Position numbers and translations under genes: made by a program. 64,000 nucleotides of DNA, taken from contig NW_002060948.1 of the NCBI RefSeq assembly GCF_000150275.1, forward strand, positions 558,001 through 622,000, written 5' to 3'. This DNA comes from Trichoplax adhaerens. Taxonomy: Eukaryota; Animalia; Placozoa. Below are positions 1 to 64,000 of the stretch, one piece after another. Position 1 is the stretch's first letter, and each line of letters begins with the position of its first letter. A model generated the notes under the pieces. It saw only the letters and a list, made by a program, of their open reading frames with translations, was not told the DNA's origin and did no database searches.

Positions 1-964
1 TATTTTCCAGGTTGCTTGCATGCTTCTATAATGATAGTCGCAAGACATAAAATGCTATGTATGCTACTATACCGTTAGGTTTCGTCTGCCACTGCTCCGA
101 ATCCGAATCGAAGTAAATATCGTCATAATAGGGATCTTGCGTCTGATCTTGATCTTTTTTCGATGGTAAAGGTGTGTTGCTGACATCTTCTGACTTTCTA
201 TCATCTGTGGCTGGTATTGAACTTTTAAAATTATTTTCAGATCGACTTCGACTGTTGCAGATTAGATCTTGATGGCTAGAGGCCGTCTTGTGGGCCATTG
301 ATTTGAAAGATTTCTCTGCTAAGTGCAGATAATTGTATATCATCTCGTTGCTGCAGTTTGTATCGTTGACTTCGCTAGCGAGAGCACGGTCTTGCAGCTT
401 TTCAATGTTGTCAAATTCGTCGTTGCTAACCCAAAATTACGCATACGTATTAGTTTCTATCCGCTAAACTAAACAAAGCGACTGTCGTAATATTCAATTA
501 ATTAATCGAACAAATAGTTGATATGGTACTGAATCTGTGCCTTGTCAAGTACTGTAGAAGTAATGCAATCGATGCAAAGATGATTACTATTACCCCAGAT
601 TCAGGACGCAATTGCTAACCGGTATCCCAGTAAACCGCAAATGTTACAAAATAGGCTCCACAGCACAATCGCAGAACGTATTTGCACACAAGTTCATTGC
701 AACTAACTGTTACATAAACTGATTATACTGTACAGTAATTACCTATTTTCAAAGTAGCTTGTGGTATACATATATTTTTTATTATATAAATTTTATGAAA
801 TCTGTATGTCGATGCACCCGAGGTGAATTAATCGACAAAGTCTGCAGCTATTCATGCTAAATTTACCCAGGTAGTACGTACCTATGCTCGCTAGCAATTT
901 CGTCGACATCACTGTCTTCGTCAATTTCGTATCCATCATAAGTATAGCTTGTAAAATTGGACAT
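1..964 (-). CDS. EAPP: E2F-associated phosphoprotein (EAPP)-like, 5' part; gene continues off the left edge
   Basis: Exon 1 964-882 (MSNFTSYTYDGYEIDEDSDVDEIASEH, GT donor) joins exon 2 ~426-73, which contains DPYYDDIYFDSDSE, the characteristic EAPP motif. Acidic N-terminus as in EAPP. Confidence 0.75.
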
Positions 965-1758
965 AGTTTATTCTAATATTCCTTATTATCTTTCCGGTCT
1001 TACAACATTGAGTTTTATTTCCTTTTGATTTTACGTGAAACTTTTTGCAAAGGACACGAAGGAAGTTGCTGCTGCCGCTTCAGTGGATAGTTGAAACTTA
1101 AACTTGAACTACAGTACTACGTGTAGAGGAAGATCTAGACTGAGCACTCTTGGACGGACAGACATTTTCGGCCTCATCTCGTCAAAATATAGTGCCAAAC
1201 ACTTCGTTATGGCAGTACTTTAAAGTATGCAGTCGGCTGATTTTGAATTGACCGATATTTTCTCAATTAACTAATATTGCATTGAATCTTATTATCAGTT
1301 ACAAAGTTCTGCTTGAAAACACTTATATAAGATCATGGACACTATTTAAATTAGTACCAGTGATTTAGAAAACAGACACGGAAGGTCCATACTAAGTAGT
1401 CATTTTTGGATATTTGCGGCCTGATTTGGTAAGAAAAGTCCGTCTGTCTGAGCGAGAGTGATCAGTCCAGGTCTTCTTCTAGTTACTACAGTATACAGTA
1501 CTGTACTGTACAGTACATTATGATTTTGAATCTCGTAATCATTGTACTGTACATTGTAGCTTTCAAGACTCATACTATACGCACTACACACTCAGTGCAC
1601 GGTATGAGTCTGTATAAGGTACAGTACAGGTACCTACGTTCTGGTTGCATTACTATAGTAGCTGCAGATTGACCCAAAGTCTGGTCAATTCGTTCATCAT
1701 TGCGTTCAATGTACTTCAGCGTATAGGAGAATCTACTCATTGGATCGCATACTCTACG

Positions 1759-1769
1759 AAGATGGCGGC
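1759..1769 (+). promoter_or_regulatory. YY1-type motif overlapping the symplekin start codon
   Basis: aagATGgcggc. The same aagATGgcg context occurs at the DPY30 start (minus strand, ~16344-16352), where CCAAT boxes and a CACGTG lie just upstream. Confidence 0.4.
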
Positions 1770-4700
1770 GGTTGTTGGTGAAGATAACAAGCGTAAGAAC
1801 ACTGCAGAAATGAGTTCGATGGATGCCAAAGAAGATGAAAATTCGATTTCAGATCGAGTAAGTATAACCACACCTAGCTAATTTCACGATATAGCATCGC
1901 TATCATGCGTTATACCTGGATCAATGATCTTCAAGTCATTACACGCTCTATTAATGCTAAATGAAAGCATTTTCTAGCATGAAATTTCATTTCATATTCC
2001 ATTGAATCACTTTTTTAAACTGGAAAATATCTTTATAGTGTCTTTCTATATCATATGAAATTAGTATAGATGAGATTCATATCAACCTATTGATACGCCG
2101 CTGGATTATCGTTAATCAAATATACAAGATTCATTTTAGTTGGCCGCACTCGAGCACGATAGGAACATTGCTCGTATGCTGTTTGATACTGTACACAGAT
2201 TCGTATGTTGTATAACTCTACTTGTATATACGATATAATAATGCATGTATGATTGAGGTCCGAACGGCATCTCAGTGGTTACAATAATTATTAGAGATAG
2301 TAAGTCACTGGTTTTAAATTTTTCATACATTTATCTATTTGTAAATGGGATATTAAGACTTTGCAGAAGGTATTTTATTGCACTGATCAATTAGCGTTGT
2401 ACTATACAATGTACAATATGTACATGACAATTTATTATACAGAAGCTAACTTTAATATTATAATTTAGTTAAACTATTGTTTATTTCGTCAGTCTATACG
2501 AAGATGCATTGCTGTACGCTACTCAATGAAAGCAAACCAAAATTTCGTTTCACAATACAGTACTGATGGATTGAATTCTTGCTTATTTTAGTACTATAAT
2601 GTTAATTCTATAAGGTAGAGCAGTTGAGGAATAACTATGTAATTATTATCCAAGATCCCTAAAAACTAGAAATTAATTTATAGAATGCTATATCAATATG
2701 GGTATATATACGCACGCATATATGCAAGCACTGCATAACAGTATGCAACTATGTTATTGGTACTTTTAATTTATAAAAAATGTGATATTTATACTTGCAC
2801 TATTTACACCTATGGATATCTATATTAAATACAGCATATATGCAATTGTGCAATATATCAACAGATATACACGTATGGCATAGTTACAGGGGTAACTATA
2901 CACATTTATGATACTAAATATTGTCTTTCAACTATCGCGTAATTATTAGCTATTACAGGAATTCTACTGCGGTAAAGACAGTAATAGATAATTCCTTTTC
3001 ATCATATAGGTCATTGAATTAATGAATAGAGCTCAACTGGAAACAGATGCAAAAGAAAAATTAGTTTATCTTAAGCAGGTAAGAAGATAGATATTACTCG
3101 ATATATGTAATACGGCTTTGAAGATTAATATTATATACTATTTTAATTAATACATTAACCATTTATTTTAGATCCAAGAACTGGTTATCATGAAAGATTC
3201 CGCTTTACTGGACAGCTTTTTAGATGTAAGCATTAAACACAATAATTTGAAACTTATCTAAGTTATGCTTCTAGCTAAGCTATCGTACACAGACAATATT
3301 TGATGTGATTGTTATACTTATTTAAATGGTATATTGTATCTGCATTTTAAAATTTGTAGGAAATGTTAGCTTTTCAACATGAAAAGTCTGCTGATGTTCA
3401 AAAATTTATTCTTGGATTTCTTGAAGAAGCATGGTAAAAATTACTATACGATCTTGTCTGATAGGTGATACGATATCAATATATAATGTGGTCTTTTTTA
3501 TATTTAATCTCTTCAAATTTTAGCAAAAAGGACGAATTCCTTTGCAGCAAAGTTGTATATCCTTTGGCGTACTTACTGTACGATCAAGATAATGTGCAAG
3601 TTACCAAACGAGCAATTCAATGTAACCTCAATCTATACCGTATAGCCTTTAAGGTATCACAATCATTGTAATTGGTAAAATAACGATTGAAGCCAACAGC
3701 AATAATTAGTTGTATCAGTGGTGATAGTATAAATGTATGATATTGATTTTTCGTTGTTAAAAAATTCTTACAGTTTATCGCAACTAAGAAAGCGGCCAGT
3801 GATGATTTATTGCATATATGGGAGGTAACTAAATGTGATCCTATTCGTATGACAAAAATAAATTAGGTTCATCTTATTATATGTTGTTTGCAGCATTAAT
3901 ATAATAAATAAGCCGTGTATAATTGACCCATAAAATTTTTTATTATAATTTTATTTCTGTTGCTTCAATTTTAAGCAATTTTGTGATATGAAAACATACA
4001 TCATTTCTTTAACCCAACATGAAAATACTGGGTACGTATGAAAAAAAATTTTATCAACTATTGATTTTGCATAGTTTTTGCATTAAAATCAAAGTTTTCT
4101 TGCTATTTCCTTCTCTTATTTGCTAGTGTAAGAACAAGTGCTCTAAAATACTGCGAAATGATAGTTCTTACTCAAAGTATTAAAGGCGGTATTACTACTT
4201 CAACTAAGCCTGATGATATTTCTCTTGATATGGTTGGTAATGAGTACATTCACTTCTTAGCTTTACGGGCTTTTATCAATATTTTGGAATCTATTATGTT
4301 ATATTAGTTGTCCACTACGCATCCTATAATGGATTTTAGCAAATTAAAAGACGAAGCAAAATCTATTTTAACCTTTTTAACTGATTTAACATTATCACAT
4401 AAGATAAACCAGTAAGTATTCTATTCTAAAATTATCTTAGTACTAACATTGTGGCGATAGGGTGCTAAGATAATTGTTATTAATTGATTTTAATTTGCCT
4501 ATCTCAGTACAAATTTATTGCCATGTGTTGGGTCGTTAGCAATTATTGCTCGTATGAGACCAATGCACTTTGGAATTATAATAGCCTGTCTGGAATCATT
4601 AAATGGTATACTTATCACATCTAAATTAATATAGAAAAGCTTTAGAAAATTATTAAATTATGATAATATAAGCATACGTACCAATTTCCCTTTGCAGCAA

Positions 4701-7700
4701 ATTTACCGCCAACTCTTAGCAAATCTCAAGTTAGCAATCTGCGAAAACACTTAAAAGTAAACATTGCTTTTGCTAGTTGCTTTTCTGCTTCCATAAATTA
4801 CATTAATGACTATCGTTCTATCTAATACCATTAATTGATATTGAATAGATACAATTTATGACACTTCTTAAAAATCCGGTTTCTATCGAGTACCAGTCGG
4901 TATTAGCGGCTATTTTATCAGATCTTGGTGTCACAGGGAATGAGGTTAGTTATACTGGCTGATTATCTAATATTTAATATTGGATTAATAATCTTAATGA
5001 ACAAGAGACTATGTATCCGATAAAAATATAATTTTTTAATAGATTTCAAGAAACCTACCCAAAATTCATGCCACTGAATCGCTAAAAAGAAGTTCTATGT
5101 AAATAATGAGCTATTATCATAATCTGTATTAATTTTTAAGGTTGTAAATCGTGCGAAATTACGTATCAAACTGAATTCTCTTTATAGTACCGATCTAGAT
5201 AGCGAGCGACCTCCTAAAAAGTTACGGATAGGAGTTAGTACATTTATTTAAGTTGTCTAGCCTTAACATATCGATTATGAGACAAAGAATTTGATGCCTT
5301 AGCTCATAGTACGGTTATATATTACACCAGGAGAACAGAACTTCAGACGCAAAAATTACCGATATTAAGATTGAGTCTGGATCAATCGAAATAAACAGAA
5401 CTGCAGAAGAAATAATTCAAAAGCTAAATTCGAATGAAACCGTAGTCAATCTGGTTTTTGCTAGTATTCATCGACTACCTAATCGGATGCCCTCAATATT
5501 TCAAGACTGTCATACACCTATCGTATCTGCTGGAAGTAAAATTCAAATAGCTCACTTAGCTAGATTACTAGCAACTCAAATGCTTTCTACAGACAATAGT
5601 AATATTGAAAGCAGTGAAAGTGACATGGTACGTCCTATAATATTAGTGTTAGCTCTGTTCATACATTGGATTATAAATTTATTTAATACAGATATTTATA
5701 ATAACTTAGATGCCTACTTTGAGGGATGTAAAATCTGAATATCCGCGGTCTATCAAAGTAAGATTATTTTATAGTCTTTCGTTACATGCTCATATGTTAA
5801 ACATAACGATTTTTATTTCTCTTTTTACTTTAATCCATAAAAAAAATTACCTAGATTGCCGGCTTAAAAGAGAAACATTCTGAATCTACGGTAAGATGGC
5901 AATAATTTATCTTAGATAAAGCCTCATTTCCTGATTACATCACTACGATTAATTATTACAGCGATCTAGGAAAATTAAGCAGTTTAGCTTAAGTAGTTTG
6001 GTAAATTACAACATGAATATTGGAGAAAAGCAAGCACTGTCTTTGAGTGCTTTTGAAAGAATGCTGAAAGGCGAAGGTTTGTAGGATTTTAGAATATGAC
6101 TGCGCTTCAGATAGCACCAAATAACTAAAACTTTATTTGCCATTAAAGAAACATCGAGACTATCTACTGCTGTAGATTTTATAATATTTAATTCTTGAGC
6201 ATCCAAAAATGTTCTAATCACGCTCTTCCTCGTATATTTAGAAAATGCTCATCATGCTGGTATGGCACTGGTAAGGATGATTATAGATTTTACTGTTACC
6301 TTTATGCAGTCGTACTTATATTTGATATTTATCATTTATTAACAGGAACGGATTCAAGTTTTAGTGGGCTTAGCAACTCAGCTGCGAGGCGAAGTGGCAA
6401 ATGGTAAATGAAAGCTGTTTGATGTAACACTAATTTATTTAAAGTCTTTAATCATACTAATTTCATACCGTTTTGTGTAGCTTTCAGAAATTATATATTT
6501 GAAGATATCAGAGGTCGCTTTGAACTGGCGTGCACATGGCTTACGAAAGAGTACTTGCTGTCACTTGCAGCTTCTAGCCAGAGTACTGAAATCAAAAACG
6601 ATAATGATGGCTACAGCCAGTGCTTAGCCGAGATACTGAAAGAATTAACGGATAAATTAGATAAGGAAGATAAGTAAGTTTATCTCTTTTAAAATCGTAT
6701 TCTGTCTGGATTTAATCTTATCCATTCTATTTTAGACTTTTCACCCATTTCTGTCTTGAGATACCTCGATTCACATCTGTAGCTTATAAAGTGATCGAAG
6801 ATTATAGCAAGAATGAGGTCTACCAGCTAATATACCATCATTATCAGCTGTGCTTCGTAAAAATATTTGATCGATCTCATAGTTTTTTGTCTTTTTCTTA
6901 TTTTAGGGTTCTTCTAAATTAGGATTGAGTACTATGTATGAATTAATACTTCGAAGGCCAGTTACAAAAGCTCCTTTAATGCAGAAATTACTAGATTTAA
7001 CTGTTTTCGAAAATGAGCAGGTAGCGCATGCCGAAAAAAATACTTACTGTTAATAAAATTCGATTCTAATCCCTCTAGCTTTTAGTAGAAATTCTATGAT
7101 TATATCATTAATAGATCCAACTTCAGGCTTCTCATGTAGTGAAGAAATTATATAATAAAGCAGAACTTGCACCAATTATAGAGGCAAGTTCTAAATTATC
7201 AGATTTACTTTAGAAGTTATTTTAAAATAGTTATATTTGTTTTTCATACTTTATCAGCGACGTGCATTGGAAAATCTGGAGATGGTTTTACAAATCGGTA
7301 TTTTTTTTCTATGTTTGTAGTTTAAGATAATATTCCTTAGCAATCTTAACGCTTATTTTGTCTATGTCTGAACTTCTTTTAAGGCGACAATCAATCCAAC
7401 CAATGGAGTGAAGATTCCATCAAAATGCATATGTCACTATTCATGTCACTCTTGCCCAAAAATCATGTTATCATTCACAAGTCTGTTAATATTAAAGATC
7501 AGTTAAATACAGATATTGAAATCGATTAAAGACAAATAATTAATTTTTAAAATATTTTCTCTTTAGTTTAGCTAATATGTACGGAAAAGCAACATCAAAT
7601 GTGAAGCGAGTCATTTTAAGACAAATAGAACATCCTATTCGCAATATTGGAATGTCTTCACCGGAGCTATTGAAGTTTTTCGAACAAGTACCTTCTGGTA

Positions 7701-9186
7701 CTGAGACTTTACTAACAAGAATTTTATATATTTTCACGGATAAGAGTATGCCAAGTCAAGAATTAATTCGTAAAGTTCGTGAGGCTTACTATGGGAAGAA
7801 ATTAGATGTTCGTGCATTGATTCCCATCATAAATGGTCTGGAAAAGGTTAAAAGTGAATTAAGTCTGTAGCTATTGATTGATTGATTTTATGCCTAAAAA
7901 AATGAATTAAAAATGTGAAATTTTAATTTTAGAGTGAAGTCATTGGAGCTTTACCTAAGTTAATGAAGCAATCAGCGAAGGTCGTTAAAGAAGTCATTAC
8001 GCGACTTATAAATCCATTCTCAGGTAGGGCTATTTCTTTCCCGTTAAGGTATACCATCACAAACGACGATTTCCAATTTTATTGCTATAATCTTGCAATT
8101 AAGATGTAGAAGAATCTGTCGGTCCTCGGCAGACGAGTCCTTTAACTCCGTCTGAGTTGTTATTAGCCTTACATCAAATAGAGGATGATGTTAAGTCGGC
8201 TATCAAAGGTATTCTGCGGCATTGGATGTAGTTCATTTGCAATTCGTATGCATGTCAAAAAGACTAAAATTGAGCTTTATACTTTATAGCTATAGGTTTT
8301 TGTTTAAGTGAGAAAAGTACATTTACCCAAGAAGTTTTAGCTGGTGTTTTACAGCAAATGTTAGAACGTACTACTATCCCGATTTTGTTCATGAGGACGG
8401 TAAGTTGTGTCATATACAATCGTATGCAGGTATACATTTTGATCATGCAAATAATTAAATTCATCATATAATCACTTCAGGTAATACAAACTCTACAATC
8501 CTACCCGAAATTAATATCGTTTGTGATGAATGTATTATCTAGGCTGATTACAAAGCAGGTTAAATAGTAAAGCCCTTAATGATCTTCACTACCATAAAAT
8601 TAATAGACTGATATTATAATTTCTTTTTCTGCACCTAGATCTGGAAGCAAACTAAAGTTTGGCAGGGCTTTATAAAGTGTTGTCAGGCTAGCTATATGTA
8701 GTATTTAAATTTGTTATCAGTTTTATATTGTAATTATTAGCTTTTACGGATGGCATAAATTAATGTCAAGGATGTCTTCAAAAATTTTATATTTTTATAT
8801 TCAATTTGTTGCATTTGTAGATTACAACGCCACAATCATACCCGGTCTTACTACAGCTCCCAGCACATCAGTTAGAAAGTGTTTTTCAGGTACTCACTAA
8901 CTCAATTTGGGTTCTGTTGAAATATGGCGCTTTAATATTATTTTTTCCTGATTAACGTTTAGATTGCTCCGTCTTTACAACACAATCTTAGGCAACACAT
9001 TAATCTCCTAACACTAAATCAGGTTCGTAAATACTATGAAAACAGATTTGTAGTTCGTTAAATGTTGCATTAATCGAAAAATATTTCATCTTATAGAGAG
9101 CGCATATACCGCAGTCGCTCTTATTTACCATTGAAAATTACGTAGTAGAGAATGGGAAAGAAAGCCACGATAACAAAGAGACTTGA
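1762..9186 (+). CDS. SYMPK: Symplekin (3'-end processing scaffold), about 30 exons
   Basis: Spliced exons give VIELMNRAQLE..KLVYLKQ/IQELVIMKDSALLDSFLD/EMLAFQHEKSADVQKFILGFLEEAC, NLPPTLSKSQVSNLRKHLK, LDVRALIPIINGLEK, SPLTPSELLLALH, PILFMRT/VIQTLQSYPKL and IWKQTKVWQGFIKCCQ/ITTPQSY, all recognisable symplekin blocks. TGA at 9184-9186. Confidence 0.96.
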
Positions 9187-9747
9187 TAATGATATAGAAG
9201 AACTGATTTTATTTATTCTGTGATTGATGAAATCAATACATCATGAATATTCTACATTTCAAATCGAATCATAGATTATATAGTTTGCAGTACTTTCTTA
9301 TAGCAAATTGTTGTAAAGTCTTATTTGTGATGCTTTAGTAGAATATATTTAAGTTTTTCATGGAACGATGTAACTCTAGGATAAGTTATGAATGCAAATT
9401 CCTGAAGAACGTTTCTACAGAGTTCTGTGAACTTTTAACTCTTCAACGACAAATAAGCCGTAAAATTTTTTATATATTATAAGAGATATACGTACATTAC
9501 ACTCCTGTACATTACCATCCTGTAATCAAATGTTATAAACTTTCTGCCGAGTTTAAAAAGTTTGTAAGTAGGTACAAGAATAATAGTTTATGAATCATGT
9601 AATCTGTTAACATGTTTATAATAGTAGAAATTGAACACTTTATTCTATTTCAACTACCCGACAATTTAAAACATTAAATTAAAATAGTTCTTTATAAGAA
9701 TTATAGTATGCCTTTATTGTGAACCGTTTGCTTTATCGATCTGATAC

Positions 9748-12042
9748 CTAACAATGATCAACTTGATGATCTCGCTGATCATTTGAGGTAGTTTCCATAA
9801 TATCTACAGACCTGTTACCATCTAGACTTAGATGATCTATCGGTGGTGATGGCTTTACAACTTTAATTTTGTAGTACTTTACTAATATAATAATAAAAAT
9901 GACAATTAAAGTTACTAGGACTGTCATACAGGCTATAACTATTGACCAAACTGCCAACGTGGACAGTGCGGGAGTTATGGAAGTTGGAGTTGGTGTAGGA
10001 CTCGAATAGTTAGATCTTTTAGTCACCCTACTGTTGATAAATGTAATTCTTTGACCGTTAGGAAACAAGAATTGCGTCGTATTGACTGGGGGACTAGTAT
10101 TAGAACGCTTCTTTCGATTTAATCTATAATTTACGCTAGAGTCGAAATTATTATGATACAGAAACTGCATTATGTAATCCATGCGATCATGATACAGTAA
10201 AAAATTAAGTTTAGTTATAGTATCTGTTACAGCTTTTGGTAATAAACTAAGATCTAAGTTATCGCGATACCGGTTAAAGTTAATAATAACAGTATGCCAG
10301 TTAACACCAGGCCTAAGGATGATATTATGTGATGAATTGCCCGTTATAACTACAATCATTCGTTTATGATCAACATGCAAACTTTGATTTTTAAAACTGT
10401 GAAATATTGTAATCGGAAGTGTCTTATCTGTTCTAGTTTTAATTAATTTTAAATTGAAATTAATAGGATCAAAATTATGTATCCTTAACTTATCTTGTTC
10501 ATTATTAACCACTTTAATGTCGGCGTGTATAGCACTAGTGTGATTATTTATAATATGAAGAGAAAATATAGTATCTTGCTGAACAGTCATAAATCTTCCA
10601 GGTATTATAACACCTTTCGAATCAGTAGTATAGATGAAAGGGCCTTTTAATAGTATTTGATTGAATATCAAATTACCGCTTGCTGTGCCATCGATTAAAT
10701 CTTGCCCAAATGAAAAGGTTGAAAAGTGAAAGGTGTTATTTAGCCCGGTAAATATTTCACAAGCTGGGCTACTTATTATTTGCATATTTCCTTGAGCACC
10801 TAAAATTTGATTGTTCCTACTTTGACCAAAAGCGATTTTTTGGCTGTATTGATCTGTTGTAATTACTGTTTCAATAGTGGATTGATTTAAAATATCTTGA
10901 AAAGTCCAGTCATTTCCATAGTGACTTAAGATGGATCGATCTCTAACCGATGGATTAAAAAATTGAAACAGGGGTACTGGGCCGCTGATAGAAATAATGA
11001 CTTTGCTCATGCCAGCTGTAGGTATTTGATGAGATAATTTAGAGAAAGCTGTTACTTGATCTGTTATAATCCTAGCCCATGAAATCATCTTGCAAAGATC
11101 GGAAAGCGATAATAACTGATCTACGTTATGATGAAATAGAGCCTTAATAATTAGATGAATATACCCAAGTTGATCTACATTATCGATCAATAACCTGTTG
11201 TATGTATCTATAGTTAAAATGCCTGGAATATTAAGCAATTGATCAATACTTTGATTTAAACCGTAATGAAAATTATAATTTGAAAACTGATTACGTCCAT
11301 TAGGTGACAGAAACGTGTAAACAAGAGATAAACTCAGTAATTGCCCAGCCGTTATCCGTTTAAACGTTTTAAGATGCATGTGAAGTTGATTCTTGAGCCA
11401 ATAGCCTAATCTTGTTAACTGACGATAAAAATGCTTTACTGCAGATGTGGGTAACTGATTAGTTAACATCAAATTGATTATTTTGTTAGCTTGATCCATT
11501 TTTAGTGCTGTATGTCCGCAATAAATATCACGGGCAGATTGATCATCAATCCGTAGTATGGTTGAAAAATTAGCAATACCACTTAAGCTCTTCTTTGTAA
11601 TATGAGCGGATGATAAAGAATACCAAGAATTTAGGTCTAGTTGAGCATTTAAGATAATGTTAGAAGAATTCGGAGGACATGTACAGTTAACTAACGATCG
11701 CTGGCTCTTATGATTACATCGAGCGATTAATTTTTCACCAAATAATTTTTCATATAACTGATACCAAATCGTAATATAGACTTGATTTGTCATAGCATAT
11801 TTAGACTGTGGATGAATACCGCTGATGCCGGAATTGGGTATAATATGATCCAAATCAAAAGATAATCTATCAAGTTGATAGAAGTATACTTGTAATTGCT
11901 CTTGATCTTGATGTTGAATTTGAGTTAGAATAGGACACAAAACATGATTTCTATGAATAACTAACGCAGATGTTATTGTTAATTCAGTATTAACCAGAAT
12001 AAAAATGACTACAGCCCATAAAATGGTACCATAACGAGCCAT
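9748..12042 (-). CDS. Intronless orphan type-I membrane protein (764 aa) with signal peptide, degenerate RTX/T1SS-like motifs, furin site and C-terminal TM helix
   Basis: Uninterrupted 2.3-kb ORF in very AT-rich DNA. First ATG is at 12042 (the track start at 12150 is TTG), giving MARYGTILWAVVIFILV (signal-like). Also RKKRS (~10102-10116), a SSPTPTPTSITP stalk, a hydrophobic helix (~9884-9958) followed by KYYKIK, and a short tail. Confidence 0.85.
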   Translation of the reverse strand: MARYGTILWAVVIFILVNTELTITSALVIHRNHVLCPILTQIQHQDQEQLQVYFYQLDRLSFDLDHIIPNSGISGIHPQSKYAMTNQVYITIWYQLYEKLFGEKLIARCNHKSQRSLVNCTCPPNSSNIILNAQLDLNSWYSLSSAHITKKSLSGIANFSTILRIDDQSARDIYCGHTALKMDQANKIINLMLTNQLPTSAVKHFYRQLTRLGYWLKNQLHMHLKTFKRITAGQLLSLSLVYTFLSPNGRNQFSNYNFHYGLNQSIDQLLNIPGILTIDTYNRLLIDNVDQLGYIHLIIKALFHHNVDQLLSLSDLCKMISWARIITDQVTAFSKLSHQIPTAGMSKVIISISGPVPLFQFFNPSVRDRSILSHYGNDWTFQDILNQSTIETVITTDQYSQKIAFGQSRNNQILGAQGNMQIISSPACEIFTGLNNTFHFSTFSFGQDLIDGTASGNLIFNQILLKGPFIYTTDSKGVIIPGRFMTVQQDTIFSLHIINNHTSAIHADIKVVNNEQDKLRIHNFDPINFNLKLIKTRTDKTLPITIFHSFKNQSLHVDHKRMIVVITGNSSHNIILRPGVNWHTVIINFNRYRDNLDLSLLPKAVTDTITKLNFLLYHDRMDYIMQFLYHNNFDSSVNYRLNRKKRSNTSPPVNTTQFLFPNGQRITFINSRVTKRSNYSSPTPTPTSITPALSTLAVWSIVIACMTVLVTLIVIFIIILVKYYKIKVVKPSPPIDHLSLDGNRSVDIMETTSNDQRDHQVDHC

Positions 12043-14170
12043 ATTCAGGGAATTTGAACTGATTTTATAAAACGAGTTCAAAATCGTTTGAATTGAATTA
12101 CCTATGTCATGTGATTGTAGCAGCAAGTAAAGAGGTAGAAAAAGATTCAACAGTCAATAATATAACGTAAATGGTATAAAAAATCTTATAACTCGTTGAT
12201 AACTAAAAACGAAAGATTAGCTCGCTATTTAAAAAATGGAGTAAAGAAAACAGTACTGAATTCACAACCATATTGCTCCCAAGCTTGGGTAAAAAGAACG
12301 TGTCTTTCTACAGGATGGGCTAGTATCTTATTAAATAGCGTAAATAGTGATAATTTCTTATCACGTCGCTTATAATACTGAACCATATGCTTTGAATTAA
12401 GGCTAATCAATAGTTCTTTTCCTTAAATCTTATCAAATTATTTATCGATTTAGGCGGATTAACTTAATTATTTAGTGTATTTATATATAAATTTGAAGAC
12501 CTGGAGTAATTTACATATTTTTCTTACCACGAATCATATTTTCCTACCATTTCGTCGTTATTAAAGGTTATACAATTACAAAAGATGTACATACGTAAAT
12601 GTGTGACTATTATTAATACTACTGATGCCATAACTAGATATGATGACCTTCATTAATTTGAAACTAGATTTACGTTTCTTATAATAAACAACTATTAGGT
12701 CGCTAAATGTTTCTTAATTGTACACGTATATTGAATATAAATGAATCATTCATGATACAAGATTGTAAACATATTGTTTTTTCTGTTACAAGTAGATAGC
12801 ATAGTTGATATATTAATTATTCGATCGAAGTATATTTAGTACTTCTGATCTGTAAAAATAATAACCAAAAGGATTAGCTAAAGTAAGTAAAATATGAATA
12901 CTTTTTATGTTCACGGTAGAAGCTTTCTTTCGTCATAGTCCTATGCATAGATAAATGATTGCCCCATACATGTATGCGTGAGGTGCACTTCGAAATTACA
13001 AGTAAAAAGGCGTTAAAGTTCTTATAAATGTCTTTCCACATTTTCGGAAATATCGATTTTAAAAGAAGTCGATAATTAGGTGGATTAAATATATTCTTTG
13101 ATATTGTGCATAGTCAAGTTAACCGTTAGGATCAAATATTAATCTAATAAATTTATTCGATCCCGCTTTATATCTTATGTGTAATCATGCAGTAAAGTTT
13201 AAATGTCTAAATAATACGAATTGATTTATATCATTGGTCTTAGTGCAGCAAGAATGAATTTTACTAAAATTATCTTTATGTTGCACGTAGACTATCGTAA
13301 TACCGTTAGAATAATAACAGAAAAATTGAGATTGACCTTGTGTTAATTCGATTTAAGTCTACTAATATACCCAGTGTGAAAAGTATTTCTAGACTTTATA
13401 AGCGATTTTATATAAATAAGTTTAGCTAAATTATGAATAACTTAGCTTATTCTTACTTACTTTAATTAAATACACTATGAACATTGGATATTCATTGACA
13501 GAAATAGATCTTAGCCGTAACAATTTGTATAAAAGCGACATACATTAATCTATTAATAGAGCTAAATGTGTGGTCGGGTAACAGGATCATATCTTATGAT
13601 ACGTTACTTAAAATGAGATTGATAAAACTATTACCATACTAATGGTATAATGATTTGTAATCATGACAAGACTACAAGAGCACTAAAAGTAGTAAAACCT
13701 CATCCTGTCTAAATAATGTGTCATTACTATATGATGATAATAAATTAATATATGAAATAAACGGTTTTATTGTAATTAATTTCTTTGACGATATTTTCAT
13801 AAATTTCACATAAGTTAAAGTTTAAATTCGCTCGATACATAACATTACAAAGGCGAGTTAACATTTTAAAGTTAAAGTCAAAGGTGTACCAGAAAATTGA
13901 TTTAAGATAGCAAACGCTAACATCAATTTTCAAATAGCCACACAAGTCGAAAGAACATGATTATAACAGCTAATGATTTGTACTATCAAATGATACATTA
14001 AACGAAGCTTAGTAAACTTAGTAACAAAAAGTTATCTTTAACTACTGGTATGTAAGACTAAAATGACTTATTTTAGCTAATTTATAGTTTCGTACCGTTG
14101 CTTCACCAAATATGATGGCTAATAAAAGTTCATACATATGGAATAAGTATAACTGACAGTAAAGTTATTA

Positions 14171-16349
14171 TTACTGTTTTTCCTCAAACTGGGATTTATT
14201 TTTCAATAAGTAGGCGGCCGTATATTCGATAGGATTAGGTGGCCTAGATGAAATTTTAAGTATATTATTATTTACTTTAAAGGAGATATCAGCATAAATT
14301 ATTGTCCAGTATGGTTACTTTAGGTTATAGATCGCATTTCTAATTCAAGTCTTACCGTTCTTTAGCTAATGTTGATAATGCTTGCAATAAGATAGGTACC
14401 ACAGTTTGATCTAAGTAAGCTCGCGCGGGCAGGGACTGCAAATCTACTTTCTGTTTAACCGGCTTTTCAATAGCTTCTTTCTCACCAGCTACAACTCTCT
14501 GTTAACATTTTGATTCTTAGTATCGGATGGAATCATAAAAATTTTCGAGCATATTAAACAGACTTACTAAGACATTCGAACTTAATCCTAGTTCAGCATG
14601 TATCGGTTCAGTAGGAAGCTAAGGAGTAAACATTTAAGAGACTAGTTCTTAATTTTCAAATAAATAGGATTGGATAAAAGCTAGAACTACAAGCAAGATC
14701 TGCTGGCATTTTAAATTATCTTATGATAGCATGATATTTGTTGATATGCTAAAGATGACAACTGGGCTTATTTAGGGTTAATTATGTTAGGAAAGTAAAT
14801 GATGATTTACAAGATATTATCTTGCTATAGTGTTGTTGACTTCAGAAAACATTTTATAGCAATCTTACCTCAGTTCCATCATTATTTGCTGGTGTGGCTG
14901 ATAAATTCTCTATAATAATGAAATATTGAATTATCGCGTGTGAGTAGTAGTGAATTTATCCATTCTATCATGAATTATATTAGGCTAAGGTAAAAAGTTA
15001 AGATAACCCCAATACTTTCTTTGCTAGTGTAGATGATTGATTCTCCATAATGATGAAATATTGAATTATCTCTTGATGAATCGTAACAAAACCATCAATC
15101 GTATCACGAATTATGTTAGGTTAAAGTAAAAGTTTAAGACAACATCAATGCTCTCTTTGCTGGTATAGTCGATAGATTCTCCATAATGATGAAATATTAA
15201 ATTATTTCTTAACGAATTATAACAAAATCATTCATTGTATCATGAACTATGTTAGGGCAAAGTAAAAAGTCAAGACGATCCCACTACTATCCTGAAGGAG
15301 GATGAATAGAGAAGTAGTCTACTACTTCGGATAAAGTTTCATCTTGGTAACACTATACGCATACTATAAAGCGTAAAGAAATAACTAGTCATCCATTCTA
15401 TCATGAAATATACTAGATTAAGGTAAAAGTCAGGGCGAGCCATGCAAAAAGATACCATCATTGGCGTTTACGTAGAGCGGATAGAAATTACAAATGATCG
15501 AATATATGATGAAACATATTGGACTAAGGTAAAAAGTTAGGACGATTCATGCGGAAATACTATCAATAGCATGTATGTAAAGCCACAGAAATAGATCATT
15601 GATATAGAGTGAAATATACGAGACTAGGTAAATACTTTACTATCATTGGGGGTATATGAACAGAGTGATGATCCATTGCGTCCACTAGAGGTTTCATTTT
15701 GAGAGCAGTATACAGTATATTGTCAATGGGAGAGAATATGTACATGATTTCTGTTGTCAATTCTAGCTTTAGTAAATCATACGTAGTAAAATATAGTATT
15801 GAGTTTAGTTGTACACTACTAGAAAAGCTATATTGTTATTTTCTACTGGTTCACAGTATGCTTGTAGCAAGGCTTTTACAGTAGCATGTCCTTCAGTAAT
15901 GCGAGTGAGTGTTCGTCCTTTTCCTGTTCAATAAGTTAACACTAACATCACTTGACTATAATAAGATATCTAGCACATCTACCTCGCTAGCTATTACTCT
16001 ATATAAAGAACTGAATTGAGTAAATAGATGAAAGGCTTGGATAACGACCATTTAAGGTAAATCATATAGCAGTGCTTAGATGAAGTCTATCAATGTTGAT
16101 TGCAGTTGATGTACAGTAGTAACCACCATTCGTACATTTTATGATCAATGAACAAGTTGGACGTGTAATCTACTAGTTCTACTTAAATGCAGCTATTTTA
16201 AAGCTATTACTATGAAATTAGATTAACCCACGATATCAAATAAGTGCATTGATCTCCTTTAATCATTAAAGGAATAACATCAACTTGTTCCAGAGCTCAA
16301 AATCCAAGCTACATTTGCTATTGTTGATATTCTTACCTGCATCCGCCAT
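14171..16349 (-). CDS. DPY30: Protein dpy-30 homolog (COMPASS/MLL subunit), 5 coding exons; absent from the ORF track
   Basis: Exons 16349-16337, 14909-14869, 14618-14568, 14498-14356 and 14243-14171 join in frame with GT-AG introns: [106 protein letters not shown]. Confidence 0.97.
14885..15630. repeat. Degenerate ~135-bp tandem repeat (3 full plus ~3 partial copies) in DPY30 intron 1, overlapping the exon 2 acceptor
   Basis: tttgct(g/a)gt...ttctc(t/c)ataat.atgaaatatt.aattat...tatca.gaa.tat.ttagg..aa.gtaaaa recurs at ~14885, ~15020 and ~15156. Partial copies lie near 15390, 15510 and 15610. Confidence 0.85.
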
Positions 16350-17683
16350 CTTGTTAGATCGATCACTAAGGCACGTGGACAAAATTGGCCAATGGTAGTG
16401 GTGTGGATCATGTGATAATTCATCCTTTGCCTATTGGTCCACTTGTACCTTACACGGATGTCGCTTTTGTAAGTATGTTGTAGACGATTGTATGGTACAA
16501 TACTGTACAGTATGTTACCTACAGTACTGTACACTGTACACTGTACAGTGTACAGTAGTGACGCAGATGTAGAGTCCGAGTGCAGTGGTTCAAGAGCGCT
16601 CCACTTGCTCAATTCAAAGAGGGCTGAATGTGACATTGCTTTTGCACAGTGCACTTACAGTACATCAAGAATAATTTCAGTGACTAAAACAGCGATATTG
16701 TAGTACAGTATACCGTACAGTCGGAAAAGTGTAGTGAGAACGAAAACACTTAATGCTGCTGAAATGATGTCATTTCTGCTTTCCATCTCTGGTTTCAGTT
16801 GAGAGGACTGAGAGGGAGGAGTGCTTTAGAGGCCATTTTTACAGAGTCCAGCCTAATACTCTACCCGCTACTGCATAGGGTCAACTTGGATCAGCTTCTT
16901 TATAGAGAGAGAGAGAGCTGGAAATGCAAGCGGAGAGTAATCAAAAAGAGTACGAAAGATCATCACCTAGACAAGATTTGATGTCACTTTTACTACTCAG
17001 CCGGTAGCTACAGCAATCAATCATGCTTCTAGCAGTCCCTGATATCAATCGCCATGCACAGTAAATTAATACGCTCGTGTTGGGACAATAAACGAATGCT
17101 TTATTGAACGCTAGCTAAGCATTTTAGCTACGTCAGTAGCTCCGTAATGTTGATAAGGTAACTACGCAATGTATTCAACAGGCTCGATCAGATGGGCAGT
17201 GGACGAGCATCCAGTTTACACTCAATCTGCTCCTGACACCTTCCTCGCAGACTGATCTAGGCTAAATACGAAAACCTGACAAGTCTGCTACACACTGTGC
17301 TTTCAGTCTAACACAGAACGATCAGCGACACGATTCATAAGCTGGAATAAAATCATGCCAGATCCGCTAGTGCATTAGAAGTCGGGTTGGGTTAGAAGGT
17401 TGACGACGTCATTTTAATATACTTTCCCCACATAGTAAGCAAAACGTATGACGCCCCTGGTACCTAGTACTCATCAACACTCTGAACAGGTGTAGTTGCA
17501 GCACTCAGGGACTCTTGGGCGCCAGTTTTGCTTTGAATAAAAATTGACTGTACTGTACCATTCACTCCTAAAATTCTAGGCTCCACTATGCAAGCGAAGC
17601 GCTATTGAAAAAAAAGGAGTAGTCCATGCTGCTACAGTACCAAGTCGGTCGATCATGATATCATAGTCGATTTACGGTACTAC

Positions 17684-18460
17684 ACCGTATCAAACCGTAT
17701 CGGCAGTACACAGATACAGTATAGTATAGGATTGCCATCGAATTGTACAATAGAAGACGGGGTGAGCACAGTCTTTTGCTTCTACTCCTGCGCCTGGTAC
17801 TGTAGCCATCGGAGAGTCAGTGTCCTGTCAGTCACCCCTGCCACTGGGTGACACTGGTGAGTGGATTTTTCCTTAGAAACCGTATCAAACGCTATCGATA
17901 GTACTGTACAGTGTACAGTAGAAGATGGGGTGACCACAGTCTTTTGCTTCTACTCCTGCGCCTGGTACTGTAGCCATCGGAGAGTCAGTGTCCTGTCAGT
18001 CACCCCTGCCACTGGGTGACACTGGTGAGTGGATTTTTCCTTAGAAACCGTATCAAACGCTATCGATAGTACTGTACAGTGTACAGTAGAAGACGGGGTG
18101 ACCACAGTCTTTTGCTTCTACTCCTGCGCCTGGTACTGTAGCCATCGGAGAGTCAGTGTCCTGTCAGTCACCCCTGCCACTGGGTGACACTGGTGAGAGG
18201 ATTTTTCCTTAGAAACCGTATCAAACGCTATCGATAGTATACAGATACTACTGTACAGGGTCTGTATATTGTATAGGATAGGATCGCCATCGAATTGTAC
18301 TGTACATACTGTACTGTACTGTACAGTGTACAGTAGAAGACGGGGCGACCACAGTCTTTTGCTTCTACTCCTGCGCCTGGTACTGTAGCCATCGGAGAGT
18401 CAGTGTCCTGTCAGTCACCCCTGCCACTGCCTGACTGGTGAGTGGATTTTTCCTTAGAAA
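17684..18460. repeat. Four-copy GC-rich tandem array (~128-bp near-identical core; periods 168, 168, 247) ending ~100 bp upstream of the SNX6 ATG
   Basis: The core agaaga(c/t)gggg...cacagtcttttgcttctactcctgcgcctggtactgtagccatcggagagtcagtgtcctgtcagtcacccctgccactg...ggatttttccttagaaa starts at 17752, 17920, 18088 and 18335. Confidence 0.97.
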
Positions 18461-18557
18461 GAGGCTGCAAAAAATTGTCGCTTTCACTGAAGATTCACTG
18501 AGGATTCGCCGAATTTGACTCCCATATCCACAGAAAGGAGTGCCACAACAGGCAAAA

Positions 18558-21500
18558 ATGATGGTTTGTATTTTAGAAATGGAGGGATAGACATATCTTG
18601 TCCATGAATTCTTCTTTATTACGTTAATAGTTGAACAATTATTGCCAAGATTGACTATTAATTTAGTTCAAGATAGTTTGATAGAGTAGTACCGGTGCAG
18701 ATTGGAGTTTTTTGGACGCGCCAGTAGCGCGCCTGTAACAGTCGTCTTGAGAAATAGCTTACACTATAGCCATTAGGCTTCTGGATAGTGATGCAACCAT
18801 GCAGTTGATCATGGGACAAATTGCTTGCGGGTGATCTATTTTCAATCCGAAAGAAATAGCAAGTTATAAAGCCATCATTGGATTAGCATGAATCTTAACA
18901 AATCTTACTGTTCTACGACGTGTAGGCTGCCATACTTTATAGGAAGATTGAATAGTGCTACAGATTATCACATTATCATACCATAGTGTAGCGTTATTGG
19001 TTCATGTAGACTACTATTCTACCCTATAAAATCGACAGCATTTTATCCAGGTAATGAACTGCATGCAGATCGGTCAACATGGTATAAAAAGCGAGCCATT
19101 TCATAACCGTAATGCTCAAAATACTTCACAATATAGTAGTTGCACTCTTATTCTACTTATTTTAAGGTATGCAACAACCTAGACTTGCATCTGTTGCAAA
19201 AAAATGGAAAAAAAAACCCACTTGACGAGACAGTCGATGACACACACCCTTCATCAATGAATTAATTAATATTGCCTAGCGCCCTGGATAGAATTCGGCT
19301 TTAGTCGAGAACCATCAAATGTACACTTAGAATAGAGTACAAAACCACGACGTTTCCCAAATAGTTCTGCTATCAAGAGGATCAATGGCTCGATTCATAA
19401 GTCAACTATCCATTAGAAAGGAGATGAAATACTTGATTCTTCTTCTTCTTACCGATAGACAGTATATTGTACCATCACTACTACCCGCATGCAATTGCAT
19501 GCAACGATCTTAGTTGTCATGCCATGAACAATAATAACTACAAAGCGTAAATTATCATCACTAGCATGGTATCAATCTAATTAGTCAACATTATAATAAA
19601 GTGATAATAAGCACATTGAGGTAAATCACCAACAGTAGATTGAGATCATGAATTCTCTTTTGTGCATCGTTTTCGTAATTGCACGCTGTGCTTGACGTAC
19701 AGTACATACTCACAGTTAATAAAGTACATACAAGTCTCTCCTAGTAATCTCCATATTTTGCCTCGTATGTCTGATATTTTGCTTATTATCATCATATTTG
19801 GATCATTTTAAATTTAGGAAGGAGCTGACGATATTGATTTGAATGCTGATGGAATGGAAGAGGTTCATCAAATCTCAAAAGATGTTTGTCCTACTTATTA
19901 ATACTAACTGAAAATATTGTCCAGTTTATTTTTAACCATATCGATCGGACAAATAGATTTTAGCTATGATAATGATCTTGTCAGAAGAAGTATAATGTTA
20001 GAATTAAATATACAACTATACTTTATTCGTATTGTCAAATCGAACCTGTTTATACACTGCCTATACGAATAGAAACGCGTGTTCTCATCACTAATGCAGT
20101 AGTCGTGTAATTAGGAATCGATGGCAATATATCCTAGTTGTATGTTAACCTATCGTGAATCTTTCACACAAATACACAGTTTGCAATAACAAGTAAAATA
20201 ACGAGTTAGATCATTTCAGCTTTGATACCACGCATCAATTACAAAACCTCCTTGCTCATTTGCCAACATTAAACAAGCGTCAAAATCCATTCATCTCTAC
20301 TAACATAATTAATGCCAATCAAAATTTGCATTGACAATAATTTTAGTCGTATGTAATTCTTAAGTTCTTATGTTAATACCTGATAATTGATTTCAACTAT
20401 TTTTAGGATCGCTCACAAACGATTGATCTTTCATCTGAAGCTTGCCTTGTCATTGAAATTTCAGACGCGTTAAGCGAACGTGATAAAGTTAAATTTACTA
20501 TTCACACACGGGTAAGAGACATCCGCGCTTGTTCAGGCTTTACTGTTTTGTTTTTCCATTGAAATAAGACAAAACGAGCTTATAAATTGAGAAAATTCAT
20601 GATTTTGATTTAATTTGAGCTTTATGAACGTTATGCAGCGGTAAATGGAATAACTTTCTACCTTTCTGACCTAACTATCAAACTTTTTTGAATATGTTCT
20701 TTTGAAAGACATCACATCGCTACACCGTATTTACTATACCGTATATTGGAATTTTAAGGACTTACAATAACGATTGATGTAATCTTTCAAACTAACAGCT
20801 TGTAAATTCATAAAAAAAGCTCTACATTCTACTTCGTAACGGTTAAGTACTGTCTTCGTTTAATCCATTCGATTGTCAATTTCTGGCAATAGCTGATTTT
20901 TTCTGACTAATTTTCAACTTTTACTAGTCATATTACTATTAAAAGCAAATAATTTTTGTTCCGTAGGATAGATAGCATTATTTGTTAGAGTTAGTGTTAC
21001 TATTGAGGAAGTGGTCACACCTAACATTGCCAAAAACGTCGGAATTATAGATTAAAGAGCAACGATTAAATAATAACATGTTGCTACTTTAGTAAACGTC
21101 TATTATCGGCAATTATTAAAGTGTCGAATACCAAACTTGAGAGTAATTGTAAAATATCTAATACCATTTCTTTTCTCTACACACCTTTTAGACGACGCTG
21201 CCTGAATTTAAATTGCATGATTTCAGCGTTACTCGCGATCATGAAGAGTTTATTTGGTTGTATGATCGCTATCAAGATAACGAAAATCTTGAAGCTTATA
21301 TCGTATGTAGTCTATGTAATTAATCGCTGTAATTTTGTTAAGATATTTTCTTTATTTTTTGGGTTTATCCTCAGATCTATGAATACTGCTTACAATTAAC
21401 GATCTAATTTTTACCAAACTCATAAGATTCCTCACCCACCTCCTAAGCCCGACTTTGACACTGCCAGGGAAAAATTGCAAAGATTAGGAGAAAGTGAAGG

Positions 21501-23621
21501 GGTTCTAACCAAAGAAGAATTTGATAAGATGAAACAAGAGCTGGAAGCGTAAGTATACGCGTATTACATACACAATAGATAATTTCACAGGTCTATCTAA
21601 TGTATATTAAAATGCACTATATTACACACCATTATATACTCATTTATAGTGAATATCTTGCTACCTTTAAAAAAACCGTCGCCATGCACGAGTTATTCCT
21701 GACGCGTTTAGCCTCTCATAGCGTATTACGGAACGATTCCAATTTTAGAGTATTTCTTGAATATAACGGCGATGTAAGTATCTTAGTTTATATATTTTTC
21801 ACATTTTATCCGTTGTTTCGCAGTGATCTATAGATAAAGAATTAATTAATTCTGCATTGATCTCTCCGTAGCTAAATGTAAGATTGAAGAATAGGAAAGA
21901 GAAGCTTGGAAGTTTCTTTAAAGTATTGACCAAGTCTGTTGATGAAGTACTTACGTCAAGTCATAAGGCAAGTATCTATTATTACTTTTAAAAACTGCTT
22001 TGAAGGCTTTTCGTCTCCGTAATGGAGTAAGTTTCTACTTAAATTTTCATGTAGTCTTCTAAAGCTAGTACTGTAATCTAAATATGCGTTTGGAAACTAA
22101 GTATGAATTGCATCATTACGGATTTAAACCTATAGGATGCAGACGATTTCTTTGAAAACGAAAAACGTTTTTTGGTTGATTATCATACCAGGTTTGATAT
22201 CATTCAGTTTCATTTATACTCTTACAGACGATTAAGAAAAGTTCGTAGTCTCTAATTGAACTAAACCTTTCTTCAAATTAATACACAACCATATAACAAA
22301 TGAAATACTACTTAATGTTAGGGTGAAAGAGGCACTGAAAGCGTCTGATAAAATGACTATTTCCCACAAAGGTATCCTCCAGTTATATGCGATTGTAATT
22401 TGTAGTATACCAAAAAAATTGATTTTTTCGATAATCATAATTATAAATTAGTAACGTTAGTTTACGTAACAATTCAGGCACTGCCGGCTGTTACCTAAGT
22501 ATTGGCTCTGCAACAAATCAAATGGGGACTTCTGAACCAACTAGCCTTAATAAGTGAGTCCTGTAAAATTTTATATTACTTTTACCTCATGTTGCTACTT
22601 GTAATCATTAATAGATGGACGAAAATTTTCTGTATCTAAATATAGATTCTTAAGTCGATTTGGTGGGCTAATAGAAAAATATCGCGTAAGTATACATTTA
22701 ATATCTTAATGGTATGGTATTGTTTATAACAGATAAAAAATAAAAGTAACTATATGAATTTTATTAATTCTATTATGCTAGCCAAAAATTTCATTTATAA
22801 TATTGTTTACAGAAAATTGATAATCGTGTAGTTGCTGATGAAGACCTGAAATTGTCGGACATTTTACGTTATTATGCACGAGATCTTTCCTCAGCCAAAG
22901 TACGCCAAATGAATATAGGATTCATTATCGATTAATTCTGAAGAATTGTAATATCGGATATCAAAGCAAGCTCGATCGTGATAATGGTTTCTCTGTTATT
23001 GTTAATGATAGGATCTATTGTATCGTCGATCTCGATGCGTATCAAGCTATGAAAATGCAAATAAGGGGTTAGAGAAGGCAAGAAACAAAAATAAGGATGT
23101 GCAAACGGTAAGTGATGGTAATGTAATCATTTAATTGCTAATGAAACACACTGTAATGTGTAATCTTATTTGTAGGCTGAAAAGGTACAACAAGCTGCTC
23201 GTGAAAAGTTTGAAAACATGTCAGAAATAGCTAAGCAGGGTAAGTTAAATATAAATCAACTTTCGCATATTTGACCTATGTAAATTGATATCGATATTAT
23301 TTCGAACTTTAGAACTACTCGACTTTAAGCAAAAGAGGGTTACAGCGTTTAAGAGAAATCTAGTAAGTTACCGTACTTTTATTAAATTTATTTTTATGCG
23401 ATGCAGTAATAGTTACAATTTATAATTCATTTATTTTTTCAACAGTCTGAACTGGCAGAGTTAGAATTAAAGCACGCAAAGGTACTCCCTTATAGCACCG
23501 AATTTTGCTATTCAAAATAAATAAATTACAATTCTTTACTTTTAATACTTTTTTAATGTTTAATTAGATTGCTGCTCAGTTATTCCGAAATACGATCAGT
23601 GCTTTGAAAGAAATTGCCTAG
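18558..23621 (+). CDS. SNX6: Sorting nexin 5/6/32 family (PX-BAR), about 15 exons
   Basis: MM/EGADD.../..[35 protein letters not shown]../[52 protein letters not shown]../DEDLKLSD../[14 protein letters not shown] at 23619-23621. The 6-nt first exon (ATGATG|GT) is the least certain part. Confidence 0.95.
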
Positions 23622-25351
23622 CAGTTTGGACGTTAAACCACTAGAGGAAACCTTTTTATTTCACTAAAGTGTAGAATAGAGTTACATTATATTATGTATA
23701 GAAAAGTATAACTTGATAGATTTGTATGCATTGTTTATCAGTACGAACTGACTGATTTCGTTAGGTTATCTTTAAAAAATTGGCGTTCTTACATCAATGT
23801 AACACTGATTTTATAGTATACGTACATCTGGTAAATACATTACTTAATCTCGCGTATTGGTTAACAAGCTCATTTTATTCTCTTACCAAGAAAGATCGAT
23901 TATGCATGCTGCGCTTGTTTTAGTCTTTATTACACGTATATTATGATAATGACGAATGCCTTATGCAGTCATTTAAGTAGTATTGTGTAAGAAATATATA
24001 ACTATTTGATTACCATTGATTATATACTTATTAATCAAAATCAATTGTTGACAACTTGTCGTAGTGTAAAGTCTTATTCAGTCAGTTGAATTATTGGTAT
24101 CTTACCAACCCAATTATAGTGACTAATGCTACAAATTGTAGTGGTAATAGTACAATTATGCTTTCGTTTATAAACTCTTTGCAAAGATATGACATTGTCA
24201 AATAAAGTATGATTATTTTACATATAATTAATAGGTACTATAACTTCATGTTTACAACTCTACAATTGCGATATGCTTATTTTTCATACGTGATATAATA
24301 CTGTTGTAATATTATTTCAATATAGTTAAGGTAGGGTTAGTAATCCTTTCGCAGAGATTATTCTTATGAAATTGGTACTTTGATACATTATCAAATTATT
24401 AACCATGTGTCACCTAATCTCTTCAATATAAATTAGAAAGACATCTTATCTCATGTCTATTTATTCTTGTTTATATCGAAATAACCTATAGTGCACCGAC
24501 TGATTTATGCTCATTACTTAATTAGTTTTGTAGCGAGTAAAGATACGTAGTACTACGGTAACAAAAGCAAAAGTATTAGCATCACATATTCTTGGAATAC
24601 TATAATTAATAAATATTAGGGGGTGAAAAATGATAGGTCTAAGTCCAAATATACCAGCTTGTACCCGTATGTTATTCAAAATAATATGTTCGTGTAATTT
24701 TGGTAGTGCAGTCGTAAAAATCTTACGTATCCCTAATTTTACATTATTTCTTTAAAAAAACGAAGCAATTACAGGAATAGATTTCTTCACGTACAGTAGT
24801 ATAGTGAATTCAACATAATTAGAGTATACTAGAAAATAACATGACAACTTACGATGATATACGAGTATTATACGGTCACTTAAGCCATTCGAAAATTGTC
24901 TCATGTAGTACCAGTTTTTGATCATAGTATCCAATTATCTGTGTAATTTCTTAACAGGAAACAACATTTACGCATAAAATTTATCTCGCTTACTTTCCCT
25001 GATGCTTAAAATCGCTATTGGCGCATCTTATAATCACAATATAACCCAAACCTCAATGCAACATTCAAACACTGTGTAATACTACTATGGATTAGCTCCA
25101 GGTTTCATGTCCACTGTTTGAAATCACCAGTATGCAAAGGTAGCTAAGGATTAAATTGTTAAGCTTATAAGCCAAGGGACAGTTCAATCGACGTAATAGA
25201 AGCTCAATTGCTCTAAAATATATTACGTAATGAATCCTTTCCATCTTGTATTACAACTACCGATTACTATAAACTAACTAGAGACCGTAATCCAGTAGTG
25301 AACACCTGATTGTATACTGTATAATGACAGCGTTAATAGGGTTTCTATAGC

Positions 25352-25365
25352 GTTGTTATGGCGAC
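25352..25365. promoter_or_regulatory. RFX X-box-like site upstream of the CCDC175-like gene
   Basis: gttgttatggcgac compared with consensus GTTRCCATGGYAAC. Confidence 0.55.
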
Positions 25366-25885
25366 AGCCCACTTAAAATTTCTATCAAGCCCTGTTCTAC
25401 CACTGAACAATTATACAGAGCCAATATAGCTTACAAGCAGTAACTCTAGTATAAATACCTTCTAATAAGCTATTGGTATTAGTCATTCCCATGAAGATAA
25501 ACACCAAGTCCTTTAGTGGAGGAATATCAGTGAAACGATTAGACTCATCCATTAATAACTTCCATAGTAGTCATCTATTATTAATACACAACTATAGGTG
25601 AAATAGCTGCAAATAGTTTTATATATAGTATAGCAAATTAGTTAACGTTAAGATCGGATGCACTGTTAAAAGAAATCGAAATTTATCATATAAGAGCTTG
25701 GTTTTATAGAAGACGCAGTCATTAATTAAACCCATTTCTACATATCCTATAGTATATACAAAGAGCATCACCAGAGTAAACAAATTCTATTTAAGCATAC
25801 TTAGTCAGCGCTCCTTCCCTGACTATCAGTTGAAGAGATTTACCTCCTAGGCTTGGCAGAGTAGTGATCATTTGCAATAGACATC

Positions 25886-28800
25886 ATGGTTATCAGTAGG
25901 CAAGAGAATAGGAAAACAACGGTAGCTGCCGTTTTGGAACATATTAAAGAATTAGGTTAGTTAATTTTGTCGAATATGGCCTTATTTTAAATATATGAAA
26001 TAGGCCATAATTTAGCTCTTGAAGATCGCTCATACTTTCATCTATTATAGACATAATATAATACAGAGATTGAAATGATTTTAATAAACCTTATTAATCG
26101 TCTACAATAACCGTAATAGATGAGAAATTTGATGAAAATCAATATGATGATACTTGTCGAACGCTACTCAAGGATATTTCAGAAGGAATTGTTCAATTAG
26201 TAAGCATAAATCTTGCAAATGTGTCTATCGCAACTTTATTGGTTTTAGTTTTCACATCGAAATATTAGACTACAGAGGTTTAGAACTAAAATAAGGATAA
26301 GCGTCGTCTCTTTAAAATATAATTAGGAATTAGAATGTCAAACTATTCAAGAAAATGGCGAAGCTAAATCGATTGAAGCCAGTAGTCTTCGACATCGCTT
26401 TCAAATATTTCCAGAACAGATTGAAAATGAATTAAATAGTAAGCTGTAAATTTGCACTGTAGCAAATTAATCGATCACATTGCATTACTGTCTAGATATA
26501 ATGCAAATGGATAGCCTGGAAGTGTTACGGATAATCTTAATGATAACAATCTAGTTAGAAATTTTAGTTAATATTGATTCCTAAACTAAACCATCTTTAG
26601 GCGCAGTTGAATCAGCTCGAAATTCCAATATTGAAGAATTAACATCATTACAAGTAAGTATTAAATTAAATACAGACTAAACCACGCTGGCTTTGCAATA
26701 AAGTTCTCTTATTCTCAAATATTAGATTTAAATCTACGCGTACTCCCTGTTTTTTTAACTGATATTGCTAAAACCTTTAAATGATTGTAAATTATCCAAC
26801 GCACTGTAGCAGTGTTAAAATTACTTACTAAAGCAAAATCTTGACTATCGGACAATCTTAGACAAGCTTAAACAAAATTCAAGCAGTTATTAAAGATTTT
26901 AAGGATCGCCATCTTAAAGTAGAAAAGGAAAATTCAGCTATTGAGTGAGTATGACCAAGGATATCGAGATTTAAAAGCATCAAACTTAAAGTATCATTGC
27001 TCTTTACCTAATATCTCTCGTTAAGAATCTAGATAGGCTACTATAGTTTGTCTACTTTATTACTGTGCCAATAAATATAATAATTTTACTATTATTATCG
27101 ACATCATTAATTAGACCAGAAAAAAATGAAGTCATGGAGAAACATGAAGATATAGTTGGTCAACTAAATGAAAGGATGGCACTTAAAGCAAGGTATCCAT
27201 ATGAATGATTAATTATTTCAAATAATTTTCATGAAGGCATTTATTTGAAAAAATAAAGGAATTATAAAACATGACAAACTAAGGAAAGCAAACTGATCCT
27301 TTTTGCATTTAAAAATTTCATATCTAGTAAGCAAATAAAGCTCAACAATACTCGAGAAAGACTGAGAGATTCTTTGCAAGAGGTAATTTAAACTTAGATA
27401 GGAATGTATTAAATTGGCTGTCAACATCTAATATTGATATATCTGATTAATGTTTAATATTGTAAGCTGGGCATGACAGTTCTAGTTTGATGAATAAATA
27501 TGTGTAGATAATTGATATTGAAGATGAAATTGCTCAAATGAAAGAAGACATGATACAAGAGCGAGCTGATGCAAAGCAAGAGAAATTAAGATTAAAGCAA
27601 GCCATAGTGAGTTAGATGCGTACACGTAAATATAAAACTATGCTTTATCGTTTACTTTTAGTTGAGATTTATTTATACGGTCCTGGATATCACAGTACAT
27701 GACAAATATATCGAAGCCAAAATATACTTTTAAACCTATTTTGATATGTAAAATAAACCCGACATTGCAATTACGGATTGTCTTTCATTTAAGTACCAAT
27801 AGAAATTGTAAAATATCAATTAAAATTAATCTACTGCACTCTAGTATAGTAGAATTTATTATATGGAAACGATTCTCACTAGTATATCAGCATTATTAAA
27901 ATTTATATTCTATTACGCTAGACTTTGTACTGCGGAAAATATTTCCTACTAACATATCGATACCATCATATTATAAGTTATATCAATATACCCTGCTAAA
28001 TTTATTAATACAAGTTGCTAAACATTTTGTTTGCCATAATATTTTGCTTGTAATATCGGTTTCGCTATAAGGCTAAAAGAAATAAAGATGTCAATGACGA
28101 AAGAAGAGTTAATATCTATAAAAGAAGGCAAGCTGTCCTAAGCAAGCTATTTAAAGTTTTCGATAAATTGTGATATTCTGTAATTAATCGTTTCCATCTA
28201 TGCAACCATAGGGAAATCGAAACGTTGAGTGAGCAGTTAATGGAATCGGAATCTAAACTTCAAAGTAAACGCACTGTAAGTATCTTCTACCATCATTCTG
28301 CTGTAGTTATAATAATATGCAGTACAGCAGGTAGTTCTTATATTTAAAAATAACTTTTATTGCTAATATCGTAGCTAAGATCATAATTACTACTAAAATA
28401 TTTACTCACAGGATCTGTATGTATAATGAATAATGGTAATAGTTCTAATTGAAATAAAAAGATTGAGCATAAATTTTTAATATCGATCTTGTTTCTTACC
28501 CTAGGTCGTTGCAAGGCATGAGAAAGCAAAAGATGAGGCAATAGCAAGGGAGAAACATTTGTCTAGTATGCTATCGCAGAAGATAACTGAAAATAATGAG
28601 CTCCGTGAGAAAGGGTTAGAATGATAAATACTAGTTCTAGTCATATTAAATTTCAATAATTTATTATTTATTAATATACGAGTATAATGTTATGTTAGTA
28701 CTACTTTGCTAAGGTAGAGGATTGGATTTATTATTTTACTATAGACAAGGTATTACTAGAAATCATGAGAACATGATTAGAGATTTTGAACGGCAACAGG

Positions 28801-31800
28801 CCAAGTTGAAAGAAGAAAGAGATATTGTAAGATCTTTTCCCTATTGTTAAAGATTGGAGGATTCAGATTCTAAGACTTACTTCTAGTAATAGTGGAATAA
28901 TTTCGAAGTTTTAATAAGAATCTCAAGAATCGTAATCATTCGCTATTTCAATAATAGTTGCAAGAAGAACTCCGACAGGTTACGGAAGAGCAAAAAAAAC
29001 TAGTACAACATCATAAGAGTCATCGAGCAGGTGGTTAACATGAATTGAACTTATGATAAAATAATGTTAAATTAATTATAGCCATACGCCTATCTCAGAT
29101 AATCAATTCTTTACTGTCTATCCTGATCTTTTAATTTTCACCATAGGTGATAAAATTTTCTTCTACTCTTGTAATTATACCTTACTATCTTTATTATTTC
29201 TCGCCATCTATGTAGTATTACAAGATATAGTGCAACAACGGGATGGTGAAGACGCAACACTAAAAGAAGTTCAGAGCTTGTAAGTACTTATATACAAAAT
29301 GTGATTTGTTATTAGTGCTTTACTTCATTAATAATGATATTGCTAATGCTTTTACCTTATATTCAATGCTGGTAACTAATTACATGAAATATGATTTACT
29401 GTTAGTGCTTCACTTAGTTAATACGGGCATTGCTAATAATTTTACTTTACAAGCTTGTAACAGATTTTACGAAATATGATTTGCCGTTAGTGCTTCACTT
29501 AATTAATGTGATATCGTTAATACTCTGGAATTTACCAATATTTTACTTTATATTCAGGGCTTTTAGTCAATTGCACCAAATATTACTTGCTATTAGCCCT
29601 TTATTTAGTGAACGCTGACATTACTAAAAGTTTTTACTTTATATTCACCGTTTGTTAGTAATAATAGGGAATATACTTGCTAGTTAATGTTTAACTTGTA
29701 TAGTAATGAACGTATATGTTTACTACTTTATCTTTTAGAGTTAGAGATACAAGAGATCGCTTTACCAAGGTTTCCGATGAATTATCTAGACTAAAGGATG
29801 AAAGTATTAATTTGGATAACAGAATGAATCGATTAATGGAGGATCATAAGTAAATTGAAATGAAATTGCTAATCGATAATATAACTATAATAGCAACTTA
29901 TTATTTCGTTTTATAGTGATCAATTTGATTAAAATCTTCAACATCTTTAACATTTCTTATAGAGCGACAGTTGAAGTACTTGGCAGACAAATTGAGCAAA
30001 CAAGAACTTCATTAAATTCAGAAAGGAAAGAAAGGTAAAGAAATGTCTTGTCTTTCCCAATAACTTTGCAATAGCTATAATAGGATTAGACATTGGAGAT
30101 GAGTTTGTCTATATGATAATAATAAGATCAACTTATCAAACAAATCTGTTAGTGCTGTGAACGGTATTTAAACATCTATGTTTCTTACTGAAAATGATAC
30201 TTCAATATCCTGTAATTCATATTTACCGTAAATAGGCAAGAATTACAAAATGATCGAGATGTGTTGCAAAAGAAGATTGATAATCTTAAACGAGAACACG
30301 GCAATTTCATGTCTGAGGTGACATCGAGAATTACACGAGGTAAAGAGAAATATCTACAACAAACGCAAAAGGTAAGAAATATATCAAGACGATGACTATT
30401 TCTTGATTAATTGTAGTCTAAAGTTAAGCATTTTGTTAAGCCCTGCTTTGATGTAGAATTATAATTGAAATGGTAGTTATTTATTTATTTTCCATTGTTG
30501 ATCATTATTGGTATTATTTAATATTTCTACTCTCATAAATTATATTGGTCTTAAACTTACACACGTACGTTAAGACCTGAGGTGAATTCTTGTAATATCT
30601 AAAAATGGATGCAGCAGCCAATAAATGCTCCTTCAGTTAGATTAATTCTAACCACCAGTCATCTTTTCATCCACAATAAATAATGGGCTAAAACATTAAA
30701 ATTAGTATCTTGCCAATTGTATAAATGACTCGAAATGTTTGAAATGATGAAAGGAAGAAATAGTTGTTCCTTTCTTTCTCCTGATTGACTCTATTGATCT
30801 CTTGCAGAAAGAAGAAACTAATCGTTTAGTGGGTGAAACAGAAAAGACTGCCAAAAATAAACAGCAACAGCTAGAAAAGGCACAACAAGCCTATAATGAA
30901 ATGACAGCCGATTTGGGTGGTAAAGTAAAAGAGGGCGAGGTAATATTTTCTACTGAATAATAATAACTTTAAAATTCTTCTCTCAGATTTATTACGGCAT
31001 AAAAATTTTTAAACTCCTTTTACGATAGATGTATATTAACTGTATAATATGACACTGAAAGTTGAGCTTAGTAAAATTTACTGACTTTGGGAGTATTCAA
31101 CACTATGTTATACGAATGCATTATTACGGAAATAAAATAGCTAAAATGAACTAACATTAGATAAATTATACTTTACACCTGTAATGGATATTATCTTGCA
31201 TATTGAGAGTCCTAACTCTAATGGCATTTAATTTTCATACTACATCAACCGTTGTTGGTACCATTTTGCATATTAATATTGCAATAACTAATGAAGGCTA
31301 AGTTTTACGCTGTGTTCCTTTGATTAACGATCCACATAAGTTTATTAACACATATCCTAAATTCTATATTGTAACTCTAATTAAGGTTAAGTTTTATACT
31401 CTGTTAATTACTTAAGATCGTAAGTTTTGCTAAAATATGTCTTAAATTCTATAGCTTTAAATTTCGCAAAGTGACAATAGATATATCTCTCTAGCTGTGA
31501 GCATGAAGTATACATTCATTTATAATATTGCTACTAGTTCAATTTCTGTATTCTAAATAAATGAGATTATTCTTGCCAAAAAGACCCTACTAAATAAATT
31601 CTAGGATACGAAATCTATCTTATGGCAAACATTAATAGATCGCTGTTGGGTACATTAAAACTGTATTCGATAATTAGTCATCAGTTGCGGTTGAGTTATG
31701 ATTATTCTACATTTTAGTAATGCTAAATTGACTGAAGTATATGTAGAATATATTTTAAATATCATAATTTTACACCTATGTTATAAAAAGCATCAGTAAG

Positions 31801-33912
31801 ATATTTCTCTAGCTAATGATGACAAAGAATACATTCTCTTTATAACTTTTTTACTGGCTCAACGATAGATTACTGCTAAATATATTAAAGTTTCATAAAA
31901 TAATTAGTCGCTATCAGCTGTTTAGCAGTCCTTATTACTTAGTTGTTAATGATGCTAATCATATTAATTTAAATATAGGATCAAATTAATCGATATCGTC
32001 AAGAATTACAAAATGTTCAGAAAGCGACGGAAGCTGAACAAGTAAATAGATAATAACTACTTGAAATTTCATTCGCTTACTTTCTACTATCAGATCCAGT
32101 ATATTATGATCTATAGACTTATAGCTGTATGTTATCGAATTTTATTAGCCGTTATATCAGGAGAGAGAAAAATTTCACAAAGAAAAACAAGAATTACTGG
32201 ATAAAATGAAGAAAAAAGTTGTTGGTAAGTTGGCGAGCCGATATATTGAAAATTTCAATATTCAGGTTATACCTACAAGCCAACATTATTGAGGATAGAT
32301 ATGTGGTATGCCATAAAATGATGAAGTACTCAGCAGTGTTACTGTTTTTTTTGTTATATTAAGCTTTAAAGAAAGAGCAACAACTACTACAGCAAGAAAT
32401 TACAGAAACTAAAGAGAAAATTGAGGACTGTAAAGAGCCTCGTGTAAGTTGAATGCGATTAATAAATTGTAGCAAATTGCTTTGATTTTCTACCGACATA
32501 ATCAACATAATGATTACCTACATGAAACATATTTCTTTTTCTAGTTAACTTAATTTGGTTTAAATCGTAATTTTCTATAACAGACGCAACTGGAAGAGGA
32601 ATTAGGTATCCGGAAGAATGATTACAATAATTTTCTTAAGAAAGCAGGAGAAGAGATGAGCCAATGTGAGGAAGATATTTATGTGACTACTTCTAAATTA
32701 GACGTCATTATGGAGGAAAATGAAAGATTAGATAATGTAAGTCATCTAAAATATTGAATTTTATAGCTATTCTATATTATACGTGGTAAATAAAGTAATG
32801 TTGTTCGATGGTTAGAGTTTGATAATTCCTTCATATATCATTATACTGAAAATAAGGTGTAATGGAGTGCTATTTAGTATTAAATAGTTTAAAGTTGATC
32901 AGAATAGTCGTTTATCATTTAATTTTAAAAGTTCTCTTGTTTTCTAACAGTTAATTTAGAATTCAACCATGAGTAAATACCCTTAGATGAAGTTATTTCA
33001 GTAGCAATCTATACCTCAAGCTATAATTATGTACTCTATTAAATGTTACAGGCTATGAATAAGCTCCAGGCAAATTTAGATCGAGTAAATTATGCAATTG
33101 AAGAGAAGAATAATCTATTTAGGGCTATGACTAATCGAAAGGAACACATTACAAGTAAGTAAATAGTTTTATATACTCTCAAGCAAGGTAATATGGTTGT
33201 CAAAAATATATGATGATATGCATACCGTACCCTAAATTAATCTTAATATTTCAGGGCAATCGCTGTTATTTTCATATTTATTAATTCAATCTACATTAAA
33301 TTCTTATAAATTAGCTACATTAAAGGACGCATGGGCGAAAGATAGAAACATGGACGTGGTAAGTTGTCAATTTGTTGGGGGTATAGAATAAAATTAAAAT
33401 CGTAATTTATATTATTATCATGTTCATCGCCGTCCATGGGAAGATACCGTGGTTATTTTGATTCGAAATATGTCTAATTTTCTTCTTGAATGTTACGATT
33501 TACCAATTATTATTTTAAATTTTAACTGCAATAATTTAAAATGTGAAAATGATCATTGACTTTGTAATCATAGCCATAAGCTTGATGTAAACTTTACTTT
33601 CGTATATCACAATTTTAGAAATTTGCTATTCGCGATACAGACACAGTTGCTGAAATTACGGACTTTGAAAATGGAATGCAAGAGCGTGGAGAAGAGTAAG
33701 TTATGAAATTAAATATTTAAGAAAGGGCGATAAATTAATATAGACTACGATAAATATGCGTCATAGGTGTAGACGTAGAATTCTATTTGTTAATCAGATA
33801 AACTATGAATTTGAATATTAGGTTACAAGGCATTCAGTCATTAATTGAGGGCGAATTGGACAATTTAACCCAGTTTTTGGAAAATTTAAGGCCTTATAAT
33901 AAAGGTTTCTAA
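25886..33912 (+). CDS. Long coiled-coil protein, CCDC175-like, more than 20 exons
   Basis: Many E/K/Q-rich short exons with canonical splice sites. The N-terminal VAAVLEHIKEL..SIEASSLRHRFQIFPEQIENELN/AVESARNSNIEEL resembles the CCDC175 N-terminus as recalled. Last exon LQGIQSLIEGELDNLTQFLENL..F*. Start uncertain because an acceptor precedes the ATG. Confidence 0.7.
29298..29700. repeat. Degenerate ~85-90-bp intronic tandem repeat
   Basis: aaat(a/g)tgattt...(a/g)ttagtgctt(t/c)actt..ttaat recurs at ~29298, ~29387 and ~29472, with more decayed copies following. Confidence 0.65.
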
Positions 33913-35122
33913 CTGAATGTATAAGAGCAGCTAATTGTACAATTATTATGTATGCAATAATGACAGCTAAATAAATTTCCTTTTTCATATAAAGATGGCG
34001 ATGAACCTGGTAATAAAAGAACACATCATAGAGTAAGGCAAGCCAAGAAGAAATCACATAATCATTAAGCCTAGGATAAGTTGAAATACTTGGAAGTACA
34101 GTATTTAAAAGTCTACATTGCAGTAATGGCTTTTGAAGCTTTTATATTGCTTAAATTTTATACATTTGTAAATAGTTGATTGCAAAGTAAAACTATCGTA
34201 GAATTTTATTACATAATAATTGTTAGAAATTTTATTACAAATCGGTCATCACTTGTTACTATTAATAAATTGAAAGTGATTAATATTGTAATATAAAAGT
34301 TATTATGAATACTAATATCATGCAACTATCGAAATCACGATGCTACTGTATTAACATTGGACCATTAATCTGTTTATGCATTTTATGTCTTGTTGACATG
34401 TTACTGTTACATGAAAAGTTATCGAACCGCATTTTTGAATAAATTTAGCATTTGGAGATCAACGCTTTTCAAGCGAATAAACAGCATAAACTGACTCTAC
34501 AAGGTGTTTACAACAGAATGATAGTAGTTTATACTCCTGGAATACGACATGAAAATAATGCTAGAATAAATATAGCTACCACGATAGAGTATCTTTGTAT
34601 GAATATAGCAATACTATTTTCGCTAGAAATCATAAACATTGATAACAATTAACAATTAATTAATATTGTAAGATAGCTTCATGGACAGGGATCATCAACT
34701 GGAGCATACCATCTATAGGAAGGATGCTGGGCCAATCAGAATAACTTCTAGTACTCTTTATCATTATAAATTTGAATATCGCATTCCGATAATTCGGCCA
34801 TAGTTGAATCTTTCTAACCAAGTTTAAATTTTTATATGTATTACTTGATTCCATTAACATGCCCTATAATTGCATGGTAATGTAAAATTACAATAGTATA
34901 CCCATACATACAATGACTGATTGGACTTTCTAAATCACAGATTGAGCCAATAATTTAAAATTTGGATTGACAAAGCTGGTTGATTCTATCCAGTTTCATA
35001 GGCATAAACATTAATAAGATCCTGTTTTGATATTACAAGTGAACCATTTTATGAATAAAATTGCCTACAGAGGTTGACCAAAAGGCATGACTAGTCAATT
35101 TAACAAGCCTTGAAGATTTCAC

Positions 35123-35740
35123 TCAAGTGGCAAATCTTTGCGTCCATTGCCTAGCTATCTCATCGTGCCTGCTTTTATCTTGGAAGTAAAGGAGTGCAAT
35201 ATTATCGACTAATGGTTTGCTTGGAATACAATTCTTTAATAGGTTACAAATTGATTGTAAAATTTGACTAATAGTTGTTGTTGGGCTCCAGTTTTCATTC
35301 AATAGATCCAAGCAAATTGCCCCTTTGGAATTGATATTACAGTGATAAACACGTGTACGAAATGTTACAGTAGGTGGCTTAAATGGATAATCATTGGTAA
35401 ATTCCAACTCTAAGAAGAAGACACCACCTTGGTAAACTGATCCAGCTGGGCCTAATATCGTAGCAACCCATTGATAGATATTATCACCTTTAGGGCCAGC
35501 AGAACAGTTAGCTGGTGGATGTAGAGTTAGCTCTGTCAGTTCGAGTTGTAGGCGACGAACACTAGCACCCATGCCATTAATTTTACTATGCCATTTCGAA
35601 GATTTGGTCTCTACAGGTGATGAATAACGATTTCTTAAGGATTGTTTCTGATCTGTTTCAGCATAAGGATCTTGATTTGGATCTTGTTGATCTTCATCCA
35701 TTTCGGTAAGATGCGTTAACGTACTGCTTTCTTCTAACAT
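35123..35740 (-). CDS. Ubiquitin-conjugating enzyme, UBE2E (class III) family, intronless
   Basis: [68 protein letters not shown]. The HCN motif and N-terminal extension are typical of UBE2E. Confidence 0.93.
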
Positions 35741-36592
35741 ATTGTCTCACTTTTTTTTCATTGTATGGCTAATTTTCCTTCATGTTACTGCTACTCTTGC
35801 TATAGAGTAGTTGCCATATTTGGTAGACTTGTATTGCCAAATTATAATATTAAAATTGATCGAATAGAAGAATATGCGAGCAAAATGAATCAATTTACTG
35901 TAGTAAAATGGAGCAAGGATGATATAGACGAGTTGTTGGTAATCGAGTAGTGGCCACCTACAGTGAATCGTCCAATTTCTGTACGCTTCCATATACTGTT
36001 TAGTATAAGCTTTGGACTACTGCATGCGCACAGGATAATAAGAAACTGCTGTACCTTAAGTACAGTATATTACTGTATAGTTTAGCGGTTGAATAACAAA
36101 TTGCTCATGGCCCAAACATGCTTAAAATTACTACCAAACTGTATTGTGAAAGGATTGAATCAAGAAGTTCTGTATGACAATTCGTGATTATCTTATGAGC
36201 TCAAGTTTTCCTCTTGAACTCTGTATTTAATCGATAATTTGCGTATTCAAATAAATCGATTGGTATGATAGAAGTGATTGTTGACTACTAAGCTCCCTAA
36301 CTTGTTTCTCTTTATACAATCAGTACTGCACGACTGCAGTATTTGGTCAGTTGGCTACCAGGCCGTGTAGCCCAGCTGTCCACACTGCAATCCCATGCAT
36401 AAAAATCAGTATTGATTTCATTTTTAGATTGCAAAGTAAGGTGCAGAATGTAAGATATTCAACTATGAAAGGATAGAAATCATCCATGGGCAGCCATATT
36501 ACAGTATAAAGATTTCAGATGAAATATGGAGTATGCCACAGTTATGGCTGCCATGGCTTAGGCATGCGCAAAGCATACCATTTTGCTTACCA

Positions 36593-36606
36593 GTTGCCTA
36601 GACAAC
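36593..36606. promoter_or_regulatory. RFX X-box upstream of LRRC73
   Basis: gttgcctagacaac, 360 bp upstream of the ATG. An NRF1-like gcatgcgc lies at ~36562. Confidence 0.6.
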
Positions 36607-36965
36607 ATCGACAGTATTGATGGCTATCGAGTAAGTTACGATTGATCACTGAGGTTTAGTGCTAAAATAGAAAGTATTCGTAGACATTCTACTATAATTA
36701 CTTTAAGCATAGCCGTTACATTGTAAAGGTTAAGTTATAAGATTTATCCCACTTGAATTCGGATACTTTTTACTTGTACTTTAGTCGAAATCCCATCTAA
36801 TCTTTTTGCGCTCTCATATCTAGTTGTAGTGAAATCATAAGTCGTTGAATATTATTGTGTACCGATATAACCACCGTTGTGGCAGTTCTCACTTTTACGT
36901 TGGCTAAATATTATTAGTGATCACAATAAAGCCCCAAGGAAGTGGTTTTATATAATCATTCTACT

Positions 36966-39260
36966 ATGATGTTAGGCTCAATTCAAATAACCAGAGAAAA
37001 TCTTACCGGCATAGATGTAGCTGAGATAGCTATATCGCTACGTAAAAATGAAGTTACTTTACTCCTTTTACGTGAATGTACTGTAACGGATGCGGATTTC
37101 GAAAAATTGGCTAATGCTCTTGCTCAATGCAAATCTATCGTACAACTAACTCTCAATATTGGAATTGTATCCAACATTCAACGTATTGCCATCCTGGCTA
37201 AAGTCCTGCAACTAAATAAATCTCTTCGACGTTTGCAGTAAGTTAATAGAGCTTATATTTAACTGATAAAAGTAGTAAATTCTATTATGGTAAACGATAA
37301 CTATTATAATGATGGACTAATACTAATAGAATATAGTAATCAGATTTACTTTATATACCATGCATGTTATATAAAGTCTTTGATGCATCAAATTAAAGTA
37401 GCTTCTTTATCGGTAGTAGTAAAGTTTTTAAATTTTTCCGGATAAGTTATATCAATGATATATTATAACATTGATAGTTAATGCTACTTGTATACTTCTT
37501 TCTTATATAAATATGAGCATGCTATTGTATCAAATATCGCATTATTGGATAGCAAACGTGCAAGTAAATTATTACTTTAAGAAAATGAATGCTAATTGCT
37601 ATTTACATAAATATTAGCCTACATGGTTCTCCTCTTGGCAATGATGGTTTAGCTTGTTTAATGCCAGGCCTACTAATACATCCAACTTTAACTGATTTTG
37701 ATGCTGGAGATTGTCAGCTTGGAGATGATGCTATTCGGGATATTGCTACGTTGATAATTGAAAAGGAAAAAAGAAAGCATCCTATAACTGTTCTTACTCT
37801 CAGCGCGAATCAAGGTACCCTAATGATTAAAAGTTTGCTTAAACAGTAACATATATACGTATGTCATCATTTTTTCCCCTTCATATCTTCTACGCTAAAT
37901 ACAGATATCTGACAGAAAATATTACATGCTTTAATATTTCTTCACATCGTTTTTGAAATTATATATTATTTTTATACACTTAGATGTTACTGCCAAAGGA
38001 TGGACTAGTCTGATTGCAGCTGTAGCAACTGCTAGATATCTCCGAAGTCTTCACATAGATTATACACGACTAGGAGATTATGGGGCCGGTATCATCGCTG
38101 TAATGTTAGCTTCTAATCGTTCATTAAGACAGCTAGACATTGAAGACACTGGCATAACAGATAATGGAGCTGAACTTATGCTACATTCACTTTATTCTTT
38201 TCCAACATCGATCTCAAACTTTATTCTGGATGAGAATGATATACATGAGGAGATACTTAGTGAGATTGATAGCTGTTTAAATCATGATCACGAAGACGAA
38301 AATATAGATGATAACGACAGTGCTGAAAATAATAAAGATGACGATGAAAGTTCTTCTGATGAACACAAGATGACATCTGTTAGCCTTAGAACGGCTGTTA
38401 GGTTTGCTCATCAAAAAAGTGAAAGTGAAAGCGATGAAGAATCGAATACAGGCCGTGGTTACAATGATACCTTCCCTAGCTTTATTCAATCAAAGCAAAT
38501 GTCTGAATCAGATGAAGATGATCGGAAAAGAATTGCATCAAAGTTACGATTAATTCAGAAAGATGGTACTCAAGAAGGAGATTATTTCGATGGAAGGAAG
38601 CCTACTTCCTCTAGAACTGAAAATAACGGGCGCAAAGATAGACATAAACACTCAAATCTGCCAAGAAAGATGTCATCAGACAGTGGTAGTAGTGGCGACA
38701 ATGATAACAGTAAGAGAGTAGAAGTTCAGGTGCACTACGATACTAAGAAAATCTCGCATCATGATCAAGATCAACCTATGTCTAAAAAACACAATGTTAA
38801 ACATCGCATTGATGATAGCGATAAAGAAAGTGATAAAAATTCAACTTCAAGGATACAAAATAATATTTTAAATGAAGAAATTGAGCATAATCAAAACTCT
38901 AACTCCAGTGATAATCAAGACCAATGGAAAGAAAGTGTTTCTACCGACAAGTCGAATTCTCGTAAACATGGCATTAATCAAGAAGTACAAAGCAGCGATG
39001 ATAATGAAGAGAATGACCATCATGAACGTGACGTAAAAGATAATGATAAAGTAGATAAAACAAATATTCAGTACGAAAGTGACGATAGTAGTAGTAGTAG
39101 TAGTAGAAGGAATAAGGCTGATGATAGGAAAAATGAGGTAGCAAGAAGTCGGAACGTGGTGAAAGGAGTAGAAATTAATAGCGATGAAGATGATGATGCC
39201 GATAATGATATAGTGCAAAGTAGTGTTAAATCTAAAGCTACTAAGGAAGTAGTAAACTAA
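36966..39260 (+). CDS. LRRC73: Leucine-rich repeat protein 73 with long acidic low-complexity tail, 3 coding exons
   Basis: MMLGSIQITRENLTG.., LTLNIGIVS, LHGSPLG..GL..L.P.L..HP.L..FDAGDCQLGDDAI, LTLSAN, VTAKGW and LDIEDTGITD match LRRC73 colinearly. Confidence 0.92.
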
Positions 39261-40130
39261 GCTAATTATATTAGGGCAATAGCTTAAACAATATCATTCT
39301 CAATCGTCTAACTTTCTACACATTTCCCATGCAATAATTGAATCTTAGACTATATTTCATGTTTGTAAATTAGTATTTATAAATTATTGATATCGCGTGA
39401 ATGTTATTACCATAAAAGGCATACACATATTATCATAGATTTATAATCTTAAATAAATACTGTATATAATATTCAATTCTATCTTACATGTATATCACTA
39501 TTATTTCAGATTCCAAGAAATATTTTATTAAAGCTTACTAGTATCGCTTTATTCCATTTACAATTTAACTTTAAATTATCTATAGTACTTTAGAGGATAA
39601 ATATGTAATAGCTAATGTAATTTCACGATGAAATGACGATTTGTGATTATGAATGAAAATCAAAGTAAGAAATAAATAATACTATCGTATTTGAATAGCT
39701 GACGTTAATAAATACGGCAAAATTTATTATTCTTCACTTCCTTACAAACTTTTCCGGTACATGAAAATTTGATCAATACATCAAATTGGCTAATTATTCA
39801 TTATCTTTTAGCTTATTTAACTAGATACTTAGATTACTACGTGTATAATTACATTTAAAGAACTACATAACTATACCTTGAAGTTTGAACTAATTAAATG
39901 TAAGCTACGTCTATGCTTTCATTAATTGCAGAAACAGTACGTGCAATGAAGGATTTCAAATATCTGATAATTAACTCCTTATAATACTGTACTTAGGAAG
40001 AGTATTGGATAATAGACGTTGACGCTTTCGTAACTTGAATTTTTAAACATCGTAAATTACTTGTAAGATCGAGCGTCGTTAAAATACTAAATAGATCCAT
40101 ATAACAACTTAAAAAATTAAGCTAATGTTC

Positions 40131-42139
40131 TTAGTAGGTATATTTTAACTTTCTTGGTCTCATAAATTCACGTGCGATATCATCCGTAATTTGTGACCGC
40201 TTCTCTTGATGAGTTTTTACAATTCCTTGCAATATTTGAATTAAACGCTTTTTTAATTCTCCTGAAAGCATCTCACCAGATGAATATTCCTAATACATTA
40301 AACAGAATAGTAAGCTTAAATTTTAAACAGGTCTTAAACACACAACATTTTGATAAAATAATAACGTTTTAGTTTACTACTTTTAATTCGCTTAGAAGTA
40401 CCTTTTCAATTTTTGCTAATTCGTCATCATCTTCTAAGAAAAATTTTAAAAATTGATATGAAATATCAACTGAACAATCTCCTCCATATTTTCTATGCTC
40501 TTCGATCGTATCTCGGCCACCGGAATATGCATACTTATTTATCTATGCATAGGTAAAATAATTATTGATCAGTTCGCAAGCTAGACACTTACTTTTATGG
40601 CTATGACTTCATATCATATTAAAGTATGCATGAAAATAAGTTGATACTCACCTTCTTTTTGATCATGTTCGGAGTATCAGAAAGATAGATTGAAGAGTTT
40701 AGGTCACTAGCGCTCATTTTGGTCTGAGCGCCTTGCAGCGCTGGTAAGAACTGTGAATGAATTAGAGCAGGTTTTACAAATCCTAGTCTAGGAGCAACGT
40801 CTCGAGTCATGCGGAAGTATGGATCCTAAAAATTGAATTAAATCAGTAATTAGTCTATAGATTGATAGGAGGTAAGGATAAAAGTTTACTAAAAGTAATT
40901 TAGACCTGATCAATTGCGCATGGGATTAAACACTTTACATTCTTTGCATTTCCAAAGATTTGTGGAAATGATGCAGAAAATGAAGGTGTAGCTTGAATCG
41001 CAGGAAATGAAATCTTGCCTAACAGAGTAGGAAGAAAATTTGTTGCTTCCAATACCGATATAGTATACTGTATATATGTATTTTAATTTTATTACCGATG
41101 TTATCTGACTCTCCAAATCCAAAAATTCCTTTAACCTGGTTGAATGTAATGCATTTCCGTACTTTCAAAACGGTTCTGTTAAAAGCCCGGCTTTGTCTAC
41201 GAAGGTACAAATGAATTGCTATCAATAATAATATGATTAGTTACTAGCCTAGTTGTCAACATTAAGATGATATAGGCCTAACTCTTACGCCATTATGTCA
41301 AGATCAGAAAATATAAAAGTCTTCTCAATATCGAATCCACAAGCCAGGATATCTTTAATGTTGCTGATTGTTATTTTTTCTAATTCATCTAGTGATATAT
41401 CTCTCCACAGAAACTTTTCGTCGTCAGTCATTTGTACAATTAAGGGAACATCAAAAGCTTCTTGTAACCACCTAAAGATAACAGTGAATACTTCTGTATT
41501 AATTTTATATGATTATCTTAATGAGAAGCCATAATAATTTACTTTGTAAATAGAAAGGGAATTAAGTGGCCAATATGGAGAGCTCCAGATGATGGTCCAC
41601 GTCCAGTATATAGATAGAAAGGCTTTTTATTTTCATGTAATGTTAAAATTTGATCTAATTCCCTGTGATAATACGTAATACATTATTATTAAAGGATATT
41701 AGATATCGACCATAAATTGAATTATTTATACCTATGAGAGAAAAATAGGCCACGGCGTAAGAATACGTGAGATTTACGTCCAGTTACGCGCTCAAATCGT
41801 TCTATTAAAGCGCTGTCAATCTTATTAGAACCAAATTCCGCTGATATACAACATATAAATTATAAAAATAATATAAATTTTTCATTGAGCCTAATTTGTA
41901 GCACTACAGTATATCGATGAAGCGAGTTATAATCAATATATTTTCGTAAAATAGCTACATCGACGAACTTACTCCACATGTTGCATTGTGCAATACATGT
42001 CATCTAGGAATTTCTTACCGATCAGTTTATCGTAATTTACAGCTTTGGAAGCCGATACAGTCCATGGATCAATACGTTGAGTTTCAGTATCTTCATCAAT
42101 TTGAACATCGCCTAGCTTGGCTGTCGCATCTTCAGCCAT
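40131..42139 (-). CDS. WARS1: Tryptophanyl-tRNA synthetase, cytoplasmic type
   Basis: [94 protein letters not shown] and EFMRPRKL. No N-terminal WHEP domain. Confidence 0.98.
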
Positions 42140-43278
42140 TTTGAATTAATCCTTTGAGTAAGAACAACTAGGTTTAAGATTTGCTTATAAGTAAAATTAA
42201 TCAAACCGCTCAATGATGCTTGTATTTATTTATTTACAGTAAGAATTAGCAATTCAGTACTTGAATGATGACTTGATTGCTACAGAGCCAAGAGTTTAGA
42301 AGACGTGTAGCAACACTCTTTACGCACTATTTTATTATTGCATCATCAATTGCTACTATTTACAGCTGCGTATAAATATAGCAAGGTAGAGTTATATAGG
42401 TCTAACATATACTGTACAGAGCAAGAATAATGATGATCTTACTTTCCATTCAATTTTAACACCTGTAGTAATCATTTCTAGAATCCTTTTATAGTGTAGC
42501 TCGAATTAATTTGATAAAAATAAGGATTGAATGAACCAAGTTAATAAAACGATTGATGACAGTTTCCAGGTACGCCTAACTTGTCCTACTCTAGTGTATT
42601 CGATATTGCTGAGACTGTTGATTTAAGCTTAGTATAGATACTTCACAATACCGTCCTAACGGTGCTACAACATTGCCACTAAAATCTTGCATCTAGCAAT
42701 ACATTTCAATCCAATTTCGATTATTGGCTAACTTTAACATATCTTACTTTATCATTGTAATAAATACGATTTCTCCCTTACCTTTCCTACTTTCGTTTGC
42801 TTTTAAATTTAATCTCAATGCTGTAATTCTACCTGCCCACAGAAGCACACTGGGGTAGTCGTTGCGTCTTTGGTGACACAGGATACCGTATCGTATCGCG
42901 GTCGCGTTGATTTCGTATCCGGTACCGGTGCCGATACGGTACTGTGCTGTAGTGTTCTTCCGATCCCCGTGTGAACTGAGCATGCTCTATCCTTGTACCG
43001 TATCGCAATAGTAAAAATTTGTAGACAACAAATAATGGTATTTTGTATAAGTTGTTAGGTGCTATATCGTATAGTAAATTATGATTAGTCCGTCCATCTT
43101 GCGGAATACTGTACAGTGTACAGTACTTGGCTAAAAAGAGAGAAAGGGAGAGACTCAAGTTACTACAGTAGTGTACAGTACTGAGTACTGTAGGTCCGTA
43201 ATAACTGAGCATGACATATGACCAAGTTATACGCATGTGCCTAAATTTTAGTGTAGAGTAGCATAGAATAGCGATGTT

Positions 43279-43292
43279 ATCTCCATAGTAAC
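43279..43292. promoter_or_regulatory. RFX X-box-like site upstream of RSPH9
   Basis: atctccatagtaac, ~125 bp upstream of the ATG of a motile-cilia gene. Confidence 0.6.
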
Positions 43293-43415
43293 CGAATAAA
43301 CTACCTTACTACAGTAGTTCCATATCGCATCGAGAGAGTAGAGCAAAACTACGCCAAGCAATTAAAGCGATTTATTTTATCACTACCTAAACAGTAACAT
43401 TGGCAGAAGAAAAAT

Positions 43416-44841
43416 ATGGATTCAGCAACTTTACATTTAGATATTGACTATGTTGGATCGAGTGGGATTCTATTAAGCACCGAGCAAAAGACAGCTTTGC
43501 AAAACTCACTCTTAATCCTCAAGCATCAAAATAAGTTTAAGAAAGTTGTCTTTTGGGGTAAGATAACTGGTTGCAGTAAAGATTATTTTGTTGCACAAGG
43601 AGTTGGCAATGATGAAATGAAAGAAAAAAAGACGTTTTATAGGTGAGTTAAGATATCTTACTTTCTTACGTCGCGAAAGAAATAGTTGTATACTGTAACT
43701 CGATAACCAAAGAAGGATACTGTTACGCTTATTGGTTTATTATCGATTACTGAATGAGATTTTTTTAACTGTCGTTATCATTATTTTGTAATAGTAAATT
43801 ATCTAAGTCGATTATAATTATACATAAAATAAGTAAGCTTTATCCAATTACCTGTATATCTTAGTTTGGACTGCTCTAAGTGGGCTCTATTACCGATTGC
43901 AACCGATGAATTGAAGATACTATGCTCCAGAATCAAAGGTCGATTTGCTGGAGATCCATCCTATGAATATGAACACGTCGAAATAAGGAAAGTTCCTGGC
44001 GAGAATGGTGAAGAAAATGAAGAAGAAACAACAGTAAGAATAACTCATATAAAATCTTGTTGGTTTAATATATAACAAGCTCTAAATATAAAGTCTGATT
44101 TCGATAAGCTAGCTAATAAAAAAATTAACACTACAGATCGCTATTAGAGAAGAAGAAAGACTGGCAGTAACGATCGATGCAATCGATCGTGATGTTAAAA
44201 TAGTTCCAAGGGGGGCTTATGTTAAGCTTCCGACTGGTGAAATTCAGTCGAATCCTAGTTTTGAAGGTAAGACTGCAAAATAAATCAAACTATCAAAAAA
44301 ACAAAATATTAAAGTTTATTCTATGTTAACTATTTTCATCAGGTCTTTCAACTTCAAATGCGGCTAAGTTGACATCATATTTTCATTTCGATAAATCTGC
44401 CAGCTTAAACAAGAGAAACTTAATGCAAAAGGTTAATAGTTTTAAATAGATGTTTTAGATTAATGTTTTCATAACCCCATGATTTAATTTTATTCTTGAT
44501 TAAAAATATTCTAGGCTTCTTTCGATAAATCATTGGACTTTCTTGGCGATATATCAGAAGATGTTCCCAAAGGTCAGCAAAATGACAGCTCACTGAGCTT
44601 ATGATTGAGAGAAAATTACCATTTTATAATTGTAATTCTATCAATTAATAAAATTTAATTTTCTTATTTGTAATAATTAGGTTCATGGAGTGTTCAGTTT
44701 GAACGTGGAGATGCTGTAGTAACAATTCGAAGTTTATTATGGATTGGTTATGTATTCTATCACATACCTGATACTCGCTCATATGGACATGTTTATGTCG
44801 GAAATGGAGAGATAAACTTGGATCTTTCATTTATGCTTTAA
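43416..44841 (+). CDS. RSPH9: Radial spoke head protein 9, 6 coding exons
   Basis: SGILLSTEQKTALQNSLLILK..VFWGKITG..DYFVAQG, GRFAGDPSYEY, IREEERLA..I..ID..IVPRGAY, GSWSVQFERG..IRSLLWIG..YVGNGEINLDLSFML*. Confidence 0.97.
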
Positions 44842-45828
44842 CGTATCAAGTCAGCTCGAGTAGTGATGGATACTTTGGTTTTTAAACAAATTATTGTAAA
44901 TTCAAGATGATGACTGTATTCGTATTAATATTGCAGTAAAGGCTATATTAAGGCGCCAGCTCTAACCTACTGATTTACTATACTTTATGGCAAATTAACC
45001 TTAATCTCTGGTGAAATATCTGAAGTGTAATATTTAGAAACGATTATTGCTTTGTATGTACCGTTTAAAAATGTGAAAAGCAAAATCTTTCTATCTTAGT
45101 TCATATGATGGAAGTGGCTTTACTGTCGAATTTCTGATACTATTTGCTAATATAAATGTTTTCCTTTCTGTATTTATACATATTAATGTAAACGATAAAT
45201 AAATACGTGTAGTATTATTGAGATCTTCAAGCAGTAATTGTATTGTAGTATTATTATATCTTCTCAGAGGTATTTATAGCATAAAAATACAAATCATAAA
45301 TTGAGCGATAGGATAAATGTTTAATTAATTGGCTCATGTAATCATTTAACGATTAAATGAAATCAACATGAAACTACATTCATCGAGCTCTAAGCTTAAA
45401 AATCTATACTGGTAATCTAACTACGAATAGAATTAAAAATAACTTTAAAGATTTGTTCGATTACTTATCGATTAATCAATTATACAAGAAATAATAGCTT
45501 ATTAATTCATAAACTTTTGTAGTGTTATTCACTAGAGTTGCTTGCAAAATTTATTTTCTTCCCACATACAACATTTGCAGCTTATGGATATTAATCGTGT
45601 GCATTAATAGGGGTAGATTATTAGTTCTGTAAGAATTTCAACACGATATAAATATTATTATCACGTAAAATTTAGATCAGGTAATGGTGTCCAATTTTAG
45701 TGTTATCATTTTATTGTCAATATGGGTATTTAATGTAGATCCGTCAAAAAAGTGTTATTATCGCTCGTAAATCACTACAGATGATTAGAGTCATGATAAA
45801 GTACGATTAATACGAATCCCATGACTTA

Positions 45829-45842
45829 GTTGCTATGGCAAC
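45829..45842. promoter_or_regulatory. Near-perfect palindromic RFX X-box
   Basis: gttgctatggcaac, 270 bp upstream of the ATG at 46113. Confidence 0.75.
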
Positions 45843-46112
45843 GACACACTCTATCAACTAGTAGCATAACGTAACTTATAAATGCTGCTTATCATTGGCC
45901 TTTCTTTCTAAATAGAATTAGATAGATTTGCAAAAATAAAATAGTCGCGATATAACTTCATCCAACGACCCAGTAGACATTTCTTTACGTAAATACGTAT
46001 TTTAGTGCCTCAAAGCAGCAGCAGATTAATAAACTAATGAGGTAGCTCAAATATTCCTAAAATAAAGACTAAGATACTTCTTATACATAACGGTAATACT
46101 ATTCAATTACAT

Positions 46113-46623
46113 ATGGAAAATGAAGTAGTGTGGGTTTCAAATAAAAGTACTACAGATAGTACCTTTACAACTATTCCAGTTCCAAAGTATAAAATTATTA
46201 AAGAACCAGTAGATGTTAACCAAGTACCAGATTATTGGGTGCCTCCATTAGTAGAAGATATGCCAATATCCGAAGCTACAATTAACAAAAATGAAAAAAT
46301 CAATCCATCGGAGGCATCAACAAGATGCGAAGAATGGTCTACATTACGACAAATGAAACCGTCTACGACTAGATTATCAAAAGTAGCTTCCTCAAGTTGG
46401 GGCTGCACACCGCCAAATATTCCTGCAAAGGAGGAAAAGACCCCTGAAAGACACCCAAAAATAAATAGCTCCATGACAAGGTAATATTAAGTTGTCAGCA
46501 GTGTTGCTAACTTTTTATCAATAGGCGCTTTTAATATCATCATTAAAATTTAACAATTTTCTATTATTCTATAGATATATTGATGAAATGCACTCTTCTA
46601 ACCCACTATTTAAGTTACATTAA
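46113..46623 (+). CDS. Small uncharacterised 2-exon protein (~138 aa), probably ciliary
   Basis: Exon 1 46113-46480 (AG|gtaata) joins exon 2 46575-46623 in frame: ..EEWSTLRQMKPS..RHPKINSSMTR/YIDEMHSSNPLFKLH*. X-box upstream. Confidence 0.75.
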
Positions 46624-49203
46624 ATGGATAAAAGATGAGTAAAGTTATACTTGTACAATTAATCGCTGTTATTCGCTTGTTTATAAAGTCACTAATATTA
46701 AAATGATAGAGTTTAATTCATCATTGCTATCATTAAAATTTTGATATGTTTAGTAGTATCATTTCTGTTACCATATTATATATGCTATTTATTTATATCT
46801 AGCATATTTACTACTATAGATGATTTTTAAAACTTACAGATTCATTTTAGATTTACTTACAGTATTTTTATATCATCATCTGCTTTTATCCGTTGTTATA
46901 TAATGTATAGCAAATATTGTATTTTATGATAACCTTTGCATTCTATGCATTGAATAAATTGTATGGATTATCTATTTGGATCGATATCCTCTATATGATA
47001 GTGTTATGAGATTGGAAATTTACTCTACTTTGGCAAAGGTTGGAACGTCCTTCTATCCTTAACTTAAAATTATTAAATCCAAGAGTTTAACCCAACCTAC
47101 TTTACTGCTTATAAAAGGCTACGAGAGAAGAAATAAAGATTCTTTCCTGTAACTTGTTTTTCTTACATGGTGTCATGTTTCTGGACCAGAATAAAATTAT
47201 AGAGAGTTCTGAATATAATTTGCAAAGTATTCAATTTTGTCGTCATGCATTGTACTTTAAAAGCAGTAGACTAATGTACCATACGAATATATCTATATCA
47301 TACCTTATTGCACTTCGCAAATGTAAAACATTAAGCAATATTCTAAAACATGGCCGATTATTTTGGCTGCTATGGTATGATGATAATATCTCGATCAAAT
47401 GACTAAATGAACTGGCCTATTACAATTTTAATATAATACAAATCTATTTCAAGAAGTAAATCAATTATACTATAGTACAAAGAAGAAATTAGTATCGAGT
47501 CATTCACATCTTTAAACTCTATAGCAGGTATCAGTATCTGCTTTCGAGTTCCATTATTGCTTTTCTGTTCCTGTACAAAGTTGTAACTGAAAATGGTTGA
47601 AGTTTATATATTAAAGGTAAACCTAAAATTTAGCAATTAATTACTAATTGAAAGTATCACTATATGCATATCTTTTTATGCTAGAATATGTGATAACTAT
47701 ACCAGTACGATACTATCATATAACAGTTATAATGGTGCATACTTGTTGCAAAATAAGTGTTGATTAGTACAGTATAATAGAATATACTGTGAAAGGATAG
47801 AAATCTTAATTAGGGAAATATATGAAAGTTGAAAAAATGTAAGTCAATAGCTCATAAATATGATTGAAACTCGTTTTACTACGGCTAATAGCGAAGAATG
47901 ATAAAGTTAATCTCTGTTGATAAGTTATACTACATCAGTAATTATACTGAAGATGATTCCAATTTTGAATGAATTATTGGATCTAGACTGAATAGGAGTT
48001 AAATACCAGTTTATTACAGATTACAGAATATATTTTCAAAACAAAGCCTAAGCATTGCAGACCTAGATCTGTAAGCTAAGACGCATTTGCCAATCCATAG
48101 TAACCTTATTAGGTAAATTTCTATCCGAATACAGCAACCTAGTTACTACGTATTGATGAAGCAGACTTTCTTAGAGTGCAATGGCATAATAATAGGTCAT
48201 CTGTTATACACTACTGATTTTAGCTAAATTTCGATAGCCTATCATGTTAAATAGGTAAAATCTCTCAATATGTATATATGCGCACCATAACTTATAGTTT
48301 CACCCACTAGTTTATTGTAATATAACATCTAGTTGCACTATGTATGGTTGATAATATGGGCCTTGTACTCATAATCTTTACATACTCCGTCGTTCAATAT
48401 TATTAGAATGTCTATTATAAAAGTAAATATAGACCTTAGTATACAAATTTACATGATATGACTGTTTTTAACGGTCATAATACGGTATATCTCAGTTTTA
48501 CTTCTTCATTGCTGGTTAGTATTTATATTAACATCTGATATCTTTGATTTTTGATGATAATGATTAATTTATCAATATTTTAAAAACAGTTTTTTACATG
48601 TAATTCATGATGTTAAATTCATAAATACGATTGTGAAGCATGCCAATTTTAATACTAGGTTGTGCTTTAATAAAAAACTTATATTCGATTGGCATTGGTA
48701 TACAGTATGCTGAAAACATGTCGTACAAGTCGTATGATATGTTAGATTATAAAGAATTACCTTCGATCAATAATATCTAATCTTTGGTATTGATAAAATA
48801 CATTGATAGTACTGATGGTATAAAATTAAATATTGCTTTAAATTTTACCGATATTTCTAAATTTAGAGAATTACCTTCAACTAATTACTACCCAATTTAC
48901 TATATCTATACAATTGACAAATACTTACATTGCAAATACATTCAATTTTAATCGGTGTCGTTAACTGCTTAATTGAAAAGTTCGTTGACTGTGAATAGAA
49001 TGTACAATAGTTTGTAGTTATATATTTAACATTTCTGTCGTACAATTTTATTCGATTCAAAGTGTCTGCAAGTAATAACCTTCATCTTATGACTAAGTGT
49101 GTACATTATAGTCATGGAGTGCAACAGAAATTTAGCGTCGAATAAAATATAATAAAATATAATAAATATTGTATCATAAATGGTGTTAAATAAAAAGGAA
49201 TAA

Positions 49204-50190
49204 TTATTGGATTTTACTATTGCAATTATTGGTGGGTGATGGAGTAAAGTATGATCCCTGAATACAAATAAGTTCTTTATCACCAACTAGAAGTTGAAGA
49301 AATTTCACAACAGTAGATTTAGCAACCCAATGGTATTGATCAACTAGAATTAGATTACGATAAATGTCTTTCAAATGGACACATTCACGATATTGGCATA
49401 AATCGTCAACAATCTCGTTGAGTTGACGATATAAATTGGTATTATCAATAAGTTGATAGCAACATTTTAGGTTATTTTCGAATTTATTCTGGCAATAGAT
49501 CCATCCATTAAAATACATTTGCTTGATTGATTCCATTAATAGATTGGATATGTTATTAGTATTACTTGAAGGGAATTCAAGGAATAAATTTTGCTGAAAT
49601 TGAGAATCATGAAGAAGATTTTGAGCTGTGAATGTGTGCTGATGGCTATTTTGTAAGTAGGATTTTATATTTTTTGCAATGTTGTAATAAAGGCACGTGG
49701 TGGTCTTCTGCTGCTTAGCACTGGTAAGATCCAAGTACGGGTATGCTGGTGGTTTGCTAGGGTTGAATTGATCCTTGGCGCTCTGAGCTCGCTTTTTTCG
49801 ACAAGGTATTAAAATTTCTTGGTGATATTCTAAGCTTAAGGTCCAGTGGAGTATTTCTACCATTGGAAAATTTGTCTTGTCGATCATTTGTACGATTAAT
49901 ATTTCGATCTTGCCAGAATAAAGGAGTTGGGCCTGACCAGTTATTTGTACAAGTGCTCCAAGAGGAGCTGTTATAAAGTTCTTTTTTTTCCATTGTTTAC
50001 ATGTAATTCGATCACTGCCATCGTCAACATCGTAGGCAATGAATCTTTTTCGTGTATCAACTCTAGCTATATCACCAACGATAGTAACCTCTTTTTTATT
50101 GAAATAACCATTTCCTTGTAGCATAGTGATTAAGACATGAGGTCGAATGTTGTCAATCAACGAAAGATCGATCGTATTCTTGCAAGACAT
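49204..50190 (-). CDS. STN1: CST complex subunit STN1-like (OB fold plus probable winged-helix C-terminus), intronless
   Basis: KEVTIVGDI..F.AYDVDDGSDRITCKQWKK..LGALVQITG..EILHW is an STN1/RPA2-type OB fold. The length (~328 aa) and C-terminus fit STN1 better than RPA2. First ATG is at 50190. Confidence 0.68.
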   Translation of the reverse strand: MSCKNTIDLSLIDNIRPHVLITMLQGNGYFNKKEVTIVGDIARVDTRKRFIAYDVDDGSDRITCKQWKKKNFITAPLGALVQITGQAQLLYSGKIEILIVQMIDKTNFPMVEILHWTLSLEYHQEILIPCRKKRAQSAKDQFNPSKPPAYPYLDLTSAKQQKTTTCLYYNIAKNIKSYLQNSHQHTFTAQNLLHDSQFQQNLFLEFPSSNTNNISNLLMESIKQMYFNGWIYCQNKFENNLKCCYQLIDNTNLYRQLNEIVDDLCQYRECVHLKDIYRNLILVDQYHWVAKSTVVKFLQLLVGDKELICIQGSYFTPSPTNNCNSKIQ

Positions 50191-52133
50191 GATCACCTTG
50201 TGTATCCTACTTTAGAGAACTGAGATATAATCAAGCTTTCAAAATGTTGCTTTCGAGTAGCAATTGAAAGAGCTACATTCTAGAAGGAATTAAAGGCAAT
50301 CTAGTTCATTCATTTTGCAGTTTGTATGTAGAAAGAACTTGCAAGCCTCTACAAGCCGAGCTGCGCCATGCCCCAAGATTGATTCCTTATCAATGTTCCG
50401 AAGGTTGATCTATTCGTACAGATTTCTTGATCATCGCTTGTTTTACGAAGCCATTTGAATATATTATTTCGATGTTGGAGTTTCCATTTGTTGAAGGGGT
50501 TACATATACACGTTTAATTTGAAGCTTGTATAACACTTATGGTAAATGTTAGAAGGTAAAATTGGCCGCAACTGCCATGTTTACCTCCAACTAGTAGTGC
50601 AAGGACTTTATATTACAGTGCAATGTATAACAGCGATGACCTTGTTCCTGGTAATCGCTTTCTTACTGTCCAGAGTCATGTTTGGGAATGTACACTATGT
50701 GCTGGCGGTATTTACGATAGACCACGACGTTGCTGTTCAACCTGAGTTGGAAGATGCTCCTATAGAGTACAAGTACCGAAACATAAGCTGTGATAGCATA
50801 ATAATAACTGCTCGCATCGCGATTGTCAAGAATTACACCGTGGTATGTTCCAAGTGTCCCTTTTCAATATTGTATAGTGAAGAGTAAATATTTCCTATCT
50901 TCCATACGATAGACTCTATCGTAGGCTATGTTTTAAGTACTTATCATACCGTACGAGGATAGCAGCTTTTAATTAAGCACCAATAATTAATTTAAATAAG
51001 AAAAATGAATGGCTACGGTGTTTGTAGTAGTATCTTTATTTATTTGGTTCGTGTACAGCATACTGTCGGCCAAAATATTCATTTTTTAGTCCCTATCTTT
51101 TAATCTATATCTCATAATCTTTATTATGATATGAAATTTGTTTGTGATGGACGATAATGTGGTAATACCTTGAAATGTTGATTGCTATTTGCGAGCGAAC
51201 CTTTATATCAGGACTTCAGGAGGGATGAATGTTGATAGTTTACTCTATTACTTTTATGCAAGGCAGTCGATAGAAAATTGATGTGCTATCCTCTCTACCA
51301 GTCTAAACTGATCGATCGAACTATAATTTCGATCATAATGAGAGAACGATTATCATCAACGTCATTATTTAAGACAAACACGCAATTTCCTATACTGAAT
51401 GTAGGAATTGCGGAAGAAATTTTACTGTATGCTGATAGCCGTATGCGAGTATCGTATAGAATGATCTACAGTATGTCATATAGTACTCACTGGTGGATTC
51501 ATAGAAGCTTAAGAATAAGCTTTGAAACTTGTCTTGGTGCAGTCTACAGTACAGAGTGTGATTTCTTAGTTATAGCACCATACACAATGACGATCGGAAG
51601 GATATCTATTCGAAATCGATCTGTTCCTCAACAGAAAAGATATCCATTCTAATTATATTCATGCTACGGAGTAGTTTCAACAGTCCTGTGGCTCATTTAT
51701 AACCAGCATATCACTAACAAGTTTAACCTATGTGCTTCTGTAGTTCTTAGAATATACTATCCAATTCAAAGAATTCAATTCATTCGCTAAGACTTTTAAC
51801 GATAGGGTATACCTAACTGATTTACTCCTTCCTTTCGATACATTATTTTTCCAAGTATTGACTGAATCTCTTTGAAAATTGGGATAATGTATCCTTAGAA
51901 AGACGAAGATCTGAAGATGACTAGGCTATTGCAAGGACAGTTTAAGAAAGAATTCTCCTTCCCCGTTCAAAAAATTGCCTTCTAGAGTGAAAAAATGGCG
52001 ATTCTTCTGCAGTAATGCCTGCCAGGTCGTTGTTGCAGGTGTGCTTCACAATACTTTCTGTTCGTGACAAGGTAGGGTCAGGTACGTACAGTACGTACAG
52101 TACCGCCGGATTTCCAGCCGTGAGTACAGTACG

Positions 52134-52372
52134 GTAACGTCACCCTAGCTGGTTTCTGAATTGTATCACGGTACAGTACTGTATCACGCTCTCAGTGAGT
52201 GACTGACCCTCAGTAACGTCACCCTAGCTGCCTTCTGGCTTGTATCACACGGTACAGTACTGTATCACGCTCTCAGTGAGTGACCGACCCTCAGTAACGT
52301 CACCCTAGCTGGCTTCTGACTTGTATCACGGTACAGTACTGTAGCACGCTCTCAGTGAGTGACCGACCCTCA
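52134..52372. repeat. Three-copy ~80-bp tandem array 250 bp upstream of the LYST ATG
   Basis: gtaacgtcaccctagctg..ttctg..ttgtatcacggtacagtactgta.cacgctctcagtgagtgac.gaccctca starts at 52134, 52213 and 52294. Confidence 0.96.
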
Positions 52373-52621
52373 TCAGCCCAGTACATCACAGTGCACAGTA
52401 CTTACATACCGCACATACTACAGTACTATACAGATTGAATCTCCAGTCATACTGTACAGTGTACAGTACAGTAGTATGTTACTGCCAGTCACTCATTGCT
52501 TTCTCTACGACCTTCATTTATTTTCTCCTGTGGATTTCCTTTCAACTATCTCCATTTCTTACTTTGAATTCTTCAGCTATTTGGTATATTGACTAAGCTA
52601 TCTTTAGCGTTTTAACGCAAA

Positions 52622-55600
52622 ATGGCCCAATTCCAATCAGCTATGTCTACATCTGAAGCTTGGAACAATTATTTATCCTGTCAATCCGATCAGGTTAGTG
52701 AAAATATCGCTTCAATAATGTTTTTCATTGAAGCAAAGTGATTATTATAAACAACATCACTGGTCAGTATGGTGATGTTGACATTCTGAGTAGCCATACC
52801 TTACCAAGGGAGATTTTCTCTTCAACTACTTGACATGCTTTTCATTTATATTCCTGATCCATGAATGTCGAAAAAACGCGTACAAAATACTCTTTTTGAC
52901 GTCAATATATTTGACACTGCATATAGTATTGTTGAATACAGTAGGGACTTGATTCTTTGCTCACTTGTCGACTTCAAACGAAGGAGTAACCATTGGCCAA
53001 TGGCGTACAATAGAAAGAGGGCTATTCCTCAGAATGACTCTGACTACACTAATTGGTTTTACTCTAGATGAGTGTCGACAGATTTGTTCAAGTGATATAC
53101 AAAGGTGTACCGCAAATTAATAGTCATGATCTACATATCTGTAAATTTCTCTGCATAACCATGTCATATACTGGCATTTTATGCATAAAATTATAATGAA
53201 TGAGTAGTGTAATCTATCATGGACAACACTGATAGCGGACACATGAAGCGATTGAGCCTAAGGTCACTGGGGCAATAATTATTATTATTTCCTATCAATT
53301 TCCTATTGGTCAGCTCTTTCTAATTGTGATGTTGAACATATTATCTTATTAGCATAGTATATAGTCTAGAGAAGAGCAATGTAATATCTTGGTCTAGGAG
53401 AATATTTGTAATGGAAAAGCTATTTTATGACCTTGAAATAGGAGAAGAAGACATCACTCATCAATTTTCTCTTACTTTATCTACGCCATGATGAAGATTG
53501 CAAATTGGAACAATTTTGGTAAGGCAACAATAGCTTTCTATTACATTTTGAAATGCTAAACTTGAACTGTTTATGAAAATCGGATTATAGTAATTAATTT
53601 ATAATTGTTTACCATAATTTCTACTTAGTCGTACAATGGTAGCATCATATTAATTAAATTAATGGTGCTGTACTGTACATATACTGTACTTCCTATACGA
53701 CGATTGATTAATTTCTTTATACATTCGATCAATACTGAATTCATTTCGTTGCCAGCTACTTTAAACAAGGCCAATCCTATTTTATTTTTGTAGTCTTAAA
53801 AAAATATAACATCCAAATAAGTATCAGGGACGCTTGTTCTGTGAGCAGTCCCTGATGGTATTAACAATTTGAAGCATTAGTATATGGTGGAGGTTATAAA
53901 ATGGATAAAGAACTAACGATGCCCAAAGTATCGCAGAAGTTAACGTTATTAACATAGGAAAGTCGCCGTAGATAATGAGCCCCTTAGTAAAGTACAGTAA
54001 TATGGATTTTTTTATGGTACAGTTACTATAGTAGATGGCCTTGCAGTCGATATTCTCTTCTTTTGCTTTTTGGCATTGAATTTACTGATTTTACCGTAAC
54101 GTTTAGACAATATCTTGCATAGCAGTCATATGCAATTTACGTTTGACACCAAAGTCGCTTACGGTTGATTCTTTTTGACTCTTCAAAAAGAGAAAAATAA
54201 TCGTGTGGTAAATTATTACATTACTGATTAATTCTGCATGTTATGGACCACAATTGCACAAATGGTTATATATGTCTGGCGATGATAAAAGTATTTGTAT
54301 CAGTCAGTAGTACAATAAATACTGTAGACCTAAAATACAGTAGTAGACACTGTAGAAATGGTTAGTTAGAGCGTATTTATGCGAGTATATATTGTATCAT
54401 GTTCTTTGTACAGCTAAGAATATATTAATTCCTGTACACGTTAAGCGAGATCTTAATATTTAATTTTATTGTATGACTTCTCTGTAGAAGACAATATCAA
54501 TATACAATGCTTAAATCATTATGGACGTTAAATGAAAATTTTAATAATATACATGTTTAAATTTATAGCCTTGGGGGTGCTGATATTCGCGTCTTGATTT
54601 TTAATTACGTCTTCTTCTATTATATACGCATAGCGATCCAATCAGTGCAAAGAATCTTTTGGTTAAAGAATTTATTATAGAGGTTAATGGTTGCATTAGT
54701 CAGCCAGGCGATGAAGGTCATCGACAATTTATGAAGTTTCTCTTGGAAGGTCGGGCCGCATCGTTGTTAATCGCGATCAGTATTATGTTAAGCAAGGTAT
54801 AGCTTGTACTAGCTATTGTTAATAGCATACTATTGTTATTAAATCTATCTTCGTTGAATATCATAATCAACTCTAGACTGTAGATTAATGATTAAGTAAA
54901 GTTCGATGGTAATTGGCAGTATGATTTACAGTATATGGTAGTACTATAATAATAAATCTAGTATGACAAATGCTATTCATAACTGTGGGTACAGTATTAC
55001 CTATTGAGTGTACCGTACTAGTATATCACCTTAGCAAAATAATGTCCAGTTGATTCCAAATTAAGTAAGCTTGTTACGGTATTAAGATAAGGTATTTAAT
55101 TTTTTATTATTGTTAAAATATCGCAGGACGCGGCTATCAATATCGAATTCTATACTTTTCTAGCTCATATGGTGCCACAACTATGCATAACTGTACCTGA
55201 TTTAACCTCGTCTATTGGTACGTAGAATTGAAAATTTTTAAATGCAATGCTTAATACATAATACTAATTTTCTATCTAAACTTTACAAACGACTTTTCTC
55301 ATAGATTTATTAAATTGGATACCTGATACAGAAAAAAGTTTTATATCTATTAATTCAAATGCTTCATTTATTAGCAAGCTAACTAAACAGGCTCAAGGGC
55401 TGTTTTATCAACGATACTCAACCAAATTTACGATACGAAATAGTTCTGTATCTTTTGTAATCGATAACAATCAACGCTTCCACTTACTGGAAGTGTGTCT
55501 CATCGTCTTTTCTGTTCTATCACAGCTAGGAATGATTGCAGTTAGTAGTGAACCTCATCAACTGGGCAGATTCTTAGTTGGACTGTGTGATGTCAATCTA

Positions 55601-58600
55601 AAAATCATCAATGATTTGCGATTACCCTCATTAACTCTATCTTACAGTCATACTGTAACGCATCTCTTTAGTTACCGATTATGTCTACGTGTGATATATT
55701 CTTTAAGTTCTAGTGTATGGTCTTTAGCGCCGCCAGCTACTGATGAAATTAATATTTTAAAAGACATTATCAATTTTGCGAAATTATTGGTCAGCGGACT
55801 TAATGAAAACAGACACATTTTACCTGAGCAGCCGGATTATGCCGTGCACCTAAGCTTAGCTTTAGCGGAAATTGTACGTGGCATGTTAAACCTTACAAAT
55901 CATTTCATGTCACTTAATATGAAGCGACAGGATAATGCATTCAGTAAATGCATATTTAAGCTACTGATTGAAAATGAATTTTTTCAACTATTTAGTCAAT
56001 CGTTTAGTTGTATAGATAATGTCCATAGAACATGTCTTTCAAATAGAGATGACACAAAAATTCTACAACAATTCTTCGACGCTAAATCGTTAGAGACACA
56101 CCTCATCCGGGCCGTAAATACTTTAAAGATAACGGTGAAATCGGTAAATGTGAGACCTAACGCATTCCTGCAGAAAAAAATTGCGAAAGATTCCCTTAAA
56201 AGCATGAAGAATTTATCAAAATCAAGAGATAAATTATCAATATACAATCTAGGAGACGAAGAAACTAAAAATTATTTTATTACCGAATTAATTAGTTCAA
56301 CTTTGCTACATGCATTTTGTGAATGTCAGCATGATGATCTTTTATGCTATATTATATCTGCTATTATGGATTGCAAAGTGGCCTTTTATGTTTCACTTGA
56401 TGAACTTTACAAATGCCTGCTTGACAAATTTTCTACAAGGTCATTGCGAGGCCAGACTAACATCCTGAATCTATTAAATTTTACATTACTTATTGAATGG
56501 GATGCTATTAATAAACACGCACCGTATAATGAGGACTCAGTTCATACAAATCTTGAAAGCGGTTCTATTGAAGATCGGACTAGTTTGATAACGGATGGAT
56601 TTCAGTATCATGTACCAGCTGTAAGCTATTACAAGAATCTTTTGTACATTCTGAAAGATGATTCACTAAAGCTATTACTAAAACATTTAGCGAACCTACT
56701 GTCGCACGGTTCGGAGAGTCTAAAAGTTAGTATTCTTCAGGAAATTCTGCTTCCTGTCTTTCAACAAGATGTTACTGCAGTATCGGGTAATGACCACAAA
56801 TTGGTTGTACTGGAGTGTTTAAAATTGGTTCCTCTATGTTTATATAACAGTAAAGGAATCCAAGAAAGATTTATTTGTTTGGAACAATTTTATAAAATTC
56901 TTGGCTTTGTCGACGATACTGAATTATGCGAATCTTGTTGGATGATTTTAGAATTTTTATGCTTGAGTAAAGAATTTAACAATTCAGATCCTCGTGTATT
57001 AAACGACATAGAGAAATGTAAAGTTATAAGTGTAATGATTGGAAAGATTGATGATTCGTTTGTTAAGTGTATACCTTTACAACTATTACAGTCAATCGAT
57101 AATCAGATCACTTTACAGGATCGAGGTGTTAATGTTGCGGAAGATTTGTTAAATAGGAGAATAAATAATGAAGATGTTATATTATTAGCAGCCCTGTGGA
57201 ATTCATACTGGAAACTATATCGAAGCTGCCCTAAATTCCGGGAAATGTTTACAACTTTTAAATTAACAGGTATAGCGTGTAAATGTTTAGGTTATGTTCT
57301 TGCATGTATAAGAAAGAACATAGTAAGGAAAGAGTCAGATGTTGTTAGTGGAACTGAGAAAGGATATGACCAAGTGAATACTCCTTTACAGCAAGAATCC
57401 GAATCAAGTATCAGGGAAGCTGATACAGTTTCATCAATTGATGACGGTATGATATTTTTAAAGCATTAGCTAGAATTTCGCTAAAATTTGACCTTATAAA
57501 TCTTTCTTATTTTACCTACCTAGAGCTTAGATCATATAGCTTAAATGATACTGCATCTCAATATACGGCTACTCACACACGAAAGTCACAAACTTTTGAT
57601 CAAAGACCATCTACGACATCGGATATCAATTGGAAAGAATGGCTGTTATTCGATAATGTTATAGATTGTGACGTGGGACTATGGGAACTTTCAGATCCAT
57701 ATTTTAAAAATCAAGTGAACTTGATTTTAAACTTAATGACTCCATTATTGGGTATAACTATAGATTGCAAGTTTTTCGATCAAATGCTTCTGGATCAAGT
57801 AAGATTACTGAAATAATAACTTTAAATTATTTTTTGGTATGGTCAAAGACAACTAGTACTACTGTATATTTCAATTTTTATTACTTAGAAAATTTTCTAT
57901 AATTTAGGAATCTTCCGCACTTGATTCTATCATGCAAGAAATTTTGCCTCTATTTTATCAGCTATCTTCATTGGATATCGAATTGGACCCTGATATCTCT
58001 TACATTATGTTACAAATTTCTGTAAATCGAAATTCTGTTGTCAAATGTTACAGCCAACAGGAGATGATAAAGCAATTAGCTTCAGAGGTACCTAATTATT
58101 CTTGAAGATTGCTAGGAATGTTTTCAGTGTACTTTACTGTATTTAAATGAAATATAAATGTTCAATACTTAATTTTTATGATTAATTCAGATATATTTTT
58201 TGTAGTTTCAATTGGATTCTAGGGATTTATTTCACCTTGATGCTGTGCCTTCTGCACCAAAGATGAGCTATACAGATGATGATTACGAAGCTGATGTTGA
58301 ATTTGAAACAGAAGACTACTGTACCACAGATGCTAGTGCGGCGGGAGATAATGATGAAGGTGCGATGAAAGTAAATTACTTTCTGTACTTATACATTAAA
58401 TTTATGAGGAGTTAAATTTGGATATTTGTGATGATCTTTCATTTACGTAGCAGCTGAGATCACATATATTTCGCAAGAATATGATGAATTATCACTTAAC
58501 GAGCGACTGGTTCCTATTGTTATGCATCCTGATATTACAATGAGTGCCGTAAAAATACTAGCTTACAGAACTAACTTGATGCTATGCCAACATAGGTATT

Positions 58601-61600
58601 TATGTCTTAATACAGTTTTTCTAGATGGTCTTACGGTCTAAATTTAATCCGACTATGTAATGTTATCCATAGAAAGCTCTTACATCGTTCCATTGAAACA
58701 TTATTAATGATATGCAATGCCAACGAAGAAAATAAGTTAATATTATGCGAAATGGTAATTATTATTTTAAGTGTTAACGAAATTTCATAATTATAATCTT
58801 ATTTCTCATATTTGAAAACTCAATATTCTCCAAGGGATTAATCAAGGTAGTGCTTAATAAATATTATTGCATTCTGTCCATGGGGGAACCGTTTGAAGGT
58901 TAGTTGCTTATAATATTAATAGTTAAATATACCTTTTACAATAAATTTCGCTAACAATTGGAATTTATGGTTTTATATTTATTAACTTTGAAAACATTTG
59001 CCTTATTGCAAGACGTGCAACAATCATTATATAAATTGCTTTCAATGTTGGCAAGTTACTCTATTTCTACTACTGAACTGAGAACAATGTTTTATTTAAT
59101 GCAAAACAGTAAATATTCTGAGGTAAAAATTTTCGGTATATTTTATTTGCTAAGTGATTATTTCAATGTACAATAACACTTTTCTTGTTGATATTCTTTC
59201 AGAAACATGTTGTTGAAGCGCTTCACCTAGCGGTTTCCTCATTCCAAAGTAGACCGTTACATTTTCTATCTTTTCCATTTATTAACAAAGATACTGTCTT
59301 GCACGTTGAAGAACGAGATAAAGATGTTGAGTAAGTTGCAGAAATTCTTGTTCAGTTGTGAAAAATAAATATTTGATTTAGTTAATAATTATAGAAATAG
59401 ATAATCTTCTTCTTCAAAACTTTAAGATGTTTATTACCTTGGAATTTGGCTCCAGTGCAAATGCCGCTAGAAGGCCAATTTGTCTGGCCTAACACCAGCG
59501 GAGGATTTACTATAACGCTGTGGATAAAAACTAATTATCGCCAAGTTGAATTATTTACGGGGAATTCTTATAAACCGAAAGGCATGTCGTTTGAAAATTT
59601 TAATTTCAAAAATTTCCATATTCTTTCGATTGGATCACCAAAGGCATTATTTGAGGTTTGGACATGGAATAAATCCTTGACTTTGAGGTAATAGTGGCGA
59701 TATTGTTCTGTACCAGATCCTACTCTAGTACTTTTACTGGATACTAAAGATTCATCACTATAAATGCAACAATTTTTTGACATTTTTAGATGGACTATTA
59801 GTGATACAACATATGAAGTTCGAAAAACTGTGGAAGAATATCATCTTGATAATGTGCTACGCGTTGGTGAATGGCAGCAATTTACGATCGCTTATTCAAT
59901 CAATGAAGAAATATTCAATCAAGGATGGGTTTGTAATAATTTCTATACATAGAGGTCAAGACAATATTGCAACTACAATGATATTGCTTATAATCAATAG
60001 ATTAGATGCTGGGAAAATGGCGTTTTTTTGAAGAAAGTCCCTTTTATGATTCCTGAAATAAAGAAATCCACACTTTGTAATTTATTAACTATATATATTG
60101 GCCATACAACTTTTAAAGAGATTTATTGTCGCCTTTTTGTTCCCGCTTTCAATCTTGGAAATGTACTCCTATTTTACGGTTTGTATAGATATGCACTCAT
60201 ACAGTATATAGGTGAAAATTTTTTGAGTTCTAATCTAATCTGATATTAAAAAATCTTTGACTTTAAAACAGATAAAGCCCTAAGCCATGAGGAAGTCCTG
60301 CATCTCTATGCTATGGGACCAGATAGTATGCATATCTTTAATGAAAATATCTCACAAAAAATTTCCGACACGGCTTCTTTTGAAAAGTTTCGGCGTAAGC
60401 AAACTTCGTCATCTAAAAAGTACTACAATATGGACAAATCCGATGATAAAAATTTGCCGTCCGATAATTGGGCATCTATTTGGTATTCTAAAGCATTGAA
60501 TTCTAAGACTCTTAAAAATTCAGAAGTTCAGTTATCCGATTATTTTCTTGGTTCCAAGTATGTCTCATCAACGTCTCTACAGGTAAAGTATATATTAGGT
60601 ACATAATATTCACTGACTACTGTATTGGATCTAAATTACGTTTCTAAATATATACTCTTGTATTTACTTCATAGGAATGCCTTTTAGCAGCTTTTTATCC
60701 TCGCAATTTGCATTATTTTAGCCAATATTTGTTGCCCAAAGTCGATAGTGGTAGTGCAAGGTCTCCTGTAATATTAGAGAAGAGAGATCAAATTCAAAAG
60801 CCCATTTCCTTAACAATAGCTGGGCGTGAGTCATGGCTGCCAACTTTTTACGCGGCTATTTACCCATTAGGAGGTCTCTCAACATTATTGTACATGTTTG
60901 CTGATGTAAGTGCCAAGCTATGCTAAATTTTCAATGATGATCTAAAAATAAATTCTTTTGCTTAATAATTGCTATTGCAAACGTAATTTACTTAGGCTGT
61001 CGAGAGGGATCTTAAAGATGATATTCTTGCATCAGTCTTATCATTGCTCTTTGGTGCATGCAGAAGTGATTTCTATTTTGCTAATGAAATGATGGAGAGA
61101 AATGGCTACTTATTATTACAGAGAGTATTCTTAACAATGAAAGGGATAAGCTATAAAATTTTGAAGGTGACATTTATCCGAATCTTATGTGTAAATCCTT
61201 TATATACATTTACATATAACTAATATTTTTACTGTAATTTTTTAATTATAGGTCGTACTAAATGCTGCTTGTTCAGAGACTTTTCTTGAAGGGACTTCTG
61301 TAAATGATTATCAGATTATTGCCGGTAATGCAGCATTGATTCGGGACGTCCACTTGATACATTACTTACTCTTGGAGTGTGAAATTTGGCTCCAAAGTAA
61401 TATCGTCGTATGGGAAATTTTTATGCGGAGTCTTATTGCATTGGTATCAACCCGGAATCCACATCAATGGTTTAATATTCAAAGACTCAAACAAGCTAAA
61501 CTTATTGAATTATTTTTCTTAACTATTCAAGTAAGTTTACATGCAAAGGCGGTATAATGTATACAAACAACTAGATCTGAAAATACCCACTAGTAGATAA

Positions 61601-64000
61601 CAGATGACACTGAAGCAAGGTATTTTCGATATTTTAATTTTAAGGAACAACAGCAGGATGGTTTCACTCAGATTCCAGCCGTAATCATTGAACATTATGT
61701 TACAGTGATTGACTATATGTTGGGATCTCCCCCTGATACCTACTTTATTGAGGGCATCTTTGACTTTTTACTTGCTGTTCATCCGTTCATAGACGCAAGA
61801 GTGAAAACACATAGGACTGAGTCTTATTACTGTGATCTAGGTAACAAGAGTTTTAGTATTGCTGTGGTTATTGACTTTCCCAAGCATGTAGTGAGCAAAA
61901 CTCTTGTCTTAAAATTACATAGGACCATTATATGCTACTACAAGAGTAAAAGTACAAGGGAGACATAAGATTAGGAGTAAATCATTCAATGAGTCAGGTG
62001 ATAGGGATGTATCTTCGCTTCACAGAACTTTCTCCGACCCATTTTTGAATCATTTTATTACTGAGGAGTTCAAGAATCTTAGGGATAACTATTCAAGGGT
62101 AAGTATTTCTGTTATTAATGTATCTAAATACTGTAATACCGTAACTGAAGTATGGTAAATTTCAATTTACAATAATTAAGAGCGTCGTTGGAGATATCAA
62201 GTTTAATGTGAACGGTGAGGGTAAATTAGCCAATACCAGCTATAATGACGAAGATCTCAATATCAGACAATCTTCTTACGGCGAATGGTAATATCAGATT
62301 CGTGAATTTTTATTATTCATTCATTAAACTTAGCTATATATGGTATTTTGTGATTGTTAGTGGGAAAGCAAGTGAATTTAAAGATGATGATGCTCTGGTT
62401 TCGCTCAAGTTATCATTACTCCAAATCATGGATGGAGTTCTTTTAAATCTACCTGATGCTCGTTTGGAAAGCATACTAGGTCAAATGATTCATTTTGATA
62501 CCCTATTAATACTTGCCAATACTCCATCATTGGATATTAGAACGGCTATCGTTAAGGTAATTGTAGAAGTTGATAAACAAGTTGACGTTATATAGCTGTT
62601 ACTAACGATGAAGATACAATGTATTTTCGTTTTACTCTTTATTGGCGGCTAATATGTGGGTTTCTTAATTTTATCTACAACTTGCTTCCTAAGTTATTAT
62701 ACCGCTATTTTGAACGATCAAATGAGAAAGAACTTCTAAATTTTAACGTTATTCATGGTTTCCATTTGTTAGCCAGACAGGTTCGTAATGTAAAGGATAG
62801 CCATTTCTTTCTTTCTTTCCAAAACGCTTTTGTTTATGCTGTAATTCTATAACTGTACGATAACAACGTATTGTAATCTAACGTTTATAGCTTTATGGAA
62901 AGGATCCAGACTTTCCACTTGTGAATGGCTGTTTTTCAATCCTGTTAAACTCTCCGGTTGATATTCAGCAACGAAGGTTATTAGCTAATGTCTATAATTT
63001 GTAGGTTGCAAATACTGCTTCGTTGTATTTTTATTAATGATGATACAAATATAATTGCATCAGGTCTCTTCCAATATTTAACACATCCCAAAAAGCGAGG
63101 TGCCTGGCAGTTGTACCGATTTTATCATTACTTGAGAACTGTTTTGTTTATCCTTCCCTCTTGATTGCTACATTAACGTTCATGAATGATGTTAGTAGAT
63201 ATAGGAAGTTATTTTATCGTACTGTTGTTCCTATACCATCATTATATTACAGCAGCTAAAATTAAAGTTTATTTACGAACTTACCGTTTAGATATTCTCG
63301 GCATGGTCGGATTTAATTGAAGTAGCTATCGAAAATGGACTCACAATGACTTTATGCAAAGTAATTCGGTTATTAAATGTATATGACGAAAGCAAAAGGT
63401 AATGTAAACATAGCTGTAGTATTTATTGTAGCATCAATTAGATGCTTTTGTTAGAAATTTTAACTTTACTTTTGTACTTGTTTTAGTGAGATAACAAATT
63501 CAGAGTTTGAGTGTATTGGTCAGTGTGTATTGCGGTCGTTATTCATCGTCAGTCACTTCATTAGCAGGTAGTATATTCTTGTATTACAGTTCAAAATACA
63601 AATAATATTGATAGTAAACTTATTTTATTTGCATAATAAAGATTCCGTTCTTTGCTGTTTCAGCTCTAGTAACGATCACAGTATTCATTACCTCGAGGAT
63701 TTGGTAGCTTTATTGTGCAAATTGTATAAAGAAGAAAAAATTAGAGCGGGTAGATTGACCGAAGATATGGCTTAAATAAAAACCAATTATCTATGCAATG
63801 ATGACCTACTTCAATAGAATGAATTAATAATCATACATTTGATTTCTGATTATAGGGCGGAGATCGAATGCCGCTTTGTACATAAAATCGGTACGGTACT
63901 TTGTTTTAAAGTGCGCAGTTAAAAGTTTCTGGCATTGGGAACAGGAGGCACAAGAAAGTGATTTAAATTTAAAATGGATATCTGATGGTTTTGTTGATAT
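52622..64000 (+). CDS. LYST: Lysosomal trafficking regulator (BEACH family), 5' portion; continues off the right edge
   Basis: LLVKEFIIEVN..FLLEGRA.LL (LYST N-terminus), ConA-like WPNTSGGFTITLW..FHILSIGS..LFEVW, IRDVHLIHYLLLECEIW..VWE..HQWFNIQRL and LGSPPD..FLLAVHP. Large exon at ~55305-57446. The first two exons (52622-52693, ~53442-53518) are less certain. Confidence 0.9.

What the first reader, a model, noticed from the sequence alone, without database searches (positions are those of the whole stretch)
9748..12042. Orphan animal membrane protein built on a degenerate bacterial RTX/T1SS-like scaffold: candidate domesticated horizontal transfer
Seen: a single-exon 764-aa ORF between two intron-rich housekeeping genes, with host-like base composition, a signal peptide, a stalk and a TM helix. 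The ectodomain contains, in order, GNDWTFQDILNQ (~10883-10918), IAFGQSRNNQILGAQGNMQII, IFTGLNNTFHFSTFSFGQDLIDG (~10687-10755), VITGNSSHNIILRPGVNWHTVIINFNRYRDNLDLSLL (~10241-10350) and TQFLFPNGQRITF (~10039-10079). Known: bacterial RTX/haemolysin-type Ca-binding proteins have GGxGxDxLx nonapeptides followed by DTFxF..FGxDxIxDF, DTIxDFxxGxDxLDLSxL and IExFxFADGxxWT motifs. Inference: an RTX-like beta-roll gene was acquired from a bacterium, lost most Ca-binding Asp/Gly residues, and was rerouted to the animal secretory pathway as a surface adhesin, defence or digestive protein. No intact nonapeptide remains, so the match is by eye only.
Basis: partly seen in the sequence, partly recalled or inferred. 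Interest (0 to 1): 0.85.

Follow-up and report, generated by a model that had tools for sequence, protein, structure and literature searches.

The report
Placozoan orphan membrane glycoprotein, faint RTX-like block
This is a real, transcribed, intron-less gene found only in placozoans; it encodes a single-pass surface glycoprotein with a conserved furin-type cleavage site, and one short stretch (about 65 of 764 residues) weakly but reproducibly resembles bacterial RTX calcium-binding repeats, which is not enough to show a bacterial origin.

Summary
Window 9748-12042 (-) is an uninterrupted 764-aa ORF between Symplekin and a Dpy-30-domain gene. Its base composition is host-like. It has a signal peptide, a Ser/Thr/Pro stalk, one TM helix and a short tail. 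It is single-copy and transcribed, and it is under purifying selection (dN/dS 0.25 against a 54%-identical orthologue).

Searches of 5.8 billion and 1.84 billion proteins found only placozoan relatives. No Pfam, NCBIfam or PDB sequence match exists, and AlphaFold failed (pLDDT 31-34), so the fold test could not be run.

The RTX idea is only partly supported:
- No nonapeptide, no calcium-binding Asp, and no hit of the RTX, HCBP or T1SS models.
- Residues ~403-467 do align to bacterial "RTX repeats plus cap" peptides (hhalign score 31, P 9e-4, probability 22%). None of 195 shuffles exceeded 24.3.
- A reverse HMMER search of 401 bacterial genomes put two genuine RTX proteins on top (best E 2.3e-4 per genome).
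- The other claimed motifs and the remaining ~90% of the protein show no bacterial similarity.

Best reading: a lineage-restricted type I membrane pro-glycoprotein, cut by a furin-like convertase near the membrane, with a beta-solenoid-like binding segment. I put bacterial descent of that segment at about 25%.

The parts
9748..12042 (-). Complete single-exon CDS, 764 codons plus the stop at 9748-9750
   Evidence: ORF list. 100% match to a catalogued protein and single copy in its own genome. RNA contigs cross it without splice joints.
11959..12042 (-). Signal peptide (aa 1 to about 28)
   Evidence: Hydropathy peak at aa 5-30. The same M-A-R-x-G plus hydrophobic start is present in the orthologue when read from L001:1943.
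10963..11952 (-). N-terminal half of the ectodomain (aa 31-360). Predicted mainly helical, with the four conserved ectodomain Cys (C109, C120, C122, C175)
   Evidence: Secondary structure comes from two low-confidence AF2 runs. No family match.
10633..10959 (-). Segment with 9-residue hydrophobic periodicity (aa 362-470). It is the most conserved part of the protein (63% identity)
   Evidence: Lag-9 autocorrelation is 0.44, the highest of lags 3-30. It was reached in 1 of 200 shuffles at lag 9 and in 9 of 200 at any lag.
10642..10836 (-). RTX-like block (aa 403-467): about four degenerate nonapeptides, then an N-N-T-F-H-F ... F-G-Q-D-L-I-D-G cap-like motif. No calcium-binding Asp
   Evidence: hhalign against 32 bacterial RTX-plus-cap peptides gives score 31, P 9e-4, probability 22%. 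Shuffle nulls reach at most 21.7 and 24.3. Natural controls reach at most 14.9. The reverse HMMER top hits are RTX proteins.
10123..10632 (-). Beta-rich C-terminal half of the ectodomain (aa 471-640).
   Evidence: Strand-rich in both AF2 runs, at low confidence. The control search of aa 476-586 found only noise. The second-motif alignment has P 0.24.
10105..10116 (-). Furin-type proprotein-convertase site R-K-K-R (aa 643-646). The orthologue has R-I-R-R at the same column
   Evidence: It is the only R-x-K/R-R in the protein and is conserved. The genome carries convertase P-domain genes. Cleavage itself is inferred.
9961..10104 (-). Juxtamembrane stalk (aa 647-694) with three sequons and a Ser/Thr/Pro-rich run
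   Evidence: Read directly from the sequence. It is the least conserved region (41%).
9877..9960 (-). Transmembrane helix (aa 695-722)
   Evidence: Hydropathy up to 3.3 over 19 residues. It is the only part of the AF2 model with pLDDT above 50.
9751..9876 (-). Cytoplasmic tail (aa 723-764). It has a conserved K-Y-[YF]-K-I-K start and a conserved Q-R-D-H-Q ... C end
   Evidence: Alignment of the orthologues.
12043..12401 (-). Transcribed 5' leader. It includes a 21-nt block (12381-12401) that is identical in the distant orthologue's upstream region
   Evidence: An RNA-Seq contig spans 11950-12401 and depth is zero from 12528 onward. The block is unique in the window.

Best explanation
The gene encodes a placozoan-restricted type I membrane pro-glycoprotein.

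Shown:
- It is an intact, single-copy, intron-less host gene.
- It is transcribed.
- It is conserved over its whole length between distant placozoans, under purifying selection.
- It has an N-terminal signal peptide, an ectodomain of about 660 aa with 12 sequons, one conserved furin-type site about 50 residues before a single TM helix, and a 42-aa conserved tail.

Inferred mechanism:
- The protein enters the ER and is N-glycosylated (and probably O-glycosylated on the stalk).
- A furin-like convertase cuts it after R646 in the late secretory pathway.
- The roughly 620-aa ectodomain is then either shed or held non-covalently on a short membrane stub.
- It acts outside the cell as a binding or adhesive surface, for example towards substrate, prey or microbes, or other cells.
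- The most conserved part (aa ~362-470) probably forms a short calcium-independent beta-solenoid, with strands recurring every 9 residues, that resembles an RTX beta-roll with its cap.

Where that segment came from is unresolved: a bacterial RTX gene, convergence, or chance resemblance within an orphan that arose or diverged inside Placozoa. I lean against a demonstrated transfer.
For: - Gene reality: ORF; single copy; 99%-identical protein in Trichoplax sp. H2 and a 54%-identical orthologue on a low-GC contig.
- Selection: dN/dS 0.25 at dS 1.3.
- Host context: Symplekin and Dpy-30 neighbours; host-like GC3.
- Transcription: a bona fide RNA-Seq run shows spliced Symplekin joints, unspliced contigs over the ORF (10128-10741, 11193-12401), and no depth at 12528-13700.
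- Topology, sequons and furin site; their conservation; convertase genes in the genome.
- Restriction to placozoans: only two 90% clusters among 5.8e9 proteins and one further representative among 1.84e9 by full phmmer; nothing in bacterial, metagenome or viral contig scans.
- Periodic, RTX-like segment: lag-9 periodicity; hhalign score 31 against nulls of at most 24.3; specificity controls; reverse search.
Against: - No structure could be predicted (pLDDT 34 and 31), so the solenoid and the domain layout are inferred from sequence patterns only.
- Cleavage, glycosylation, surface location and any binding function are untested.
- RNA evidence comes from assembled contigs, which give neither strand nor level.
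- The short-term variants among strains are mostly non-synonymous (9 of 12). That could mean relaxed constraint rather than a strongly selected function.
- Language-model features point instead to viral envelope-like proteins.
Confidence: 0.6

Rival explanations
1. The gene, or at least its aa ~380-470 segment, descends from a bacterial RTX / type I secretion substrate gene acquired by an ancestral placozoan. It then lost the calcium-binding Asp/Gly residues, gained a signal peptide, TM anchor and furin site, and was domesticated as a surface protein.
For: - Profile-profile alignment of aa 403-467 to RTX repeats plus cap, with the sub-motifs in the bacterial order: score 31, P 9e-4, probability 22%.
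- 0 of 195 composition-preserving shuffles reach 25. 8,902 aa of natural sequence from the same window reach at most 14.9.
- The score rises from 23 to 31 when the orthologue is added.
- A Beta_helix control profile gives only 13.9.
- In an unbiased search of 401 bacterial genomes, the two top hits are in-frame RTX proteins (E 2.3e-4 and 5.4e-3). One aligns on its Pfam PF00353 stretch, at 39% identity over 38 aa.
- A control segment of the same protein finds only junk.
- An intron-less gene stands out next to neighbours that show several ~80-nt introns in RNA contigs and, from background knowledge, in a genome regarded as intron-rich.
- RTX repeats are essentially bacterial (background knowledge; review PMC3034196).
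Against: - PF00353, PF06594 and TIGR03661 do not hit the ORF. The bacterial profile finds nothing in the genome by HMMER.
- The best reverse E-value is about 0.09 after correcting for 401 genomes.
- 22% HH probability is in the range where false positives dominate, and the family was chosen after seeing the sequence.
- No calcium-binding Asp at any repeat position 6.
- Only about 8% of the protein is involved. The full-length profile finds nothing else bacterial.
- The aa 565-601 and 655-667 motifs are not significant.
- No phylogeny is possible, and base composition is fully host-like.
Confidence: 0.25
2. A captured viral envelope gene. On this reading the gene is a domesticated envelope or fusion glycoprotein of a virus or retroelement (Baculovirus F / errantivirus env-like), kept as a host surface protein.
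For: - Language-model feature search lists Baculo_F, Gypsy-env and paramyxovirus F clusters for the whole protein (0.85-0.89; 176-180 of 256 features shared), and Baculo_F again for aa 365-660 (0.84-0.87).
- The generic architecture fits: intron-less, signal peptide, heavily glycosylated ectodomain, furin site, C-terminal TM, short tail, fast evolution, lineage restriction.
Against: - All feature scores are under 0.9, which the tool rates as a lead only. AT-rich composition may drive them.
- No Pfam match to Baculo_F, Gypsy or Fusion_gly, and no Baculo_F anywhere in the genome.
- The furin site lies next to the membrane, and a polar sequence follows it rather than a fusion peptide.
- The heptad (lag-7) signal is the weakest of all lags (0.08).
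- No flanking LTRs or direct repeats of 40 nt or more.
- No relatives in viral contigs.
Confidence: 0.08
3. Pure orphan. The gene arose de novo, or diverged beyond recognition, within the placozoan lineage. The RTX likeness is a chance or convergent by-product of short beta strands separated by Gly/Asn turns.
For: - No homologue outside placozoans in any search.
- Fast evolution: 54% identity between placozoans.
- The match is short, lacks the functional Asp residues, and sits in the twilight zone (22% probability).
- The hypothesis was formed after looking at the sequence.
Against: - The match exceeds all 195 shuffles and all natural controls.
- It is specific to RTX rather than to a generic beta-helix profile.
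- The order repeat, repeat, N-x-T-F-x-F, then G-x-D-x-I-x-D mirrors the bacterial arrangement.
- A 764-aa multi-region glycoprotein is large for a de novo gene.
Confidence: 0.45

Closest known systems
Bacterial RTX nonapeptide block with its C-terminal cap (Pfam PF00353 HemolysinCabind; serralysin C-terminal domain PF08548)
   Same: Residues 403-467 align in register with two to three nonapeptides, then the 'N-D-T-F-V-F' strand and the 'G-x-D-x-I-x-D-F' turn. The segment has 9-residue hydrophobic spacing. The bacterial peptides used for comparison carry PF00353 and PF08548.
   Different: No GGxGxD unit and no Asp at the calcium positions. No Pfam or NCBIfam hit. The block is only about four units long. 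It is embedded in a eukaryotic type I membrane protein with a signal peptide instead of a C-terminal T1SS signal. Fold unverified.
Membrane-anchored precursors released by a juxtamembrane furin site (for example zona pellucida-module proteins such as uromodulin and ZP3). This comparison rests on background knowledge.
   Same: The layout is signal peptide, large glycosylated ectodomain, R-x-K/R-R site a few dozen residues before a C-terminal TM helix, and a short tail. This suggests secretion or assembly after cleavage.
   Different: No ZP module. There are only four conserved ectodomain Cys, where a ZP module has 8-10, and there is no Pfam hit. This is an analogy of processing logic only.
Viral class I envelope/fusion glycoproteins and their domesticated copies (Baculovirus F PF12259, errantivirus env)
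   Same: Intron-less, type I topology, N-glycans, furin site, rapid evolution. They are the nearest clusters by language-model features.
   Different: No sequence-model match. The furin site is in the wrong place and is not followed by a fusion peptide. No heptad repeats and no retroelement context.

Membership tests
RTX / haemolysin-type calcium-binding repeat proteins (PF00353) | Tandem nonapeptides matching GGxGxDxUx | tested here: not met
   Regular-expression scans for GGxGxD, GxGx[DN] and related patterns give zero matches. PF00353 does not hit the ORF by hmmscan at E<=10 or by a six-frame genome search.
RTX / haemolysin-type calcium-binding repeat proteins (PF00353) | Asp (or Asn/Gly carbonyl) ligands at the calcium-binding turn positions | tested here: not met
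   In the nonapeptide layout of aa 406-459, position 6 reads N, M, E, F, Q, G. In the hhalign register, the Asp columns face M420 and N436.
RTX / haemolysin-type calcium-binding repeat proteins (PF00353) | Significant profile similarity to the RTX block plus cap | tested here: inconclusive
   hhalign gives probability 22%, P 9e-4, score 31, against shuffle maxima of 21.7 and 24.3. The reverse HMMER best E is 2.3e-4 per genome over 401 genomes.
RTX / haemolysin-type calcium-binding repeat proteins (PF00353) | Parallel beta-roll fold | not testable with these tools
   Both AlphaFold2 runs failed (mean pLDDT 34 and 31). The ESM Atlas model has pLDDT 0.29. No fold search was run on such models.
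Type I secretion substrates (TIGR03661 T1SS_VCA0849; PF06594 HCBP_related) | C-terminal T1SS target domain or HCBP-related motif | tested here: not met
   TIGR03661 has no match in the genome at E<=10. The only weak PF06594 match lies on another contig. The protein ends in a TM helix and cytoplasmic tail.
Baculovirus F / class I viral fusion glycoproteins (PF12259) | Match to the family model | tested here: not met
   No PF12259, PF07253 or PF00523 hit at E<=10. No Baculo_F in the genome. Only language-model feature similarity of 0.84-0.89.
Baculovirus F / class I viral fusion glycoproteins (PF12259) | Furin site immediately followed by a hydrophobic fusion peptide, plus heptad repeats | tested here: not met
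   The sequence after R646 is polar (S-N-T-S-P-P...). The lag-7 hydrophobic autocorrelation maximum is 0.08, the lowest of all lags.
Zona pellucida-module precursors | ZP module with 8-10 conserved Cys | tested here: not met
   Only C109, C120, C122 and C175 are conserved in the ectodomain. No Pfam hit.
Type I single-pass membrane glycoprotein (generic class) | N-terminal signal peptide, one TM helix near the C-terminus, luminal sequons | tested here: met
   Hydropathy and motif scan. Features are conserved in the orthologue, with 7 shared sequons.

The most novel reading that the evidence does not exclude
An ancestral placozoan took up a piece of a bacterial RTX gene, perhaps from an intracellular symbiont. 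The beta-roll block with its cap survives as the most conserved core of a placozoan-only surface glycoprotein. It now folds without calcium, and it is routed through the animal secretory pathway and released by furin. This would be a domesticated bacterial adhesin/toxin scaffold in one of the earliest-branching animal lineages.
Probability: 0.25. Interest if true: 0.7.

Novelty: new variant of a known kind. Interest (0 to 1): 0.45.

Why it matters
Placozoans are among the simplest animals. Their lineage-specific surface proteins are candidates for how they adhere, feed on biofilms and deal with microbes and symbionts.

This gene is a clean example of a conserved, expressed, taxonomically restricted membrane glycoprotein that current structure predictors and sequence databases cannot place.

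If the RTX-like block proves to be a true beta-roll of bacterial descent, it would be a rare case of an RTX scaffold domesticated by an animal, and one that has dispensed with calcium. That would interest people working on horizontal transfer into early animals and on beta-roll protein engineering.

If it is not, the case is still useful. It shows how far a motif-by-eye match can be pushed, and where it stops.

Tried and rejected
Searches and predictions that found nothing usable:
- Pfam, NCBIfam, PHROGs and PDB sequence searches, with the single sequence and with a profile: nothing.
- AlphaFold2 on the single sequence and on the three-sequence alignment: unusable. I therefore ran no fold search, because matches of a pLDDT-31 model are meaningless.
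- More orthologues to deepen the alignment: none in the 5.8e9 or 1.84e9 protein sets, or in bacterial, JGI metagenome or viral contigs.
- Paralogues in the genome: none.
- LTRs or target-site duplications around the ORF: none of 40 nt or more.

RTX tests that failed or showed nothing:
- RTX-family HMMs on the genome: no hit on the ORF.
- The bacterial RTX-plus-cap profile by HMMER on the genome: no hit.
- Full-length profile against 401 bacterial genomes: no further region with bacterial similarity.

Other:
- Two parallelised shuffle runs timed out. I repeated them serially.
- Literature searches for the H2 locus tag, and for Trichoplax with RTX or horizontal transfer: nothing about this gene.
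They were identified exon by exon through family searches only.
Full report
**1. What is in the sequence**

The ORF listing returns a single long open frame at 9748-12150 on the minus strand.

A motif and hydropathy scan shows:
- a hydrophobic N-terminus (aa 5-30);
- one strong TM helix (aa ~695-722);
- a single R-x-K/R-R site (R-K-K-R, aa 643-646);
- 13 N-x-S/T sequons, 12 of them before the TM helix;
- nine Cys;
- no GGxGxD-type nonapeptide.

Base composition matches the host. The ORF has GC 0.33 and GC3 0.26, the window has GC 0.325, and another long host ORF in the window has GC3 0.25.

**2. Whose gene it is, and its neighbours**

The exact protein is catalogued on a 5.98-Mb contig. Its 90% cluster contains RDD44838.1, 'hypothetical protein TrispH2_002442' of Trichoplax sp. 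H2, which differs at five residues. The window is therefore placozoan, close to Trichoplax adhaerens.

- Symplekin_C exons lie at window 8280-8695 on the plus strand.
- Dpy-30 exons lie at 14195-14429 on the minus strand.

I identified both exon by exon and did not assemble spliced models.

The ORF is single-copy in its genome. No direct repeats of 40 nt or more flank it.

**3. Relatives**

Only one other protein turned up: P0002, at 54% identity, on a 4.9-kb ENA metagenome contig of 30.5% GC (L001). It was the sole hit in two searches:
- a word-seeded search of 5.8 billion proteins;
- an exhaustive phmmer pass over 1.84 billion cluster representatives.

I take L001 to be a distant placozoan. 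This is an inference from its composition and from blocks of conserved non-coding DNA upstream.

The gene call on L001 starts too late. Read from L001:1943, the orthologue has the same M-A-R-x-G plus hydrophobic signal peptide.

Scans of bacterial and archaeal genomes, JGI metagenomes and viral contigs with the alignment found nothing.

Conservation runs through the whole protein (41-63% by region). It includes the furin site (R-I-R-R in the orthologue), seven sequons, four ectodomain Cys and both ends of the cytoplasmic tail.

Nei-Gojobori dN/dS is 0.25 at dS 1.3, so this is a constrained coding gene that evolves fast. Among 12 variants seen in other strains' assemblies, 9 are non-synonymous. 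The number is too small to interpret.

**4. Expression**

One run that is recorded as RNA-Seq (X5) carries GT..AG spliced joints across six Symplekin introns. This shows that it holds processed RNA.

The same run has unspliced contigs over the ORF and its leader (10128-10741, 11193-11526, 11548-11953, 11950-12401). It has no depth from 12528 to 13700.

That pattern fits an intron-less transcript starting near 12400. Contigs cannot give strand, ends or level.

Runs X1 and X2 look like DNA, because coverage is even and continuous. One X2 contig spans 7800-13700, which independently confirms the arrangement Symplekin, ORF, upstream region.

**5. Known families and fold**

- Pfam, NCBIfam and PHROGs models give nothing credible.
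- PDB sequences give nothing, with the single sequence or with a profile.
- AlphaFold2 failed twice, with mean pLDDT 34 and 31. Only the TM helix rose above 50. The ESM Atlas model is equally poor.

Both low-confidence runs agree on one point only. The N-terminal half (to about aa 340) is helix-rich and the C-terminal half is strand-rich.

**6. Testing the RTX idea**

The direct family tests are negative:
- PF00353, PF06594 and TIGR03661 do not hit the ORF.
- No nonapeptide is intact, and no Asp occupies the calcium-binding positions.

I then built an independent comparison set. I fetched bacterial loci through a degenerate DNA pattern for G-N-D-T-F-V-F. From these I kept 32 peptides that also carry the G-x-D-x-I-x-D-F turn. 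Five of them, scanned against Pfam, all carry PF00353, and three of those also carry the serralysin C-terminal domain PF08548.

The score is 31, P 9e-4, probability 22%.

Controls:
- 105 global column shuffles: mean 12.0, maximum 21.7.
- 90 shuffles that preserve local composition: mean 12.2, maximum 24.3.
- The reversed sequence: 13.0.
- 85 natural stop-free stretches from the same window (8,902 aa): maximum 14.9.
- A Beta_helix (PF13229) alignment built from 20 bacterial hits: 13.9.
- The protein on its own scores 23.3, and adding the orthologue raises this to 31.2.

I also ran the search in reverse. A profile of aa 365-475 was searched by HMMER in six frames over 401 bacterial genomes.
- The two best hits were in-frame segments of long RTX proteins, at E 2.3e-4 and 5.4e-3 per genome. 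All weaker hits were noise.
- The best one aligns at 39% identity over 38 residues, on the stretch that Pfam calls HemolysinCabind.
- A control profile of aa 476-586 over the same genomes gave only stop-ridden junk, with a best E of 8.9e-3.
- The full-length profile found no other region with bacterial similarity.
- The bacterial profile run by HMMER on the placozoan genome found nothing.

Finally, hydrophobic residues recur every nine positions around aa 362-470. This is the strongest periodicity of any lag from 3 to 30. It was reached by 1 of 200 shuffles at lag 9 and by 9 of 200 at any lag. The segment is also the best conserved in the protein (63%).

**7. Weighing the RTX evidence**

The resemblance of aa ~403-467 to an RTX block with its cap is real as a pattern. 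It is specific and it is carried by conserved residues.

It remains in the twilight zone, for these reasons:
- The HH probability is 22%.
- The best reverse E-value is about 0.09 after correcting for 401 genomes.
- The family was chosen after looking at the sequence.
- The region covers only about 8% of the protein.
- The functional Asp residues are missing.

The other claimed matches are not significant. The aa 565-601 motif has P 0.24. The aa 655-667 motif was compared with HCBP_related, which does not hit the ORF.

I put descent of this block from a bacterial RTX gene at about 25%. Chance or convergent likeness within a placozoan orphan is about 45%.

**8. A second lead**

The language-model feature search listed Baculovirus F, Gypsy-env and paramyxovirus F clusters, for the whole protein and for aa 365-660 (scores 0.84-0.89).

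The generic architecture fits a captured envelope gene. The defining features do not:
- There is no model match.
- The furin site is beside the membrane and is followed by polar sequence.
- There is no heptad signal.
- There is no retroelement context and there are no viral relatives.

I keep this at about 8%.

**9. How it most likely works**

What is shown: the topology, the conserved convertase site, the sequons, and transcription. The genome also encodes convertase P domains.

What is inferred:
- ER entry and glycosylation.
- Cleavage after R646 in the late secretory pathway.
- Release, or non-covalent retention, of a roughly 620-aa ectodomain.
- An extracellular binding or adhesive role, centred on the conserved periodic beta segment.

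The processing logic resembles membrane-anchored precursors with a juxtamembrane furin site, such as zona pellucida-module proteins. The ZP module itself is absent.

**10. Verdict**

The gene is a placozoan-only, expressed, intron-less type I membrane pro-glycoprotein of unknown fold, with one RTX-like block of uncertain origin.

Noticed in passing
window 12381-12401 (also 12362-12463) and L001 1515-1622: A 21-nt block about 340 nt upstream of the ATG is identical between the Trichoplax gene and the 54%-identical orthologue. Shorter conserved blocks lie nearby. The RNA-Seq contig ends exactly at 12401. This is possibly a core promoter or leader element.
   Followed up: partly
L001 1943-2005: The public gene call for the orthologue (P0002) starts at an internal Met. 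The open frame continues 21 codons upstream to an M-A-R-N-G start with a signal peptide that matches Trichoplax.
   Followed up: yes
window 14882-15542 and 17665-18494: Two tandem-repeat arrays lie beyond the Dpy-30 gene: units of about 136 nt (3-5 copies, 73-83% identity) and 168 nt (4 copies, 76-98% identity).
   Followed up: no
window 37935-39257 (+) and 49207-50211 (-): Two other long stop-free stretches in the window. One has a weak leucine-rich-repeat hit (LRR_6, E 3.6e-5). The other has an OB-fold tRNA_anti-codon domain (E 2.4e-6). They were used here only as natural controls.
   Followed up: partly
window 9748-12042, variant positions listed: Of 12 single-base differences seen in other strains' assemblies within the ORF, 9 change the amino acid. 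Two of these (A604T, S681N) are among the five differences from Trichoplax sp. H2. This could be relaxed or diversifying selection at short range.
   Followed up: partly
window 9161-9663: An RNA contig covers the 600-nt gap between the convergent Symplekin and ORF 3' ends. AATAAA/ATTAAA signals lie 30 and 104 nt after the ORF stop. The two 3' UTRs may abut or overlap.
   Followed up: no
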